64,000 nt of DNA. Origin: a bacterium (GTDB lineage: Bacteria > Electryoneota > JAOADG01). Below are positions 1 to 64,000 of this stretch, in pieces. Under the pieces are notes generated by a model. It was not told the DNA's origin. It worked only from the letters and a program-made list of their open reading frames with translations, and did no database searches. A program made the translations under genes and the position numbers. Position 1 is the stretch's first letter, and the number at the start of each line of letters is the position of its first letter. The stretch covers positions 1,952,001 to 2,016,000 of the forward strand of contig OY820579.1 in assembly GCA_963681965.1 (NCBI GenBank). The letters are read 5' to 3'.

Positions 1-156
1 GTTTGCCATGGTTTGAACGCTGGCTGGTGTGAGACCGATACTGGATGTCGGTTGACGAGTGCGGCTCAAGGTATCGGTTGATTCGGAAGCCAAGGCGAAG
101 GCATACAGACCGCATAATATCAGCATTAAAAGGATAAGACGAAGATTTCCAATCAC
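1..156 (-). CDS. 5' part of a secreted protein, running off the window edge
   Basis: GTG at 156 with GGAG at 167-170 on the minus strand; open frame VIGNLRLILLMLILCGLYAFALASESTDT... resembles a signal peptide. Confidence 0.6.
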   Translation of the reverse strand, partial: MIGNLRLILLMLILCGLYAFALASESTDTLSRTRQPTSSIGLTPASVQTMAN

Positions 157-418
157 GAGGGGAGACTCCTGAGTTGGTAGAAGATTAGACTAGATCGTAT
201 CTGAACCGCTTAAATTATTCAATCGGAAGCGAAAAAACAAATTTCCGAATTATTAAGGAAAAGATCGTCTACTATTGATCGTAAGTGTTGTAACTTCGGC
301 TCTAACCGAGAAAAGAGTGCCTCTCGCCGAGTTTCACCGGCACGAGGTTTTTTCTATATTAAGGGTGGCATTGGAAACGTATAAATCGTTTCCCTCAAAT
401 TGAATATGGAGTATTCCC

Positions 419-1342
419 ATGAAGATCACCGTAATTGGTGCAGGTAACGTCGGTGCGTCTACCGCACTGCGCATTGCCGATCAAGAACTGGCTCATGAAA
501 TCGTTCTGGTCGACATCGTTGAAGGTATCCCTCAAGGCAAAGCACTTGACCTTTGGCAGTCAGGTCCCGTTCAGCAATACGATAGCAAAGTGATTGGCAC
601 GAACGACTACGCCGACACCGCCAACAGCGACATTATCGTCATGACTGCCGGTCTGGCACGCAAACCGGGCATGTCCCGCGATGATTTGCTTGTAGCCAAC
701 ACGAACATTGTTACGGACGCGATTTCGAAAGCCGCTCCGGTTTCTCCGAATGCGATTATCATTGTCGTATCCAATCCATTGGATGTGATGACGTATGTCG
801 CACTGAAAGTATCCAAATTCCCCGCTCACCGCGTGATGGGTATGGCTGGTATTCTTGATACCGCCCGTTACAAAACGTTCCTAGCCGATGCATTGAAAGT
901 ATCGGTTCGCGATATCCACGGCATGGTTCTTGGTGGACATGGCGACACGATGGTGCCGCTGCCCCGCTTTACTTCAGTCGGTGGTATTCCGCTCGAGACA
1001 CTGCTTCCGGCAGAAACCATTCAGGCGATCGTCAAACGTACGCAGGATGGCGGAGCGGAAATCGTTAAGCACCTCAAGACCGGTTCCGCGTTTTACGCTC
1101 CGGCAGCCGGTGCGGTCGAAATGGTCGCGGCAATCGTCAAGGATACCAAGCGACTGCTTCCGGTCTGCGCATGGTTGAATGGCGAATTCGGGTACAAGGA
1201 CGTCTATATGGGCGTGCCATGTATTTTGGGTAAGAAGGGCGTCGAAAAGATTCTTGAATTCCCGTTGGATGATGCCGAAAAAGCATTGTTTGCGACTTCA
1301 ATTTCCCATGTAAAAACTGAGACCGCCAAAGTCAATATGTAG
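419..1342 (+). CDS. mdh: Malate dehydrogenase (LDH-like family)
   Basis: GAGNVG Rossmann motif, RKPGMSRDDL, VSNPLD, LDTAR, GGHGD; GGAG RBS. Confidence 0.95.
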   Translation: MKITVIGAGNVGASTALRIADQELAHEIVLVDIVEGIPQGKALDLWQSGPVQQYDSKVIGTNDYADTANSDIIVMTAGLARKPGMSRDDLLVANTNIVTDAISKAAPVSPNAIIIVVSNPLDVMTYVALKVSKFPAHRVMGMAGILDTARYKTFLADALKVSVRDIHGMVLGGHGDTMVPLPRFTSVGGIPLETLLPAETIQAIVKRTQDGGAEIVKHLKTGSAFYAPAAGAVEMVAAIVKDTKRLLPVCAWLNGEFGYKDVYMGVPCILGKKGVEKILEFPLDDAEKALFATSISHVKTETAKVNM

Positions 1343-1387
1343 TATTTGGTGCTTCGGTCTTAGTTCTTGGTAAGAGAGTGAATAGAT

Positions 1388-1418
1388 CAGGCGAGCTGCA
1401 AGGCTCGCCTGTTTTATT
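1388..1418 (+). terminator. Intrinsic terminator after mdh
   Basis: CAGGCGAGC-tgcaag-GCTCGCCTG followed by TTTTATT. Confidence 0.8.
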
Positions 1419-1580
1419 CTAACTGATCTTGTTACAGTGAGTGTAATATAGAATAATGAGTAAAGGAACCGGGAATTTCATGACCAACCGTATTGCTGAC
1501 CCTTCATCGAACCCAACTCCCAAAGAAATAGGGTTACCGTTTCCTCAATTATTGTTATCCTGAAATGGATATGGTATCTG

Positions 1581-2219
1581 ATGACTGCTAAAAACATTGA
1601 GCCGATGCAAAAAACCGAGCGCTTCTGGGATCGTCTGGCAGATCAGTTCGATAACGCTGAAAAAGGGTTTGAGCAACCACCTGTCGATAGGGTAAGAAAA
1701 TATCTTCGCAACAGCGATGTCGTGCTGGATTATGGCTGTGCGACGGGTACAGTCGCAATCGAAATTGCACCCGCCGTGAAAGCAGTGATTGGAATTGACA
1801 TTTCGTCGAAGATGATTGAAGCAGCAAATACGAAAAAAGCACATTCGAAATTTACCAATGTGGAATTCAAACAGTCGACGATCTTCGATCCACAATTATC
1901 GCGAGATTCATTTGATGTTCTGCTAGCATTCAATATTCTGCATCTGATTGACGATCTTCCTGCGGCGATGCAACGGATCAATGAGTTGATGAAACCGGGA
2001 GGTTTGATGATTTCAGTGACATCGTGTGCCGGTGAGAAAAAGTCGATTCTCAATGGGATGTTATCGTTGCTGATCAAATTGGGCATCATACCACGCATGA
2101 ATTTCTTCACGATACCGGAATTGAAAGCGACGATAACATTGGGTGATCTCCAGATTATCGAAGCTGAGCAGTTGGAACATGGCGTAGCGAATATGTTTAT
2201 TGTGTCGAAGAAAAGTTGA
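1581..2219 (+). CDS. Class I SAM-dependent methyltransferase
   Basis: VLDYGCATG motif I, GIDISSKMI, FDVLLAFNILHL, LMKPGG. Confidence 0.9.
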   Translation: MTAKNIEPMQKTERFWDRLADQFDNAEKGFEQPPVDRVRKYLRNSDVVLDYGCATGTVAIEIAPAVKAVIGIDISSKMIEAANTKKAHSKFTNVEFKQSTIFDPQLSRDSFDVLLAFNILHLIDDLPAAMQRINELMKPGGLMISVTSCAGEKKSILNGMLSLLIKLGIIPRMNFFTIPELKATITLGDLQIIEAEQLEHGVANMFIVSKKS

Positions 2220-2245
2220 AAATAATGGTTGAAGGTATTCAGGTT

Positions 2246-2283
2246 AAGTAGGGGAGACTCGCCACAATCTCCCCTTACTTTTG
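2246..2283. terminator. Hairpin between convergent genes, probable bidirectional terminator
   Basis: AAGTAGGGGAGA-loop-TCTCCCCTTACTT followed by a T-run. Confidence 0.65.
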
Positions 2284-2324
2284 TTTGTATGATACTTTAC
2301 ATAATGAATCTATAAATTAGTTTG

Positions 2325-5300
2325 TCATTTCCTTTGAATCTCATTCGTCGTTCCATTCGATATTCTACCGTCCAATCGTTTCAGCATTTCACTTTCGTGA
2401 ATCGTTTCTCGCGCATGATCGCGTTGCAGTTCGCGAATGATGCGGTCGAAACTGTCGGTACTTCCTGACAAGGCTTTTACTTGATAAAAAATGGAAGAGT
2501 TGGTCTGCGCCACATTCAAATCAGTAAAGAACGTGGTGCCTGCTCCCACTACTTGACCAAGATAAGCCCACTCATCAGTATAGAGATTTTTATGAAACAC
2601 AAGATAACGATCGACTGTCGTTGCCAATCCATTGGCTGAAGTATCGACCCGATCCCAATTGAGCTGAACATCATAACCCGAAAGGGTGATCGAGAGATTG
2701 CCCGGAGCTGCCGGTTCAAATCCGGCGATTCCGTTGCCGGATAAAGGAATTGCGATTGGATTGTACGGTGCTTCGAAAGCTATTCGTAACGTATCGTGAT
2801 AGTTTCTCGCGGAATCGGGGTAGAATCTGACCCAGAGCTGAAGTGTGTCGCTGGCAGCAGTCGTGGAATCGGTATCGAGTACTCGCCAGCGGAACGGAGT
2901 AGTATTCAGTGTCGTCATCGTAAGATATCGCACCGAAACTGGATTGCGATTGGCGATCTTTACCAACACTGAATCGCTGGTCAGCGGAGCGCAATCGGCG
3001 AAATTGATTTCTGTCCGAGAGCAATATAAATCGAGCAGCAATCCGAGTGTCGAAGCCGATACTGTGTCGGAATTGGCTGTCACATCGCCATTCGCATTGC
3101 GAGCTGTAGATATAAACCGGTAGTTCGTGTTATTCGCCAATCCATTCACCGAGACGGTAGCACCCCACGTAGCAAGATTCTGCCAGACCATTGTATCGCT
3201 GAGCACTCCGGTGGATTGGACATATTGGTTGGTGTTCAGTTCGTGAACAGCGTAGGTAACGGTTGCAGGATTATCGACCCCATTCAATACCAGTGGTATC
3301 GTTGTCAATGTCGGTGGGTTGTACGTCAGCACCGGCACCGCTGCATTCGTCCACCCGTCGGCAGTGGCAAAGCCAGTAGTTATTCCCTGTGAACTTTGTT
3401 TGAAGATACGATACCTATAATGCGTTCCCGGGGTCACGGAGGTGTCGGTATACTGAGTGCTATTGACGGGTGCCGTTGTTAGGTTTGTAAATTCTACTCC
3501 ATTCGTCGACCGCATGATCGGAAAGCCAATTTCATCCGCGCAATTATCCATCCAGTGAATTGTCATCGAGTGGCTGGTAATTGCTGTAACCGGTGTTGCT
3601 GCTGTCCCGGGATAACATGGTGGTGGAATAAAATTTGTATTGAATGACCACACCGGACTGGCAATAGACCAGATGGAATTATTGGCGACAACATACCAAT
3701 AGTATTGTGTCATTGATGACAGAATTTCACTCGGAGTATAATAGAGCGAGTTAATTCCAGCTACTACTCTGGTGGTTGGTGGGTTCGATGTTCCGAGATA
3801 GACATCGTATCCAGTTGCATTGGCATCGCCGGTCCAGCTCAACGTTGCGTTAATCGGGACACCGGTTGCACCGTTATCGGGAATGGGTGTGGTCGGCGCA
3901 TTCAGCTTGAAGAAATGATAGGTTCGTAGTGAATCCGGAACGGGAGGACCGTACTGGAGATAACCGTTCGCTCCATTCGTATCCTGAATGGCAGCCGCGG
4001 CAAACACCGTTTGTGTCGTGGAGCTACGGGAACCGTAATTCACATCGATATTGCCATTCTCATATACGACAACCTGAGCCGCAATCGGACCGACACCACC
4101 ATACATGGCGAAGTTAGTATACGTAATGACCAAGCGGGTCGGGGCAGTCAGGTTTTCATACTTGACTGTAGTCGAAGCAACCGACATATCGTAATTCCAG
4201 AAGTAGACACCGGCGGGATAACCACCAGTTAGCGGGAACGATGCGCTGGAGTAATTATTTGGATTTTGTCCGCCAAACTGAATTCGTCCGTTACTTCCAG
4301 CATACCACGTCGTATAAGTACGACCGTAAAAAGTGAATGGGAAACCGATATTGTATGGACCGGCAAAACCGTCGTCGGTGTTTGTCCAGCCACTAACCAT
4401 GGTTGCTGAGGCTGACGGGGTAATCCAATTGTAGCCCGTACCGTTGCTGGCGACCATTCGGTAACCATAAGCATCCGGACCGGCATGGTACGGATCGACA
4501 GTTGTTACCGATACTGTATCGCTATAATTGGTTTCGACCGATGCACCGTTTCGTGCCTTCACTGCGAACCGGTAATTGGTGCCTAGCGATAAACCGGCTA
4601 CGGTTACCATTCCCCACGTTGCAAGATTTTGCCAGACCGGCGTTGCACCCAGAATACCTGTAGATTGGAGATATTGATTGGTGTTGAGTTCGAATATACT
4701 GTACGTAACAGCCGCAGAGTTATCGACGCCATTTATTACCAGTGGAACTGTAGTCAATGTAGGTGTGTTGTTTGTCAGAATAGGAACCGTCGCATTCGTC
4801 CAGCCATCGGCGGTAGCGTAGCCAGTTGTTATCCCTGAACTTCCTTGTGCATGTATCTGGTACCAATAGCGCGTGCCCGGAATTTGGGCAGTATCGGAAT
4901 ACTGAGTGCTGTTAGTTGGCGCGGTTGCAAGGTTTGAAAATTCTACTCCATCCGTCGAACGGAATATCGGAAAGCCGATTTCATTCGAACAATTGTCGAT
5001 CCAGTGAATTGTCATCGAATGGTTGGTGATTGACGTGACCGGTATATCAGAATTTCCGGGAAAGCACGGTAAAGAAAAATACGTGTCGAATGACCACACC
5101 GGTCCGGGAGCAGACCCATATAAATTATTGGAGGTGATATACCAATAATATTGCGTCATTGGTAACAAACTAGTACTCGGAGTATAATAGGGGGTATTTA
5201 ATCCCGTTGCCACTCGAGTGGTCGGTGGATTGGTCGTTCCCAGATAGATGTCATAGGTTATTGGTGTCATCCCGCAAGTAGGTGCAGTCCAACTAAAGGT

Positions 5301-8024
5301 CGCGTTTGTCACAATACCAGTGGAAAAATTCGGCGGATTTGGATTGGACGGAAGACTCGGAACAAGTGAAATGAATAGCCCCTCATCGGCACCGACATCG
5401 GGCGTTGACAAACTGCGAGTTTCACCGTCGATATCGGTAGTCACGAATGTCGGTGTACCGTCATTCTCAACCCGAGAGTAGCACGGGTTCGAACGGATGT
5501 GAGGGTTGTATGGCCACGACGTCGAGTTTTCAAATGTCGGATCGCCCGAAGTAGAAGCTAGGTCGCCGTTTGGCGTGTAGACTGTTTGCCATGCCGAAAG
5601 CGTCGATCGATAAGCGCTCCCTTTGTATCCGATATAACCACCGACTGTATTCGGGATGTAAAAATTATTATAGTCTGACATCCAGTTTGCGGCGTAAGTA
5701 CAGGGGTTGTACATGCCGACGTGAAACGGCGTGGTCGAAGTCTGTGAACCGAGGTTCGCAAAAATATTATTCTTGCATGTATCGTTGTATGCATAATTCG
5801 ACGTATAGTACAGACATGCGGAAGAGAAGTTCTGCGTACCCGTCTGATTTAACATGATCGTGTTGTGTATCAGCGACGGATAAAAAAATCCACAATAGAT
5901 ACCGTACGTGTAATACGAAGCCGTAGTCGTACCGGAATACGTCTGCTGCAGATTGTAGACCATGTTGTTGTAAATGCGCTGATGTCCATAGCTACTTGAA
6001 AAGTATGAGTAGATACCGTAAATAATCGTGTAGCCACTGGTATTTAAAGCAGTGAAATCGTAAATACGGTTGTTGTACACTAATAACGGAGAAGCAGTAC
6101 CACCGGTATACGGAGAGTAATACAGATACATACCGTACATCGTGTAGCTGAAGCTGTACGTCTTCATGTTTTTAATATCGATATCGTGAACTGACAGACC
6201 ATTCTGGTAGTAAGCGAGCACCCCATATGAGTTACCAGCTCCGCCAATCGTATCATTCACGGCGGCACCGATCGTGAAGCGGTTCAAATTGTCGAAACCA
6301 GCAACATCGCTGCCAATTTCATTCCCCATATCTGGGTAGGAAGAATATGAGTAGCAGTACACGCCACAACGAACCTTCGAGATCTTCAGGTTGAGATAGC
6401 GATTGTAACTCTGACTTCCCAAAGCGGAGGCTGGATAGATCGACGTATTGTAATATTGATACACACCGTAAGTTGGATAGGATGAGTTGATTCGCATTTG
6501 AATCGTCGCGTTCTTGATGGTGTTATACCGCGCGCCAAGAGTCGCGGCGCTATTGTTCAGCCAGTAACCGTAGTACAGCGGATTAGTACCGGTGCTGACA
6601 TCGGTCACGCTGATGCCGTCAAATGTCAGATATTGCGCACCTGTGATCTTCACACCGTATTGGTTTGAACCGGTAACAGTGGGACTCAGAGTGACGGATC
6701 CGCCAGTCGCTCGAAAAACGACTGGGTTGGAAGGACTCATACCGGGATAAGCACCTGTAAAAGTTACTTGTTCAGTGTAGGTTCCGGGAGAAACGTTAAA
6801 CGTTACTCCACCGGTACCCGAACCAGTCGTATAAAGCGCTAAAATGGCGGCAGCGAATGACTGATAGTTATCACCACCGGTCGGTAATGCCGGATTGATC
6901 GTCTTGGTGCCGGTTAGCGCCGCGATCGTGTTAAACGTCCAGATCGGGGAAGTGTTGGTTGCAGGCGACGTGCCATGCGCAACGACTTTCCAATAATAGA
7001 CGTTGCCGGGGGTAATCGGCATGATAAAAGAGGTCGCAGTCGAACCTGATAGTTGCTGTGCTGCAACTGCACCACTCGATACGTCGGCTTGCACCGTCGA
7101 GCAATAGAGGTCGTAGTTAGCGGTGCAAGAACCACCAACCCAAGTCAAGGTTTGGATTTCTGTAGTGACACCGATGGTCCCGTTTGCCGGGCTAAATTGA
7201 GTTGCAGTGTTGCAGGGCGGAACAAATAAAATTGCTCGACCGGAAACCGGGCATGCAGTTGAATACTGATATTGCGAAGCGATAGTACGAGTGTCGTTTT
7301 GGATGCCGATTGTACTGGTATTCACGGTGGAGGTATTGTATTGTAGCAGGATATTCCCACTCGAATAGAGAATTGCCTCGAATATTTCACCGCTATCGGT
7401 ATACCATTGCACGATGAACGTGTTGGCATCGTATTGCTGATATTTGATGTATCTGCCGGTAGTGGTTACATAGGAGTCGCGATAGAGTACTGCAATCAAG
7501 CTTTGCGGCATGGTGGTAGCCGGCATCGAATACTGCGCATAATAGCCACTCGTTAAGTTGGCAAATGCACTGTTAAACGAGAGCCAGCCGTCGGTACTCA
7601 TCGTGACCGAGGTAAAATTCATGCCGTAAAATGGGAACGTAAATCCCAATGGTACCATGGCGGAGGTTACATCGTCACCGGTCGGACCGGTGGTACCGGT
7701 TGTGCTAATGTCGATCCAGTTATATGTCGGTCCTGGAGGATCTAGCTGAGCATTGTTGTCAATCCAGGTATACCCGTATCCATCTGGAGCAGCACTTACG
7801 GCGTCGGTGGATGCAGGGATAACGGTACTATTGGATCCTGTATTTGAAAACGGTGTGTCCGACTTTGTCGCAGCAAAAGCATCATGATCATTCACGAAGT
7901 GCTGTGAGATTGGTCGGAACCAAGTTGCATCAAATGAATTGTCGAAAAATTGCCCGAGCGCAGTGAGAAGAATGGGAATAGCGGCAATACAGAATAATAC
8001 TCGTACGAGCCGGGGTATCGACAT
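2325..8024 (-). CDS. Large (1899 aa) secreted multidomain surface protein with beta-helix-like and FN3/Ig-like repeats
   Basis: Hydrophobic N-terminus; Y/G/N-rich beta-helix-like centre (IYNNMVY, GIYCG); repeated YDxYLGTxNPP..YYW..VWSF modules; GAGGGGAG RBS. Confidence 0.8.
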   Translation of the reverse strand: MSIPRLVRVLFCIAAIPILLTALGQFFDNSFDATWFRPISQHFVNDHDAFAATKSDTPFSNTGSNSTVIPASTDAVSAAPDGYGYTWIDNNAQLDPPGPTYNWIDISTTGTTGPTGDDVTSAMVPLGFTFPFYGMNFTSVTMSTDGWLSFNSAFANLTSGYYAQYSMPATTMPQSLIAVLYRDSYVTTTGRYIKYQQYDANTFIVQWYTDSGEIFEAILYSSGNILLQYNTSTVNTSTIGIQNDTRTIASQYQYSTACPVSGRAILFVPPCNTATQFSPANGTIGVTTEIQTLTWVGGSCTANYDLYCSTVQADVSSGAVAAQQLSGSTATSFIMPITPGNVYYWKVVAHGTSPATNTSPIWTFNTIAALTGTKTINPALPTGGDNYQSFAAAILALYTTGSGTGGVTFNVSPGTYTEQVTFTGAYPGMSPSNPVVFRATGGSVTLSPTVTGSNQYGVKITGAQYLTFDGISVTDVSTGTNPLYYGYWLNNSAATLGARYNTIKNATIQMRINSSYPTYGVYQYYNTSIYPASALGSQSYNRYLNLKISKVRCGVYCYSYSSYPDMGNEIGSDVAGFDNLNRFTIGAAVNDTIGGAGNSYGVLAYYQNGLSVHDIDIKNMKTYSFSYTMYGMYLYYSPYTGGTASPLLVYNNRIYDFTALNTSGYTIIYGIYSYFSSSYGHQRIYNNMVYNLQQTYSGTTTASYYTYGIYCGFFYPSLIHNTIMLNQTGTQNFSSACLYYTSNYAYNDTCKNNIFANLGSQTSTTPFHVGMYNPCTYAANWMSDYNNFYIPNTVGGYIGYKGSAYRSTLSAWQTVYTPNGDLASTSGDPTFENSTSWPYNPHIRSNPCYSRVENDGTPTFVTTDIDGETRSLSTPDVGADEGLFISLVPSLPSNPNPPNFSTGIVTNATFSWTAPTCGMTPITYDIYLGTTNPPTTRVATGLNTPYYTPSTSLLPMTQYYWYITSNNLYGSAPGPVWSFDTYFSLPCFPGNSDIPVTSITNHSMTIHWIDNCSNEIGFPIFRSTDGVEFSNLATAPTNSTQYSDTAQIPGTRYWYQIHAQGSSGITTGYATADGWTNATVPILTNNTPTLTTVPLVINGVDNSAAVTYSIFELNTNQYLQSTGILGATPVWQNLATWGMVTVAGLSLGTNYRFAVKARNGASVETNYSDTVSVTTVDPYHAGPDAYGYRMVASNGTGYNWITPSASATMVSGWTNTDDGFAGPYNIGFPFTFYGRTYTTWYAGSNGRIQFGGQNPNNYSSASFPLTGGYPAGVYFWNYDMSVASTTVKYENLTAPTRLVITYTNFAMYGGVGPIAAQVVVYENGNIDVNYGSRSSTTQTVFAAAAIQDTNGANGYLQYGPPVPDSLRTYHFFKLNAPTTPIPDNGATGVPINATLSWTGDANATGYDVYLGTSNPPTTRVVAGINSLYYTPSEILSSMTQYYWYVVANNSIWSIASPVWSFNTNFIPPPCYPGTAATPVTAITSHSMTIHWMDNCADEIGFPIMRSTNGVEFTNLTTAPVNSTQYTDTSVTPGTHYRYRIFKQSSQGITTGFATADGWTNAAVPVLTYNPPTLTTIPLVLNGVDNPATVTYAVHELNTNQYVQSTGVLSDTMVWQNLATWGATVSVNGLANNTNYRFISTARNANGDVTANSDTVSASTLGLLLDLYCSRTEINFADCAPLTSDSVLVKIANRNPVSVRYLTMTTLNTTPFRWRVLDTDSTTAASDTLQLWVRFYPDSARNYHDTLRIAFEAPYNPIAIPLSGNGIAGFEPAAPGNLSITLSGYDVQLNWDRVDTSANGLATTVDRYLVFHKNLYTDEWAYLGQVVGAGTTFFTDLNVAQTNSSIFYQVKALSGSTDSFDRIIRELQRDHARETIHESEMLKRLDGRISNGTTNEIQRK
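3050..5350 (-). repeat. Internal duplication of a ~280-aa three-module block (copies ~4500-5350 and ~3050-3900)
   Basis: PVTSITNHSMTIHWIDNCSNEIGFPIFRSTDGVEF vs PVTAITSHSMTIHWMDNCADEIGFPIMRSTNGVEF; TTGYATADGWTNA vs TTGFATADGWTNA; boundaries approximate. Confidence 0.85.
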
Positions 8025-8255
8025 AGTATACTCCCCTCTATCAAGTTATTAAAATGTCAGACTATAATTGGATAAAAGAATCAGATTAATTCAAGTCAGT
8101 AAAGCGTGAATGTTGCAGTTAGATCGTGACTGAACAAAGTTACTTGCATTTTAATTAAAAGGCAATCAATAATAATCAAAAAATAAAAAACTTCCCGACT
8201 ATTGATAATTTTGGGTAGTTTTTTCTACTGTCGCAAGGCGCATGACGCGCGTAAT

Positions 8256-10529
8256 CTACTTTTTTTGAGTATTATTTTTATAATAGGATAAAATCTCAGC
8301 ATATCGCGGAAACTTCGATTTCATCACGTTATCAAAAACAACTCGATATGGCTCATCAAAATCAGGCTCAGATGGAAAACTATCAGTTACAATACAGTTT
8401 TTCATTAACGACTCATTAATTTTTTTCTCTACGTTAAAATTAGTGTAAAGCGGGTCAACATAGTAAAATGGAGGAAATCTCCCTATTCCAGATAAAGGTT
8501 CTTTTCCAACTTCTCTATAAACTGAGTATTGAATGTACCTTAAGTTGCTTTTTACAAACATATTAGTATAATAATTCGTGTCACTTACTTGAAAATTGAC
8601 GATAAAACTATCAACGTTTGCTCGATAAAATATATTTTTATCATATCTGATTCTATCCATCCACATTTTATTCAATATATAGAGAGAATCAAAAGTGCTT
8701 GAAATGATCTGACTGTTATTATCGATCACAAAATTACTAGTTGATAACAATTTGAAAATCGATGAATATATCCTTGAATTTCTAATTAATATTGAATCAT
8801 AGAGTCCAAGACTATAGTATTTTGGTAAGTTTTCATTCACTGACGTTTCTCGTCGAGAATATCGAGTTTCTAATAGCTGATCATCTTTGAAGATAATAGT
8901 ATTCATCGGTTTGTTATCTAACAGAGTTAAGTATGTAAGATCACATTTTGTGAAGTGTGACCTAGATATAGTTCGTGGGATCGTAGCATCGTATAAAGAA
9001 ACATCATATAGATTTAGAGAATCAAAGTTTGCACTGCCAAAATTTGCATTTCTAAAATACGAATTTGAGATATTTGCACCATATAAGTCAGCATTATAAA
9101 AATTACTTCTGTCCCCATTAGAGTTACTGAGTATCATAAATCGTAAATTTCGATTATTGAAGTTGCGACCATGGATTCTTAGAATATTTTTGTATGTAGA
9201 ATCGAGCCTGTCCCAATCTGTTGGTACTACTGATAAATCTTCTCCATCAATATTCAAATACAAAAACTCGAAATTCGATTTTTTGCTTCCGTATATTGCA
9301 ACATACGTGAATGATATCATGAAAATCAGCACCATTGCTGGTAGACAATACATTATTGTTGTACTTAATGTAGAAGAAAGTTTTTGACTTAAATTACGTT
9401 TAGTCCTTCGAATGAAAATAATACTTACATAAACAGCTAATATATAAGAAAGCATATGTATCATTGCAGGTAGAAACTTGTGTGTTTTGATGTAAGTACC
9501 CCAAACAAAAATTATAATTACTGGTACTATCCACCAATTTAACAAGTGTATAAGTAACCACTGAAGTTTGGCAAGAGTTGAATTGAAATATCCTGGGAAA
9601 AATTTTACTAACACATTGAACAATTTAATTTTTCGGTATCTTGCCTCTGTATTTGGAGTGACTTTCTTTTTAAGATTTCTCTTAACAAGCCATGGGATAT
9701 GTGAATTAATCAATTCATTTGTTAACCAAGGGGTAATTTTTTGATTAACTCGTAATCCATCTGGAAAAACAGCTGGTAATTGACCAATTTTTTCCATAAC
9801 CTTTATCAGATGAATCTGAGAATAGATGTAAAAAAAAACGTATAAAATAATACCCCAGACTAGCGCAAAAGAATACGGAACTGAGCTCGTATGGAGAGGT
9901 GATAATGGTGTTCTATCATCTATAAGTAAAGAAATCGGAGTAGATGTTGCCATAGTGAGGATTAAATAACCGCTTGCAGCAAGAACGATTTGATATAAAT
10001 GTTTGGCATTCTTAGTTGTTTCAGTTACGCTATTTAAACCGCTCTCGAATTTGCCAATAGTATCTGGTAACTTTGCATTGGTTAGATTAGCACGCGCTAG
10101 TTGATGCGCTGTTAGAGTCGTCAGTTCACTTAAATCAACTTCGGTGAGATCGGCATCATGAAATGTCGCGTTGGTAACGTCAGCGGAGTCGGTTTGGATT
10201 TCTTCATTTGGTCGTAATTCTCGATTAGGAATTGGTTTTTTAAAAAAAACGGCTTTTCTTAAATTGGCATGGTTAAATTTTGTGCCTTTAAGAATAGCGG
10301 TATTTTCTCCAACTCTTGAATGAATGTTATCTTTAAGAATAGGTCGAGGGTTAACCGAAAAGTTTGCACCTTCTAAATTTACCTCTGAGAAGTCCAAACC
10401 TGACAGATCCAAATCACTAAAATCGTGATAACTTAAGTCAGCTCTAGTTCCTGGTTTTCTATTCGTTTTCAACATGAGGTGATGCTGATCCAGTATTACT
10501 TTAATTTCTTCAAGCGTCTTTCTTTCCAT
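8256..10529 (-). CDS. Pentapeptide-repeat membrane protein (AT-rich gene)
   Basis: ADLS/ANLT/ADLY pentapeptide runs on both sides of several hydrophobic segments; ATG 10529 has a GGAG RBS (ORF track starts at TTG 10547). Confidence 0.8.
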   Translation of the reverse strand: MERKTLEEIKVILDQHHLMLKTNRKPGTRADLSYHDFSDLDLSGLDFSEVNLEGANFSVNPRPILKDNIHSRVGENTAILKGTKFNHANLRKAVFFKKPIPNRELRPNEEIQTDSADVTNATFHDADLTEVDLSELTTLTAHQLARANLTNAKLPDTIGKFESGLNSVTETTKNAKHLYQIVLAASGYLILTMATSTPISLLIDDRTPLSPLHTSSVPYSFALVWGIILYVFFYIYSQIHLIKVMEKIGQLPAVFPDGLRVNQKITPWLTNELINSHIPWLVKRNLKKKVTPNTEARYRKIKLFNVLVKFFPGYFNSTLAKLQWLLIHLLNWWIVPVIIIFVWGTYIKTHKFLPAMIHMLSYILAVYVSIIFIRRTKRNLSQKLSSTLSTTIMYCLPAMVLIFMISFTYVAIYGSKKSNFEFLYLNIDGEDLSVVPTDWDRLDSTYKNILRIHGRNFNNRNLRFMILSNSNGDRSNFYNADLYGANISNSYFRNANFGSANFDSLNLYDVSLYDATIPRTISRSHFTKCDLTYLTLLDNKPMNTIIFKDDQLLETRYSRRETSVNENLPKYYSLGLYDSILIRNSRIYSSIFKLLSTSNFVIDNNSQIISSTFDSLYILNKMWMDRIRYDKNIFYRANVDSFIVNFQVSDTNYYTNMFVKSNLRYIQYSVYREVGKEPLSGIGRFPPFYYVDPLYTNFNVEKKINESLMKNCIVTDSFPSEPDFDEPYRVVFDNVMKSKFPRYAEILSYYKNNTQKK

Positions 10530-10654
10530 TTTGGCTCCAATTTGCAATCATTTGTAGTATTCAAACTTCTTAATAATACAAATTAAAGTGTATTATAGTC
10601 AATGAAATGTTATGAGAAATCGACTATTTATTCTCGTGAGAGAGTTATTCAAAT

Positions 10655-10689
10655 AAAACCGCCCCCCGATTTCGGAGGGCGGTTCTTTT
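10655..10689 (-). terminator. Intrinsic terminator after lat
   Basis: AACCGCCC..CCGA-TT-TCGG..GGGCGGTT hairpin; A-run on + gives a U-tract on -. Confidence 0.7.
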
Positions 10690-10709
10690 ACTTCAGATAC
10701 TGGAAAAAA

Positions 10710-12053
10710 TTAGCAGCACTTCGGTTTGAAAGAAGCGGCTGCCGTTTTGATCCGTTTGAGTCCTTCGAGTGCCTCATCCTTAGTCAGGTTCAATGCCGGT
10801 CGGAAACGGACGCTGTGGGTGCCGCAACCGAGTACGGCGAGATTCTGTTCCCACATCAGCTTCACGAATGCATCGCGCGATGCGCCATTCGGCAGATCGA
10901 ATGCACAGAACAGACCCTTGCCACGCGCATTCGACAAGAACGGATACGCATCCTGCAATTCGTAGAGACCGTTCAACACCACCGGTCCGACGGCATTGAC
11001 GTTCTCAAGCAATTTCTCGTCGCGAATGATTTCGAGGTAAGTCATTACCCGATACATATCGACCAAGTTGGCGCCCCAAGTGCTGTTGATGCGTGACGAT
11101 TCGTGGAACACATTGTTTTCGATCGAGTCGATCCGACCGTTCGACATGAAACCACCAACCTGCATTTTCTTTGCCATCGAGAACATATCCGGAGCGATAT
11201 CGAAATTCTGGAAGCCCCACCACTTTCCGGTGAGACCGACGCCGGTCTGGACTTCGTCGAAGCAAAGCATCGCTTCGTTTTCGTCGGCGAGCCGGCGTAA
11301 TTCGCGAGCGAATTCATTGCGGATGTGGTTGTCGCCACCCTCACCCTGAATCGGTTCGATAATGATCGCGCAGATATCGTCTTTGTTTTCGGCAAATGCT
11401 CGTTCAATTTGAGCAACTGCGAATTTCTCTTCCTTCTCGACCCGGGCGATCTCTTCCGCAGTCACTGGGAAACGGAGCGACGGATGAATGACGCGCGGCC
11501 AATCGAATTTCGAGAACAACTGGTACTTCCGCGGATCGGCGGTATTCGTTAATGATACCGTGTAGCCGCCACGACCATGGAACGCCTTTTCAAAGTGCAG
11601 TACTTTATGCCCTTTTTCGGTGCGATATCCCTTGCGGAAATTCATCCGGACTTTCCAGTCCATCGCTGCTTTGATCATATTTTCCACGGCAAGAGTGCCG
11701 CCTGCTACCCAGAACGAATACTTGAAATTCGCCGGAGCGGCAATCTGGAAGAACGTTTCAACGAACTTCGCCATCTCGATCGTATAGAGATCGCTGTTCG
11801 TGACATTGTTCAATGCGATGCGACCGATTTCCTTCATATAGGCGTCGGTCCGCATTTTCGGGTGATTGAAACCGATCGGGGAGGAGGCGAAGAAGGTAAA
11901 GAAGTCGAGATATTCCTTACCGGTTTTGCTGTCGTGAATCCAGCTTCCGTGCGATTTGTCGAGATCGAATACGAGATCGAAACCATCCGCCAACATGTGG
12001 CTGCCAATTACTTCATGAACCTGTGCCGGTCCGATTTTATTGATGTCTACCAT
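10710..12053 (-). CDS. lat: L-lysine 6-transaminase (class III PLP aminotransferase)
   Basis: YLDFFTFFAS, AFHGRGGY, EPIQGEGGD, FDEVQTG, KKMQV, SRINSTWG. Confidence 0.88.
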   Translation of the reverse strand: MVDINKIGPAQVHEVIGSHMLADGFDLVFDLDKSHGSWIHDSKTGKEYLDFFTFFASSPIGFNHPKMRTDAYMKEIGRIALNNVTNSDLYTIEMAKFVETFFQIAAPANFKYSFWVAGGTLAVENMIKAAMDWKVRMNFRKGYRTEKGHKVLHFEKAFHGRGGYTVSLTNTADPRKYQLFSKFDWPRVIHPSLRFPVTAEEIARVEKEEKFAVAQIERAFAENKDDICAIIIEPIQGEGGDNHIRNEFARELRRLADENEAMLCFDEVQTGVGLTGKWWGFQNFDIAPDMFSMAKKMQVGGFMSNGRIDSIENNVFHESSRINSTWGANLVDMYRVMTYLEIIRDEKLLENVNAVGPVVLNGLYELQDAYPFLSNARGKGLFCAFDLPNGASRDAFVKLMWEQNLAVLGCGTHSVRFRPALNLTKDEALEGLKRIKTAAASFKPKCC

Positions 12054-12699
12054 GATACAATCCTTTCAACGCGACGAGTTGCGCCGCGAACTACGCAGTG
12101 TGAGTCAAGCAAGAATGCTCTAAAATTAAATCTTAATCTGCAATCAGTGTGATTGCGAGTGAGGAGGGGTGGGATTAGGTCTCAGCCTTAATCCACTCCA
12201 TAAAGATGAGGCAACGGATGAGTTTTAACATGGATTACTTTCGTTGTGATTCGTTCGTCCATCCACAATATATCACTGAAAATCGATGAATAAAAATCGG
12301 AAACCTAAGCTAATTCGAAATACACAATTGTTTCGGGAAATATGATTTTCCTCGATAGTAACTCGAAATAATTAGAGCGAACACCGGAAATGGTGTCTTG
12401 AATTTTGAGAATCCAACCATTACTTGACTCAATCGCAGTTGAACAAGAAAAAAAGCTAATGTGATCGATTATTGCTGATAGCTTATGTAAGAATAAACTA
12501 TAATAACTATATATAATAGATTATTAAAACAATGTGTAAGAAAACTCTAATGTGCTACGTATCACATAATAATTAAGTCGATCATCTATATCGGGTTGTC
12601 CGTTAATATTCTGAATGAGTATGTTGATTTAAGCACCACTATCACTAGATCTTCTTTATTTATAACCAGTTCGCTTACATGCGCTGTAAATCTTCGAGG

Positions 12700-12915
12700 T
12701 CTCCTCTTTTTAAGTGCAATTATCTTATTGATTTGTGAATTATGAGTTACCGAGAGTGCTCACTCGTAGCAGAGACGATGGCATCTGAATCGATCGATCG
12801 GGTCGATGTGTGGAGACATCCATTGTTACTACGTGTGACAGCGATTTCGAAGGTAAGTAAGTCATTATACTCGAGATAAATTTAAAGTAAGCACTTAAAA
12901 AAAAGGTTAAGGAGA
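12700..12915 (+). ncRNA. Candidate structured RNA or structured 5' leader (long nested rod)
   Basis: Nested helices 12707-17/12891-901, 12720-26/12873-79, 12742-50/12857-65, 12751-60/12840-49, 12761-69/12829-37, 12775-81/12820-26, 12789-95/12801-07; G-U pairs work on the + strand. Confidence 0.5.
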
Positions 12916-13067
12916 GAACTACTCTTGTCGAAGAGTTGAGTAGAGGCCTTCGATTCAGCTTATAAATTCGCTTCAGCTTTTTTCTTAAAGGTTCCGCTCA
13001 GAAGCCTAATCAAGAGAGTTGGTCAATTGAACGGCCGTTGTCTGAGTGCAGCAATAATGGAGGATTA

Positions 13068-16000
13068 ATGCAAAAGTTCGTAAGAAAGTCGATAGTCACC
13101 CTCGTGTTGACTATCATCGCGTTCGCAGTGGGAGTTGCCCAAGCGGACAATCGGGTCTACCCGACAACTGCGACGAACTGGCCCCGCGTTCACGGTGCCT
13201 CCGGTACGAAACAAAACGCAGTTTTCGGATACAAAGTTGGTGCCAATGCCTATAATTTCCTTGGTCAAAGCGTGATTTCTGCGCAGCGATCGGGTGCATT
13301 TATGGCTTTGGTTCCTACAACAGGGGTTACTACGGCAACCACCTTTACCGATGGGTCAACCTACAATTTCGACGAATATTCCGGCTTAGTACTTGCCAAT
13401 GGCAACTATGCCGTATTCGGCGAAATTTTGTTTACGACAGCCTCGACTCGTGCGTCGATGTTTATTCGCACAAGTGCCGGCGCTGCTGTAGGCGGGTATC
13501 ACAATGTTGGTTCGGCGGGAACTGTTTCGCGATTCAACAAAGCGATTCAGCTTACTGGCGGTACCTACGATGGTAAAGTTGTAGCAGTTGGTTACTCCGC
13601 AGCAACCGGTTCCGCGGGTGCTGGAGATATGTTGTTTGTTCGATTGACTCCGGCTTCCACCGTAACAATCGATCAAACTTCTTATATCGGAACGACGAAT
13701 GAAGAAGAAGCCTATGCCGTTTGCCAAGTTGGCACCGATACCGTTGCCATCGCTGGTCGACAAAAAGTCGGAACGAACAACAGCTTCTATGTAAAATTAG
13801 TGAAAGTGTCCGATGGCACCGTGATTTCCAGCTTTACCCTTTCGGGTGCAGCTGGAACCGGTGACAACGATTGCATTCGCGACATGTTTGTGGATGGCGA
13901 TGGTAATCTGGTTCTCGTTGGAACTAGTGGAACTGGGACTGGCAGAGTTGGTTATCTGGCTAAGCTCAATCCTGCGACCGGAGCATTGATTTCCGGTTAT
14001 GAATTCACTACTTCTGAGACCGATGTCGAGTTAATGGATGCCGATGTTGCCGCCAATGGTCACATCGTCGTAACGGGTCGTCAAGGTAACGATATGTACC
14101 TTGCCGAAATTCAGGACAATGGTCATGCCTATGTCAGTGACTGGGCACACTCTTATGACAATGCCAGCAAGACTGGTGAAATTGGTAATTTTGTGAAGAT
14201 CGAATCCGATTCGACCATTTTGGTAGCTGGTGTTGCCAACGATGCCGGTGCTTCCACCGATGCATCGTTCTGGCTCTTGAGTGCTCCTGCTCTGCAATCC
14301 AATGCAGGACCAACCGCATTCGATTTACTAACACCAACTGACGTTGATACCGTGACGATATTATTGCCGACGCTTACTTGGGCATCCTCAACCGATGCAA
14401 TTCTCGGCTACACGATTAGTTATGAATTGACTTGGGCAGATAACTCAGGTTTTACTAGTCCAACCGTTGTTTCGGATTTAGCGGATACAACGTACACTTT
14501 CGCAACTCCATTGACCAACAGTGGTGTATATTATTGGAAAGTGAAAGCACTCGATGGTAATGATAATGAAACCGAATGTACGCAAGGTACTGCAGGTTGG
14601 AGTTTCACTGCATACGTTGCACCACCGACTGCATTCAATCTCACTGCACCGGCTGATGCCGATTCAGTTGGTTTGTTCCCGACGTTGGATTGGGAAGCCG
14701 CGACCGGCGCTGGTATTTCTTATGAACTGACTTGGGCTGATAACTCTGGTTTTACCAGTCCGACTGTGGTATCCAATCTCGATACTAACAGCTATACCTT
14801 TGAAACAGCGCTCACGAACAATCAAGTATACTACTGGAAAGTGAAAGCAGTTGACACTCTTACCAGTGAGACTAACTGCACGCAAGCTCCCGACGGTTGG
14901 AGTTTCACTGCCTACGTCGCTGGTCCAAGTGCATTCAACCTGACTTCGCCGTCCGATGGTGGTTCGGTTTCTACGACCCCGACACTGGATTGGGAAGAAG
15001 CTACCGGTGCTGGTGTTGTTTACGAATTGACTTGGGCTGATAATGCCTTGTTTACCGGTGCCACGGTCGTATCGGATCTCGATACTAACAGCTACACCTT
15101 TACAGGTGGTCTCTCGAACGATCATGACTACTACTGGAAGGTGAAAGCGATCGACTCGCTAACCAGCGAAACAAATTGTACGCAAGCGCCGGATGGTTGG
15201 CATTTCTTGACGCCGATCACTCCGCCGGCTCCGATGAACGTTCGACTCAATTCGACCGTAGCCTCGACACCTGCCTATTACGACAATGCGAACTATGCAG
15301 GTTTTGATTCATTGGCAGTGGACTCGTATGATGCTTTGGATGTACCACAACCGCCAGTGTTAGGCAACAACTATATCCAGACATTCTTCTTTGAAAGTGG
15401 TTTCACTGGATTCCGTCAGAAATTGAATTCTGACTATCGTCTGTCCGTTGGTAAGAATTTCACGACGACGTCTTATCTGTACAAGATTCGTACGCTTACC
15501 GATCAGACCGCTACCGTTACATATACCTTCGATGTTTCGACCAACAACACCGAAACGTTACCGGTAGTCTTCTGGGATGGCACCGATTATCAAAACTTGC
15601 TGGGTGCTACCGACGCAGACAATACTTACACGTATTCCGCAACGGGAACAACCGGTTCTCCGGAAACCAAGAATTTTGCCATCTTGATCGGCGACAAAAC
15701 CGCTCCGGCAGTTACTCACATTACACCGGCAGCGAGTGGTTTAACGGAAATTTCTCGAAGTAGCTCTACGACGTTGGAAATTGCCGTTGACAATACAAGC
15801 CCGGTCCGACGCACTACGATTGCATTCTCGCCCGTACAGGATTCGACTTCGCATGTCGCGAACGATCCACGCGAGAATTTCACCGATTTGAATAATATGC
15901 CAGTTGCACCAGCAACTCCCGATGATCCGACCAATGGTCTGGTAAACCCGCACCTGACATATGATTGGATTCCGGCAACCGATGATCCCGCGATCTTTGT

Positions 16001-17576
16001 GAGCCCGACCGATGTATTCCCGCACGCACAGCTTCGATTCATTACCGAAGACTGGGCAGGAAATATTGATACGTCCTATGTCGATTTCGCAATTGTCCCG
16101 GATGATTTCAACTTCACCGGCGATTATGCCGCAGGTTGGCATCTGATTTCGTTCCCGCTTACTCCCGATGATCCTGCTACACCGTTCTTGACGCATACCG
16201 GCAACGACAGTGGTATTGCAGGCAGCTATGGGATGTTCCAGTATACGTTAGCTGGTGGTTATACCGTACCGTCCTCGGTTGCCATTGCGAAGGGTTACTG
16301 GCTAGTATTGGATGATGACAATACTGCAGCAGCGAATAATTCCGGTCTGGGTCGAGTTGGTGGTACAATTCCTGGAGCTACCGAAGATGTAGATCTAGCA
16401 CTCGATCTCGCGTCACAGAATCTGATCGGTGTCGCAGTTCGAGATGACGATCTGGGTGGAAATCACCTGCAAGCCGACGACTGGGTGTTCTCGAATGATA
16501 GCTGGACCAACACCTATACGTGGACTGAAGTCACGACAACTGCTGACAAGAATGGCGACGGCACAATTTGGATCGATCCGACTTCGTTAGTCACGTATGA
16601 CAATTCGGCGGGTGATTTTACGACCACAATTGCCGACAATGCTGCATTAGTTCCCGGTAAAGGTTACTTATTAACCACTTCCGGAACTTATTCCGGAACG
16701 TTGGAAATGAGAACACAACGTACTACTGCCGCCGTCGATATCGTTCATCCACGACATCGCGACGATGGTAATGCTATTGTGAAGGGTCACAATAACACGA
16801 TTAACTCTGTCAATGAATTTACTGGCGACTGGTTTGTGCCGATTCATATGGCAATGGGTTCGTTGTCGAACAATCTGTCCGGTTTTGGTTGCCGGAATGG
16901 CGCAACCGTTGGTTGGGATAACGGTATCGATGTCACGGCACCGCCACTTCCGCCATCGGGTAACTATGTTCGTGCAGTTATCGATGGTTCAACTTGGAAT
17001 TCGCCGTTCGGTCGATATTTCGTAACCGATATCCGAAATCCATTTGCTGGAACCAGCCGAACCGGTTCATGGGACTTCCGGGTCAATGCATCGCAGGAAG
17101 GTCAAGTATCGATGACGTTTGATCTATCGAACTTGGCGCAATACGATGTACCAGCAACATTCAGTATCATTGCAACGATTAACGGTCAAACGTTCGACCT
17201 CGCGCAATCCAATACAATTACGTTCCCCTATACTAGTGGTATTGTGATTGTACACGTTGTCGCGTCGTTGGATGGTGCCAGTGTACCAGCGCAGAATCTC
17301 TTGTTGCCGAAGGATTTCTCGATTGTAAATGCGTATCCGAATCCATTCAACCCCGAAACTTCGATCCGCATCGGCTTGCCGAACGTTTCGAAACTTCAGG
17401 TTGTGATTTACAATTCGCTTGGTAAGGAAGTTACGCGATTGGCAGACGGAACCTATCCGGCTGGCTATCACAACTTCACATTCGACGGTCACAGTCTGTC
17501 GAGCGGTGTGTACTTCATTCGCGCCGTGTCGCCAGGACATCAGAATCAAATCAAGCGAGTGGTTCTGGTTAAGTAA
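13068..17576 (+). CDS. Large secreted surface protein: propeller-like N-region, three tandem FN3-like repeats, C-terminal T9SS-type sorting domain
   Basis: ATG 13068 follows GGAGGA; signal peptide ending ..AQA; C-terminal NAYPNPFNP...SSGVYF..KRVVLVK. Confidence 0.85.
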   Translation: MQKFVRKSIVTLVLTIIAFAVGVAQADNRVYPTTATNWPRVHGASGTKQNAVFGYKVGANAYNFLGQSVISAQRSGAFMALVPTTGVTTATTFTDGSTYNFDEYSGLVLANGNYAVFGEILFTTASTRASMFIRTSAGAAVGGYHNVGSAGTVSRFNKAIQLTGGTYDGKVVAVGYSAATGSAGAGDMLFVRLTPASTVTIDQTSYIGTTNEEEAYAVCQVGTDTVAIAGRQKVGTNNSFYVKLVKVSDGTVISSFTLSGAAGTGDNDCIRDMFVDGDGNLVLVGTSGTGTGRVGYLAKLNPATGALISGYEFTTSETDVELMDADVAANGHIVVTGRQGNDMYLAEIQDNGHAYVSDWAHSYDNASKTGEIGNFVKIESDSTILVAGVANDAGASTDASFWLLSAPALQSNAGPTAFDLLTPTDVDTVTILLPTLTWASSTDAILGYTISYELTWADNSGFTSPTVVSDLADTTYTFATPLTNSGVYYWKVKALDGNDNETECTQGTAGWSFTAYVAPPTAFNLTAPADADSVGLFPTLDWEAATGAGISYELTWADNSGFTSPTVVSNLDTNSYTFETALTNNQVYYWKVKAVDTLTSETNCTQAPDGWSFTAYVAGPSAFNLTSPSDGGSVSTTPTLDWEEATGAGVVYELTWADNALFTGATVVSDLDTNSYTFTGGLSNDHDYYWKVKAIDSLTSETNCTQAPDGWHFLTPITPPAPMNVRLNSTVASTPAYYDNANYAGFDSLAVDSYDALDVPQPPVLGNNYIQTFFFESGFTGFRQKLNSDYRLSVGKNFTTTSYLYKIRTLTDQTATVTYTFDVSTNNTETLPVVFWDGTDYQNLLGATDADNTYTYSATGTTGSPETKNFAILIGDKTAPAVTHITPAASGLTEISRSSSTTLEIAVDNTSPVRRTTIAFSPVQDSTSHVANDPRENFTDLNNMPVAPATPDDPTNGLVNPHLTYDWIPATDDPAIFVSPTDVFPHAQLRFITEDWAGNIDTSYVDFAIVPDDFNFTGDYAAGWHLISFPLTPDDPATPFLTHTGNDSGIAGSYGMFQYTLAGGYTVPSSVAIAKGYWLVLDDDNTAAANNSGLGRVGGTIPGATEDVDLALDLASQNLIGVAVRDDDLGGNHLQADDWVFSNDSWTNTYTWTEVTTTADKNGDGTIWIDPTSLVTYDNSAGDFTTTIADNAALVPGKGYLLTTSGTYSGTLEMRTQRTTAAVDIVHPRHRDDGNAIVKGHNNTINSVNEFTGDWFVPIHMAMGSLSNNLSGFGCRNGATVGWDNGIDVTAPPLPPSGNYVRAVIDGSTWNSPFGRYFVTDIRNPFAGTSRTGSWDFRVNASQEGQVSMTFDLSNLAQYDVPATFSIIATINGQTFDLAQSNTITFPYTSGIVIVHVVASLDGASVPAQNLLLPKDFSIVNAYPNPFNPETSIRIGLPNVSKLQVVIYNSLGKEVTRLADGTYPAGYHNFTFDGHSLSSGVYFIRAVSPGHQNQIKRVVLVK
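14305..15210 (+). repeat. Three tandem ~100-aa FN3-like repeats
   Basis: AFxLxxP..PTLxW..YELTWADN..YYWKVKAxD..ETxCTQ..GWxF occurs three times, with clear DNA similarity. Confidence 0.9.
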
Positions 17577-17600
17577 GTAATCCGAAATAATTGCTGGAAG

Positions 17601-17636
17601 CCTCTTCGGGTAGAAATGCCCGAAGAGGTTTTTTTT
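17601..17636 (+). terminator. Intrinsic terminator
   Basis: CCTCTTCGGG-tagaaatg-CCCGAAGAGG followed by T8. Confidence 0.9.
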
Positions 17637-17799
17637 AGACCTCAGCCTACACGCTAAAGTCGAAAAATGGTTCGAAACGATACATTTTTATTCCATGGGA
17701 TTATTTCTAACTCTGGTTACAATCTACTTGACTACGCGCGCTTTTCTTACTAACATTTCACATTCGTTTCACAACCTATTCCCCGGAGGTGGATTCCCC

Positions 17800-19107
17800 T
17801 TGAATAAAAGATCCCAACCCACCCATTATCTCTTACTGCTCGTTGCGATTATTGGATTCGCATATCCTTTAATAAGTAGTGCTTCTCCTGCGCAACCCGA
17901 TCCGAAGTCCTTGGCTAATACGCTAAAAGAATTGCAGAATGCCGTTTCTGGTGCTGTTCAGACCGACGCATCGGACAGTCTCCGAGTGCGCTTATCGCAA
18001 CTGCAGGCACCCATGAATGTCACAGCCGAAGATGTTCCGAACGATGGCGGTAAAGCGATTAAAGTCAAGTGGCAATACCCGGAAGTTCCGTTCGAACTCC
18101 CAACCGAACTCCAAATTTTCCGGTTGTCCGATCGTAATCAACAGGGCGATTTGATCGGAAAAGTCGGTCCGTTGGTTCACGAAGCAGTTGATAATAGCGT
18201 CGAGAATGGTGTTCCAACGAGCTACCGGGTTCAAGCTCTTTTCAAAGATGGTGCAGTCGTTGCAAGTGGTCCATCGACACCGGCGATCGCGGTGGTTTCC
18301 TACTTCAACTGGAACCGATTAAATCAACTCGTCATTTCGATCATTCTGATCGGAGCCGTGCTGGTTTACATCTTTTTGGCTTCGCGTGGCGTGCACATGA
18401 AGATTCGCAAGATCTCCGGTATCGAAGCGATCGAAGAGGCTGTCGGTCGTTCGACCGAAATGGGCAAACCAATTCTTTATGTCCCCGGTACGCAGGATAT
18501 GGACAATGTCCAGACGATTGCCGGAATCAATATTCTCGGTTCCGTTGCCAAAATGGCAGCGAAATACGAGACCCGCCTCGATGTGCCGGTTGCACGCTCG
18601 ATCGCCATGTCGACCGGTCGCGAAACCGTGCATGAAGCGTATCTAACCGCCGGACGCCCCGATCTGTATCACGACGATATCGTTCACTATATCACCGACG
18701 AACAATTCGGATTTGTGGCTGCAATCGACGGTATTATGGTTCGCGATAAACCTGCGGCATGTATCTACATGGGTGCGTTTTATGCCGAATCACTGATTCT
18801 AGCCGAGACCGGCAACAGTATCGGTGCTATTCAAATTGCCGGAACAGCCATGCCCACGCAACTCCCGTTTTTCGTTGCGGCTTGCGACTATACTCTGATC
18901 GGTGAGGAACTCTTTGCCGCCAGTGCATACTTAAGTGGCGATCAGCGCGAGATTGGGTCGCTCAAAGGGCAGGATTTCGGTAAAGCCGTCGCAATGGGAC
19001 TCATTATGGTCACATCCTTACTCTGGACAGTGTATAATGTGACTCAGAGCGGTGCGATGGAAAAAGCGTATAAGTTCTTTTTCGATATGACTTCATCAAC
19101 TTTCTAA
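17800..19107 (+). CDS. FN3-like plus DUF6754-like membrane protein
   Basis: TTG 17800 follows GGAGG (ORF track starts at 17695); DVPNDGGKAI FN3-like domain; IRKISGIEAIEEAVGRSTEMGKP and QLPFFVAACDYTLIGEELFAASAYL recalled as DUF6754 motifs. Confidence 0.75.
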   Translation: MNKRSQPTHYLLLLVAIIGFAYPLISSASPAQPDPKSLANTLKELQNAVSGAVQTDASDSLRVRLSQLQAPMNVTAEDVPNDGGKAIKVKWQYPEVPFELPTELQIFRLSDRNQQGDLIGKVGPLVHEAVDNSVENGVPTSYRVQALFKDGAVVASGPSTPAIAVVSYFNWNRLNQLVISIILIGAVLVYIFLASRGVHMKIRKISGIEAIEEAVGRSTEMGKPILYVPGTQDMDNVQTIAGINILGSVAKMAAKYETRLDVPVARSIAMSTGRETVHEAYLTAGRPDLYHDDIVHYITDEQFGFVAAIDGIMVRDKPAACIYMGAFYAESLILAETGNSIGAIQIAGTAMPTQLPFFVAACDYTLIGEELFAASAYLSGDQREIGSLKGQDFGKAVAMGLIMVTSLLWTVYNVTQSGAMEKAYKFFFDMTSSTF

Positions 19108-19121
19108 ATTGACCGGGAACT

Positions 19122-19871
19122 ATGCCAACTTACTTAATACTAATTCTGGTGGTTCTGATCGGTTCCGTTATTGCCGGTTTTCTGATACCGAGCTTACGGA
19201 AAGGGATACCACTATTTATCACACTGGTTACTGGCGTGCTACTCTTCCTGTCGTTGTTTATTCCGGCGCAACCATTTCCATCGCTGGAAGAGGAGATGTC
19301 GATCTGGTTCGATGTGATTGCCGTCTTCAGTTTTATTCTGGGCGGCGGCAACCTAATCCGTGTGCACTTGCGAAAGATCACCCGGCAGGATCGCGATTGG
19401 AAATTCTCCGCAGTTACTTTGGGTGGATTCTTTTTCATGCTGATCGTCGGTCTGTTCAAAATCGGTGCTTCCACCATGTCGGAGGATTACCTCGCGAATG
19501 GGACCGCTTTCAAATGGATGTATGATGCCGTCTTCACGCCACTCAGTGCGACAATTTTCTCGTTGCTTGCGTTCTTTGTTGCCTCGGCGGCTTTTCGTGC
19601 CTTTCGCGCCAAAACCCGCGAAGCTACAATCCTGCTGATTGCCGCGTTCATTATTCTGATCGGTAGAACGCCGATCGGCGTATTGATGACGGCATGGCTG
19701 CCGGACTCGCTGCAATTCCTCACAATCCCAAGTCTGAGTGGTTGGATCTTATTGGTACCGAATATGGCGGGGCAACGCGCAATTATGATTGGTGTCGCGC
19801 TCGGTATCATTTCAACTTCGATGAAAATGATTCTTGGGATTGAACGAAGTTGGTTGGGAGGAGATGAATAA
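19122..19871 (+). CDS. Polytopic membrane protein of unknown function (operon gene 2)
   Basis: Multiple hydrophobic helices; FVASAAFRAFRAKTREATILL and AGQRAIMIGVALG motifs; stop overlaps the next start. Confidence 0.8.
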   Translation: MPTYLILILVVLIGSVIAGFLIPSLRKGIPLFITLVTGVLLFLSLFIPAQPFPSLEEEMSIWFDVIAVFSFILGGGNLIRVHLRKITRQDRDWKFSAVTLGGFFFMLIVGLFKIGASTMSEDYLANGTAFKWMYDAVFTPLSATIFSLLAFFVASAAFRAFRAKTREATILLIAAFIILIGRTPIGVLMTAWLPDSLQFLTIPSLSGWILLVPNMAGQRAIMIGVALGIISTSMKMILGIERSWLGGDE

Positions 19872-20734
19872 TGGCGAATTCCAACGACAGCTTCATGGAA
19901 AAACTTGGTCGCATCGATCGCCGCTGGATCTTCTTGGTGATCGCACTGGCAGTAGCATTGCCGATGTTTCTAGGATTCGATTTCAAAGCGGTTCCTTCAC
20001 CGATGGTCGAGAATCTGTATAAGAAAATCGAAGCACTCCCTGCCGGATCGCGAGTCTTGATCTCGTTCGATTACGGTCCATCGACCGTTCCCGAGAATCA
20101 ACCGATGGCAGATGCAATCGTTTGGCACCTGCTGAAAAAGAAATGCAAAGTCTATTTCATTGCAACTTGGCCGACCGGCGAGCGACAATCGCAACTGACG
20201 GTTGAAACGACAATTAAAAAGGGAATGCCGACAGCGGTCAACGGTGTCGATTATGTCGATCTCGGTTACAAAGCGGGTGGCTCGGGCTTGATCAATCTGC
20301 TCTTTTCCAATTTTAAACGGATGTATACCAACGATCGCAATCGCAACAATGTCGAGAACATTCCGATGATGAATGAAATCGAATCGCTGAAGAATTTCAA
20401 TATGATTCTTTCGATTTCATCGGGTGCACCGGGCTTGAAAGAGTGGATCCAATTTGCCGGTGATCGCGGCAAGATCCCCGTAGCAGGTGGTGTTACTGCC
20501 GTACAAGCAATGGAATTGTACCCCTACTATCCCCGACAGATGTTCGGATTGATGGCAGGGCTGCAGGGCGGAGCGGAGTACGAATCAATCGTAATCAGCA
20601 ATTATCCCGAATTCGAACCGCTACGTGCCGCGCTGAAAAAAATGGCACCGCAGACCATTGCACACTTGGCAATTATCACGCTGATCATTATCGGCAACAT
20701 TGCCTATTTCTCCACTCGAAAGCACAGGAGATAA
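19871..20734 (+). CDS. Membrane-anchored protein with TM, alpha/beta domain and TM, unknown function (operon gene 3)
   Basis: RRWIFLVI N-terminal TM; DYVDLGYKAG; GLQGGAEYE; C-terminal TM followed by RKHRR. Confidence 0.8.
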   Translation: MANSNDSFMEKLGRIDRRWIFLVIALAVALPMFLGFDFKAVPSPMVENLYKKIEALPAGSRVLISFDYGPSTVPENQPMADAIVWHLLKKKCKVYFIATWPTGERQSQLTVETTIKKGMPTAVNGVDYVDLGYKAGGSGLINLLFSNFKRMYTNDRNRNNVENIPMMNEIESLKNFNMILSISSGAPGLKEWIQFAGDRGKIPVAGGVTAVQAMELYPYYPRQMFGLMAGLQGGAEYESIVISNYPEFEPLRAALKKMAPQTIAHLAIITLIIIGNIAYFSTRKHRR

Positions 20735-20735
20735 T

Positions 20736-21425
20736 GTGACTGAACTGACTTTATGGGATCATCTTGCATTGTGGGTCGGAGCCGCACTCACGTTGATGAT
20801 CTTCAGCTTTTTATACAAAGACAATCCGTTCTACAAATTTGCCGAGCACCTGTTTGTCGGTGTGAGTGCCGGATATGTCATGGTTACCGGTTTCTGGTCT
20901 ACCATGATCCCGAACGGAATCGGAAAAGTTTGGCCCGAGGCAGTGGTGTCGTTTGTTCCGCAAGCAGCTAATGCCGTACCGAATCTCTACTTTTTGATTC
21001 CAATTATTCTCGGGTTGATGATGTTGACCCGATTGTTCGGTGAGGTCGGATGGATCAGTCGCTGGCCGATGGCGCTCATTATCGGATTCTCGGCTGGTAC
21101 GAATCTGACCCGCTATCTTCAATCCGACTTCATGCAACAGGTTCACTCGTCGTCCTTGCCGTTTATTGCGATGGGGAGTGGTGGATTTTCGATTGGCGAT
21201 TCGTTCTCGAACACGATTCTAGTACTTGGTATTCTTGCAGCATTGATCTATTTCTTTTTCTCAGTCGAGCACAAAGGGGTCTTTTCTGGCGTCTCTCGTG
21301 GCGGTATCTGGGTACTGATGGTGACATTCGGAGCCGGTTTCGGATATACCGTCATGGCGCGTATTTCGCTCCTGATCGGGCGCTTTGAATTCCTCAAGCA
21401 GTGGCTCCAGTCATTCTTGAGTTAA
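20736..21425 (+). CDS. Polytopic membrane protein of unknown function (operon gene 4)
   Basis: Likely GTG start at 20736 after AGGAG (ORF track starts at 20700); SFLYKDNPFYKFAEHLFVG and FGAGFGYTVMARISLL motifs. Confidence 0.8.
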   Translation: MTELTLWDHLALWVGAALTLMIFSFLYKDNPFYKFAEHLFVGVSAGYVMVTGFWSTMIPNGIGKVWPEAVVSFVPQAANAVPNLYFLIPIILGLMMLTRLFGEVGWISRWPMALIIGFSAGTNLTRYLQSDFMQQVHSSSLPFIAMGSGGFSIGDSFSNTILVLGILAALIYFFFSVEHKGVFSGVSRGGIWVLMVTFGAGFGYTVMARISLLIGRFEFLKQWLQSFLS

Positions 21426-21445
21426 ACTGAATTACAAGTTGAATG

Positions 21446-21476
21446 AAAAACGGGGCATCGTCGCCCCGTTTTTTTT
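21446..21476. terminator. Bidirectional intrinsic terminator
   Basis: AAAAACGGGGC-atcgtc-GCCCCGTTTTTTTT between convergent genes. Confidence 0.9.
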
Positions 21477-21537
21477 ACTGGTAATCGTTAAGTAGAAAAT
21501 TCTGATATCGTATCGCTTAAGATCGACGTGATTCTCG

Positions 21538-22158
21538 TCATCGAGCAAAAATATTGTTGCGATTCTTTTCCTGCCAATACAAGATTGATTCATACTGCTT
21601 TTGCACATTCGTGTCGTTGGGCGCTATTTCTTTTGCACGACGCGCCATTTCCACGGCACTGGTATAATCGAAACAGAGTCCATAGCAACGGGACATCTCG
21701 AGAATGAGGGGAATATTCTTAGGGTATCGATCGTAAGCTTTCAACAATATGATAACCGCAATTTTATTGTCTTTTTCATCCCAATCGCCGCGAGCCGTGT
21801 GCGCACGTGCTAAATTCAAGTAGGCATTCAGGCAGGTCGAATCGGTTTGGATCGCTTGTTCGAGAATATCGAATGCATCGTCGAATTTCCGGAAGATCAT
21901 ATACACTTTTCCGATTGCTGCCATCGCCTCGGCATTCTTCGGTTCTTTTGCCAATACTCCCTGATAAAGTTGAAGCGCATTCTGATATTCGAATTTACTG
22001 ATCAACTCATCGCCCTGCTTCATCCATTTATTTTGGGAAGTACCGGTCTGATTGCAGGAGAGTATCATAAAGAGCAGAATAGTCAGCAAGAATCCCAACA
22101 AAACAGTAAATGGCCGCGTCTGAAGAGTGCTGCTGATTTCATAATTACGTTTTATCAT
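21538..22158 (-). CDS. Tetratricopeptide-repeat lipoprotein
   Basis: Lipobox ILSC; TPR-like helices (ALQLYQGVLAKEPKNAEA; AYLNLARA). Confidence 0.8.
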   Translation of the reverse strand: MIKRNYEISSTLQTRPFTVLLGFLLTILLFMILSCNQTGTSQNKWMKQGDELISKFEYQNALQLYQGVLAKEPKNAEAMAAIGKVYMIFRKFDDAFDILEQAIQTDSTCLNAYLNLARAHTARGDWDEKDNKIAVIILLKAYDRYPKNIPLILEMSRCYGLCFDYTSAVEMARRAKEIAPNDTNVQKQYESILYWQEKNRNNIFAR

Positions 22159-22285
22159 AAATCATCCCTGATATTTTTCGATTAATAATTATGAAAGAGG
22201 ATAAATCTGATTGTCGAATCATAATTATTTCGTATTAGAAACGCAAGTGCGATAATCCGATTTTGATTTTAACAATTCAAACACG

Positions 22286-22317
22286 AAAAAACGCTCGATT
22301 CAAGCTCGAGCGTTCTT
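22286..22317 (-). terminator. Intrinsic terminator after fbp
   Basis: AACGCTCGA-ttcaagc-TCGAGCGTT with an A-run on +. Confidence 0.75.
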
Positions 22318-22341
22318 AGAAGATAAATTTCAATTAAGGAT

Positions 22342-23364
22342 TTATTTCCGATCATATTTCCGGATGAAATCGCGGTACTCGATCACATCTTCGCGACTAC
22401 CGACAATTAGCGGGACTCGCTGATGAAGCGATGTGGGAACGAGATCGAGAATTCCCGATCCAAAACCGTCGCAACTCAGACCGCCCGCTTGTTCGATCAG
22501 CCAGGCAATCGGTGCCGCTTCGTAAAGCAATCGGAGTTTACCGAACGGTTTCTTCGGATCCTTGCGATCGGCAGGATAGAGAAATATTCCGCCATACAGT
22601 AATGTCCGATGAATATCCGCGACCAGACTGCCAACATAACGGGAACTGTAAGGATGCTTCAAATCGGGATTGTCGGATTTGATGAAATCAATATATTTCT
22701 GTGTACCTTCCGTCCAGTAAGTATAGTTACCTTCGTTGCACGAGTAGATCTTGCCACGTTCCGGAATCTTCATATACGGGTGCGACAACAAAAATTCTCC
22801 GACTGCGGGATCCAATGTGAATCCGTGAACACCGTGCCCGGTCGTGTATACCAGCATCGTCGATGAACCATAGACAACATAACCGGCAGCGACTTGCTTG
22901 TTGCCGGGTTGCATACAATCGGCTTCGGTGCCGCGCTCGCCAGCCGAAATCTTGCGGTGAACCGAGAAGATCGTACCGACGGAAATATTCGCATCGATGT
23001 TGGAACTGCCGTCGAGTGGATCGAAATTGATGATGTAATTGCCGATTTTGTGTTGATCGGGAATCGGAATGATCTCTTCACTCTCTTCCGATGCCATCGC
23101 TGCAAGATGTCCACCGTGATCCAGCATTTTGATAAATGCTTCGTGAGCAATGACATCAAGCTTTTGCTGCCGTTCACCGTGAACATTCTCATACTCGGCA
23201 TGACCAATGATGTCTAGCAATCCTGCTTTATTCACCTGATACGAAACCACTTTTGCCGCGAGTGCGAGATCCTCGAGCAGATCGCTGAATTCTCCTGTCG
23301 CTTGAGGAAATTTACGCCCTTCTTCGGTAATGAAGCGGCTGATGGTCATCAATTTTCCGTGCAT
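22342..23364 (-). CDS. fbp: Class 1 fructose-1,6-bisphosphatase
   Basis: SEE, FDPLDGSSN, RYVGSLVAD, GKLRLLYE motifs. Confidence 0.95.
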   Translation of the reverse strand: MHGKLMTISRFITEEGRKFPQATGEFSDLLEDLALAAKVVSYQVNKAGLLDIIGHAEYENVHGERQQKLDVIAHEAFIKMLDHGGHLAAMASEESEEIIPIPDQHKIGNYIINFDPLDGSSNIDANISVGTIFSVHRKISAGERGTEADCMQPGNKQVAAGYVVYGSSTMLVYTTGHGVHGFTLDPAVGEFLLSHPYMKIPERGKIYSCNEGNYTYWTEGTQKYIDFIKSDNPDLKHPYSSRYVGSLVADIHRTLLYGGIFLYPADRKDPKKPFGKLRLLYEAAPIAWLIEQAGGLSCDGFGSGILDLVPTSLHQRVPLIVGSREDVIEYRDFIRKYDRK

Positions 23365-23411
23365 CGGATCCTCTTTCGGATAGATTGTCTTGAATGAAGT
23401 TTGTTCTCTAC

Positions 23412-23437
23412 AAAACAGGCGGACAAAAAGTCCGCCC
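23412..23437 (-). terminator. Probable terminator after the HAD gene
   Basis: GGCGGAC-aaaaa-GTCCGCC; U-rich tail on the minus strand. Confidence 0.55.
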
Positions 23438-23465
23438 TATTTATTAGGTTATCGTCCGACAAGTA

Positions 23466-24131
23466 CTACGAAGAAATCGCCTTCGCGAATAGTTCCTGAA
23501 CCGACCCGATTGCGGGCAGGTGAATATCGGCACCCGGTAAATCTTCGATTGCAAGCGTTGAGGTTACTGCCACGGTAAATGCACCCGCGGCTTTCGCGGC
23601 ACGAATCCCGAATGGTGCGTTCTCCACGACCCAGCATTTGTCAGCCGGAAGTTGTAAATCATCCATCGCTTTCAGATAGGGTGCTGGATCGGGCTTTCCC
23701 GGTAAATGTGCATCGCCGGTAACAATAGTATCAAACAGGGCTAAATCGTTTTTGGTTAAAGAATTTTGGACATTCACCAAAGCCGAACCGGTAACTAATG
23801 CGATCTTGATCGAGTGTGCCCGAAGAAATTCCAGTAACTGATGCGCGTCGGGAATTATTTTCGGAGGATTGTTCTGTTTGAAAATCGCCCGCTTGCGCGT
23901 CAATAAATCCTGCAACTGATCTTCCGGAATCTCCAGATTGGCGCGCTCACGTAAGAACCGCCGCATCGAATCGTCGGCACGTTCCCCTTCGCCCAATGCG
24001 ATATCGCGTAACGATACTTCTACGTTGAATTCGGACAGAATGATTTGCCAAGAATGAAAATGATGCTTGATCGAATCAATCAGAACGCCATCAAGATCGA
24101 ATAGGATTGCCTCCGGTACGAAATACTTCAC
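23466..24131 (-). CDS. HAD-superfamily phosphatase (beta-phosphoglucomutase-like)
   Basis: FDLDGVLIDS, KPDPAPY, VVENAPFG. Confidence 0.9.
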   Translation of the reverse strand: MKYFVPEAILFDLDGVLIDSIKHHFHSWQIILSEFNVEVSLRDIALGEGERADDSMRRFLRERANLEIPEDQLQDLLTRKRAIFKQNNPPKIIPDAHQLLEFLRAHSIKIALVTGSALVNVQNSLTKNDLALFDTIVTGDAHLPGKPDPAPYLKAMDDLQLPADKCWVVENAPFGIRAAKAAGAFTVAVTSTLAIEDLPGADIHLPAIGSVQELFAKAISS

Positions 24132-25087
24132 TACTTCTCCGTTTTCCGTTTACGTTTCAGTGCAGCGAAGTAATACGCCAGATTAGCCTTCTCCGAAATG
24201 ACCGGCTTGATCTTACCCGAAAGTGATGTTGCCAGCGTCGACACACCCGGACCGTGACCGGCGACAACGCTATTGGAATGAATCACGACACCGATTGTAA
24301 TTGATCCAGAATGCCAAATGCGACCATAGCTGTTGTCTACATCGGTCAGCGCGACGATATCGCCAAACCGCATCGAACCAAGATTGAATTCCTTTACGAC
24401 TTTATCATCGAACATCTGGATATCGTAATCGCCTTTATAGACGTTGTTATTGCCGAGTCCGCTACCCATGATCTTGCCGGGAACGAGATGCGTCACGGGA
24501 ACTATTAAATTGCCCGATTTATCGACTTTCCAATCCATCACACCGAGCAATTGCGGGTCAAGATTGAACATCTTCACTTCCGGCGCATCGAGTAATTCAA
24601 GACCCATTCCAAATGCATTCACTTGAAGCTTATCGCCGATGGTCAGTTTCTCCAGTGTCTTGACCGGAAAGTCCACCAATACGTGTTCGACGCCGCCATG
24701 ATGACCGGTAACCCGACCAATCTCGCCTTTCGCTTCACCACTTGCTACCCGCACGGGATTGCCGATGCAGGCAAGAAAATTCAGTCCGTTGTTGCCTGTC
24801 CCGGTGGTGTTCACATCCGGATATTGGATCGTCACGCCGGGTTCGATATGATCGCCGATCAAATCGATGCAATTGTCGCCGATTCGCTTGTTGTACACAA
24901 TACCACCGGTACCCGGCAGTGCGATCGCCATTCCGGTTTTCGCTTGAACACGGTAGGGAATGACACTGAATTTTGGTTGCGATACTTCTCCCAGAACCGA
25001 GATCGCGACCAATTTGTCGGCGTTGGTTCGCAATCCACCCAGCACAACACCTGTCGCTTTGGTGGCGGATTTACTGGCTTTCGGCAT
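24131..25087 (-). CDS. DUF4438-family protein
   Basis: LPGTGGI, GDHIEPGV, ACIGN, HGGVEHV, GDYDI, GHGPG motifs recalled for this family. Confidence 0.75.
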   Translation of the reverse strand: MPKASKSATKATGVVLGGLRTNADKLVAISVLGEVSQPKFSVIPYRVQAKTGMAIALPGTGGIVYNKRIGDNCIDLIGDHIEPGVTIQYPDVNTTGTGNNGLNFLACIGNPVRVASGEAKGEIGRVTGHHGGVEHVLVDFPVKTLEKLTIGDKLQVNAFGMGLELLDAPEVKMFNLDPQLLGVMDWKVDKSGNLIVPVTHLVPGKIMGSGLGNNNVYKGDYDIQMFDDKVVKEFNLGSMRFGDIVALTDVDNSYGRIWHSGSITIGVVIHSNSVVAGHGPGVSTLATSLSGKIKPVISEKANLAYYFAALKRKRKTEK

Positions 25088-25122
25088 TGAATTCTCCTTA
25101 AAACAAATGTCTTGATATGTGA

Positions 25123-26067
25123 TTAGTACCGAACAACGGCACCGATCATCAAATTCCGGTTTGTAAGTATCGTGCGATCAAAGTAAAACCAATTTTCGGG
25201 GTAATGATACAAATCATATCCCAGTAATTGGGTATTATCGTAATTAACCAGAATCGATTGTGAAAAATCAGGTCCTTCATTTTGCTTCAGCGAGATATAA
25301 TAAGGGTGATTTCGGAGTAAGTAGTGCGGATTGTCAAAATACGCTGTATCCAAACCCTTGCTTAATCTGTAGTTTCCGGCAAGTATTTCGACTGAGTCCA
25401 TCAATTCCCCGGGACCAGTTCCGTTATCGGCGTACAAGCAGACAAGGAGATTGATTGGATGAGCACTATTATTCGTCGATACGGCAAATCGGACAAATAA
25501 TAAACTGCAATTTTGAGTCGGAGTTAATTTCACTGCGTATTCTAAAGTTGTATCCGACTGATCCGGTAATGGCCACCCTTCGGCAATATTCGGTACCGAT
25601 TCACCGGAGAAATGTTGAAGGGTATGGATACCGATCAACCCCGGCATCGAATCAACCACATATACAAAGAGCGTTGGTGACCATCCGACATTCATCGCGC
25701 GGTCGAAAGCGCGAGCTTGCAATGTATACATTCCTCGCGTTAAAGTCGTGAGAGTTGTATTCCATGCGACTCGGTAATAGGGTGGTGCGGGAGGTAGAAC
25801 TTTGAAACCCGGTACTGAATCGCGACCATTAACAAAGAACTCAACACTATCCACAACCGAATTGTCATATGCATTAAGCTCTAAAGTGTCTTGATCGCGA
25901 ATTGTATCGCCACCCGCCGGATAGCGCCAATTCAGAATGGGTGGCTGCGTGTCTTGAACGTTCGCATCGCGCCCCGCGGGACCCGAAGGACCTTCGCATC
26001 CAATCCAGATCAACGCGAGCAATATGACGATTGCAACTTCGACCAAATATGATTTTTTAAATTGCAT
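25123..26067 (-). CDS. Lipoprotein with an Ig-like domain
   Basis: Lipobox WIGC then a short GPSGPAGRD collagen-like stretch; VEFFVNG..WNTT..YTLQARAFD Ig-like motif. Confidence 0.75.
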   Translation of the reverse strand: MQFKKSYLVEVAIVILLALIWIGCEGPSGPAGRDANVQDTQPPILNWRYPAGGDTIRDQDTLELNAYDNSVVDSVEFFVNGRDSVPGFKVLPPAPPYYRVAWNTTLTTLTRGMYTLQARAFDRAMNVGWSPTLFVYVVDSMPGLIGIHTLQHFSGESVPNIAEGWPLPDQSDTTLEYAVKLTPTQNCSLLFVRFAVSTNNSAHPINLLVCLYADNGTGPGELMDSVEILAGNYRLSKGLDTAYFDNPHYLLRNHPYYISLKQNEGPDFSQSILVNYDNTQLLGYDLYHYPENWFYFDRTILTNRNLMIGAVVRY

Positions 26068-26752
26068 TGCGGATTCCCATCACAGTTTCTTCTACCCCGA
26101 ATAACATCGCTTTTGCCCAGAAGTCGTCGCCAATGACCAATCCTTCCAGTTCCGGAATCGCCCGGAGTACTGATAATGTTTCAGTATGTAATGCCGTGTC
26201 GCACCAAATTGTAAGACCAAGCTTCCACGCTGCTAATGCCGCATCCCGCCAGCTCCCCTGTATGGTTCTCCGGTCGGGTCCATGCAGCGAGCGCCAGTCG
26301 CGAGTATCCATTTCGACACCGAAACAGCGAATCTTGGCAGCACGCTTCAACTCGGATAAATCGGGACGAATTTTCACGATACATTCGCTTCCTTGCTCCC
26401 GAATCATCTTGACAATTTCCGGTAGATCGTATTTTTCGTCGTTGAGCGAGATCGGTTGAATCGGATCGTTTGCAGAGATATCGCACAAGGTGACCCGCTC
26501 GGGATGCAATTCGAGAAATCGTTGAACTGTCTCCCGTACGGGAAGAACCCTGATGCCTAGTGGCAAGTCTACCGTTTCACGCATCCGTTGTAACTCACGC
26601 AACAAGTCGTTCGATGGTTCCGTGAGTGCGTCCACTTCCAGCGATGCCACGCCGGCGCGATTAAGCGTGAATGCGACAGCAGTTAAGTCGGGTTCCGGTT
26701 GTCGCGCTGTTCGGAACCGTAAGACCGGGGATATTCTGACCGATAGTTTCAA
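26057..26752 (-). CDS. PdxJ-like TIM-barrel protein with a degenerate active site
   Basis: Colinear with PNP synthase (EPD, HPERVTL, VEMDT, IPELEGLVIG..AMLFG), but catalytic His/Glu/Arg motifs are replaced. Confidence 0.65.
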   Translation of the reverse strand: MKLSVRISPVLRFRTARQPEPDLTAVAFTLNRAGVASLEVDALTEPSNDLLRELQRMRETVDLPLGIRVLPVRETVQRFLELHPERVTLCDISANDPIQPISLNDEKYDLPEIVKMIREQGSECIVKIRPDLSELKRAAKIRCFGVEMDTRDWRSLHGPDRRTIQGSWRDAALAAWKLGLTIWCDTALHTETLSVLRAIPELEGLVIGDDFWAKAMLFGVEETVMGIRNAI

Positions 26753-26867
26753 GAGACTCTCTTACAATTTGAAAGTGATCCGTGATTGATTGCTAAGGGT
26801 GAATTATTGTTCAAATTTGCGAATATTATTGGATCGATGCAATATTCGGCTCGCGACGACCAAAACC

Positions 26868-27371
26868 CTAAAAATCATCATGCCACGAGGTAAACCGGAA
26901 CTTCCCGTCAGATTCCTTGCGGGTTTCGAATCGGGCAATGCCATATACCGGCAATTGACCTCCAAGTTCAAGGTTAAACGACACTTGGAAAGATACAACG
27001 GTGTCGGCACCTTTAAAGTTCAGCAGTTCCTGCGGAAGACTGCCGAGCGTCAACCGGATGTCTTCGTAGCTACGTAACAGCGCACCTGTCGTTTGTAAGT
27101 CGGTGATCCGGTACCACTGTTCGAACCGACCATTGTCGGGATCGTAGTAAACGAAAATAAAGCTTTCCGACAAACAATCGGAGTATCGTGTAGAATCGCG
27201 ATAGACGTAGCTATTCACAAAATTTGTCAGTAATCCACCAACGGAACTCTGATCGCTCCATAATCCGGTTTGTCCGTCACCTAGTTTCGGAGCAAACGGA
27301 TTGTGAGTACATCCTGCGATAAGCAGAATGCCGATTAAGGTGAAACAGATCGTTGCGAGTAATTGTCTCAT
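26868..27371 (-). CDS. Lipoprotein, possible NTF2-like fold
   Basis: Lipobox IAGC; YSDCLSESFIF; C-terminal SWHDDF. Confidence 0.7.
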   Translation of the reverse strand: MRQLLATICFTLIGILLIAGCTHNPFAPKLGDGQTGLWSDQSSVGGLLTNFVNSYVYRDSTRYSDCLSESFIFVYYDPDNGRFEQWYRITDLQTTGALLRSYEDIRLTLGSLPQELLNFKGADTVVSFQVSFNLELGGQLPVYGIARFETRKESDGKFRFTSWHDDF

Positions 27372-27399
27372 TACGAGATTTCGGTTCGATCAAACTGGA

Positions 27400-28017
27400 T
27401 TACAAACTCCCCTTCCATTCCGCGATCGTCGGTTCGCTTCCTTGCCGGTAATCGTGCCAAGTCTGAATCACATACCCGCCATCGGAACCACGGATTAGAT
27501 TTAATACGGCTCGACCCGACACTGCCCGGGGTATCGATAAGACTGTTCCGAGCTGGATTCGATAGAGAAATTCTACTTGAACGCCATCGGTGCCGGGTAA
27601 TTCCGAGCGAAGATTGAAATCGGTTTCGGCAACACTATCGATCGGTAAATTCGATCTGGACAACAGCGTTTTAGCGAATTGCTGTTCCCGGGAAATATCG
27701 AAGCTGTCCAACACGACGCCATATCGAATTCGCGATTCATCGTCGGGATAATATCGATAGCTGGTCGAATTATCGAATTCCAGCAAATACAGATTCGCGT
27801 TTCGTTGTGTAATGGCTTCGGAAAGTTGGGTCAACAAATCTGCCGGAGTTAGCGGTGGAATGCGACCCCCCGAATCCTGTAAGGGCGATTCGGCATTCTT
27901 GCTATCGAAAAACAGACATCCCGATCCGATCGCGACGATCAATATCAGACCGAGACCAAGTAATCCCATCTTAAAAATCTGGCTATTGATTCCGGACTTG
28001 TGGTCGCCAATTTTCAT
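27400..28017 (-). CDS. Lipoprotein, probable paralog of the downstream lipoprotein
   Basis: Lipobox GSGC; TPADLLTQLSEAI..NANLY; C-terminal TWHD; start uncertain (28017 or 27969). Confidence 0.65.
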   Translation of the reverse strand: MKIGDHKSGINSQIFKMGLLGLGLILIVAIGSGCLFFDSKNAESPLQDSGGRIPPLTPADLLTQLSEAITQRNANLYLLEFDNSTSYRYYPDDESRIRYGVVLDSFDISREQQFAKTLLSRSNLPIDSVAETDFNLRSELPGTDGVQVEFLYRIQLGTVLSIPRAVSGRAVLNLIRGSDGGYVIQTWHDYRQGSEPTIAEWKGSL

Positions 28018-28702
28018 CGACAGCACCCATGTGGACAGGTAATCCAAACCATCGAAACAACTCGACAAAAATTCGGTCGAGTACGCCGTTCAAGCCTTCG
28101 GGAAAATCATCCGAGGTGATGCTCATTCGGGCTTCAAATGGTGGTACAATACCGCGAACCTTCAAGGCTGAAACGCGAACTTCGGGTAATCGATACATCC
28201 CAGTGAAATGGAGTGTAAAACCGGTACAGTGTTCAAATTGGACTTTTACCGATGCGAATTCGTTGTAGTCTGCAAGACGATACAGTTCACGACCGGAATA
28301 CAGAAAATGCAGGAAGTGTTCAGCCACTTTCGGGGCATGCAACAAACCACCACGGTCGTCGCCGCGAATGTATGCTTGAGAATCGAGGATACCGGACATC
28401 ACATAGCGATAACTGGAGAAATCGAACGTTCGAGTCAAAATAGTTTCGCGACCAATGAATTCGCGTGCGATTTGTTCGATCATTGTCGCCGTCTGACGCG
28501 GTTCGCCCATCGTTCGGAACAATTCCGGTAAGCCCGAAGATCCACCAAAAGGGACGATCCCGTCCACCTTTCGGGATCGACGGAACAATTCAAACCATTT
28601 ATTCGAATTGTCTTCGATCGAACGACGAATACTCACTTCCGGTTGCATCGCAAACGTGAAACTCCCAAATCGACGAGATAGCGAAAATTGATGCTGCGGC
28701 AT
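27983..28702 (-). CDS. Hypothetical protein
   Basis: 239-aa ORF filling the gap in a co-directional operon; no motif recognised. Confidence 0.55.
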   Translation of the reverse strand: MPQHQFSLSRRFGSFTFAMQPEVSIRRSIEDNSNKWFELFRRSRKVDGIVPFGGSSGLPELFRTMGEPRQTATMIEQIAREFIGRETILTRTFDFSSYRYVMSGILDSQAYIRGDDRGGLLHAPKVAEHFLHFLYSGRELYRLADYNEFASVKVQFEHCTGFTLHFTGMYRLPEVRVSALKVRGIVPPFEARMSITSDDFPEGLNGVLDRIFVELFRWFGLPVHMGAVDENWRPQVRNQ

Positions 28703-28723
28703 AAGCGAGTATTACTTTGTCGA

Positions 28724-29602
28724 TTAATTGTCGAACTGTATTGATATTCTGGTCGTCGATCCCAGATCGTTTTTAAACGGAACGATTCCAAGATTGATTT
28801 TCAAATTGCGCCAGGTGGCTCCGACTCCGTAGGAAATACCCTGCGAATCGTATCCGAATTGATAACCACCACGTAACGAAAGAATGTGTAGTATTTGTGC
28901 TTCAAGCCCAATTCCGGCACGAATTTTTTCTTGCTGCATCCGAATTTCGCCAGCACCGACCAACACCGTTCCAGCTGGAAAATCGTGGCTATATTCTACT
29001 CCGCCGCGAATGATCGACGAACTTTTTCCGCTGGTTTCCGCCGCACCGATGTGTTGCAACGCTAGTCCACCGGTCAAATTGGGCAGCATATCGTACTGAA
29101 TACCGTACGATGTGCGCCATTCGGTTGCGACATCGTCCTCGATCCGGCTGTAGCGGTAATTGACTTCGATACCACCGCGAATCTTCTCTTTGAATGACCT
29201 TGCCAGTGCGATTCCTAAATCGGACTCCCGCACCCCAAAAGTTCCTTGCGGTGTAAATGTCGGTTGATCGCGTCGTTCCAAGTCTTCCGATGAGGCACTA
29301 CGTATCGTCGTGCCCAGTGCCCAGTCATGCCAACGCAACGATCCCGCAACATGAGTACCGCGGATATCGGCGATCCACTGATGAGATCCGAAGACCGCAC
29401 CACCGATTTTTCCGGTGGCAATTCCCGCAGGATTGCTCCAGATCGCAGCCGGTCCGATGCCGCTTGCCAATGTCGCCTCGCCTAGCGCGGCAGCACGTCC
29501 ATCGGGTTCGACATCAAGCATGGTTGTTGCATACGTGGTAGAGCCAATCGCCAGCGCGAAGAGCCACCAAAATATTTGTTTCAAAATTCCTCCTATCCGC
29601 AT
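28724..29602 (-). CDS. PorV/PorQ-family outer-membrane beta-barrel protein
   Basis: Signal peptide; RAAALGEA, WSNPAG, SHQWIAD, SLRGGY; amphipathic C-terminal strand ISIQF. Confidence 0.75.
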   Translation of the reverse strand: MRIGGILKQIFWWLFALAIGSTTYATTMLDVEPDGRAAALGEATLASGIGPAAIWSNPAGIATGKIGGAVFGSHQWIADIRGTHVAGSLRWHDWALGTTIRSASSEDLERRDQPTFTPQGTFGVRESDLGIALARSFKEKIRGGIEVNYRYSRIEDDVATEWRTSYGIQYDMLPNLTGGLALQHIGAAETSGKSSSIIRGGVEYSHDFPAGTVLVGAGEIRMQQEKIRAGIGLEAQILHILSLRGGYQFGYDSQGISYGVGATWRNLKINLGIVPFKNDLGSTTRISIQFDN

Positions 29603-29659
29603 TGCTTAAACGATGTCAACGCGCGATAGTACCTCCTTGGATTAATGGTTTTCGGTCGA

Positions 29660-31162
29660 TCATTCCCACACGCTGCCGCCGATAAATTCGCGAATCACAC
29701 TGTGCAACGGGATTGCCCGGGCATCGATCGGGCGAACCAAATCGAGCATTGTTTGGATGCGTTCGGCATGACCCGCTGCTGCATCGGTAAATTGCGTCAT
29801 TCCCATCAAGTGCAACGCTGGTGTTTTCAAACACCCGATTTCGTAGGGTAGCGCGGTATTGAATAGAATATCGGCATTATCCTGATACGGGAAAATCCAC
29901 CGATCTTCTCCTGCTCGGACGCTATCCCAGCGACCGTAGGTCGATTGCGGTGTATGTCCCCGCGTCCGGTAATCGCGTACTAAACGTCGAACCAAGCGAA
30001 TATCGCTAGTCGGAATCCGGCTGTGACGATCGATATTTAAATTGGTCAATGCCGAAACAAAAATACGCACCAGATTACCGGTATTGATTTCTGGCATCAA
30101 ACTCGGATTCAGTCCGTGAATCCCTTCCAAGATCAATACTTCATTGTCGCGTAAATGAACCGATTTCGATCCACGTTGGCTTTGACCATTGATGAAATCG
30201 AACTCCGGTAGAACAATAGTCTCCCCTTTTAACAGTCGGGAAACGTCTTCTGTCAACATCTCGCGATTGAGGCAATCGAAGTGCTCAAAATCGTAATTAC
30301 CAAATTCGTCTTTCGGACATTCCGGACGATTCTTGAAATAGTCGTCCATCTGGATTGGGGTTGAATGGATCGCTTGCGCGCGAAGCTGGATCATTAATCG
30401 GCGTGAAAACGTGGTTTTTCCCGATGAACTGGGTCCGGCAATCAACACAATTCGTGTCTCGGGCATACCGAGTACGATCGAACGCGTGACATCGGTGAGA
30501 TGCTGTTCGTGTAACGCTTCCGAAGTTAAAATCAAACCAGTCGCATCATTTTCGATTTGTAAGTTGAGCGTACCGATATCGTATGAACGGGTTCGCATCC
30601 CCCAATCTTTTGTCTGCATTAAAGTCGCAAATAGTTTTTCCGATGGGACGAATGGGGCAAGTGTGTCCGGATTTTTCCGATCTGGTAATCGTAGTACAAA
30701 ACCTTCGGCAAACGGTTCGAGCGCGAAAGTGCTGATATGCGCTAGATCCTGATCCATTTCACCCGGAAACCAAGCTTCACACCCATTTAATCGCCAAAGT
30801 CGAACGTTTTCCGCACCCGATTGTTCTAGAAGTCGTACGGCACCAGTCCATCCACGCTCTTGGAGACACGATACTGCTTTGCTCCAATTCCAGACAATCG
30901 GTTCGATCGGATGGTTTTCGGCGATAATGCGATGCATTTCCTGTTCGATGGCAGGCAAGTCGATTTCGGCACGGTGTGTGCCGTTCAACGATTTCTTGAG
31001 TGCAGTACAGTACAAACCACCGGCAAACCGACTGTGGACGATGAAATCGTTATCATCGTCGAGTCGTTTCATTGCCGCAAGTAGCAACAACGTGATCGAA
31101 CGCTCTTGCTGGTAAAATAAATTATAACGCGATTCGTGCCCTTCCGGGTAGATCATATCCAT
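29660..31162 (-). CDS. Uridine/nucleoside kinase family protein with a ThrRS-like N-terminal extension
   Basis: IAGPSSSGKTT P-loop, DDYF, EGIHGLN, RRLVRD, REFIGGS. Confidence 0.85.
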   Translation of the reverse strand: MDMIYPEGHESRYNLFYQQERSITLLLLAAMKRLDDDNDFIVHSRFAGGLYCTALKKSLNGTHRAEIDLPAIEQEMHRIIAENHPIEPIVWNWSKAVSCLQERGWTGAVRLLEQSGAENVRLWRLNGCEAWFPGEMDQDLAHISTFALEPFAEGFVLRLPDRKNPDTLAPFVPSEKLFATLMQTKDWGMRTRSYDIGTLNLQIENDATGLILTSEALHEQHLTDVTRSIVLGMPETRIVLIAGPSSSGKTTFSRRLMIQLRAQAIHSTPIQMDDYFKNRPECPKDEFGNYDFEHFDCLNREMLTEDVSRLLKGETIVLPEFDFINGQSQRGSKSVHLRDNEVLILEGIHGLNPSLMPEINTGNLVRIFVSALTNLNIDRHSRIPTSDIRLVRRLVRDYRTRGHTPQSTYGRWDSVRAGEDRWIFPYQDNADILFNTALPYEIGCLKTPALHLMGMTQFTDAAAGHAERIQTMLDLVRPIDARAIPLHSVIREFIGGSVWE

Positions 31163-31342
31163 ACTGTAGCCTGATCTTGCAAAATACTTCCTCTATTATA
31201 TCGGTGAAATTATCTACTCAGTAGAGTGAACGCACAACTAGTCGGAAAAGTGTCGAAATGCGATACAGCTTGCCGAATTACACCATTAGAAGTTCCAAGA
31301 TAATCGATTTTAACGTATATTAATAGCCTTCGATACAAGGAG

Positions 31343-32857
31343 ATGGAAATGGCGGTGGTCGCATATCAGAAATTAACGGATAAATTCCGCGAAATATCCA
31401 CTTTACAAAGTATTGGTGGTCATTTAGGCTGGGATCAGCAGGTCAATTTACCAGTCAAAGGGATCGAACTGCGCGCACAACAACTGGAGCTGTTGGCAGG
31501 ACTGTCACACGAATGGTTGGTCGCACCCGAGGTGGGCGAGCTGTTCGCTAAAATCGATAGCCAGCTTGGCGAATTGACGCCTGATGAATTGCAGAACTTC
31601 AAACAACTGAAACGGGGCTGGGAACAAGCCACCAAGTTGCCGAAAGAGCTGGTTGAAGAGATTACCCGCGAAACGACATTGGCTCACGAAATCTGGGTTG
31701 GTGCACGCAAGAATAAGGATTTTGGCGCATTTGCTCCGACTTTGGAAAAGTTGATTAATCTCAGTCGAAAACAAGCTGAACTCTGGGCAAAACCGGGACA
31801 GTCACACTACGATGTGTTGATCGACGTTGGCTACGAACAGGATGCGACCGAGGCATATTACCGGAAGATTCTGGGTGGCGTCAAAGATCGATTGGTGCCG
31901 TTAGTACGCAAGATCGCCAATTCCGGCAAGAAAATCGATCAAAGCTTTTTAACCAAACGCGACTACGATACCGATATGCAGAAGAAATTCGGTTCGGCTG
32001 TGATCACCGATCTCGGATTCGATTGGGATGCCGGACGACTCGATGTTGCAGTCCATCCATTCTGTTCCGGCGCCGGTGGCGATATTCGCATCACCACGCG
32101 GTACATGAAGAATTGGCCGACCGGTTCGTTGTTCGGGATTATTCACGAAGCCGGACACGCGATGTACGAACAGGGGTTACCACTGGAGCAATTCGGTCTA
32201 CCGCTCGGATCTGCCGTCAGTTGCGCGGTACACGAATCGCAATCGCGGTTCTGGGAGAATATCGTCTGCCGCAGTAAATCGTTCTGGACCGGTCAGTGGC
32301 GACGGTTGCGTGATTTCTACGGCGAAAATGTCGCCGATGTTACATTCGAGCAGTGGTATGGTGCCATCAATAAAGTGGAACCGAGCTATATTCGCGTCGA
32401 AGCCGATGAATGTACTTACGATCTGCATATTCTACTTCGATTTGAAATGGAAGCCGACCTGTTTGCAGGACGTCTGTCCGTAAACGACATCCCGGCAGCA
32501 TGGAACAAGAAGGTTTCGGATTACCTCGGGATCGAAGTGAAGAACGATGCCGAAGGGTGTCTGCAAGATGTCCATTGGTCGAGTGCTTTGTTTGGATACT
32601 TCCCATCATATAGCTTGGGCAACATCATTGCCGGGCAACTTTGGGCAAGTATGCGCAAAGCCAATCCGAAGGTCGAAGAAGAAATTGCCGCCGGAAACTT
32701 CAAGAATGTCCTCGCATGGTTGCGTGAGAATGTCCACCAGCATGGACAGCGTTACCTGCGCGATGAGCTGGTGCAGCGTGCTACCGGAAAACCGTTGGCT
32801 GCCGACGATTACGTCGCGTACCTCGAAGCAAAATTTGGAGATGTTTACGGGGTCTAG
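31343..32857 (+). CDS. Carboxypeptidase, family M32
   Basis: HPFC, DIRITTRY, HEAGH, HESQS, IRVEADE, LQDVHW, GYFPSY. Confidence 0.95.
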   Translation: MEMAVVAYQKLTDKFREISTLQSIGGHLGWDQQVNLPVKGIELRAQQLELLAGLSHEWLVAPEVGELFAKIDSQLGELTPDELQNFKQLKRGWEQATKLPKELVEEITRETTLAHEIWVGARKNKDFGAFAPTLEKLINLSRKQAELWAKPGQSHYDVLIDVGYEQDATEAYYRKILGGVKDRLVPLVRKIANSGKKIDQSFLTKRDYDTDMQKKFGSAVITDLGFDWDAGRLDVAVHPFCSGAGGDIRITTRYMKNWPTGSLFGIIHEAGHAMYEQGLPLEQFGLPLGSAVSCAVHESQSRFWENIVCRSKSFWTGQWRRLRDFYGENVADVTFEQWYGAINKVEPSYIRVEADECTYDLHILLRFEMEADLFAGRLSVNDIPAAWNKKVSDYLGIEVKNDAEGCLQDVHWSSALFGYFPSYSLGNIIAGQLWASMRKANPKVEEEIAAGNFKNVLAWLRENVHQHGQRYLRDELVQRATGKPLAADDYVAYLEAKFGDVYGV

Positions 32858-32884
32858 TACGTATCTATTAAATTTATCAGCATT

Positions 32885-32919
32885 GAATCCGGACAGTTCA
32901 TACAGTCCGGATTCTTTTT
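32885..32919 (+). terminator. Intrinsic terminator
   Basis: GAATCCGGAC-agttcataca-GTCCGGATTC followed by TTTTT. Confidence 0.85.
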
Positions 32920-32989
32920 ATTAAGTCAGTACTCCATTGACAGAAGATCTTTAACTTGGTAGTTTTCGAATAACAACCCGAGTCTTACG

Positions 32990-34618
32990 ATGTATACTTA
33001 TCGATATATTTTGATCTTCATTGTATCTTTTTTATGTGTATCGTTAGTTCAAGCACAGCAATGGCGCAAAACGATTGCATTTCCGAATTACGAGACTGTG
33101 ACAGCGGTTCAAGCTTTACCGGATGGTGGCTTCTATCTCTGCGGTACTACTACTCCCGATCGCGCTTTCGTTTGTCGTTTAACTGCTGCTGGCGATACTC
33201 TTTGGGTGAATAATTCGCATACGGTAGGCTCGAACTTAAATCGAATTCTGGTTACTCACGATGGCGGTTGGATTGCATGCGGGTATCGGGTTCGGTCCGA
33301 TAGTTTCAAAGTCGGAACAGTGACTTGGAATCAACCGCATCAAGCATTGTGGTTGGTGCGGGGAACGTCAAACGGAAGTTTGATCTGGGCGAAACGATAC
33401 GGCACACCGTTGTCGAACAGCTTTTTCGATATCGCCCCGGCACCGGATGGCGGGTATCTCCTCGTCGGAGGCGCGAATACCGAAGTTATCTGCGATGCCG
33501 ACGATTATCAAATGTTCTTGATGAAAGTGACTGAAACCGGCGATTCTCTCTGGAAAACCAAGCAATCGACGATCGAGAAAATTAAGAGTACATCGATGCG
33601 TCCCTATACTTGTCGGTTTTCACTTGTTACATCGAATCAAATTGTGATTACCGGTTGCAATCTTTCTTTCGGGTATCCTAGTAGCAGTGTTCACTCGGTA
33701 TTTCAGTACATAACCGATAGGAATGGAAATTATCGATCCTCCAAAGTGTTTTCACCACTAGTGAAATCGTCGATTGAGCGGATATTGGGAAATCGAAGTA
33801 ACACGTTGGGAGATTACTCTAGTGGGGGTATAGCACTCGCCAGTGGTGATATTTTGTGGTGTGGTACAGCGAATGTCGATGCCGGTGACAATAATGTCTC
33901 TGGAACTAGATACGGATACGATGGTTTTTTGATGCGGACAAATTCGCTGGGGGATACACTCTGGACGCGTCGAAGCCGAATGCCCGGTAACGATGATAAT
34001 CGACTGATTCTTCCGGTGCCAGGGGGGGCAGTGGTCGGTGGAACGCGCTGGTCCGGTTGGAACTACGATTTCAGTCTTACGAAGTTAAATCTGAATGGCG
34101 ATACGATTTGGGATCGGCATTACGGGGATGGGCAATATTGTTATTTGAAATTTGTGGCTCTTGCCAATGATGGTGGTTATCTTCTTTGTGGCGACACCGA
34201 TCCCACCAATCAAGCAAAACTTCTATTAATAAAAGTCGATTCATCGGGATCGCGTTCGGAACTGAGTAATTCCAAAATAACATTCGATCGCGAATTGCGG
34301 CTGGGTCTTTCATGTGAATTTTCAGGAAATTGTGATGAAAAAGTCGTATTCGAATTACCAAAAGTCGATTCCATTACAGTCAGTTTCTTCGATGAGAAAG
34401 GTCGGAAATTATTTACTGAATTTTCCAGTAGAAAACGAGCCGGACGATATTCTATTCCAATAGATTACTCTTCCGAAGGGAATTCGGACAATAAGAAATG
34501 GAACAGCTTAATGAAAGTGATGTATCTTCGGATGGATGGTTCGGGATATTCGGTAGTTCGAAAGATCGGGTGTGGTTACGGTGGTTTTTTTGAACGGAAA
34601 TCGATGCAACCATTTTAA
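32990..34618 (+). CDS. Secreted beta-propeller-like protein with a degenerate C-terminal sorting domain
   Basis: Signal peptide ..VQA; repeated DGG(Y/F/W) and GDTLW motifs; FELPK..FFDEKGRK remnant of a CTD. Confidence 0.75.
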   Translation: MYTYRYILIFIVSFLCVSLVQAQQWRKTIAFPNYETVTAVQALPDGGFYLCGTTTPDRAFVCRLTAAGDTLWVNNSHTVGSNLNRILVTHDGGWIACGYRVRSDSFKVGTVTWNQPHQALWLVRGTSNGSLIWAKRYGTPLSNSFFDIAPAPDGGYLLVGGANTEVICDADDYQMFLMKVTETGDSLWKTKQSTIEKIKSTSMRPYTCRFSLVTSNQIVITGCNLSFGYPSSSVHSVFQYITDRNGNYRSSKVFSPLVKSSIERILGNRSNTLGDYSSGGIALASGDILWCGTANVDAGDNNVSGTRYGYDGFLMRTNSLGDTLWTRRSRMPGNDDNRLILPVPGGAVVGGTRWSGWNYDFSLTKLNLNGDTIWDRHYGDGQYCYLKFVALANDGGYLLCGDTDPTNQAKLLLIKVDSSGSRSELSNSKITFDRELRLGLSCEFSGNCDEKVVFELPKVDSITVSFFDEKGRKLFTEFSSRKRAGRYSIPIDYSSEGNSDNKKWNSLMKVMYLRMDGSGYSVVRKIGCGYGGFFERKSMQPF

Positions 34619-34756
34619 CAAAGTAGCAACGGTTCAATACATTTGTTTTCGAATGTTTCAACCACTTCTAGGACCGAAATCACAACAACATTATATCGCT
34701 GTTATCTTTTTACATCGTTTTCCGGAAATTGACAAGCCGAAGAACTTAAAAATAGT

Positions 34757-34786
34757 AAAATGGCGCTGATTTTAGCAGCGCCTTTC
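34757..34786. terminator. Probable bidirectional terminator
   Basis: GGCGCTG-attttag-CAGCGCC flanked by A and T runs, between convergent genes. Confidence 0.55.
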
Positions 34787-34849
34787 AAATTTTAGTCGGT
34801 AAAAAAATCTGAGCGAAACACTCTTCAACCAATTGAAATCAACGAGTCG

Positions 34850-35065
34850 TTATTTGTTGATGATATCCGCTACTCGAAAGCTCTGGTTCGGATAGATATC
34901 TTTCGGTACATCGAGCAAACTTTTCGCCTGAATAATTTCAAAAATTGCGCACGCCTTGAAGTCGTTTTCGCAATACAAACTCACATTGGTCTTATACATG
35001 ACATCGTGAATCGGAACTTTCCGAAGGTAGAAAATACAAACGCCGCAATAAGAGCACTTCATCAT
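34850..35065 (-). CDS. Small cysteine-rich protein, putatively metal-binding
   Basis: CSYCGVCIF..YC..CA..VPKDIYPN; GAGG RBS; starts 5 bp after the GAF gene stop. Confidence 0.7.
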   Translation of the reverse strand: MMKCSYCGVCIFYLRKVPIHDVMYKTNVSLYCENDFKACAIFEIIQAKSLLDVPKDIYPNQSFRVADIINK

Positions 35066-35070
35066 TCACC

Positions 35071-35565
35071 TCACGACATTTGGAAGAATTTCTTGATAAT
35101 TGGCCATGCTCGACGACCGAATTGTTGAAGCAATTCGCCGTCTTCCGGGGTGTAATCGGTAAGCTTGTTACCGACCCCGAGGATACCCACCATTTTATCA
35201 TCTTCCCAAATCGGAACATTCAAATGCCGGATTGTTAGAACATGCCCAATCGGTTGTCCTTTCTTGGTGTGTCGCGTGGAATTGGCATAATCGTTTGTGA
35301 TGACCGGTTGTCGTTCGCGAAGACAATCGCCCCAGAGACCGGTCGCATCGAACGGATATTCGAGTGGTTTTTCTTGCATCGCGCAATTTTTCATTGCTTT
35401 ATTTGACCAGCCAATCATCGTCAATAAATTGGCTGCGGGGTCAAAAGTAGCGAAGTAACCGATGTCGCTATGGGTAAGAGCGATGCCCTCTTCAACCATG
35501 AGATCGGAGACTTCTTTCCGGTAATCCTCTTCCGCTTTTCGAAGTTTTGCCAGCGATTTGTCCAT
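35071..35565 (-). CDS. Stand-alone GAF-domain protein
   Basis: GLWGDCLRERQPVITNDY..GHV..RHLNVPI..GVGNKLTDY; AGGAG RBS. Confidence 0.85.
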   Translation of the reverse strand: MDKSLAKLRKAEEDYRKEVSDLMVEEGIALTHSDIGYFATFDPAANLLTMIGWSNKAMKNCAMQEKPLEYPFDATGLWGDCLRERQPVITNDYANSTRHTKKGQPIGHVLTIRHLNVPIWEDDKMVGILGVGNKLTDYTPEDGELLQQFGRRAWPIIKKFFQMS

Positions 35566-35846
35566 GATCTCTCCTTAAAAAATATCTGGAAAATCCGCTT
35601 ATAAAATCGCATCTCTTGTGATTGCAAAGCTGGGTAAAAAGCAATATTGTTGATAATTAATAAAAATCGGATTTGAATGTTATTTGAACAATATATGGAA
35701 ATATAATCTGAGCGAATTACTGAGTGCAACTTAAATTGTCAGTTCTGATTAAATTAATATATTAGTACTCAATATAATTGGGTGCATAAATGAAATACTA
35801 ATAGAGAAGCTGTTTGCAGAAGATTTGGGGATCATCGAAGAGTGCG

Positions 35847-38558
35847 TTACTTGAAAACTTCGGGAAAGTACAGTTTACTACATTCTGGACACATTCCGTG
35901 ACTGAACTGCGCTTGCGATCGATTTGAAACATATTGCTCCATATCGTGCCAAGTGTCATCGTCGTCCCGGATCTTTTTGCAGTAGCTACAAATAGGCAAA
36001 ATACCTTCCAATTGTTGTACTTTGCAAAGAGCATTTTGTAATTCGATGACTAATTGTTCCAGTTCCGCTTGTGCCTGTTTCCGATCAGTAATATCGTGCC
36101 AGGAACATATCAAAACCGTCTGTCCATCTAACAACATAGAAATCTTCGATACTTCGACATATACATTCGTTCCATCAAGCCGCCGGTGAACCCATTCGAA
36201 TGTTTTACTTCCAGTTTGCAGTGCTTCTTGGATCCATACTTCCAATACATCAGTCGATTTCCTGCCGTCTGGCTGAAATTCCGGTGAAAAGTATCCGGGT
36301 GTTTGTCCAACGATCTGAGATCGATCGCCATGCAAAATTAGTTCGGCTGCATGATTGCAATCGATGTAGACACCGTTCTGTAAAATTAAATAGGGATCGG
36401 GCGATTCACGGAATAAAATTCGATACTTCTCTTCGCTTTCACGAAGGATATTCTCAGTTCGCTTGCGATGGGTGATATCGGCGATTATGCCACAAGCATA
36501 CTCTTCGTTTTCGAATTCGACATAATTCGATCTGATTTCAACGGGAAACACTTCTCCACTTTTAGTGATTTGTTCACTTTCGAATATCATGTGTTTCCGT
36601 TGCTTCAGCTCTTTCCAGTGATCTTCCCACGCTTTTGCATCGAATTGCGGCATAAAATCGGTTACTGATCGCTGTAATAACTCATCTTTGGAATACCCCA
36701 ATTTTGTATAAGCTGCTTTATTAATGTAAACCAAACTCCGATCCGGTCTAACCCAAATTGCCGAATTGTTCATGTTATCGATAACAAATTGGGTAAATCG
36801 AAGTGCTTCCTCAGTACGTTTCCGTTTTGTAATATCGCGAGAAACGCCGAGTATTTCCATTCGACCGGTTTTCTGATTACGGTAATACCGAGTAATGACT
36901 TCCGTGTTAACGAACGATCCATCTTTACATGGTTGAGTAACTTCCTCTAAAAAGAATTGGTTGGGTCGTTCGATATTGTCATCTGACAATGATGCCAAGC
37001 GATCGTGAATCATTTTTCGGACGGCTAGTGCTTGTTCAGAAGTTAACGCTGCGTCCATTGGTTTCGACATCACCTCTTCAGGTGTGAATCCGCGTAATTC
37101 TAACACTGAAGGACTAACGTAGGTAAATCGGAGTGTTTCGATATCGATTATCCAGACAACGTCTTTCATGTTTTCGGTTAAAAAACGATATTTTTCTTCG
37201 CGTTCACGTAACGATTCTTCGATCCGGTTTCGTTCGATAATCTCGTGTTGTAACGATAAATTGGTTTTAGATAACAGGGAAGTTCGGTCAGTAACTTGTT
37301 GTTCAAGTTCGGAGTTGAGTTTCCTGAGCGCCAAACGGGCAGATCGAAGACGGTGAGTAATGATTGCAAGAACGAGCACCATGATCAACAGACCGACAAA
37401 GCAGATCAAAATCGTGATGATTTCAAGACGATATTCCAACCACATCGATCGGGTCTGGTGCTTGACAATACTGCCCGGTGGAAGATCGGAGATTGAAATG
37501 TGGTATTTTTGCAATGCTGGATAGTCGAAGATAAAGCGGTTGCTTTTATCGGTGTCGATTAAAATCGTTTTTGGCAATTCACCGTGTAAAACTCGCAATC
37601 CAATTTTTACGGCATCTAGCGTTTGTTGTTCTACGCTATAGAGGTAGCCACCGATTGTGCCGGTACCGATAAAGTGGTCGTATCCGGAGATCACTGGGAC
37701 ACTTGAAACGAAAGCTATTTCCCGAATAACATCGATAGGTCGATAGAGATTGCCGGATACATCTTCGAACAACGGATGATAGAGTACTACCGAAGTTGAG
37801 GGTAATTGCGAAATGCGATGCTTGATTTCGGGTAAAGTGAGTGTTGAATAATCGGTAATTTTACATTTATCACGAAAGTTCTTCTGAAAAATTTCAATGG
37901 GATCATTCAACATCAAATCGGTCTTGCCTACACCGCGAATCAGAACAATTTCATTTGTTTTTGGAAACGAATTCAAATACCAGTTCAAACTGGACAAGTA
38001 GTCGACATTGGCACAGACTCCGGTGATATTGGATGAAAGTTGCAATGAAGCGATCCTGTTCGCTGTTACGTCGAAAAAAACTGTTGGAACATTCGGTGCA
38101 AATTGTTGTTGGTGCTTCAACCATAAATCGAGCATCTCGTCGGAACATAGAAATATCAAATCGATTTTCTTTTGTCGATACTTGACCGGAAAATACTCCA
38201 ATAGCTGTGAACGGTAGTCAAGGTCGGTGAAACGATTCAAATCGAGATATTCGAAATACAGTTCGGTCTTGATATCGGTTGCTTTATGGAATTCTGCTCG
38301 TATTACTTGCGAGCAAATCAATGAAACAGGTAAATCCAGTTGATAGGGGGAGAGAATTAATACTTGTTTGATGTCTTTCTGGGTGGTACTATTTTGTCTT
38401 GATGAATCGTTATTGTTTGAAGGGTGATAAACAGACGATGGAGATGTATTTGCACTTGCCTGACTGAACACCAGCATCCACCATGCCAGTAGAACAATGA
38501 GAATACGCGGTCTTAGAATCACTAAAATCGGTAAGTGAAATATCGGTTTCGAATTCAA
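35847..38558 (-). CDS. Membrane sensor: periplasmic binding-protein-like domain, TM, three PAS domains and a C-terminal 4-Cys tail
   Basis: Three DIT(K/H/D)RK PAS-PAC junctions; LPICSYCKKIRD..FSHGMCPEC; no kinase or cyclase domain seen. Confidence 0.85.
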   Translation of the reverse strand: MNSKPIFHLPILVILRPRILIVLLAWWMLVFSQASANTSPSSVYHPSNNNDSSRQNSTTQKDIKQVLILSPYQLDLPVSLICSQVIRAEFHKATDIKTELYFEYLDLNRFTDLDYRSQLLEYFPVKYRQKKIDLIFLCSDEMLDLWLKHQQQFAPNVPTVFFDVTANRIASLQLSSNITGVCANVDYLSSLNWYLNSFPKTNEIVLIRGVGKTDLMLNDPIEIFQKNFRDKCKITDYSTLTLPEIKHRISQLPSTSVVLYHPLFEDVSGNLYRPIDVIREIAFVSSVPVISGYDHFIGTGTIGGYLYSVEQQTLDAVKIGLRVLHGELPKTILIDTDKSNRFIFDYPALQKYHISISDLPPGSIVKHQTRSMWLEYRLEIITILICFVGLLIMVLVLAIITHRLRSARLALRKLNSELEQQVTDRTSLLSKTNLSLQHEIIERNRIEESLREREEKYRFLTENMKDVVWIIDIETLRFTYVSPSVLELRGFTPEEVMSKPMDAALTSEQALAVRKMIHDRLASLSDDNIERPNQFFLEEVTQPCKDGSFVNTEVITRYYRNQKTGRMEILGVSRDITKRKRTEEALRFTQFVIDNMNNSAIWVRPDRSLVYINKAAYTKLGYSKDELLQRSVTDFMPQFDAKAWEDHWKELKQRKHMIFESEQITKSGEVFPVEIRSNYVEFENEEYACGIIADITHRKRTENILRESEEKYRILFRESPDPYLILQNGVYIDCNHAAELILHGDRSQIVGQTPGYFSPEFQPDGRKSTDVLEVWIQEALQTGSKTFEWVHRRLDGTNVYVEVSKISMLLDGQTVLICSWHDITDRKQAQAELEQLVIELQNALCKVQQLEGILPICSYCKKIRDDDDTWHDMEQYVSNRSQAQFSHGMCPECSKLYFPEVFK

Positions 38559-38896
38559 ATAGAATTCCTCGGATATTTACTAGTTATTGTGTATCGTCAC
38601 TGTAGTTAACAGCAAGAATTTATCTCGGAAAATTGATGCGATACGATTGGAATCAATCTAACTTTAACCATTATATCGATACAATTAATCGATAACAAGA
38701 GTTTCTTTTTGTATTCAATAATTGGTTAAGTTAATATAATCGATCTGAAGGATATCAACTGCTTCTTGTGACTCAACGGTCTTTTGGCTGGAAATGTCGA
38801 TTGCTTTATCGATGAAACGTCGAAGTCGACTTCACCAACGGTGTTGACAGGTGAAATCGACTTCGGTGCATCGAAAGAAAATGAATCAAGAGAATT

Positions 38897-41800
38897 TCAA
38901 TTTAACAACGTCATCTTCTTCGCTATCACGCCCTGAGAAGTTTCCATCCGATAAAAGTAAATGCCGCTCGAAACTTTCATCCCGGAATTGTTCTTCCCAT
39001 TCCAGCGCACTTCGTATGTACCAGTGGTTTTCACAGCATTGAGCAAATTGATCACTTCCCGCCCCATGATGTCGTATATTGCGACTTTCACGCGTTCGGT
39101 ACGCGGTAATGTAAAGCGAATTACCGTTGTCGAATTGAATGGATTCGGATAATTCTGTTGCAGCGAAAATTGTTTCGGCATCGCCGAAGCAATTTCTCGA
39201 ACACCTTGTACCGATTGGTCGTCGCGCACACGCTGCATGTACAAGTCGACAAACTCTTCTTTCATTGTCGATCGCATATCAAGCCAGTTGACTGCTGCGC
39301 CGTTTGCGATCGGAACCGATTTCGGGCGTCTCTGGGAATTTGGCACTTTCACAAGATAAGCTACGTGATCGGAATATGTTGTCGGTGTCCAGATATCCGG
39401 ACGATTGATTGTGCCGTTCGAAAGAAAGTGGTTACCAATAATATCTTCGTCCATTAAAGTCGGTGGCGGAGGAAACGGATTCGATCGATCGAACCATTGA
39501 GCATAGAAAGTATAAACACCAACGGAGTTGTCTTTGGCTAAATCAAGATCTAACTGCGAATTACTGGCATCTGCCAACCGTTGACCGGTGGCGTTTAATA
39601 AGTAACTTCCGTTTGCTGATAAATGCTGCAGATAGATTGAACTAAGTCCATTAATTCGAGTATCCCTCCAACCAAACCAATATGTAGAACCAGTAGATAA
39701 ACCTACTGCGTCAATTTGCGCAAATTCGGTTGCTCCAAGTCGAACACCGGTACCCCATCGCAGATTTCCATTACTGTCGATCCGTTGCGCCATGATATTT
39801 GCGCCGGAACCACCTGCGATCTCCCAGTTAAATTCGTTCCAGTGTGCAACTACCGAACCACTATCACCTGCTATTAGGTATAGTTGATTGCGATTGCCTT
39901 GTGCTTGATCATGATGCAATGACGAATCGCCGGCAGCGATTTCTCGATTCCAAACGATTGTTCCATTGGTGTTCAATTTAGTAACATGGACGCTATAGAT
40001 GTTTAAATCTAGATTCGTCATTTCAATATATCCGAGGTAGATATTTCCCGATGAAACGACTAACGAGGGATAGGATTGCTCCAATTGACCGGGAGATATC
40101 GTGACACCGGTATTCGGAAGTAGCCGTGAACCGGTATTGTCGAGATGCTGGAATTGAACTTGATTATAGTAGAAGGGTGCTTCGCCGGTCATCGTATAAG
40201 ACAAATAGACTCCTCCGTAACCGTCGGGTGATCCGGATAAGAAATCAAATGATGATGAAACGGAACTACATGCTTCTCGACCGTAATCAGTCCAAACTCG
40301 AGCGCCATTGTACGAGATTTTTTGTGCACGAATCGTTTGATCGGCATTGACAGTATTGAAATAGACAATGATAGCACCTGAATCGGGAGTAGTGGTGATC
40401 AATGGTGAACTGTAAGACGTAGTTCCATCCTGAGAAACAGTATTGGTCGTATCGAGTGTGATCGGGTTGCCGTTTTTGGCGATCCCGGGGATTGCTACAC
40501 CATTGGAATCGTCGGGTGTGCTCTTATGAATCGTATAAAAAATTCGATTGCCGAATTCCGATCTGCGTCCGTCAACCCATGCATTCATGATCCGGGTCGA
40601 TCCCAATTTCTCGATCATGTTGTAATGAACATTTCCTGAAATATCGGTTACGGTGTTTGCTCCTCCGGCTGTAAACGATCCTACAGGCGTACCAATCCAA
40701 CTCCAAACCGTACGATACAACTGATTGCTCCCTTGGCGACGGTCGCACCATGTAAAGAGAAACCGACCACCGCTGGGACGACAGATCGCATAAAATTGGG
40801 AACTCGGATCGGATGAGACGCTTTGACCGTTAGTCGCCCAACCCGGTTGACCGGTTGAAGTGATGTGTTGCGCAAAGATATCCTGACCCGGAGTTTCATG
40901 GAACCGCTCGTCTTCCCAAACCAGCACACAACCACCGGAATAATCGTCGCATAATCGTGATTCGCGTTGCTGATGAGATTCGGTACAGACCGGTACACCG
41001 TTAGTCTGCCATAGGCGCTGTATCGATGTTGTACCACTCACTTTTTGTACGTACAAGTCCGCATTAACGGTACCGCTAGCATCGCTGCGAAAATCTTCCC
41101 AACTCACGATCGCATTGCTGTCACCGGCAAAAACAATTCGCGGATTCGTTTGTTCGTTTGGAACATCGGCGAGAATTACTCCCGTATCGGGTAGCCACAA
41201 TTTCTGACCGGACGCATTAATTTGCTGCATATACAGATCGACGGTTTGATCGGCTTGATTGCGCCACACGAAAAAAGCACCGCCTTGTCCATTCGGACAG
41301 ATTTTTACTTTCGTTAACGAACAATTATCGGCGATAAATACCTGTCCGAGCGAATCCCATCGGGTTGTTCCAATCGAGTAAATCTGCTGATAGTAAATGT
41401 CGGTATTATTGCGACGATTGTCGATCCAAGCCGCCCAGGCACTGTTATTGTTGCCTTGCGCAACCGAGTATTCTCCGCCGGACGGTTGCGCGCCCGCTGC
41501 AGCAGCAACGGCGATACCGTTTTTTGGCCAATTGGTATAGCGATGTCCATCTAAGCCGATACGATTGCAAAAAATATCCGAACCTCGATTGTATCGAGTA
41601 TCTTCCCAAAAAATATAGACGCCGTAATTTCCATCAGTGATCATTCGAAGATTACTTTGAAATCCCCTTGTCATACAGACTGGAACTGCATTCACGGTAT
41701 CCGATTGATCGGTGACGTTCCAGATGCGCTGACCATCGGGGTTGAATTTCTGTGCCATCACCGAACCACCGGCATCGCCGACATAACTGGTGTCGTTCTG

Positions 41801-42187
41801 GTATATACCTTCCCGGAAATCGACCCATGCGATGGTCACACCAGTCGAATCGGCGTACAATACCGGTTCATCCTGCTGGTTCGGACCGTCGTTTACCGTT
41901 CGCGTCCAGACGATGTCACCATTGTTGTCGATCTTACTCGCATAAAGCCCGTGGATGCCGTTGGGTGAAGCCGACCAGGCAATGTACCAATTACCATGCT
42001 GATCGTCGACGAGCGCGCGTTGCCAGGATAAATGCGTTCCTTGTCGGACGGGAATGGCAACACTGTCCGAATATGGATGAGCGCGGAATGGTTCGGTATG
42101 CCACCGATTTTGTAGAAACTGTGCCGAGACGGGTGAAACCAGCAACCCTGTACTTAATACCAGCAACCAGATCAATGGGTTCTTCAT
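38897..42187 (-). CDS. Secreted repeat (propeller-like) protein with a T9SS-type/FlgD-Ig C-terminal domain, paralog 1
   Basis: Signal peptide; repeated WxDxR..DxYxQ..G..W; NYPNPFNSTT..SSGIYF; GAGGAGG RBS. Confidence 0.85.
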   Translation of the reverse strand: MKNPLIWLLVLSTGLLVSPVSAQFLQNRWHTEPFRAHPYSDSVAIPVRQGTHLSWQRALVDDQHGNWYIAWSASPNGIHGLYASKIDNNGDIVWTRTVNDGPNQQDEPVLYADSTGVTIAWVDFREGIYQNDTSYVGDAGGSVMAQKFNPDGQRIWNVTDQSDTVNAVPVCMTRGFQSNLRMITDGNYGVYIFWEDTRYNRGSDIFCNRIGLDGHRYTNWPKNGIAVAAAAGAQPSGGEYSVAQGNNNSAWAAWIDNRRNNTDIYYQQIYSIGTTRWDSLGQVFIADNCSLTKVKICPNGQGGAFFVWRNQADQTVDLYMQQINASGQKLWLPDTGVILADVPNEQTNPRIVFAGDSNAIVSWEDFRSDASGTVNADLYVQKVSGTTSIQRLWQTNGVPVCTESHQQRESRLCDDYSGGCVLVWEDERFHETPGQDIFAQHITSTGQPGWATNGQSVSSDPSSQFYAICRPSGGRFLFTWCDRRQGSNQLYRTVWSWIGTPVGSFTAGGANTVTDISGNVHYNMIEKLGSTRIMNAWVDGRRSEFGNRIFYTIHKSTPDDSNGVAIPGIAKNGNPITLDTTNTVSQDGTTSYSSPLITTTPDSGAIIVYFNTVNADQTIRAQKISYNGARVWTDYGREACSSVSSSFDFLSGSPDGYGGVYLSYTMTGEAPFYYNQVQFQHLDNTGSRLLPNTGVTISPGQLEQSYPSLVVSSGNIYLGYIEMTNLDLNIYSVHVTKLNTNGTIVWNREIAAGDSSLHHDQAQGNRNQLYLIAGDSGSVVAHWNEFNWEIAGGSGANIMAQRIDSNGNLRWGTGVRLGATEFAQIDAVGLSTGSTYWFGWRDTRINGLSSIYLQHLSANGSYLLNATGQRLADASNSQLDLDLAKDNSVGVYTFYAQWFDRSNPFPPPPTLMDEDIIGNHFLSNGTINRPDIWTPTTYSDHVAYLVKVPNSQRRPKSVPIANGAAVNWLDMRSTMKEEFVDLYMQRVRDDQSVQGVREIASAMPKQFSLQQNYPNPFNSTTVIRFTLPRTERVKVAIYDIMGREVINLLNAVKTTGTYEVRWNGKNNSGMKVSSGIYFYRMETSQGVIAKKMTLLN

Positions 42188-42509
42188 TGTTTCCTCCTCG
42201 TGTCAATTAAATGGATGTAATTGAAAGATCAGCGGTATTACTAACAAACTCAATTATGAGAAATAAATCGGATCAGATTCAGGTTGTTGACGGAAAGAAA
42301 ATCAAATCTCACAGCCTCCCACTACGCATATATCGGATCAAAATTCATCGCAATTTATCGTTCTTATTAAATACTAATGTTTTCTCGAGACGCGATCAAG
42401 ACCTATCGACCAGTTTGCGAAAATACTTCCTGTCAGTATGCGCGGGAGTGAAACTGTTATATTCGAAATTACTCCCTCATAACCTATATCTAATTGAAAA
42501 TGGGCGACA

Positions 42510-45500
42510 TTAATTCAATAACGTCATCTTTTTCGCAATAACACCCTGCGAAGTTTCCATCCGATAGAAATACATACCGCTGGAGACTTTCATGCCGGAG
42601 GAGTTCTTGCCATTCCAGCGTAATTCGTAGGTGCCGGTTGTTTTTACATCATTCAATAAGTTGATGACTTCGCGACCCATGATGTCGTAAATCGCAACCT
42701 TCACCCGCTCGGTGCGCGGCAATGTAAACCGGATTACCGTGGTCGAGTTAAATGGATTCGGATAATTCTGCTGCAACGTGAACTGTTTCGGCATTGCCGT
42801 CGCGACTTCGCGAACTCCTTGAACCGAAGCGTCGTCGCAGACCCGCTGCATGTAAAGATCATGAAACTCTTCCTTCAAGGTAGCGCGCATATCTCGCCAA
42901 TTCACTACTGCTCCACCCGGTACCGCCACTGCCTGCGGCTGAAATTGCGAATAACGGGCTTTTTCGAGAAATGCTGCATGCATCGGTGTTGCCGTCGGTG
43001 TCCAGAGCTCGGGACGCACGACCGTACCATTTCCGGCAAGATGGATCCCGATTACATCGGCGTCGTTATTGGTAGTCGGGGGCGGAAAGGGATTGGTCAC
43101 GTCGTAATATTGTGTGAAGAAGAGATAGGCACCATCGCTATTGTCATTGACCATTACGAGATTGGTTTGCGCATTATCGGCAATTCTCAAGCGCTGACCA
43201 GTACTGTCGAGCATGAAGTGACCCGAAGCATCAAGATGTTGCAGATAGATCGATGGATAACCGCCAATGCGAGCATCCTGCCAGCCAAACCAGTAAGTCG
43301 ATCCAGTGGTCATCCCAACAGCATACTCCTCGTTATTATCCGATGCACCCAATCGTATGCCATCACCCCATTGTGCCGTCCCTTCGGGATCGAGACGCTG
43401 AGCCATAATTTGCGCGCACGCACCGCCTGCGATGTCGTATCGGAATTCCATCCAATAGGCAATAACCGAACCATCTGCTCCCGATAGTAACTTTAATTGT
43501 GAGCGGTATCCGGTCGCTAAATTGTGATATAATGTGGAATCACCTTCGGCGATGATGCGATGCCAAAGTGCTGTGCCATCGCTCAACAATCTGTAAATAT
43601 GAACGCGCAAAATCCCATATTCTAAATCAAAACACTCAATGTATCCGACATAAATATTACTGTCGGAAATTGTTAGCGCAACAAACCCCTGATCCAATCC
43701 CGGCTCAATCGCGATTCCTGTAGGGCTTAATAATCGTTGACCGGAGCTGTTGATGTGTTGAAAGTGCACTTCGTTGTAGTAAAATGGTGGTTCACTAGCA
43801 ACTGTGTATGCTAGATACGCACCACCATTTCCATCGGGTTTACCCGTTAAAAAATCGGGTCCGAAGAGATCACCGCAGACATCACTACCGAAATCGCCCC
43901 ACATTCGCTCGCCATTGTAGGAGATCTTTTGCGCCCGTAAGGTTTGAATGTAACTGCCGGCATGCGGGTCCGTGTTGAAATAGACGACGATCGTACCGGA
44001 ATCGGGAGTACTGATCAATTGGGGATTTGAATAAAAATAAATCCCACTTTGTGCGATTCGGTTGGTAGAGTCGAGCGTAATCGGATTCCCATTTTTCGTA
44101 ATACCCGGTATCGTTGTACCATTCGAATCCTCGGGAGTACTGGAATGAATCGAATAATAGATTCGATCTCCCATTACCCCTCTCCGTTGATCGACCCAAG
44201 TGTTGATGATCCGGGTACTACCCATTGTTCCGATCGTATTGCACTGAATGTTTCCGTTAATATCGGGAACGGTTTCGATACCATTCGTTGGGAATTGCAG
44301 TAGTGAGGTACCATCCAAATTCCAAACCGTCCGATAGATCGGAGCACTTCCCTCGCGTTCATCTATCCATGCGAACAACAACCGATCTCGGCTATTTTGA
44401 CAGATGATGTAACTCTGATTCTGTGATGCCGCTGACACCGGTAATCCATTTGTTTGCCAAACCGCTTGACCAAAAGAATTGATGCGTTGGGCATAGACAT
44501 CACGATTGTAATCTACGCTAGTACGTAAATCTTCCCAAACTACGATACACCCACCAAGTCCATCGGATGACAACCGTGTTGCAAGCTGGTTGTGTGATTC
44601 GGTGCAAACCGGTACGCCGCCAGTTTGCCATAACTTCGTCAAAGTAGCAGTGCCGGTAACTTTTTGAGCGTACAAGTCTTCGTTGTAAGCACCGGTAGGA
44701 TCGTTGCGATAATCTTCCCAACTGACGATCGCATTTCCGGTACTGGATGAAATGATTCGCGGATTGGTCTGTTCGGTCGGCAGACTCTCCAAGACAATTC
44801 CTGTATCCGGCGACCACATTTTCGTGCCGGATGAATCGATCCGTTGCATCCAGAGATCTATTGTTAATCCCGATCGATTTCGCCACACAAAAAACGCACC
44901 GCCGCTACCATCGGAACAAATTTTTACTCTTCCCAAATCACAGGTGTCGGCAATAAAGACACGTCCTTCCGACATCCAGCGCATGGTGCCGTTACCATAC
45001 ACATGTTGATAATAAATGTCGGGGTGATTGCGACGGTTATCGATCCAAGCAACCCAGAGCCCGCCCGAACCATCAATGTCGACGCTGTATTCGCCGCCGG
45101 TCGGTTGATTGCCGGTTGCGGCAGCGATGGCATTCCCATTCAAATTCCATCCGGTAACACGTTGTCCGCTGACATTCAACCTGAGCCCGTAAAGATCGGC
45201 ACCAAGATTATTCCGATTATCTTCCCACGTGATGTATACGCCGCCAACGCCGTCGGGAAGGATGCACAAGTCGTTCTGATATCCATTAACCATACAGACA
45301 GGAACTGCGTTCACGCTATCCGTAGCACCGGCAACATTCCAAAGACGATTCCCATTCGGATCGAGCTTCTGTGCCATCACCGATCCGGCATCATCGCCGA
45401 CAAGCGATGGATTATTCTGGTATATGCCGATGCGATAATCGACCCACGCGATATACAGACCCGTTGAATCGGCGAAGATCACTGGATCTTCCTGACGATC

Positions 45501-45803
45501 AGGTCCATCGTTGACTGTGCGCGTCCAGATGATTTCGCCATCGTGACCGATTTTACTCGCATACAAACCGTGAACACCATTCGGCGATGCAAACCAGACC
45601 AGATACCAATTGCCTTGTTGGTCGGCGGTTAGCGTACGATACCAAAATAGATGCGTACCTTGACGCACCGGTATCCCGGAGCTGTCCTGCGTCGGATGTT
45701 CGCGAAACGGTTGAGTATGCCAGCGATTTTGGATGAATTGTGCTGGGGCGGTCGAACAGAGTAAACCAGTGAGTAAAACTAGGATCCAGTGCTGCGGTTT
45801 CAT
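42510..45803 (-). CDS. Secreted repeat protein, paralog 2
   Basis: Colinear with paralogs 1 and 3 over the full length; GAGGAGGG RBS. Confidence 0.85.
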   Translation of the reverse strand: MKPQHWILVLLTGLLCSTAPAQFIQNRWHTQPFREHPTQDSSGIPVRQGTHLFWYRTLTADQQGNWYLVWFASPNGVHGLYASKIGHDGEIIWTRTVNDGPDRQEDPVIFADSTGLYIAWVDYRIGIYQNNPSLVGDDAGSVMAQKLDPNGNRLWNVAGATDSVNAVPVCMVNGYQNDLCILPDGVGGVYITWEDNRNNLGADLYGLRLNVSGQRVTGWNLNGNAIAAATGNQPTGGEYSVDIDGSGGLWVAWIDNRRNHPDIYYQHVYGNGTMRWMSEGRVFIADTCDLGRVKICSDGSGGAFFVWRNRSGLTIDLWMQRIDSSGTKMWSPDTGIVLESLPTEQTNPRIISSSTGNAIVSWEDYRNDPTGAYNEDLYAQKVTGTATLTKLWQTGGVPVCTESHNQLATRLSSDGLGGCIVVWEDLRTSVDYNRDVYAQRINSFGQAVWQTNGLPVSAASQNQSYIICQNSRDRLLFAWIDEREGSAPIYRTVWNLDGTSLLQFPTNGIETVPDINGNIQCNTIGTMGSTRIINTWVDQRRGVMGDRIYYSIHSSTPEDSNGTTIPGITKNGNPITLDSTNRIAQSGIYFYSNPQLISTPDSGTIVVYFNTDPHAGSYIQTLRAQKISYNGERMWGDFGSDVCGDLFGPDFLTGKPDGNGGAYLAYTVASEPPFYYNEVHFQHINSSGQRLLSPTGIAIEPGLDQGFVALTISDSNIYVGYIECFDLEYGILRVHIYRLLSDGTALWHRIIAEGDSTLYHNLATGYRSQLKLLSGADGSVIAYWMEFRYDIAGGACAQIMAQRLDPEGTAQWGDGIRLGASDNNEEYAVGMTTGSTYWFGWQDARIGGYPSIYLQHLDASGHFMLDSTGQRLRIADNAQTNLVMVNDNSDGAYLFFTQYYDVTNPFPPPTTNNDADVIGIHLAGNGTVVRPELWTPTATPMHAAFLEKARYSQFQPQAVAVPGGAVVNWRDMRATLKEEFHDLYMQRVCDDASVQGVREVATAMPKQFTLQQNYPNPFNSTTVIRFTLPRTERVKVAIYDIMGREVINLLNDVKTTGTYELRWNGKNSSGMKVSSGMYFYRMETSQGVIAKKMTLLN

Positions 45804-45959
45804 GGGTTCTTCCCTCCTCGGTTCTTGAAGCAGTTCTGAGAAGATCGGCGACCGATCAGATCGGTCTGGAGAAAGAAATCTTATATCAATCTACAAACAA
45901 CCCGATATTTTATCAATAGGAAATCCACAATTAATCGAAATATTTTGAAATCCTCGAAT

Positions 45960-45993
45960 AAAAAAACGGGCGACAAATTAGCCGCCCGTTTTT
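45960..45993 (-). terminator. Intrinsic terminator after paralog 3
   Basis: AAAAAACGGGCG-acaaattagc-CGCCCGTTTTT. Confidence 0.85.
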
Positions 45994-46011
45994 CACTACT
46001 TGAATAATTTG

Positions 46012-49000
46012 TTAGTTCAAAAGCGTCATCTTCTTCGCGATAACACCCTGCGAAGTTTCCATGCGGTAGAAATACATACCGCTGGAGACTTTCATGCCGG
46101 AAGTGTTCTTGCCATTCCAGCGAACTTCGTAAGTGCCGGTTGTCTTCACATCATTCAATAAGTTGATGACTTCGCGACCCATGATATCGTAAATAGCAAC
46201 CTTCACCCGCTCGGTTCGCGGCAATGTAAACCGGATAACCGTCGTCGAGTTGAATGGATTCGGGTAGTTCTGCAGTAACGTGAACTGCTTCGGCATCGCT
46301 GTGGCAATTTCACGTACGCCGACGGAATCGTCGTCGCGGACACGCTGCATGTACAGATTGATCAGTTCTTCCTTACCAGTAGCACGCAAATCGACCCAGT
46401 TCACTGCCGCACCGTGCGGACGTGAAATCGATTTCGGCGATTTCTGGGCTGCCGGCATTTTTTCGAGGAATGCTACTTGATAGTGCGATGCTGCCGGGGT
46501 CCAAAGTTCCGGTCGGTTGATCGCACCGTTTGCATTCAAATGCAAGCCTTCAATTTCGGCATCGTTGATTGTTGCCGGGGGTGGGAATGGATTGGCTTCA
46601 TCGTAAAATTGCGAGAAGAACATATACACGCCAGTACCGGCATCATTCGCGAAATCGAGATCGGTCTGTGCGTTGTTGGCAACAGCCATGCGTTGTCCGA
46701 CTGAATCCAACAAGAACCCGCCAGTTGCGCTTAGGTGCTGCAGATAGATCGATGAAAAACCACCAATTCGGGTATCTTTCCAACCGAGCCAATAGGTCGA
46801 ACCTGCAGACATCGCGATTGCGTCGGATTGTGCCTGCTCGCTAGCGCCTAATCGGACACCTTCGCCCCAGAGGAGATTACCGTTTGCATCGACGCGTTGT
46901 GCCATGATTTGCGCACCCGAGCCGCCGGCGATATCAAATCGGAACTCCATCCAGTATGCAACGACCGAGCCACTGTCGCCAGCGACCAAACGCAACTGTG
47001 AACGATTGCCGTTCGAATTGTTGTTGTGACCGGTTGAATCGCCTGAGGCAAGAATGTGATTCCAAACTACCGATCCGTCAGGATTCAGTTTACAAACTCG
47101 GACACTGAAAATGTTGTTCATCGCATCGGTTACTTCGATGTAACCGACATAAATATTGCTGCCGGACACGACTAAAGAAGCCCACTGTTGTTCCAAGCCG
47201 GGGTTGATGGCTGCACCGGTTGAAGCGAGTTGAATTTGACCGGCACTATTGACATGTTGGAAATGGACTTCGTTGTAATAGTATGGTGCATCGCCGGCAA
47301 TGGTGAATGCCAAATAAGCGCCACCGCTGCCATCCGGTTTTCCAGTTAAAAATTCCGGTCCGGTAACGGCACTACATATTTCACGACCGAAATTGGTCCA
47401 TGACCGTGCGCCACTGTAAGAGATCTTCTGCGCGCGCAATGTTTGTTCTGATGAGGAGCCATTTGCGGCAGTATTGAAGTAGACGATGATCGAACCGGAA
47501 TCCGGTGTTCCAATTGTCAACGGTGCACTGTAAATCGCCGTACCGTCCTGAGTCAACCGGTTGGTGGAATCAAGTGTAATCGGGTTGCCGTTTGCGGCAA
47601 TACTGGCGATTTTCGATCCATTCTGACTGTCGGAACCGCTATTGTGAATCGAATAATAAATGCGATTGCCGTATTGCGATCGTCGAGCGTCGACCCAGTA
47701 GTTAATCAATCGGCTAGTACCCATACCGACGATTGAGTTGCGCGTGACATTACCGGTAATATCGGGAATAGTCAGTGCGCCGGTTGCCGGCATCGTACCC
47801 ACCGGTTGACCGCTTAAGTTCCATACCGTGTGATAAATCGGTCGACTTCCCAATCGGCTGTCCGACCAAACGAGGAGTAATCTGCCGCCACTTTCGCGGC
47901 AAACCGGAGCGATCTGTCCACCATCGGCAGCGGAAATCACCAAACCATTGGTCGACCACGCAACCGTACCATTCGATTGTACGCGCTGGGCATAGATATC
48001 GTGTTCGGGATTGGCAGTCGTGCGTTCATCTTCCCAAACGAGCACACATCCACCAGAACCGTCCGAAGCCAAGCGTGATTCACGCTGGTGGTGGGTTTCC
48101 GTACAAACTGCGACTCCACCGGTTGGCCAGGCGCGAGTCAAAGTCGTAGAGCCCGAGACTTTTTGAGCGTAAATATCTTCGTTCTGAGTGCCTGATGGGT
48201 CGTTGCGGAAATCTTCCCAACTGACAATGGCGGAACCGGCACCAGCATATACGATGCGCGGACTAGTCTGCTCGTAGGGAATTGATTCAAGTACAACGCC
48301 GGAATCGGGTGACCACATTTTGGCGCCGGAAGAATCGATACGCTGCATCCAAATATCGATCGTTGTTCCATTGACATTACGCCATGCGAGGAATGCACCA
48401 CCGCTGCCATCGGGACAAATCTTTACTTTGCCCAATTCGCAAGTATCGGCGATGAAGGGTTGACCTTCGTTGCTCCAGCGCATCGTACCGTTGCCGTAAA
48501 CATGCTGGTAATAAATGTCGGGATGGTTGCGACGATTGTCGACCCAAGCGACCCACGCTCCAGTACGCCCGTCGACATCGACTGTATATTCACCACCGAC
48601 TGGTTGGTTACCAGCCGCAGCACAGATTGCATTACCATTGGGAGACCAACCGGTATGGCGGCTTCCGTTCGCATCGATTCGGTTACCGTAAATATCCGCA
48701 CCACGATTGTTACGCGTGTCTTCCCACATGACATATGCACCGCCCGCGCCATCGGGAACAAGTCGCAGATCGTTTTGGTAACCACTGGTCATACATACTG
48801 GAACGGCATTTACGCTGTCTGTTGCACCAGTAATATTCCAAAGTCGGTTACCATTGGGATCAAGTTTCTGTGCCATTACCGAACCAGCACCGTCGCCGAC
48901 GAAATTCGTGTCATTTGTGTAGGAACCGCCGCGATAGTTGCCTTCACGGTAATCGACCCACGCTATAACCAATCCGGTTGAGTCGGCAATAACGACTGGA

Positions 49001-49326
49001 TCTTCTTGTCGACCGGGACCGTCATTAACGGTTTTGATCCAAACGGTGTCGCCGTTCGAATTGATCTTGCAAGCATACAGACCGCGAATTCCATTCGGTG
49101 TGGATGACCACGAAAAATACCAATTGCCGTGATCGTCGCCGGTAGCTGAACGCTGCCATTCAATGTGCGATCCTTGCCGAACTGCAATACCTACACTGTC
49201 GCGTTCGGAATTCGGAAAGTTCCGAAAGGCTTCGGTGTGCCAGCGATTCTGGATGTATTGCGCGTAAACGGGTGAAACCAGCAACCCTGCACTCAAAGCA
49301 AGTAACCAGATCAAGGGTTTCTTCAT
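46012..49326 (-). CDS. Secreted repeat protein, paralog 3
   Basis: ATG 49326 (MKKPLIWLL) follows GAGGAGGG and matches the paralog 1 N-terminus; ORF track start at 49389 is likely too early. Confidence 0.85.
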   Translation of the reverse strand: MKKPLIWLLALSAGLLVSPVYAQYIQNRWHTEAFRNFPNSERDSVGIAVRQGSHIEWQRSATGDDHGNWYFSWSSTPNGIRGLYACKINSNGDTVWIKTVNDGPGRQEDPVVIADSTGLVIAWVDYREGNYRGGSYTNDTNFVGDGAGSVMAQKLDPNGNRLWNITGATDSVNAVPVCMTSGYQNDLRLVPDGAGGAYVMWEDTRNNRGADIYGNRIDANGSRHTGWSPNGNAICAAAGNQPVGGEYTVDVDGRTGAWVAWVDNRRNHPDIYYQHVYGNGTMRWSNEGQPFIADTCELGKVKICPDGSGGAFLAWRNVNGTTIDIWMQRIDSSGAKMWSPDSGVVLESIPYEQTSPRIVYAGAGSAIVSWEDFRNDPSGTQNEDIYAQKVSGSTTLTRAWPTGGVAVCTETHHQRESRLASDGSGGCVLVWEDERTTANPEHDIYAQRVQSNGTVAWSTNGLVISAADGGQIAPVCRESGGRLLLVWSDSRLGSRPIYHTVWNLSGQPVGTMPATGALTIPDITGNVTRNSIVGMGTSRLINYWVDARRSQYGNRIYYSIHNSGSDSQNGSKIASIAANGNPITLDSTNRLTQDGTAIYSAPLTIGTPDSGSIIVYFNTAANGSSSEQTLRAQKISYSGARSWTNFGREICSAVTGPEFLTGKPDGSGGAYLAFTIAGDAPYYYNEVHFQHVNSAGQIQLASTGAAINPGLEQQWASLVVSGSNIYVGYIEVTDAMNNIFSVRVCKLNPDGSVVWNHILASGDSTGHNNNSNGNRSQLRLVAGDSGSVVAYWMEFRFDIAGGSGAQIMAQRVDANGNLLWGEGVRLGASEQAQSDAIAMSAGSTYWLGWKDTRIGGFSSIYLQHLSATGGFLLDSVGQRMAVANNAQTDLDFANDAGTGVYMFFSQFYDEANPFPPPATINDAEIEGLHLNANGAINRPELWTPAASHYQVAFLEKMPAAQKSPKSISRPHGAAVNWVDLRATGKEELINLYMQRVRDDDSVGVREIATAMPKQFTLLQNYPNPFNSTTVIRFTLPRTERVKVAIYDIMGREVINLLNDVKTTGTYEVRWNGKNTSGMKVSSGMYFYRMETSQGVIAKKMTLLN

Positions 49327-49336
49327 TGTTCCCTCC

Positions 49337-50809
49337 TCAATTCTTGTGAGATAAAATGCGATATAAACTAATCGGTTTTTCCAATTCAAAGCTCTGTTTG
49401 CCGATTTGGATCGCGACGCTTGCCGATTTGGATTGCCAATCGATCCGCAAATCGGGTAGCCAAGGTGCGATGGCTACTCGCCATTCAACCGGGAGATCGT
49501 TGCACTGCCAAGGTCCCACGACCGTTAAATCGTGGCTGAAAATCCTGATCATCCCTTCTACCAAGCTAACACTTTCACGTGGAAATTCCAAGAGGTTACG
49601 ACCTATTGGTGAAAGCAAACTATCTGCGATTTCGTCCCAATAATCGTTCTGAGTGATACGTCCTAATTCGAGGGAAAGTATGGCGAAAAGTCCTTGCTCG
49701 TGAAGTGCCGGAACTGAACCGTGAAGAATATGACCTTTTGAAAACCAATCGAGCTGTCCATCGGTCGTCCGAAACCGGTCGAACCAAATTGCTGCGATCG
49801 TCTCAATCCGACCCAACCACCGAGAATCGCCACTATAGCGGTAGTAGTCTAGCGCTGCGATTGCAAACACCAGACCGTCGGAGAGTCGAAAACCAAGATT
49901 ATCATTCGATGGTAATTCTAATTCCGCACCATCGGTACTAAATCGACCGTAGCGATACACCGAGTCGATCAGATTGCCAGCGTGCCGAATCCAGACTGAT
50001 CCGAATGCCCATCCAATTCTAACTAGTGCTCGAACTACCTGAGCTTGTTCGGTTATGGTCGTCGATTCAAGTCTGATCTTATTTTCGGTCGCATAGGTCG
50101 GAAAATAAAGTCCGGTAGCTGCATCTAGTTTGGTTAGTAGATGATCAGCTTGGTGTTGCAACGTTTCACAAATAGCTGAGTTTTGAAGAGTATAGCAATT
50201 CGGAAATGCGGATACCGATAAATAAATACTGGCTGTTGCTAGAATCGTTTCACACAAATAAGAAAGTGGAAGTTGATCGATTTGAAGTAAAGCAATTCGC
50301 TGGTAGATGTGCTCCAAGAGCGCAACTGCACCAGGACGCTCGCGAAATCGAACAATTGTCGACACTAATCGAAGTTCGTCTAAAGTCATTCGATCTCTTG
50401 AAATCGGTCTTTGTTCAACCCGTTTTAACCATTCACGAACCAGTAACGTTGAAATGGTTGTCGATTGCGCTTCTTCGATCGCTTTTGTTTTGCGAGGTGG
50501 TTCAGCAAGTTGAACCACAGAATCGCGATGGTCAATCCAAGCTTCCAGCAGTAAACGGTAATAATCTTCAAGAAAATTCAAACTAGTTATATACTGTGAT
50601 GGAAGTGGTTTAGCGATATCAAAATAAGCCACGATACACGGGGTTGTGGATATATGTAGATGAGCGCCGAGATCGGGTCGGAATCGTAGATCAAACAATT
50701 CTACCCGATCATTGTGCGTTTGTTGCCATTCAACTAATTCACAACAAGCTTGTTCCGACATAATTGATCGATCGATTGCCAGAAAAAAACGGAGTCCTTC
50801 GTCGTTCAT
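49337..50809 (-). CDS. Degenerate YyaL/SPATA20-like protein (thioredoxin-like plus (alpha/alpha)6 barrel)
   Basis: FDLRFRPDL resembles VDREERPD; ALDYYRYSGDSRWL..FDRF and LELGRITQNDYW resemble YyaL helical repeats; no CxWC; ATG 50809 abuts the upstream stop. Confidence 0.55.
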   Translation of the reverse strand: MNDEGLRFFLAIDRSIMSEQACCELVEWQQTHNDRVELFDLRFRPDLGAHLHISTTPCIVAYFDIAKPLPSQYITSLNFLEDYYRLLLEAWIDHRDSVVQLAEPPRKTKAIEEAQSTTISTLLVREWLKRVEQRPISRDRMTLDELRLVSTIVRFRERPGAVALLEHIYQRIALLQIDQLPLSYLCETILATASIYLSVSAFPNCYTLQNSAICETLQHQADHLLTKLDAATGLYFPTYATENKIRLESTTITEQAQVVRALVRIGWAFGSVWIRHAGNLIDSVYRYGRFSTDGAELELPSNDNLGFRLSDGLVFAIAALDYYRYSGDSRWLGRIETIAAIWFDRFRTTDGQLDWFSKGHILHGSVPALHEQGLFAILSLELGRITQNDYWDEIADSLLSPIGRNLLEFPRESVSLVEGMIRIFSHDLTVVGPWQCNDLPVEWRVAIAPWLPDLRIDWQSKSASVAIQIGKQSFELEKPISLYRILSHKN

Positions 50810-50810
50810 C

Positions 50811-51551
50811 TTACTTACTCGACGCACTGGTATCGGGTCGAACTAAAAAAGCAATAATATTTTTTAATGAATCTACCGGTAGTCTCGTTATTGTAAAGAA
50901 AGGCATATATCCGTTCAAATAATTAGTCGAACTGAGACGCGTTTTCATTGCAATATAGCCAATACTGAGTGAATGGATTGAGCGAAGATCGGCAATTCCG
51001 TGGATACCGTAACCGTGGCATTGATTGCAATATCGATCATACGTGCTGCTACCGAATAGCTGTTCTCCCCCACTATAAGTTGTTTGATAGCGAACGGTAT
51101 CGATTAAATTTTCAGTCGTTAGAAAGGTGTCGATTTGGATGGTTCGCAACATTGAATCACTCCGAACCGAAGTACTCTTTAAATACTCTTCTAGTGCAAT
51201 CCACCGATCGGAAATCTGAGTGAGTTGGTCACCATGCATATATTTTACGATACACTGATTGACTGCAGTACGCAGAGATCGGTGATATTCTCCCCAGAAT
51301 CCATTGCGATAATATAGATTACGAAGCGGTACTGCCGGATAAGTGAAATCAGCACGATCCCGATCACTTTCCGGAGGTTGGTGACATGTAATGCAAGTGT
51401 AAGGATTTCCAACTGTTCCAAAGGTAGGATCGTCGGATAGATTCTTTCCGATTGATATATAATCGATAGAATCTTCCGAAGTACTTGATTTACTGCAACC
51501 AAGTGAGAAAAGGAAGGCAATTATTAGAGTGATATATAATGCTATTCTCAC
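50811..51551 (-). CDS. Dihaem c-type cytochrome lipoprotein, TsdA/SoxA-like
   Basis: Lipobox SLGC; CITCH and CNQCH; [12 protein letters not shown] resembles RINGCFERSMNG; YMP distal Met. Confidence 0.75.
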
Positions 51552-51967
51552 GCTTCACCCATCACTTTCACGATCACACGTTTCGAACGCTGTCCATCGA
51601 ATTCGGCGTAATAAACTTGTTGCCACGGACCTAGGTCAAGTTTGCCCGAAGTGACTGGTAACCATATCTGATGCCCTACCAGTAAATTCTTTAAATGACT
51701 GTCACCATTCGTTTCACCGGTGCGATGATGCCGGTAATTTGCATAAGGTGCCAGCTTCTCCAGCCAATCGTCGATGTCTTGAACTAATCCCGACTCAGCA
51801 TCGTTGACATACACCCCTGCGGTAATATGCATTGCAGAAACAAAAACAAATCCTTCGCGAATACCCGACTTTTGCAATATTTCCTCAATTTTTGAGGTGA
51901 TTAGCAGATATTCACGATGTTTTTTCGTGTGAATAGTTAGATATTCAGTATGCCAAATCATATTCAC
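51548..51967 (-). CDS. yjbQ: UPF0047/YjbQ family protein
   Basis: [31 protein letters not shown]. Confidence 0.9.
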
Positions 51968-52242
51968 TCACTGTTTCTGTTTTGAGAGGTGATACCGTCG
52001 TCACTAAGTTTTTGGTTAAGAACAATACACCTCTTTTATTTTGTGAGTTTAGAGTGTATTATTCTGTTAAGATAGTGTCGGTTTTTATGACACTTGGGTT
52101 GAGATGCATTCGGTTCGATACCTTCAATATAATTCTTGGATATCGACTACAAAATCGTCGTTAGAAATTTTTGATGGTATTTTGGGTCGTTTGGTGCGTA
52201 TTTCATTGTAAGGCGAGCCTTGAAATCTTGAAAGGAGTTAAC

Positions 52243-54918
52243 ATGAATATGCCACGAAGAGTACTGGCAATGGTCGCGGTACTCGCGTTGGTTGTCGCTG
52301 CGTTTGCTATTCGTAGCGTTGAACCGGGTAATAAACGGGAGTTGACAAAAATACTTCCGCGCGAACTACCCACATTGCCGAATCACATTTCCGTTCCTCC
52401 CACTCCAGTTGGACCCGTCCGGAGTACCGACGAGTTGAATTCTGCTTGGCAGATTGGAACGACTTATCTCGACTTTTTCACGTATGGCTCGCACAATCGG
52501 TTTCTTGCGCGAGATACGATGGGCGGGTTGCATGCCGCATGGATGAATGCCCGTGCCCCGAGTAACGGCGACCGCGTTGTCGCTTATAACTATCGTGAAC
52601 CGCCGGCTGGCGCATGGGCACTGGCTGGAGCCGGTATCGGTGGCGGAGCTGGGTTCTCTTCGATCGATGTATTGTCCGATGGTCGTGCTGTGATTGCTGC
52701 GCACAAACCTGTGCCGACAACCCCAACAGTACCCGGTGGATACTATACGTTCCTCGCGACCGACGAAGATTATCAGATTTCCGGTTTCAATCCGGTGCAA
52801 ACCCCGAATCCAACGACACTGCCAAACGATACAATTATTTGGCCGGTAATGTCCGTGGATCGTCAAAATCGTGCACAGATCATTTCTCGCGATATGGACG
52901 GTGGGCGTGGCATCCTCTACAACCGAATGTTTTATTCCCGGTCCGATAACAATCAACGCAATTTGTCGTCATTCTCGTATGCTTTCCGCGGTTTCCAGGC
53001 TTCCTACGGATCCGCAACCTCGCGCATTTCCGACAAGGTCGCCGTGGCATGGCCGCAGACTGCAATTCCCGGTGCCTACGAAGATCCGCACGGCTGGCGC
53101 GGTTTCTTAGTCCTTGACTATAACAACGACCTCTGGATATCACAGTCGACTGATGGTGGATCGACTTGGAATTTCGACGATACCCTGCACAACAATATCA
53201 CTAAATTTAAAGTGTGGAATTGGGATCGCTTTACACAGTCGGAAAACTTGGATACGCTTTGGGCGGCAGGCGACACTTTCCGTCACGTCAATGCCACTTC
53301 CATGGTGTACGATAACAACGATCACCTCCACATCGTATTCAACGTTGTGCGCTTTTACGAAGATTTAACTGTCGATACTACGGTTCGCCCGCGCGATGTG
53401 CCAGTGAAACGCGTCGGTTTTATGCCGACGTTGGTGTACCACTGGACCGATGCTGCACCCGACACCTTCAACATCGTTGCCGATGGATGGTGGTGGCCGG
53501 TAGTACTGGATAGCCGCGATCCACCGCGCTGGCGTCAGGAAACCCGTACAACGATCGATCGCATGAGTCTCTCGATTGCCACGAACAACGAACTGTATTG
53601 TGCATTCTCGATGTTCGGCAACACGAATTCCCATGTCGATACCAGTTCGAACGGATATGCAGTTAGCAATATTTGGGTCACGCACTCGGTAGATAACGGT
53701 ACCACTTGGTATTGGCCGACTCCAATTACCGATACGACCAATTCCAATGGCGCCGCTTCCGGTTCCGCACACAGCCGAATTTGGCCGTCGATGCCTGAAG
53801 TGATCGATAACGACTCATTGTACGTTATGTATATCGACGATCGTTCTGCCGGTTCGACTTGGATCGATGGCGGTACTTCGACCGATCCTTTATACAATGA
53901 CTGGACTTTGAATCCGGTGATCGTGCAGTCCGTGGCGAGAAGTGCAATTCGCAGCGACTCGACCTTGACCTATCCTGATTACCCGCCACTGCGTTCGCAG
54001 TATCGCTTCGACCCGAATGCGCCGATTCTCCGCATCACCGGACCGGCACCAGGATTGTATTTGAATTCACCGATCACATTCAACTGGATCTATCGACGAA
54101 TTGCCGATACCTCGCATGTCAAGTTGGAATTGAATCGCGATTATCCCAATGGCGAATGGGAATTGATCGACACACCATTGATTTCCGATACTACTTATTC
54201 CTGGCCATTCGAAGAAGAATACAATCTGCTTCGCGTACGGTTCCGGATTTCGCTACTCAGCAATCCGAATATCTCGGATGTCGTTTCCGAAGATGATGCC
54301 CCGCGCGATCTGTCGCTGGCAACAATTCGGTTGGTTTTTCCGACTAGCGCATATTTGACGAATCCGGTAACGTTGCAGTGGGATTATATCGATACGACTA
54401 CTAACGGCGATATTCGCACCACCGACACTGTCCGGATCGAAGTCATGCAAAATTATCCGAATGGCCAGTGGTCGCTGATCAACTCGGCGCCGATTACCAA
54501 CGACACGATGATGTGGCGATTCGATAATTCGTATTTGAATTCGAGTGTGAAGTTCCGGATTTCGATTCAGCGCGATCCGACGATTAACGACATCACGTGG
54601 CAAACATACAACGTCGTTGCCGGTGTGAATGAGAAGCCGCAAACGAATGTCGTTACGACTTACCAGTTGAAACCGGCATATCCGAATCCCTTCAATCCGT
54701 TTACCACGATCCGGTTTGCTATACCATTCCGCGATCGCGTGACATTGAAGGCATACGATATCACGGGTAAAGAAGTCGCCACGTTGGTCGACAACGTCTT
54801 CAATGCCGGTGAGCAGCGTATTACCTGGCGACCGAGTCGACTTGCCAGCGGGGTCTACTTTATCAAGATGTCAGCAGGTCATATCACCAAGACCGAAAAG
54901 GTCATCTTCATGAAGTAA
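52243..54918 (+). CDS. Secreted protein: BNR/Asp-box propeller-like domain, two Ig-like repeats, T9SS-type CTD
   Basis: ATG 52243 follows AAAGGAG; STDGGSTW and SVDNGTTW Asp-boxes; duplicated W.Y..V.(L/I)E...YPNG.W..FRIS; AYPNPFNP..ASGVYF. Confidence 0.82.
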   Translation: MNMPRRVLAMVAVLALVVAAFAIRSVEPGNKRELTKILPRELPTLPNHISVPPTPVGPVRSTDELNSAWQIGTTYLDFFTYGSHNRFLARDTMGGLHAAWMNARAPSNGDRVVAYNYREPPAGAWALAGAGIGGGAGFSSIDVLSDGRAVIAAHKPVPTTPTVPGGYYTFLATDEDYQISGFNPVQTPNPTTLPNDTIIWPVMSVDRQNRAQIISRDMDGGRGILYNRMFYSRSDNNQRNLSSFSYAFRGFQASYGSATSRISDKVAVAWPQTAIPGAYEDPHGWRGFLVLDYNNDLWISQSTDGGSTWNFDDTLHNNITKFKVWNWDRFTQSENLDTLWAAGDTFRHVNATSMVYDNNDHLHIVFNVVRFYEDLTVDTTVRPRDVPVKRVGFMPTLVYHWTDAAPDTFNIVADGWWWPVVLDSRDPPRWRQETRTTIDRMSLSIATNNELYCAFSMFGNTNSHVDTSSNGYAVSNIWVTHSVDNGTTWYWPTPITDTTNSNGAASGSAHSRIWPSMPEVIDNDSLYVMYIDDRSAGSTWIDGGTSTDPLYNDWTLNPVIVQSVARSAIRSDSTLTYPDYPPLRSQYRFDPNAPILRITGPAPGLYLNSPITFNWIYRRIADTSHVKLELNRDYPNGEWELIDTPLISDTTYSWPFEEEYNLLRVRFRISLLSNPNISDVVSEDDAPRDLSLATIRLVFPTSAYLTNPVTLQWDYIDTTTNGDIRTTDTVRIEVMQNYPNGQWSLINSAPITNDTMMWRFDNSYLNSSVKFRISIQRDPTINDITWQTYNVVAGVNEKPQTNVVTTYQLKPAYPNPFNPFTTIRFAIPFRDRVTLKAYDITGKEVATLVDNVFNAGEQRITWRPSRLASGVYFIKMSAGHITKTEKVIFMK

Positions 54919-54934
54919 GTAGTTTTCTGTTGAG

Positions 54935-54966
54935 AAAAGGCGCAGTGAAAGCTGCGCCTTTTTTTT
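54935..54966 (+). terminator. Intrinsic terminator
   Basis: AAAAGGCGCAG-tgaaag-CTGCGCCTTTTTTTT. Confidence 0.9.
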
Positions 54967-55012
54967 GTAAGTCGGTATTTAAGTATCTCTTGAAAATAAG
55001 CGGTTATCGGTA

Positions 55013-55348
55013 GTAGGGGCAGGTCCCTGTGCTTGCCCGATCTGTTATCTTTCTTTGAGTCTTGTATCTTGTATCCGGAAGTACTGCCGATCTCCGAATC
55101 GGCGATTCTCTTCTTTTCCGTAGGTCGGAATTTATTCCGACTCCTTCCTTTTTTAGTAGGGGGGGCATCCCCGCATGCCCCCGCTCTGGTATTTTTATTT
55201 ATTTTGTATCCCGGAGTAGGGGCGGGCTCCCACGCCCGCCCGATCTATTATCTTTCTTTGAGTCTTGTATCTTGTATCCGTTAGTACTGCCGATCTCCGA
55301 ATCGGCAAGACTCTTCTTTACCGTAGGTCAGAACTTGTTCTGACCACC
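55013..55348 (+). repeat. Left array of GTAG/GTAC-tagged REP-like hairpins, with a ~129-bp direct repeat (55013-55141 and 55216-55344)
   Basis: Tagged hairpins start at 55013, 55081, 55120, 55156, 55216, 55284 and 55323, all in the same orientation; repeat offset 203 bp. Confidence 0.85.
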
Positions 55349-55485
55349 TCCTGTGTCTCAAATTGAAAACAATTAACGCAGTCTAAAGCCTGTGGCTACA
55401 AATTTTCCTTTCACTCATCAAATTGCTTGTAAATACTCTCCATCCACATTATTATTGATATACCACCTGTCCGACCGGAGCTACT

Positions 55486-58116
55486 ATGACTTTCCGCCAT
55501 CGTCCTCTTCGCCAACGCCCGCTCGCATTCGCGACGATGCTTGTCTTCGCTCTGTCGATCCTTCTCCCGCAAATTTCTTACGCTGTCACGGTACAATCGA
55601 CGCGACTCCCACACCCATTCCAGTTTACGGAGAATAAGGGACAGTGGGATTCCGCCGTGGTGTATAAATGTGAGGTGCGGCGCGATGGCTTCACTTGGTT
55701 CCTCGAGCGCGATGGTGTCACCCTCGTCACCTCCATCATCGATTCTTCTTCTTTGGTAGGGGCGGTTCGCGAACCGCCCGTGTCCGTTAATGATGCACGA
55801 TTCGATCCCAATGGTCGTATCCATCATTCCCGTTTAAAATCTCACGCGCTCAAATTCAAATTCGTGCAACCATCCGGGGACACGGGCGGTTCGCGAACCG
55901 CCCCTACCATGAATGAATACGCATTCGCGAAATCGATTGATGCACAAGGTGAATTATCGTGGCACAATAATTATTTCTTGGGGAATGATTCCTTGAAGTG
56001 GGCACCGGATTGCCGGAACTTCACGCGCGTGGTGTATCATGATGTGTGGAACGGAATCGATGTCGAGTGGTATGAGAGTAAGGGACATCTCGAATTCGAT
56101 TTAGTAGTGCATCCCGGTGCCGATCCGAAACAGATTGCGATGGTGTGTGAGGGATTGGATGCGCCAATCGCAGGCGGAGGACGGACACTCTTGTCCGTCG
56201 GCTCAATAATTTCTGTCATAAAAAGGAGTCGGACAGGAGTGTCCGACCTCCACTTATCGAATGAACTTTCGCTTCCCACTTCCCTCGGCGAATTGCGAAT
56301 GAGAATTCCGGGAGCTTACCAAACCACTGCGAATGGCACCCGCGGAAACGCTGTCACGGCACAATTCAGACTCGTGTCAGAAAATCTCTTCGCGATCGAT
56401 TTGCCGAATGGGTATTATCCCTCGCAAACGCTCAGAATCGATCCACTGGTGTATAGTACGTATTTGGGAGGTGGTGGAAACGATTATGGAGATGGCATCG
56501 TCGATGACGGTAGTGGGGGAGTCATCGTTTGTGGATGCACAAATAGTTACGATTTTCCCGTCACGGTCGGAGCCATCGATGTTAGCTACAATGGCGCATC
56601 GGTAGGTACTGGCGACTGTTTCATCACAAGAGTGGACAGTACTTTTTCACAACTGATCTACAGTACTTTTCTCGGTGGACCGGGTGACGATCGCGCGGAA
56701 AGTATTGTCTCCGACGACTCTGGTAATTGCACGATCACCGGATATGCAGATTCACAATTCCCTACCACTATTAATGCATATCAAAGGTCATATAATGGGG
56801 GAAGGCGTGATTGTGTCGTTGCCCGTTTAAATAGCTCAGGCTCGCAATTGATATATAGTACTTGTCTCGGTGGTAACGGCTACGATGATGGACATAGCAT
56901 TCTGGCTGGTGATAGTGGAAGTGTCTTTATCGGAGGTTTTACTAATAGTCCGAATTTTCCGACCACTGAAGGCGCATACAACACGACCAGTTCTGGTGGA
57001 TTCGTCGTTCATGTAAACAATACCGGTTCTGGTCTGATCTATAGCACTTTTCTAGGTTATAGTCCGGAATTATGGTCGATTACATCAGATGGTTCGGGGG
57101 GAATACTTGCAACAGGAAGTGCGATCTCAGGACTATATACAACCCCCAATGCGTTCGATACGACTTTTAATGGTGGTGATTTGGATGCATTTGTACTACG
57201 CTTGAATTCGACCGGCTCGCAGTTGCTGTACAGTACTTATCTCGGTGGTTCCGGCGACCGTGAATGGGCAGTTGGGATTACAGGTGATGGAAACGGTAAC
57301 TGTTTTGTAACAGGTTCTACTACCAGTCCCAATTTTCCAATTACAGTCGGTGGGTTTGATACAGTCTATAACGGAGGCACCACAGTTATCGGTGATTGTT
57401 TTATTTCATATCTCAACAGCACTGGATCGAATCTTTTATACAGTACTTATCTCGGTGGTTCTGGTGAGGATGCAGGTAGGGGAATCCTGTACTATGCTGA
57501 TACTAGTGTTACCATTGTGGGGGGAACAAAGGGTACTGACTTTCCAACTACAATAGGCGCTTATTCAGAACACCTTAACGGTACAGGAAACTGTTTTGTA
57601 ACTCATCTTAAAGTCAATACATCTCGATTAATTTACAGCACGTATTTTGGTGGGACAGGCAGCGATGTCGCTTATGCATGTATGAAACACCATTCTGATG
57701 GAATCATTTTTACTGGTATTTGTGGATCGGGTTTTCCCACGACCCCAGAGGTTGGAGATACCAGTTACAACGGTGGTTCTGATGGCTTCATCGCGCGTTT
57801 GACACTTTTTCCGGACTCATCAGCCAGTACACCGGAACGATTCATACAACCATCCGGTTTCGCTTTGGCGCAGAATTACCCGAATCCCTTCAACTCCACC
57901 ACCTCACTCTCCTACACTCTCCCAATCTCATCTCACGTTGATCTTCGTCTCTACGACCTGATGGGGCGCGAAGTTACTACGCTGGTGCAACGCGAACAAA
58001 TTGCCGGAACCTATCGCGTGTTGCTCGATGGTTCGCGCTTGGCGAGTGGAACGTATTTTGTGCGATTGCAGGCGGGAGCGTTTGCGAAGACGCAGAAGAT
58101 TGTTCTATTAAAGTAA
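55486..58116 (+). CDS. Secreted SBBP-repeat protein with a T9SS-type CTD
   Basis: FTENKGQWD, PGADP, LRIDPLVYSTYLGG; repeated YST(Y/F)LGG..D..FP.T; NYPNPFNSTT..ASGTYF..KIVLLK; GGAG RBS. Confidence 0.88.
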   Translation: MTFRHRPLRQRPLAFATMLVFALSILLPQISYAVTVQSTRLPHPFQFTENKGQWDSAVVYKCEVRRDGFTWFLERDGVTLVTSIIDSSSLVGAVREPPVSVNDARFDPNGRIHHSRLKSHALKFKFVQPSGDTGGSRTAPTMNEYAFAKSIDAQGELSWHNNYFLGNDSLKWAPDCRNFTRVVYHDVWNGIDVEWYESKGHLEFDLVVHPGADPKQIAMVCEGLDAPIAGGGRTLLSVGSIISVIKRSRTGVSDLHLSNELSLPTSLGELRMRIPGAYQTTANGTRGNAVTAQFRLVSENLFAIDLPNGYYPSQTLRIDPLVYSTYLGGGGNDYGDGIVDDGSGGVIVCGCTNSYDFPVTVGAIDVSYNGASVGTGDCFITRVDSTFSQLIYSTFLGGPGDDRAESIVSDDSGNCTITGYADSQFPTTINAYQRSYNGGRRDCVVARLNSSGSQLIYSTCLGGNGYDDGHSILAGDSGSVFIGGFTNSPNFPTTEGAYNTTSSGGFVVHVNNTGSGLIYSTFLGYSPELWSITSDGSGGILATGSAISGLYTTPNAFDTTFNGGDLDAFVLRLNSTGSQLLYSTYLGGSGDREWAVGITGDGNGNCFVTGSTTSPNFPITVGGFDTVYNGGTTVIGDCFISYLNSTGSNLLYSTYLGGSGEDAGRGILYYADTSVTIVGGTKGTDFPTTIGAYSEHLNGTGNCFVTHLKVNTSRLIYSTYFGGTGSDVAYACMKHHSDGIIFTGICGSGFPTTPEVGDTSYNGGSDGFIARLTLFPDSSASTPERFIQPSGFALAQNYPNPFNSTTSLSYTLPISSHVDLRLYDLMGREVTTLVQREQIAGTYRVLLDGSRLASGTYFVRLQAGAFAKTQKIVLLK
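55754..55909. repeat. In-frame REP doublet inside the CDS (perfect 32-bp inverted repeat)
   Basis: TGGTAGGGGCGGTTCGCGAACCGCCCGTGTCC at 55754-55785 and its exact reverse complement at 55878-55909. Confidence 0.9.
56174..56253. repeat. Second in-frame REP doublet (GTGG-type) inside the CDS
   Basis: GCGGAGGACGGACACTCTTGTCCGTC (56174-56199) vs reverse complement of 56228-56253, GTGGAGGTCGGACACTCCTGTCCGAC. Confidence 0.75.
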
Positions 58117-58129
58117 TTCATATTGTGAA

Positions 58130-58480
58130 GTAGGGGCGGGCTCCCACGCCCGCCCGCATCTTCTTGGGTAGGGGCGGTTCGCGAACCGCCCGAAACGTGA
58201 TGTCTGAAAGACATCACGCGGATATAAAAATTTATCAATGAATGAATCCGGAAATATTTCTGCGTCATCAATGGATTAGGGCGGTTCGCGAACCGCCCCT
58301 ACCAAAAGATAGATTGCCACGTCCGACGCTTCGCGTCGTCCTCGCAACGACAGATCAGGATACAAGATTCAAGCGGTGGTCAGAACAAGTTCTGACCTAC
58401 GGAAAAGAAGAGACTCGCCCAATCGGAGTTGGGCACTACTACAAAAGATAAAATCACGCAGGCTCGGAGGCCTGCGCCAC
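58130..58480. repeat. Right array of REP-like hairpins, including a doublet at 58168-58302
   Basis: GTAG hairpins at 58130 and 58168 on +; inverted tagged hairpins ending at 58302, 58400, 58439 and 58480. Confidence 0.85.
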
Positions 58481-58588
58481 CAAGACGGAGTTGGACTGTA
58501 CTGATAGATCCCAAAAATCAGATCGCTGACTCGGTGTTCAGAGCTACCCCGTCAACTAGTCACTCGACTCGCACCAAAGATTGAGCCT

Positions 58589-58620
58589 AAAAAAAAGCCG
58601 ACTCTTTCGAGTCGGCTTTT
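58589..58620 (-). terminator. Terminator after tRNA-Gln
   Basis: AAAAAAAAGCCGACTC-tttc-GAGTCGGCTTTT. Confidence 0.85.
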
Positions 58621-58628
58621 CCTTTGGG

Positions 58629-58699
58629 CTGGGGGACAGGGATTCGAACCCCGATTAACAGATCCAGAGTCTGCGGTCCTACCGTTAGACGATCCCCCA
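58629..58699 (-). tRNA. tRNA-Gln, anticodon CTG (CCA not encoded)
   Basis: TGGGGGATCGTCTAACGGTAGGACCGCAGACTCTGGATCTGTTAATCGGGGTTCGAATCCCTGTCCCCCAG folds as a cloverleaf with GTTCGAA T-loop. Confidence 0.95.
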
Positions 58700-58807
58700 A
58701 AAGGGCATAACGTGATCGGGGATAAAGGTAGAATATTTTCGGGGCGGATTCAAGTCACGCCCGCTAAGCCCCGTTCTACCTGAGTTTGCTCCGAAAGCTC
58801 GGAGGGT

Positions 58808-59659
58808 CTACCCCTTCGGTGCGAAGTCTGCCGGGAATACCGACCGTAATATTGAATGCCCCTGTTCATGAAGTTGCGGTGCCGATGCCCAAATGCACCC
58901 CTGCTCTAATGGATCGTCGCCCTGCGCAAAGCTGCCGACGCGACCACCCGCTTCGCGCACAATGACGTCTCCAGCGGCGATATCCCAAGGCGATAAATTT
59001 AGTTCCCAATAGCCGTCCAGAACGCCTTGCGCGACCCAGCACAGATCCACTGATGCTGCCCCGCATCGCCGCATCGAACTCCCCGCCAGAAACAGTTTCC
59101 GCCATGCTTCGAGATATAAATCGGTGCAATTCTTGATCCGGAACGGAAAACCGGTTGCAAAAATCGCATCGCAAAAAGCGATCTCGCGATTCACTGAAAT
59201 CGGCTTCCCATTGCGCGTTGCCCCAAGTCCTTTTGCCGCACGATATAAATCGTTGCTCGCGGGATTGAATACTACGCCGGCAATCCGCTCACCGAATCGC
59301 TGCCCTGTCTTTTTCACTAAGCGACGATCCTCTAACCCGATCGATACTGCGAATACCGGCAAACCGCGTAAAAAATTTGTCGTACCGTCGAGTGGATCGA
59401 TGATCCAGCGATAATCGGCGCCGGAATCGATCGAATTCCCTTCTTCACCGAGAAAATCGAATGTTGGATATAATTCACGGAGCTGATTGAGGCAGAGCTG
59501 TTCCGTCTCTTTGTCGGCGATACTCACAAAATCGTGTGCTGCCTTGGTAACGATCTGCGCATCGGCGATCTTCCCGTAATACTGCATCAATAGCGCACCG
59601 GCATTGCGCGCCACGCCGGTCATATCTTCCAGGACTTGCTGTAAATCGAGTTCAGACAT
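58808..59659 (-). CDS. suhB: Inositol monophosphatase family protein
   Basis: GEE, WIIDPLDGTTNF, RRCGAASVDL, WDIAAG. Confidence 0.9.
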   Translation of the reverse strand: MSELDLQQVLEDMTGVARNAGALLMQYYGKIADAQIVTKAAHDFVSIADKETEQLCLNQLRELYPTFDFLGEEGNSIDSGADYRWIIDPLDGTTNFLRGLPVFAVSIGLEDRRLVKKTGQRFGERIAGVVFNPASNDLYRAAKGLGATRNGKPISVNREIAFCDAIFATGFPFRIKNCTDLYLEAWRKLFLAGSSMRRCGAASVDLCWVAQGVLDGYWELNLSPWDIAAGDVIVREAGGRVGSFAQGDDPLEQGCIWASAPQLHEQGHSILRSVFPADFAPKG

Positions 59660-59680
59660 TGTTAAAACCTAATAAAAATA

Positions 59681-60757
59681 CTACATGGCATCAGGAGGTA
59701 AATCGAGCGATTCCGACTCTCCGTTGCTATCGGTCGGTGGATTCTTCGATGCCAGCCAGATCCTGCCGATCACGAACAGAATTAAAATCGCGATAATAAT
59801 CATCGTGCCGATCGGATCCCACACTACCGAGATTGCCTTCATATGATAGGGACCACCGTGACGCAATTTCTTGCCATCCCATTTCCAGACCAACGTGTCG
59901 GCATGAGAAGTATCTGCATTCGATGAAATCAATTTACCGTCAATTTTCAATTCGATGTACTGCTCTTCGTCTTCGAGATCGCGATAAGTGTCAAAGACTT
60001 TTTTCAATTGACTTGAGACAACGATGCCGTGTTGCACCTGATCGGGGGATAATGCGGTCGGCAGTATGGAATCGGTGATGAAATTCCAGAAATCGAGATC
60101 GTTGGTCGCCGGTGAATCCATATTCAAGCGCTTGAACCAGACTTGCGAGAGTGAATCGCCCCAGCTTTTCGCACGATCTTCGGAAAACAATTTCAGACTG
60201 TCTGCCACTTTGGTGAACATATCACTAACGATAAGTCGGTAGTACTCCAAAATGTTTTTACCGTGTGCCAATTCAAGTCTTTCCTGAGTATCGGCGGTAA
60301 ATGGAAAACCGATTTTTTTGAGCGAATCGACCGGCGAAGTTGGCAACCCGCTCTCCGGATCGGGGAAAGGTAGCATTGCGGCACCCGGAAGCGTCGCTTG
60401 CACCGAGCGTAATTGACATAACCCGAAATAGTATTTATGGAATTGCAATACCGGTGTGATGGGGGATGGATCGGCAATCAATAGCGGTTTCGAATCGGGA
60501 TCGCGACCATTCCATTTTCCACTCTGTCCAAACGATCCATCGACATCTTTTTGTGTCGAGACTGGTTGGCTGAGGATCCAAGGTTCACCATATCTCGGCA
60601 GTTGACCGGTCATGATATCGGCACTATCACCTGACCAGAATAGCGTCAATTCCGGTTTACTGTGCGCTTGCCAGCGAATGAACAGTCGCCGTTCGAGACA
60701 GCCGCTGGAACAGATTCCCAATGCGAGCAATATGAGAAGTAGGATTCGGGTTTTCAT
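59681..60757 (-). CDS. Hypothetical lipoprotein with a C-terminal TM helix
   Basis: MKTRILL..SSGC lipobox-like start; ISSNAD..TLVWK motif; hydrophobic C-terminal helix. Confidence 0.65.
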   Translation of the reverse strand: MKTRILLLILLALGICSSGCLERRLFIRWQAHSKPELTLFWSGDSADIMTGQLPRYGEPWILSQPVSTQKDVDGSFGQSGKWNGRDPDSKPLLIADPSPITPVLQFHKYYFGLCQLRSVQATLPGAAMLPFPDPESGLPTSPVDSLKKIGFPFTADTQERLELAHGKNILEYYRLIVSDMFTKVADSLKLFSEDRAKSWGDSLSQVWFKRLNMDSPATNDLDFWNFITDSILPTALSPDQVQHGIVVSSQLKKVFDTYRDLEDEEQYIELKIDGKLISSNADTSHADTLVWKWDGKKLRHGGPYHMKAISVVWDPIGTMIIIAILILFVIGRIWLASKNPPTDSNGESESLDLPPDAM

Positions 60758-60883
60758 ATTGAATACCTGTCTGAGTGTGGACAATTACACCAAATGATCG
60801 GTAATTGATCACCGTTCTTAATCGATAAACCGACTTCAGAGAACCGAATGGAATGTTAAAGTGTACCTAAATCACAACACAAA

Positions 60884-62545
60884 TTGTTACGATTCGCACG
60901 CTTGCATCGATCAAATCGAGATTGTATGTTGCAATATAATATGCGATTGATTAGTGTCATACGGTTTTACTTTACCGCAGCAATGTTTCCTGCGATTCTT
61001 CTGCTCAGTCTGTTTTCGCCAGAGCAGGCTTGCGCTTATTCCAAAAAAGCAAAACCTTTTGCAATAGATTCCGTACGTTTTTTCGATTCGCTTGCCGCAT
61101 TGAATCGTCGATTGGCGATGGACAGTATCAAAGTACCCCTCCGCACGATCGAAGCAGTTCAACTTGATAGCGTTGAAGCGTTGGTTTTACTTGCCGATGC
61201 GCATTGGTCGGTTCACAACTATGACAAAGCCGGACTCTTCATTCGCGCTGCTTTCGCACAATACGGCACAATTACCCCGACGGGTGATGATTTCCCGGTT
61301 GGTCGATACGATTCGCTCTACGTCAAGTTGGTCAATAAGTACAAAACCTTCCTCGCCGTTTCACCAATTTTGCCACCGGAAACACCGCTTGAAGTGTTGC
61401 TGCAGGAAGATACCGAACATCTGAAAGTACCGAATGAAGTACGCGCTCGAGTCGATTCGTTGTTCCGAATAACACCGAAAGAAGCCAAAAAGTTTACCTC
61501 TATTTTCGATGAATTCGGTAAAAAGCAAAAAATACCCATGCGACCGGTGTTACCGGACAATGTCCCGTTGCCTCCTGTTCCAGTCGTAACCAACAAACGC
61601 GTGGAAAATGCTCTCACCTTCTTCTTATCACGTGGGTCTGGTGTCTATCAACGCTGGTTGGATCGTGCCGGTAGGATGTTGCCAGTAGTGCTGCCGATCC
61701 TGCGCGAAGAGGGAATTCCCGAAGAAATCTTCTGTCTCGCAATGATAGAATCCGGTCTGAATCCCAACGCTTATTCACGATCGCAAGCTGCCGGAATATA
61801 TCAATTTATCTCATCTACCGGCGAGCATTACGGATTGCAAACCGGTTGGTGGTACGATGAACGACGCAATCCGGAAAAAGCTGCTCACGCCGCTTGTAAG
61901 TACCTTCGAAAACTCTACAACGACTTTGGGGACTGGTATCTGGCGATGGCAGCTTACAATAGCGGTGAAGGTCGCATTGCCCGGGTAACTCGGCGGGAGC
62001 GGACTGCCGATTTCTGGAGAATGAAAGGGCTACCGCGTGAGACCCGAAATTATGTACCGACTTATCTCGCCAGTTTACTCCTCTTTCAAGAACCCGAGCG
62101 ATGGGGATTTAAACCCCCAGTACTTCAAAAACCGTGGCAATCGGATACCGTCAAGATCGAAGGCGTAATCGACTTAAATGTTGCCGGGAAAATTCTTGGC
62201 GTCTCAATTGACGAATTGAAATGGCGGAATCCGGAGTTAGTTCAGTTTTGTACCGACCCGACAGTCGAGCAATTCTTGCTGAAAGTTCCACGAGGGATGG
62301 GAAAACTACTTTCAGACTCACTTGGTAAAATGTCAACTAATCAAAAGATCCGATGGATTGAACATACTATTCGTAAAGGGGAATCCCTCCGATCTATTTC
62401 GCGAAAGTATGGAATTCCTGAAAAAGCAATCGCTGAGTTGCCTTGGAACACGGTTGGAATACGGAGTAAAAATCGCGTTGTTGTTGGATCGACTATAAAA
62501 ATACCGCTGCCAGTCGATGTTGCTGCTGACTCAACTTCTTCGTAA
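60884..62545 (+). CDS. Lytic murein transglycosylase (SLT domain plus LysM), MltD-like
   Basis: AMIESG, AAGIYQF, AAYNSGEG, ETRNYVP; HTIRKGESL LysM; start uncertain (possibly 60941). Confidence 0.88.
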   Translation: MLRFARLHRSNRDCMLQYNMRLISVIRFYFTAAMFPAILLLSLFSPEQACAYSKKAKPFAIDSVRFFDSLAALNRRLAMDSIKVPLRTIEAVQLDSVEALVLLADAHWSVHNYDKAGLFIRAAFAQYGTITPTGDDFPVGRYDSLYVKLVNKYKTFLAVSPILPPETPLEVLLQEDTEHLKVPNEVRARVDSLFRITPKEAKKFTSIFDEFGKKQKIPMRPVLPDNVPLPPVPVVTNKRVENALTFFLSRGSGVYQRWLDRAGRMLPVVLPILREEGIPEEIFCLAMIESGLNPNAYSRSQAAGIYQFISSTGEHYGLQTGWWYDERRNPEKAAHAACKYLRKLYNDFGDWYLAMAAYNSGEGRIARVTRRERTADFWRMKGLPRETRNYVPTYLASLLLFQEPERWGFKPPVLQKPWQSDTVKIEGVIDLNVAGKILGVSIDELKWRNPELVQFCTDPTVEQFLLKVPRGMGKLLSDSLGKMSTNQKIRWIEHTIRKGESLRSISRKYGIPEKAIAELPWNTVGIRSKNRVVVGSTIKIPLPVDVAADSTSS

Positions 62546-62661
62546 CTTATTTAAATTAAGATGTAAGTTAGTTTATTCTCAATATAAAGTGAGCTAACTT
62601 ATTGAGCCTGAGTTACAATATCGCTGAAAATGTATTATTTTGTTCAGATTGGTTTTGACGA

Positions 62662-63600
62662 TTGGAGTCGATTTTGCGAAAAAAGGATGTGATCATCGGT
62701 GTTGGTGTGCTGGTCGTTTTTTCCATATTGTTTATTGTCGCTCTGAAGTTGTTCGCCGCACGTGACGACACTCCTACGGTTTCATTGGGGAGCAGTGGCG
62801 CTAAAGTAGGTATCGTCGAAGTGACGGGCGTCATCACAGATGCACGCAAAACAGTGGATTGGATTGACCAGTTACGCAAAAATAAATCGGTCAAAGCCGT
62901 TGTTATTCGCGTCGATTCACCGGGTGGCGCGGTAGGTCCCTCGCAGGAAATGTTCGAAGCCGTGAAAAAACTTCGAAAAGCAGGGAAGCGCGTGGTAATC
63001 TCAATGGGGTCGGTAGCTGCCAGTGGTGGATATTATCTGTCGATGGGCGGCGATACGATCATGGCGAATGCGGGAACGTTGACTGGATCGATCGGCGTAA
63101 TTATGCAGATGCCAGTCGTTAAGAAATTAGCCGACAAGATCGGGATCGGAATGGAGACGATCAAGTCGGGCAAGATGAAGGATGTCGGAAATATGTTCCG
63201 CGAGATGACGCCTGAAGAGCGGGCGTATCTCCAGTCGGCAATTGACGACACCTACGAACAATTTGTAGAAGCAGTCGCCGAAGGGCGGCACATGACGGTG
63301 GAACAGGTGAAAGTCTTAGCCGATGGACGCGTCTATACCGGACGACAAGCAAAAATGAATGGTCTGGTAGATTTATTGGGCACATACGACGACGCGATCC
63401 GTCTTGCAGCAAAGCTTGGGGGGATATCAGGAGAACCCAAACTGGTTAAGCCGAAACCGAAATTGAAAGGACTATTGGCGCTAATGTTGGGGGACGACGA
63501 AGAGAGTGCCGATGCCAAGAGTTCTTTGTTAAATCGTATACTACCGGGAAGTGTCAGTTCACTGACACCGTCCTTCGAATATCGATGGATCGTCGAATAA
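62662..63600 (+). CDS. sppA: Signal peptide peptidase SppA (S49, short type)
   Basis: DSPGG, AASGGYY, GSIGV, KSGKMKD, DGRVYTG; TTG start. Confidence 0.92.
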   Translation: MESILRKKDVIIGVGVLVVFSILFIVALKLFAARDDTPTVSLGSSGAKVGIVEVTGVITDARKTVDWIDQLRKNKSVKAVVIRVDSPGGAVGPSQEMFEAVKKLRKAGKRVVISMGSVAASGGYYLSMGGDTIMANAGTLTGSIGVIMQMPVVKKLADKIGIGMETIKSGKMKDVGNMFREMTPEERAYLQSAIDDTYEQFVEAVAEGRHMTVEQVKVLADGRVYTGRQAKMNGLVDLLGTYDDAIRLAAKLGGISGEPKLVKPKPKLKGLLALMLGDDEESADAKSSLLNRILPGSVSSLTPSFEYRWIVE

Positions 63601-63816
63601 TCGATTTCCGATAGTGACATCATTCGGCAAGGCGATGTTTCTCGCTAATCCCGGTCGACACCGGGTTTCATCGTAACGGGTTTAACAAGCACTACTTTAC
63701 CATCAATTATCGCTGGCCGAACAACGAGCAAAACGGTTATCAATAAATTCCGCAGTTCGTTATTACGGCAAGGTGATCGGAATTAAAAAGTCGAATCATT
63801 TAACGTCGAGGATGCT

Positions 63817-64000
63817 ATGAGAAAAGCGGAATTAGTCGAACGCATCGCGAAACAAACCGGTATCACCCGGGTAGAAATTGCGACAGTGATCGACAGTTAT
63901 ATCGCTGAAGTACGAAACTCAGTAGCCGAAGGTCATACCATCGAATTGCGAGGTCTGGGATCGTTTTCATCCCGAACCCGTCGTGCGCGAATTGGAAAAA
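63817..64000 (+). CDS. HU/IHF family DNA-binding protein, partial at the window edge
   Basis: MRKAELVERIAKQTG...IELRGLGSF..R.R.AR; GAGGA RBS. Confidence 0.9.
   Translation, partial: MRKAELVERIAKQTGITRVEIATVIDSYIAEVRNSVAEGHTIELRGLGSFSSRTRRARIGK

What the first reader, a model, noticed from the sequence alone, without database searches (positions are those of the whole stretch)
55013..58480. REP-bounded cassette carrying a secreted SBBP gene instead of a RAYT transposase, next to tRNA-Gln
Seen: the 876-aa SBBP gene is bracketed by about 13 GTAG/GTAC/GTGG-tagged hairpins of several different sequences. Left copies all face the gene and the outer right copies face back. 55283-55348 and 58375-58440 form a 66-bp inverted repeat (58/66 identical by hand, inner 28 bp identical). 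REP 55216-55241 is identical to 58130-58155. Comparable clusters were not seen elsewhere in the window. Known: GTAG-tagged REPs are substrates of IS200/IS605-related HUH transposases (RAYT/TnpA-REP) and normally flank the RAYT gene itself. Inference: this may be a non-autonomous REP-mediated cargo element that moves, amplifies or shuffles a secreted surface-protein gene using a RAYT supplied in trans.
Basis: partly seen in the sequence, partly recalled or inferred. Interest (0 to 1): 0.82.

Follow-up and report, generated by a model that had tools for sequence, protein, structure and literature searches.

The report
REP hairpins around and inside a surface-protein gene
The hairpin clusters are real, but they are ordinary genome-wide REP repeats that gather around one large family of secreted propeller proteins; unusually, they also sit in frame inside those genes and are read as extra protein loops.

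Summary
In detail: 13-16 GTAG/GTAC/GTGG-tagged hairpins flank the 876-aa gene, with a 66-77-nt inverted repeat and an identical REP on both sides.

The mobile-cassette reading is only partly supported.
- The genome holds about 1,200 REPs in roughly 40 sequence families.
- It has two RAYT genes, flanked by the S01- and S02-type REPs.
- The gene is one of about 26 DUF7948-SBBP-T9SS paralogs.
- REPs are enriched beside these paralogs, and 14 of 27 copies of the 66-nt arm lie next to them.
- Only 2 of 26 loci carry both arms. Homology boundaries vary, the closest paralog (89% nt) lacks the upstream arm, and no young copies exist.

- Genome-wide, 102 of 107 REPs lying deep inside ORFs are in this one family, up to 9 per ORF, at two loop hot spots.
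- The hot spot stays in frame and stop-free in 20 of 24 loci, against 2-5.5% expected by chance.
- AlphaFold places the REP-coded stretches in low-confidence loops.
- Related genera show the same pattern with their own REP types.

Intragenic REPs are already known (PMC3733652), so this is an extreme new variant of a known kind.

The parts
54934..54966 (+). Terminator-like hairpin with a T run, ending the upstream T9SS gene (52171-54918); left limit of the unit
   Evidence: I7
55010..55352 (+). Upstream REP array: seven tagged hairpins with their tags on the + strand (55010, 55081, 55120, 55156, 55216, 55284, 55323), organised as a 138-nt direct duplication (55012-55149 / 55215-55352, 84%)
   Evidence: (D2)
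55283..55348 (+). Left 66-nt arm: a two-REP module (S24 GTAC hairpin plus S02 GTAG hairpin). 27 near-full copies genome-wide, 14 of them next to paralogs
   Evidence: (I1)
55486..58116 (+). 876-aa gene: signal peptide, DUF7948 domain (residues 47-226, split), SBBP beta-propeller repeats, T9SS C-terminal sorting domain. One of about 26 paralogs
55754..55785 (+). Intragenic S03 REP (GTAG at 55756). Read in frame as residues about 91-99, in hot spot 1a. It adds 24 nt relative to the REP-free paralogs
   Evidence: (I4)
55878..55909 (-). Intragenic S03 REP in inverted orientation, 100% complementary to 55754-55785. Read as residues about 134-141, in hot spot 1b. The 92 nt between the two arms encode the conserved beta-strand of residues 117-127
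   Evidence: (I4)
56174..56253 (+). Intragenic S13/S15 hairpin pair (arms 56176-56197 / 56230-56251, 91% complementary). Read as residues about 230-256 in hot spot 2. This pair is specific to the gene family: 17 copies at 90-100% identity
   Evidence: (I10)
58130..58156 (+). S11 REP starting 14 nt after the stop codon, identical to 55216-55242. An S11 at this offset recurs in 8 of 26 paralog loci; S19 or S36 sits there in 4 more
   Evidence: (D4)
58164..58306 (+). REPIN-like doublet: two S03 REPs in inverted orientation (94% complementary) around a further hairpin at 58196-58218. The same doublet follows 5 other paralogs
   Evidence: (I5)
58307..58373 (+). Repeated non-REP module of the array. 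Copies of it occur inside the coding sequence of other paralogs
58375..58440 (-). Right 66-nt arm: S02 plus an S14 hairpin, tags on the minus strand, inverted relative to 55283-55348
   Evidence: (I1)
58457..58501 (-). S05 REP (GTGG tag on the minus strand) and a partial further copy
   Evidence: (D12)
58589..58621 (.). Terminator-like hairpin flanked by A and T runs, lying between the array and tRNA-Gln; right limit of the unit
   Evidence: I7, I13
58625..58700 (-). tRNA-Gln (CTG). Synteny with relatives holds to its right and breaks to its left

Best explanation
The locus is an ordinary chromosomal gene with REP-rich untranslated flanks. It is not a transposable cassette.

Setting. The gene is one of about 26 paralogs encoding secreted proteins with a DUF7948 domain, an SBBP beta-propeller and a T9SS sorting domain. 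The genome carries about 1,200 RAYT-type REPs in mosaic (BIME-like) arrays.

The arms. The two 'arms' are copies of a common two-REP module. REP arrays in this genome gather downstream of T9SS cargo genes, and most strongly around this family.

REPs inside the genes. REPs have repeatedly entered two or three loop-coding sites of the DUF7948 domain. Only in-frame, stop-free arrays survive, and they are translated as extra, probably disordered, surface loops.

What is shown: the REP catalogue, the RAYTs, the enrichment beside paralogs, the in-frame arrays, their position in predicted loops, and the recurrence in related genera.

What is inferred:
- The flank arrays are transcribed as UTRs up to the terminator at about 58600 and act like other REPs, on mRNA 3' end stability or termination.
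- REPs spread among paralogs by RAYT-dependent insertion next to existing REPs and by recombination or gene conversion between the conserved 5' and 3' gene ends.
- The inserts are tolerated passengers rather than a designed function.
For: REP-rich genome:
- 1,279 blast-defined hairpin repeats, of which 1,196 remain after dropping non-REP seeds. 999 are fully intergenic.

RAYTs:
- Two ORFs of about 160 aa carry the HUH and Y motifs. They match Pfam Y1_Tnp at 30.3 and 26.8 bits (cut-off 23) and NF047646 at 94.3 and 78.9 bits (cut-off 80).
- One is flanked by four S02 REPs and the other by an S01-like pair.

The arm is a common module:
- There are 27 near-full copies.

No fixed ends:
- 2 of 26 loci have both arms, and flank homology is mosaic.

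Enrichment is graded, not exclusive:
- A REP lies within 200 nt downstream of 210 of 2466 other genes, 50 of 175 other T9SS genes, and 18 of 26 paralog loci.

The family is old:
- Median four-fold-site identity among 18 paralogs is 0.35 in the centre and 0.52-0.65 in the N-terminal blocks.

Intragenic REPs:
- 102 of 107 REPs lying at least 150 nt inside ORFs of at least 250 aa are in this family.
- At hot spot 1a the REP-free form is 87 nt. Other paralogs are +24, +27, +42, +90 and +171 nt, with different REP types.
- The hot spot 1 span is 231-696 nt, and it is in frame and stop-free in 20 of 24 loci.
- Random pieces of intergenic arrays, 273-465 nt long, are stop-free in a given frame only 2-5.5% of the time.
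- Distant DUF7948 homologs lack the hot spot 2 insert.
- AlphaFold2 (mean pLDDT 80.6) gives pLDDT below 50 exactly at residues 90-113, 133-142 and 233-257, between confident strands.

Same pattern in relatives:
- Paralogs of G001 and G003 have open ORFs of 893-1118 aa running through hairpins of their own REP types.
- In other families of the phylum the domain mostly matches the Pfam model in one piece.
Against: - The association with this one family is much stronger than passive tolerance would predict: 102 of 107 deep intragenic REPs, and 14 of 27 arm copies.
- The S02 REP at both ends is the cognate type of one RAYT.
- The S13/S15 pair is 90-100% identical across 17 copies, whereas four-fold sites in the neighbouring blocks are only 0.60-0.65 identical. 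This suggests a constraint or homogenisation that this reading does not explain.
- The gene sits at a synteny break.
- Transcription, translation and REP function were not tested. My gene calls are a home-made ORF and codon-usage caller.
Confidence: 0.65

Rival explanations
1. One reading: a non-autonomous cargo element whose two inverted REP modules are recognised by a RAYT supplied in trans, which moves or copies the SBBP gene.
For: - S02 REPs in inverted orientation bound the gene, and four S02 REPs flank RAYT-2.
- The module recurs beside paralogs, 14 of 27 copies. Upstream copies run in the gene's orientation at about -203/-165, and downstream copies are inverted at about +260 to +350.
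- One other paralog (genome 204389-207295) has both arms.
- The gene is multi-copy and not syntenic in G001, G002 or G003.
Against: - Only 2 of 26 loci have both arms, and 15 of 26 have no upstream REP.
- Homology boundaries differ between loci, and the closest paralog shares no upstream flank.
- The closest paralog is 89% identical at nucleotide level, and there are no near-identical copies.
- At RAYT-2 each side carries a convergent REP pair. At the gene each arm is a direct S24+S02 doublet with the tags outermost.
- No arm-to-arm or empty-site contig with more than 35 nt on both sides was found.
- From recall, not tested here: no RAYT has been shown to move cargo, and IS200/IS605 transposition uses both end hairpins on one strand.
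Confidence: 0.08
2. The REP arrays are used, not merely tolerated. In-frame gain, loss and exchange of REP modules would diversify exposed loops of a secreted protein family. Alternatively, the strong intragenic hairpins would regulate its mRNA. Either would be a selected variation or control system linked to the RAYTs.
For: - Deep intragenic REPs are almost exclusive to this family (102 of 107).
- The hot spots are the same in three genera, with genus-specific REP types.
- Hot spot 1 differs between fairly close paralogs: 255 nt against 375 nt at 87% nucleotide identity.
- Frame is preserved far above chance.
- The S13/S15 pair is more conserved than neighbouring four-fold sites.
- Predicted RNA hairpins are very stable: -91.6 kcal/mol (z -11.6) and -45.3 kcal/mol (z -7.2).
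Against: - Purifying selection against broken genes alone explains the open frames, and 4 of 24 loci are in fact broken at hot spot 1.
- The REP-coded stretches are predicted to be disordered, not a folded feature.
- Each REP type is read in one frame only, and S01 sits at one homologous site in 12 of 12 cases. This fits inheritance plus recombination rather than frequent new insertion.
- There are no within-population data.
Confidence: 0.2
3. Artefact: the intragenic REPs are not really coding, because the ORFs are pseudogenes, mis-called fusions or assembly errors at repeats.
For: - Gene calls are home-made.
- 4 of 24 loci are broken at hot spot 1.
- Short-read contigs collapse at these repeats.
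Against: - The genome is a single 4.24-Mb contig without N.
- Signal peptide, both halves of DUF7948, the propeller and the sorting domain lie in one frame.
- All 18 ORFs that I had pre-selected as intact translate without an internal stop, so that count is not an independent test.
- The same proteins, with the same Pfam domains, are in the public protein collection as full-length calls.
- Independent assemblies G001 and G003 show the same thing.
Confidence: 0.03

Closest known systems
GTAG-tagged REPs, BIMEs, REPINs and their RAYT transposases (REPtrons)
   Same: - Short GC-rich imperfect palindromes with a 5' GTAG/GTAC/GTGG tag, in many sequence families and hundreds of copies.
- Mostly intergenic and close to gene 3' ends, in mosaic arrays and inverted doublets.
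- RAYT genes flanked by their cognate REPs. Compare the passages read in PMC3733652.
   Different: - Here a two-REP module brackets a cargo-like gene, and a tenth of all REPs lie inside coding sequence of one gene family.
- By the T9SS content the host is outside the well-studied proteobacterial examples; I did not name the taxon.
Intragenic REPs described by Di Nocera et al. 2013 (PMC3733652)
   Same: GTAG REPs, as singles, dimers and clusters, inserted in frame in genes that still look functional. The passages read report inserts of 20-30 aa and clusters of 43-82 aa.
   Different: - There the hosts are scattered, unrelated genes, many of them in DNA repair.
- Here the REPs are concentrated in one paralogous secreted-protein family: 102 of 107, up to 9 REPs per ORF.
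- The hot spot 1 span reaches 696 nt, against 231 nt in the shortest paralog (which still holds one S01 REP).
- The sites are recurrent loop positions shared across genera.
- Their Additional file 3, which lists the ORFs, could not be opened.
Rickettsia palindromic elements (RPE)
   Same: Palindromic repeats inserted in frame into ORFs, thought to add surface peptide segments without destroying the protein. This is my recall, and it is also cited in the passages read.
   Different: - RPEs are longer elements spread over many unrelated genes of a reduced genome.
- No RAYT link is established for most of them.
IS200/IS605-derived non-autonomous elements (PATEs, MITE-like)
   Same: Hairpin-ended DNA that a Y1 HUH transposase could act on in trans.
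   Different: No defined common ends, no identical copies and no shared insertion target were found for the gene-carrying interval.

Membership tests
REP (GTAG-tagged repetitive extragenic palindrome) | Imperfect palindrome of 20-40 nt with a conserved tetranucleotide tag at one end | tested here: met
   Family consensuses show GTAG, GTAC or GTGG directly 5' of stems of 7-11 bp
REP (GTAG-tagged repetitive extragenic palindrome) | High copy number, mostly extragenic | tested here: met
   1,196 copies, of which 999 are fully intergenic and 174 are inside my gene calls. The top families have 84-95 copies each
REP (GTAG-tagged repetitive extragenic palindrome) | A cognate RAYT gene flanked by the same REP | tested here: met
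   RAYT-2 is flanked by four S02 REPs and RAYT-1 by an S01-like inverted pair. The GC-rich GTAGGGGCG families have no flanked RAYT in this genome
RAYT (REP-associated tyrosine transposase) | Y1 HUH fold with the HUH and catalytic Tyr motifs, scoring above the family cut-off | tested here: met
   NF047646 scores 94.3 bits (cut-off 80) for genome 529651-530124 and 78.9 bits, just below cut-off, for 526633-527121. Pfam Y1_Tnp scores 30.3 and 26.8 bits (cut-off 23). The HVH and Y..NPV motifs are visible
REPIN (REP doublet) | Two REPs in inverted orientation, able to form one long hairpin, repeated as a unit | tested here: met
   58164-58306 is 94% complementary between its arms. Copies at 83-96% over the full length occur at 3 other sites. 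The same S03 pair follows 5 other paralogs
BIME-like mosaic array | Regular arrays of different REP types with conserved linker modules | tested here: met
   A 138-nt three-REP unit is duplicated upstream. The orders S05-S24-S02 and S11-S03-S03-S02-S14-S05 recur. Binding of IHF or gyrase cannot be tested here
Non-autonomous transposable element carrying cargo | The same two ends at every copy, with homology stopping at those ends | tested here: not met
   2 of 26 loci have both arms, and the boundaries vary
Non-autonomous transposable element carrying cargo | Recent copies, or filled versus empty sites | tested here: not met
   The closest copy is 89% identical at nucleotide level. Relatives are too distant to show an empty site: G001, in the same genus, aligns at only about 76% nucleotide identity on the flanking gene. 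Contig junctions were unusable
In-frame palindromic insertions (RPE-like, intragenic REP) | The insert keeps the frame and lies between conserved structural elements of a recognisable domain | tested here: met
In-frame palindromic insertions (RPE-like, intragenic REP) | The decorated protein is made | not testable with these tools
   No RNA holder was listed, and no proteomics is available
DUF7948-SBBP T9SS cargo protein | Pfam DUF7948, SBBP repeat and Por_Secre_tail all above their cut-offs | tested here: met
   138.1, 43.5 and 37.2 bits; TIGR04183 at 42.8 bits

The most novel reading that the evidence does not exclude
The RAYT/REP system acts on coding DNA in this lineage. REP modules are inserted, lost and exchanged in frame at two or three loop hot spots of a family of about 26 T9SS-secreted propeller proteins. 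This would work as a REP-based generator of surface-loop diversity. The shared REP modules at the gene ends would be the joints through which whole genes, or their variable propeller cores, are exchanged between loci.
Probability: 0.15. Interest if true: 0.85.

Novelty: new variant of a known kind. Interest (0 to 1): 0.6.

Why it matters
REPs are by name extragenic, and what they do for the host is still debated. Here about a tenth of a genome's REPs are translated. Nearly all of those sit in one secreted-protein family, at the same loop positions in three genera, and selection visibly keeps them in frame.

That gives a natural system for three questions:
- Where and how REPs insert: the REP-free and REP-filled forms of the same site sit side by side in one genome.
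- How much foreign peptide a beta-sandwich loop tolerates.
- Whether a domesticated transposase can drive protein variation.

It also warns annotators that DUF7948 domains in this lineage are split by repeat-coded inserts, and that short-read assemblies break at these genes.

Tried and rejected
- Excision or inversion junctions. I laid Logan contigs of four runs (X1, X2, X3, X5) on 54500-59000. The contigs break at the repeats. The listed joints have 20-34 nt on the shorter side and match other REP arrays, so they say nothing about excision. No piece spans the stretch.
- Expression. No RNA holder was listed, so this gives no evidence either way.
- Empty site in relatives. G001, G002 and G003 keep the genes to the right of tRNA-Gln. 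To its left they carry orthologs of genome 3.581-3.585 Mb (G001, G003) or 3.337-3.347 Mb (G002). They are too diverged and rearranged to serve as an empty site.
- Promoter and terminator scan of 54800-58800. It found 4 promoter-like sites against 5.1 expected. The terminator-like hits are mostly the REPs themselves, so the scan was not used.
- Frame-use test for independent insertions. Each REP type is read in a single frame, so the test could not show independent events.
- Gene conversion. Four-fold-site identity is higher at the gene ends than in the centre (0.52-0.65 against 0.35). That fits partial homogenisation, but it is not recent enough to prove it.
- Literature. Four searches found no report of REPs concentrated in a T9SS or SBBP paralog family. 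Only PMC3733652 was read, as passages, and its supplements are closed. All other titles were seen only as search listings.
- From recall only: the REPIN concept, the in-vitro activity of TnpA-REP, and REPs near stop codons affecting translation.

Full report
**Observation.**
- Between the terminator of the upstream gene (54934-54966) and a second terminator-like hairpin next to tRNA-Gln (58589-58621; tRNA at 58625-58700, minus strand) lies one long ORF, 55486-58116.
- Seven tagged hairpins with their tag on the plus strand, plus one degenerate copy, lie upstream. Six to eight lie downstream, the outer ones with the tag on the minus strand.
- The 66-nt arms extend to 77 nt at 84% complementarity (I1).
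- The REP at 55216-55242 is identical to the one at 58130-58156 (D4).
- The upstream block is itself a 138-nt direct duplication (D2).
- All 18 catalogue REPs of the 64-kb window lie in this locus.

**The gene.** The product is 876 aa with four parts: a signal peptide, DUF7948 (138.1 bits, matched in two stretches), SBBP beta-propeller repeats, and a T9SS type A sorting domain. A tblastn search of the genome finds about 26 loci that align over most of the protein. It also finds 200 hits to the C-terminal sorting domain alone, so T9SS cargo genes are very numerous here.

**The repeats genome-wide.**
- The window lies in a single 4,244,867-base contig.
- A hairpin scan followed by blast extension gives 1,279 repeated hairpins from 52 seeds.
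- After dropping seeds that are parts of longer repeats, 1,196 remain. Most carry GTAG, some GTAC or GTGG, directly 5' of the stem.
- Two ORFs of about 160 aa, at genome 526633-527121 and 529651-530124, are RAYTs. They have the HUH and Y motifs and match Pfam Y1_Tnp above its cut-off. NF047646 scores 94.3 and 78.9 bits against a cut-off of 80.
- The second RAYT is flanked by four S02 REPs, the type that forms the inner half of both arms in the window. The first is flanked by an S01-like inverted pair.

**Is it a cassette? Points in favour.**
- REPs are strongly clumped: only 284 of 1907 intergenic regions hold any.
- Regions next to a paralog hold REPs in 31 of 56 cases, against 253 of 1851 elsewhere.
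- Of 27 near-full copies of the 66-nt arm, 14 lie next to paralogs. Upstream copies run in the gene's orientation, and downstream copies are inverted.
- One other paralog has both arms.
- The gene is not next to tRNA-Gln in G001, G002 or G003.

**Is it a cassette? Points against.**
- Only 2 of 26 loci have both arms. 15 of 26 have no upstream REP within 700 nt, and 8 of 26 have none downstream.
- Nucleotide homology between loci is mosaic. The 5' 1 kb and the 3' 300 nt are 75-91% identical, and the propeller core is often unalignable. The points where flank homology starts and stops differ from locus to locus.
- The closest paralog (89%) aligns only from 55581, inside the coding sequence, and has no upstream REP.
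- There are no young copies. Median identity at four-fold sites among 18 intact paralogs is 0.35 in the core and 0.52-0.65 in the N-terminal blocks.
- The 29 largest REP arrays of the genome (8-33 REPs) are not next to paralogs.
- Other T9SS genes are also enriched for a REP within 200 nt downstream: 50 of 175, against 210 of 2466 for the rest. In that call the 'paralog' class counts 33 gene calls, including fragments. By locus the figure is 18 of 26.
- Contigs of four public runs gave no usable junction.
- I therefore read the arms as copies of a common module of the local REP arrays, not as transposon ends.

- Two perfect 32-nt inverted arms (55754-55785 and 55878-55909, type S03) and a second hairpin pair (56176-56197 / 56230-56251, types S13 and S15) lie in the coding sequence.
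- With my rough gene calls, 174 of 1,196 REPs lie inside called genes.
- I then restricted the count to ORFs of at least 250 aa and to REPs at least 150 nt from the start and 30 nt from the end. Under those limits, 102 of 107 are in the DUF7948 paralogs and 5 are in three other ORFs, out of 1,934 ORFs examined.
- 24 of 26 paralog loci contain at least one REP, up to nine per ORF.
- Of the 120 REPs in these loci, 35 are S13/S15 and 6 are S49. These types occur essentially only in this family.
- The rest belong to families that are mainly intergenic, for example S01 (16 of 90), S05 (11 of 95) and S03 (9 of 84).

**Anatomy of the inserts.** An alignment of 18 intact paralogs shows highly conserved blocks interrupted at two places.
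- *Hot spot 1* lies on both sides of a conserved beta-strand (residues 117-127 of the window protein). *Hot spot 2* lies in a hairpin turn further on.
- At hot spot 1a, two paralogs have a REP-free form of 87 nt. Others carry +24 nt (one S03; the window gene), +27 (one S21), +27 (another module), +42 (an S03 with a nested insert), +90 (four REPs) or +171 nt.
- The whole hot spot 1 span runs from 231 to 696 nt. It is in frame and stop-free in 20 of 24 loci, and four are broken there by a frameshift, a stop or a 1.8-kb insertion.
- Random pieces of intergenic REP arrays of 273-465 nt are stop-free in a given frame in only 2-5.5% of draws. Selection is therefore keeping these arrays readable.
- Modules of the window's downstream intergenic array recur inside the coding sequence of other paralogs. 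Intragenic and intergenic arrays are the same material.
- Aligned with distant DUF7948 proteins, the hot spot 2 insert (about 26 aa) is absent from 9 of the 12 non-self homologs shown. The other three carry their own inserts there, one of them with a REP-like peptide.

**Structure.** AlphaFold2 on a 57-sequence alignment gives mean pLDDT 80.6 and pTM 0.58. Apart from the N-terminus and the linker before the sorting domain, the main low-confidence segments are 90-113, 133-142 and 233-257; two further short dips fall at 165-168 and 320-322. The three main segments are the REP-coded stretches, lying between confident strands. As RNA, the two intragenic pairs would form very stable long-range hairpins: -91.6 kcal/mol (z -11.6) and -45.3 kcal/mol (z -7.2).

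**Relatives.**
- G001 (same genus) and G003 (same family) have 27 and 38 DUF7948 matches, mostly split at the same model positions (about 74-80 and about 148-152).
- Their ORFs are open for 893-1118 aa through hairpins of their own REP types. They have RAYT matches too.
- In seven genomes of two other families of the phylum, the domain mostly matches the Pfam model 1-214 in one piece. The exceptions are two split copies in G014 and one in G018. This holds even in G030, which has 26 REPs of the GTAGGGGCG type.
- 21 of the 31 genomes searched have no DUF7948 match.
- Among those searched, the colonisation of this domain is thus specific to the window's own family, and it goes with the expansion in copy number.

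[quoted passage not shown] They are mostly in unrelated genes, often DNA repair genes, with inserts of 20-30 aa and clusters of 43-82 aa, and the Rickettsia RPEs are the classic in-frame case (PMC3733652, passages read; its supplementary list could not be opened). Four literature searches found nothing on REPs concentrated in a secreted paralog family. The present case is therefore a new and extreme variant of a known kind, not a new kind.

**Verdict.** The cargo-transposon reading is only partly supported, and I rate it at about 0.08. The best explanation, at about 0.65, is a paralogous T9SS gene whose flanks and loop-coding sites have been colonised by ordinary RAYT-type REP arrays, with selection keeping the intragenic arrays in frame. 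A functional role in loop diversification or mRNA control remains open, at about 0.2.

Noticed in passing
genome-wide (for example G000:C1:3808159-3810780, 4197468-4198785): About 200 genes end in a T9SS type A sorting domain. The biggest REP arrays (up to 33 REPs in 2.4 kb) often start right after such gene ends.
   Followed up: partly
window 56174-56253, plus 16 other paralogs: The S13/S15 hairpin pair occurs essentially only inside this gene family and is 90-100% identical over 87 nt in 17 copies. That is more conserved than four-fold sites in the neighbouring coding blocks (0.60-0.65), and it is unexplained.
   Followed up: partly
window 55754-55909: Two perfectly complementary 32-nt REP arms enclose the 92 nt that encode a conserved beta-strand, so a REPIN-like hairpin has real coding sequence as its loop (-91.6 kcal/mol as RNA).
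   Followed up: partly
window 52171-54918: The upstream gene is another T9SS cargo protein (915 aa, with only the sorting domain recognised). It has paralogs clustered at G000:C1:3816-3831 kb.
   Followed up: no
G000:C1:1280416-1281411 and five other sites: Six ORFs of 331 aa with identical length and coding score, each carrying the same internal hairpin (seed S32). This is probably an insertion-sequence family, and I excluded it from the REP counts.
   Followed up: no
window 58625-58700 and flanks: Gene order is conserved to the right of tRNA-Gln in G001, G002 and G003 but not to the left. In G001 and G003 the left neighbours are orthologs of G000 3.581-3.585 Mb, so the SBBP gene and its upstream neighbour sit at a rearrangement breakpoint.
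   Followed up: partly
L019 (G003:C86) and L021 (G003:C44): G003 paralogs carry, beside REP-coded peptides, short tandem peptide repeats (a 7-aa K/G/E-rich unit and a roughly 14-aa H/P/T-rich unit) in hot spot 1, within open ORFs of 1114 and 1118 aa.
   Followed up: no
window 56456 to 57870: One contig in each of runs X1 and X2 joins the end of the conserved N-terminal block to the start of the sorting-domain block, skipping 1413 nt (34 nt on the shorter side). It may be another paralog or a copy without a propeller.
   Followed up: no
G030, G006, G016 (same phylum, other families): Stretches of 28-33 nt identical or nearly identical to the window's S03 REP core occur in distant genomes, so this REP type is shared well beyond the genus.
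   Followed up: partly
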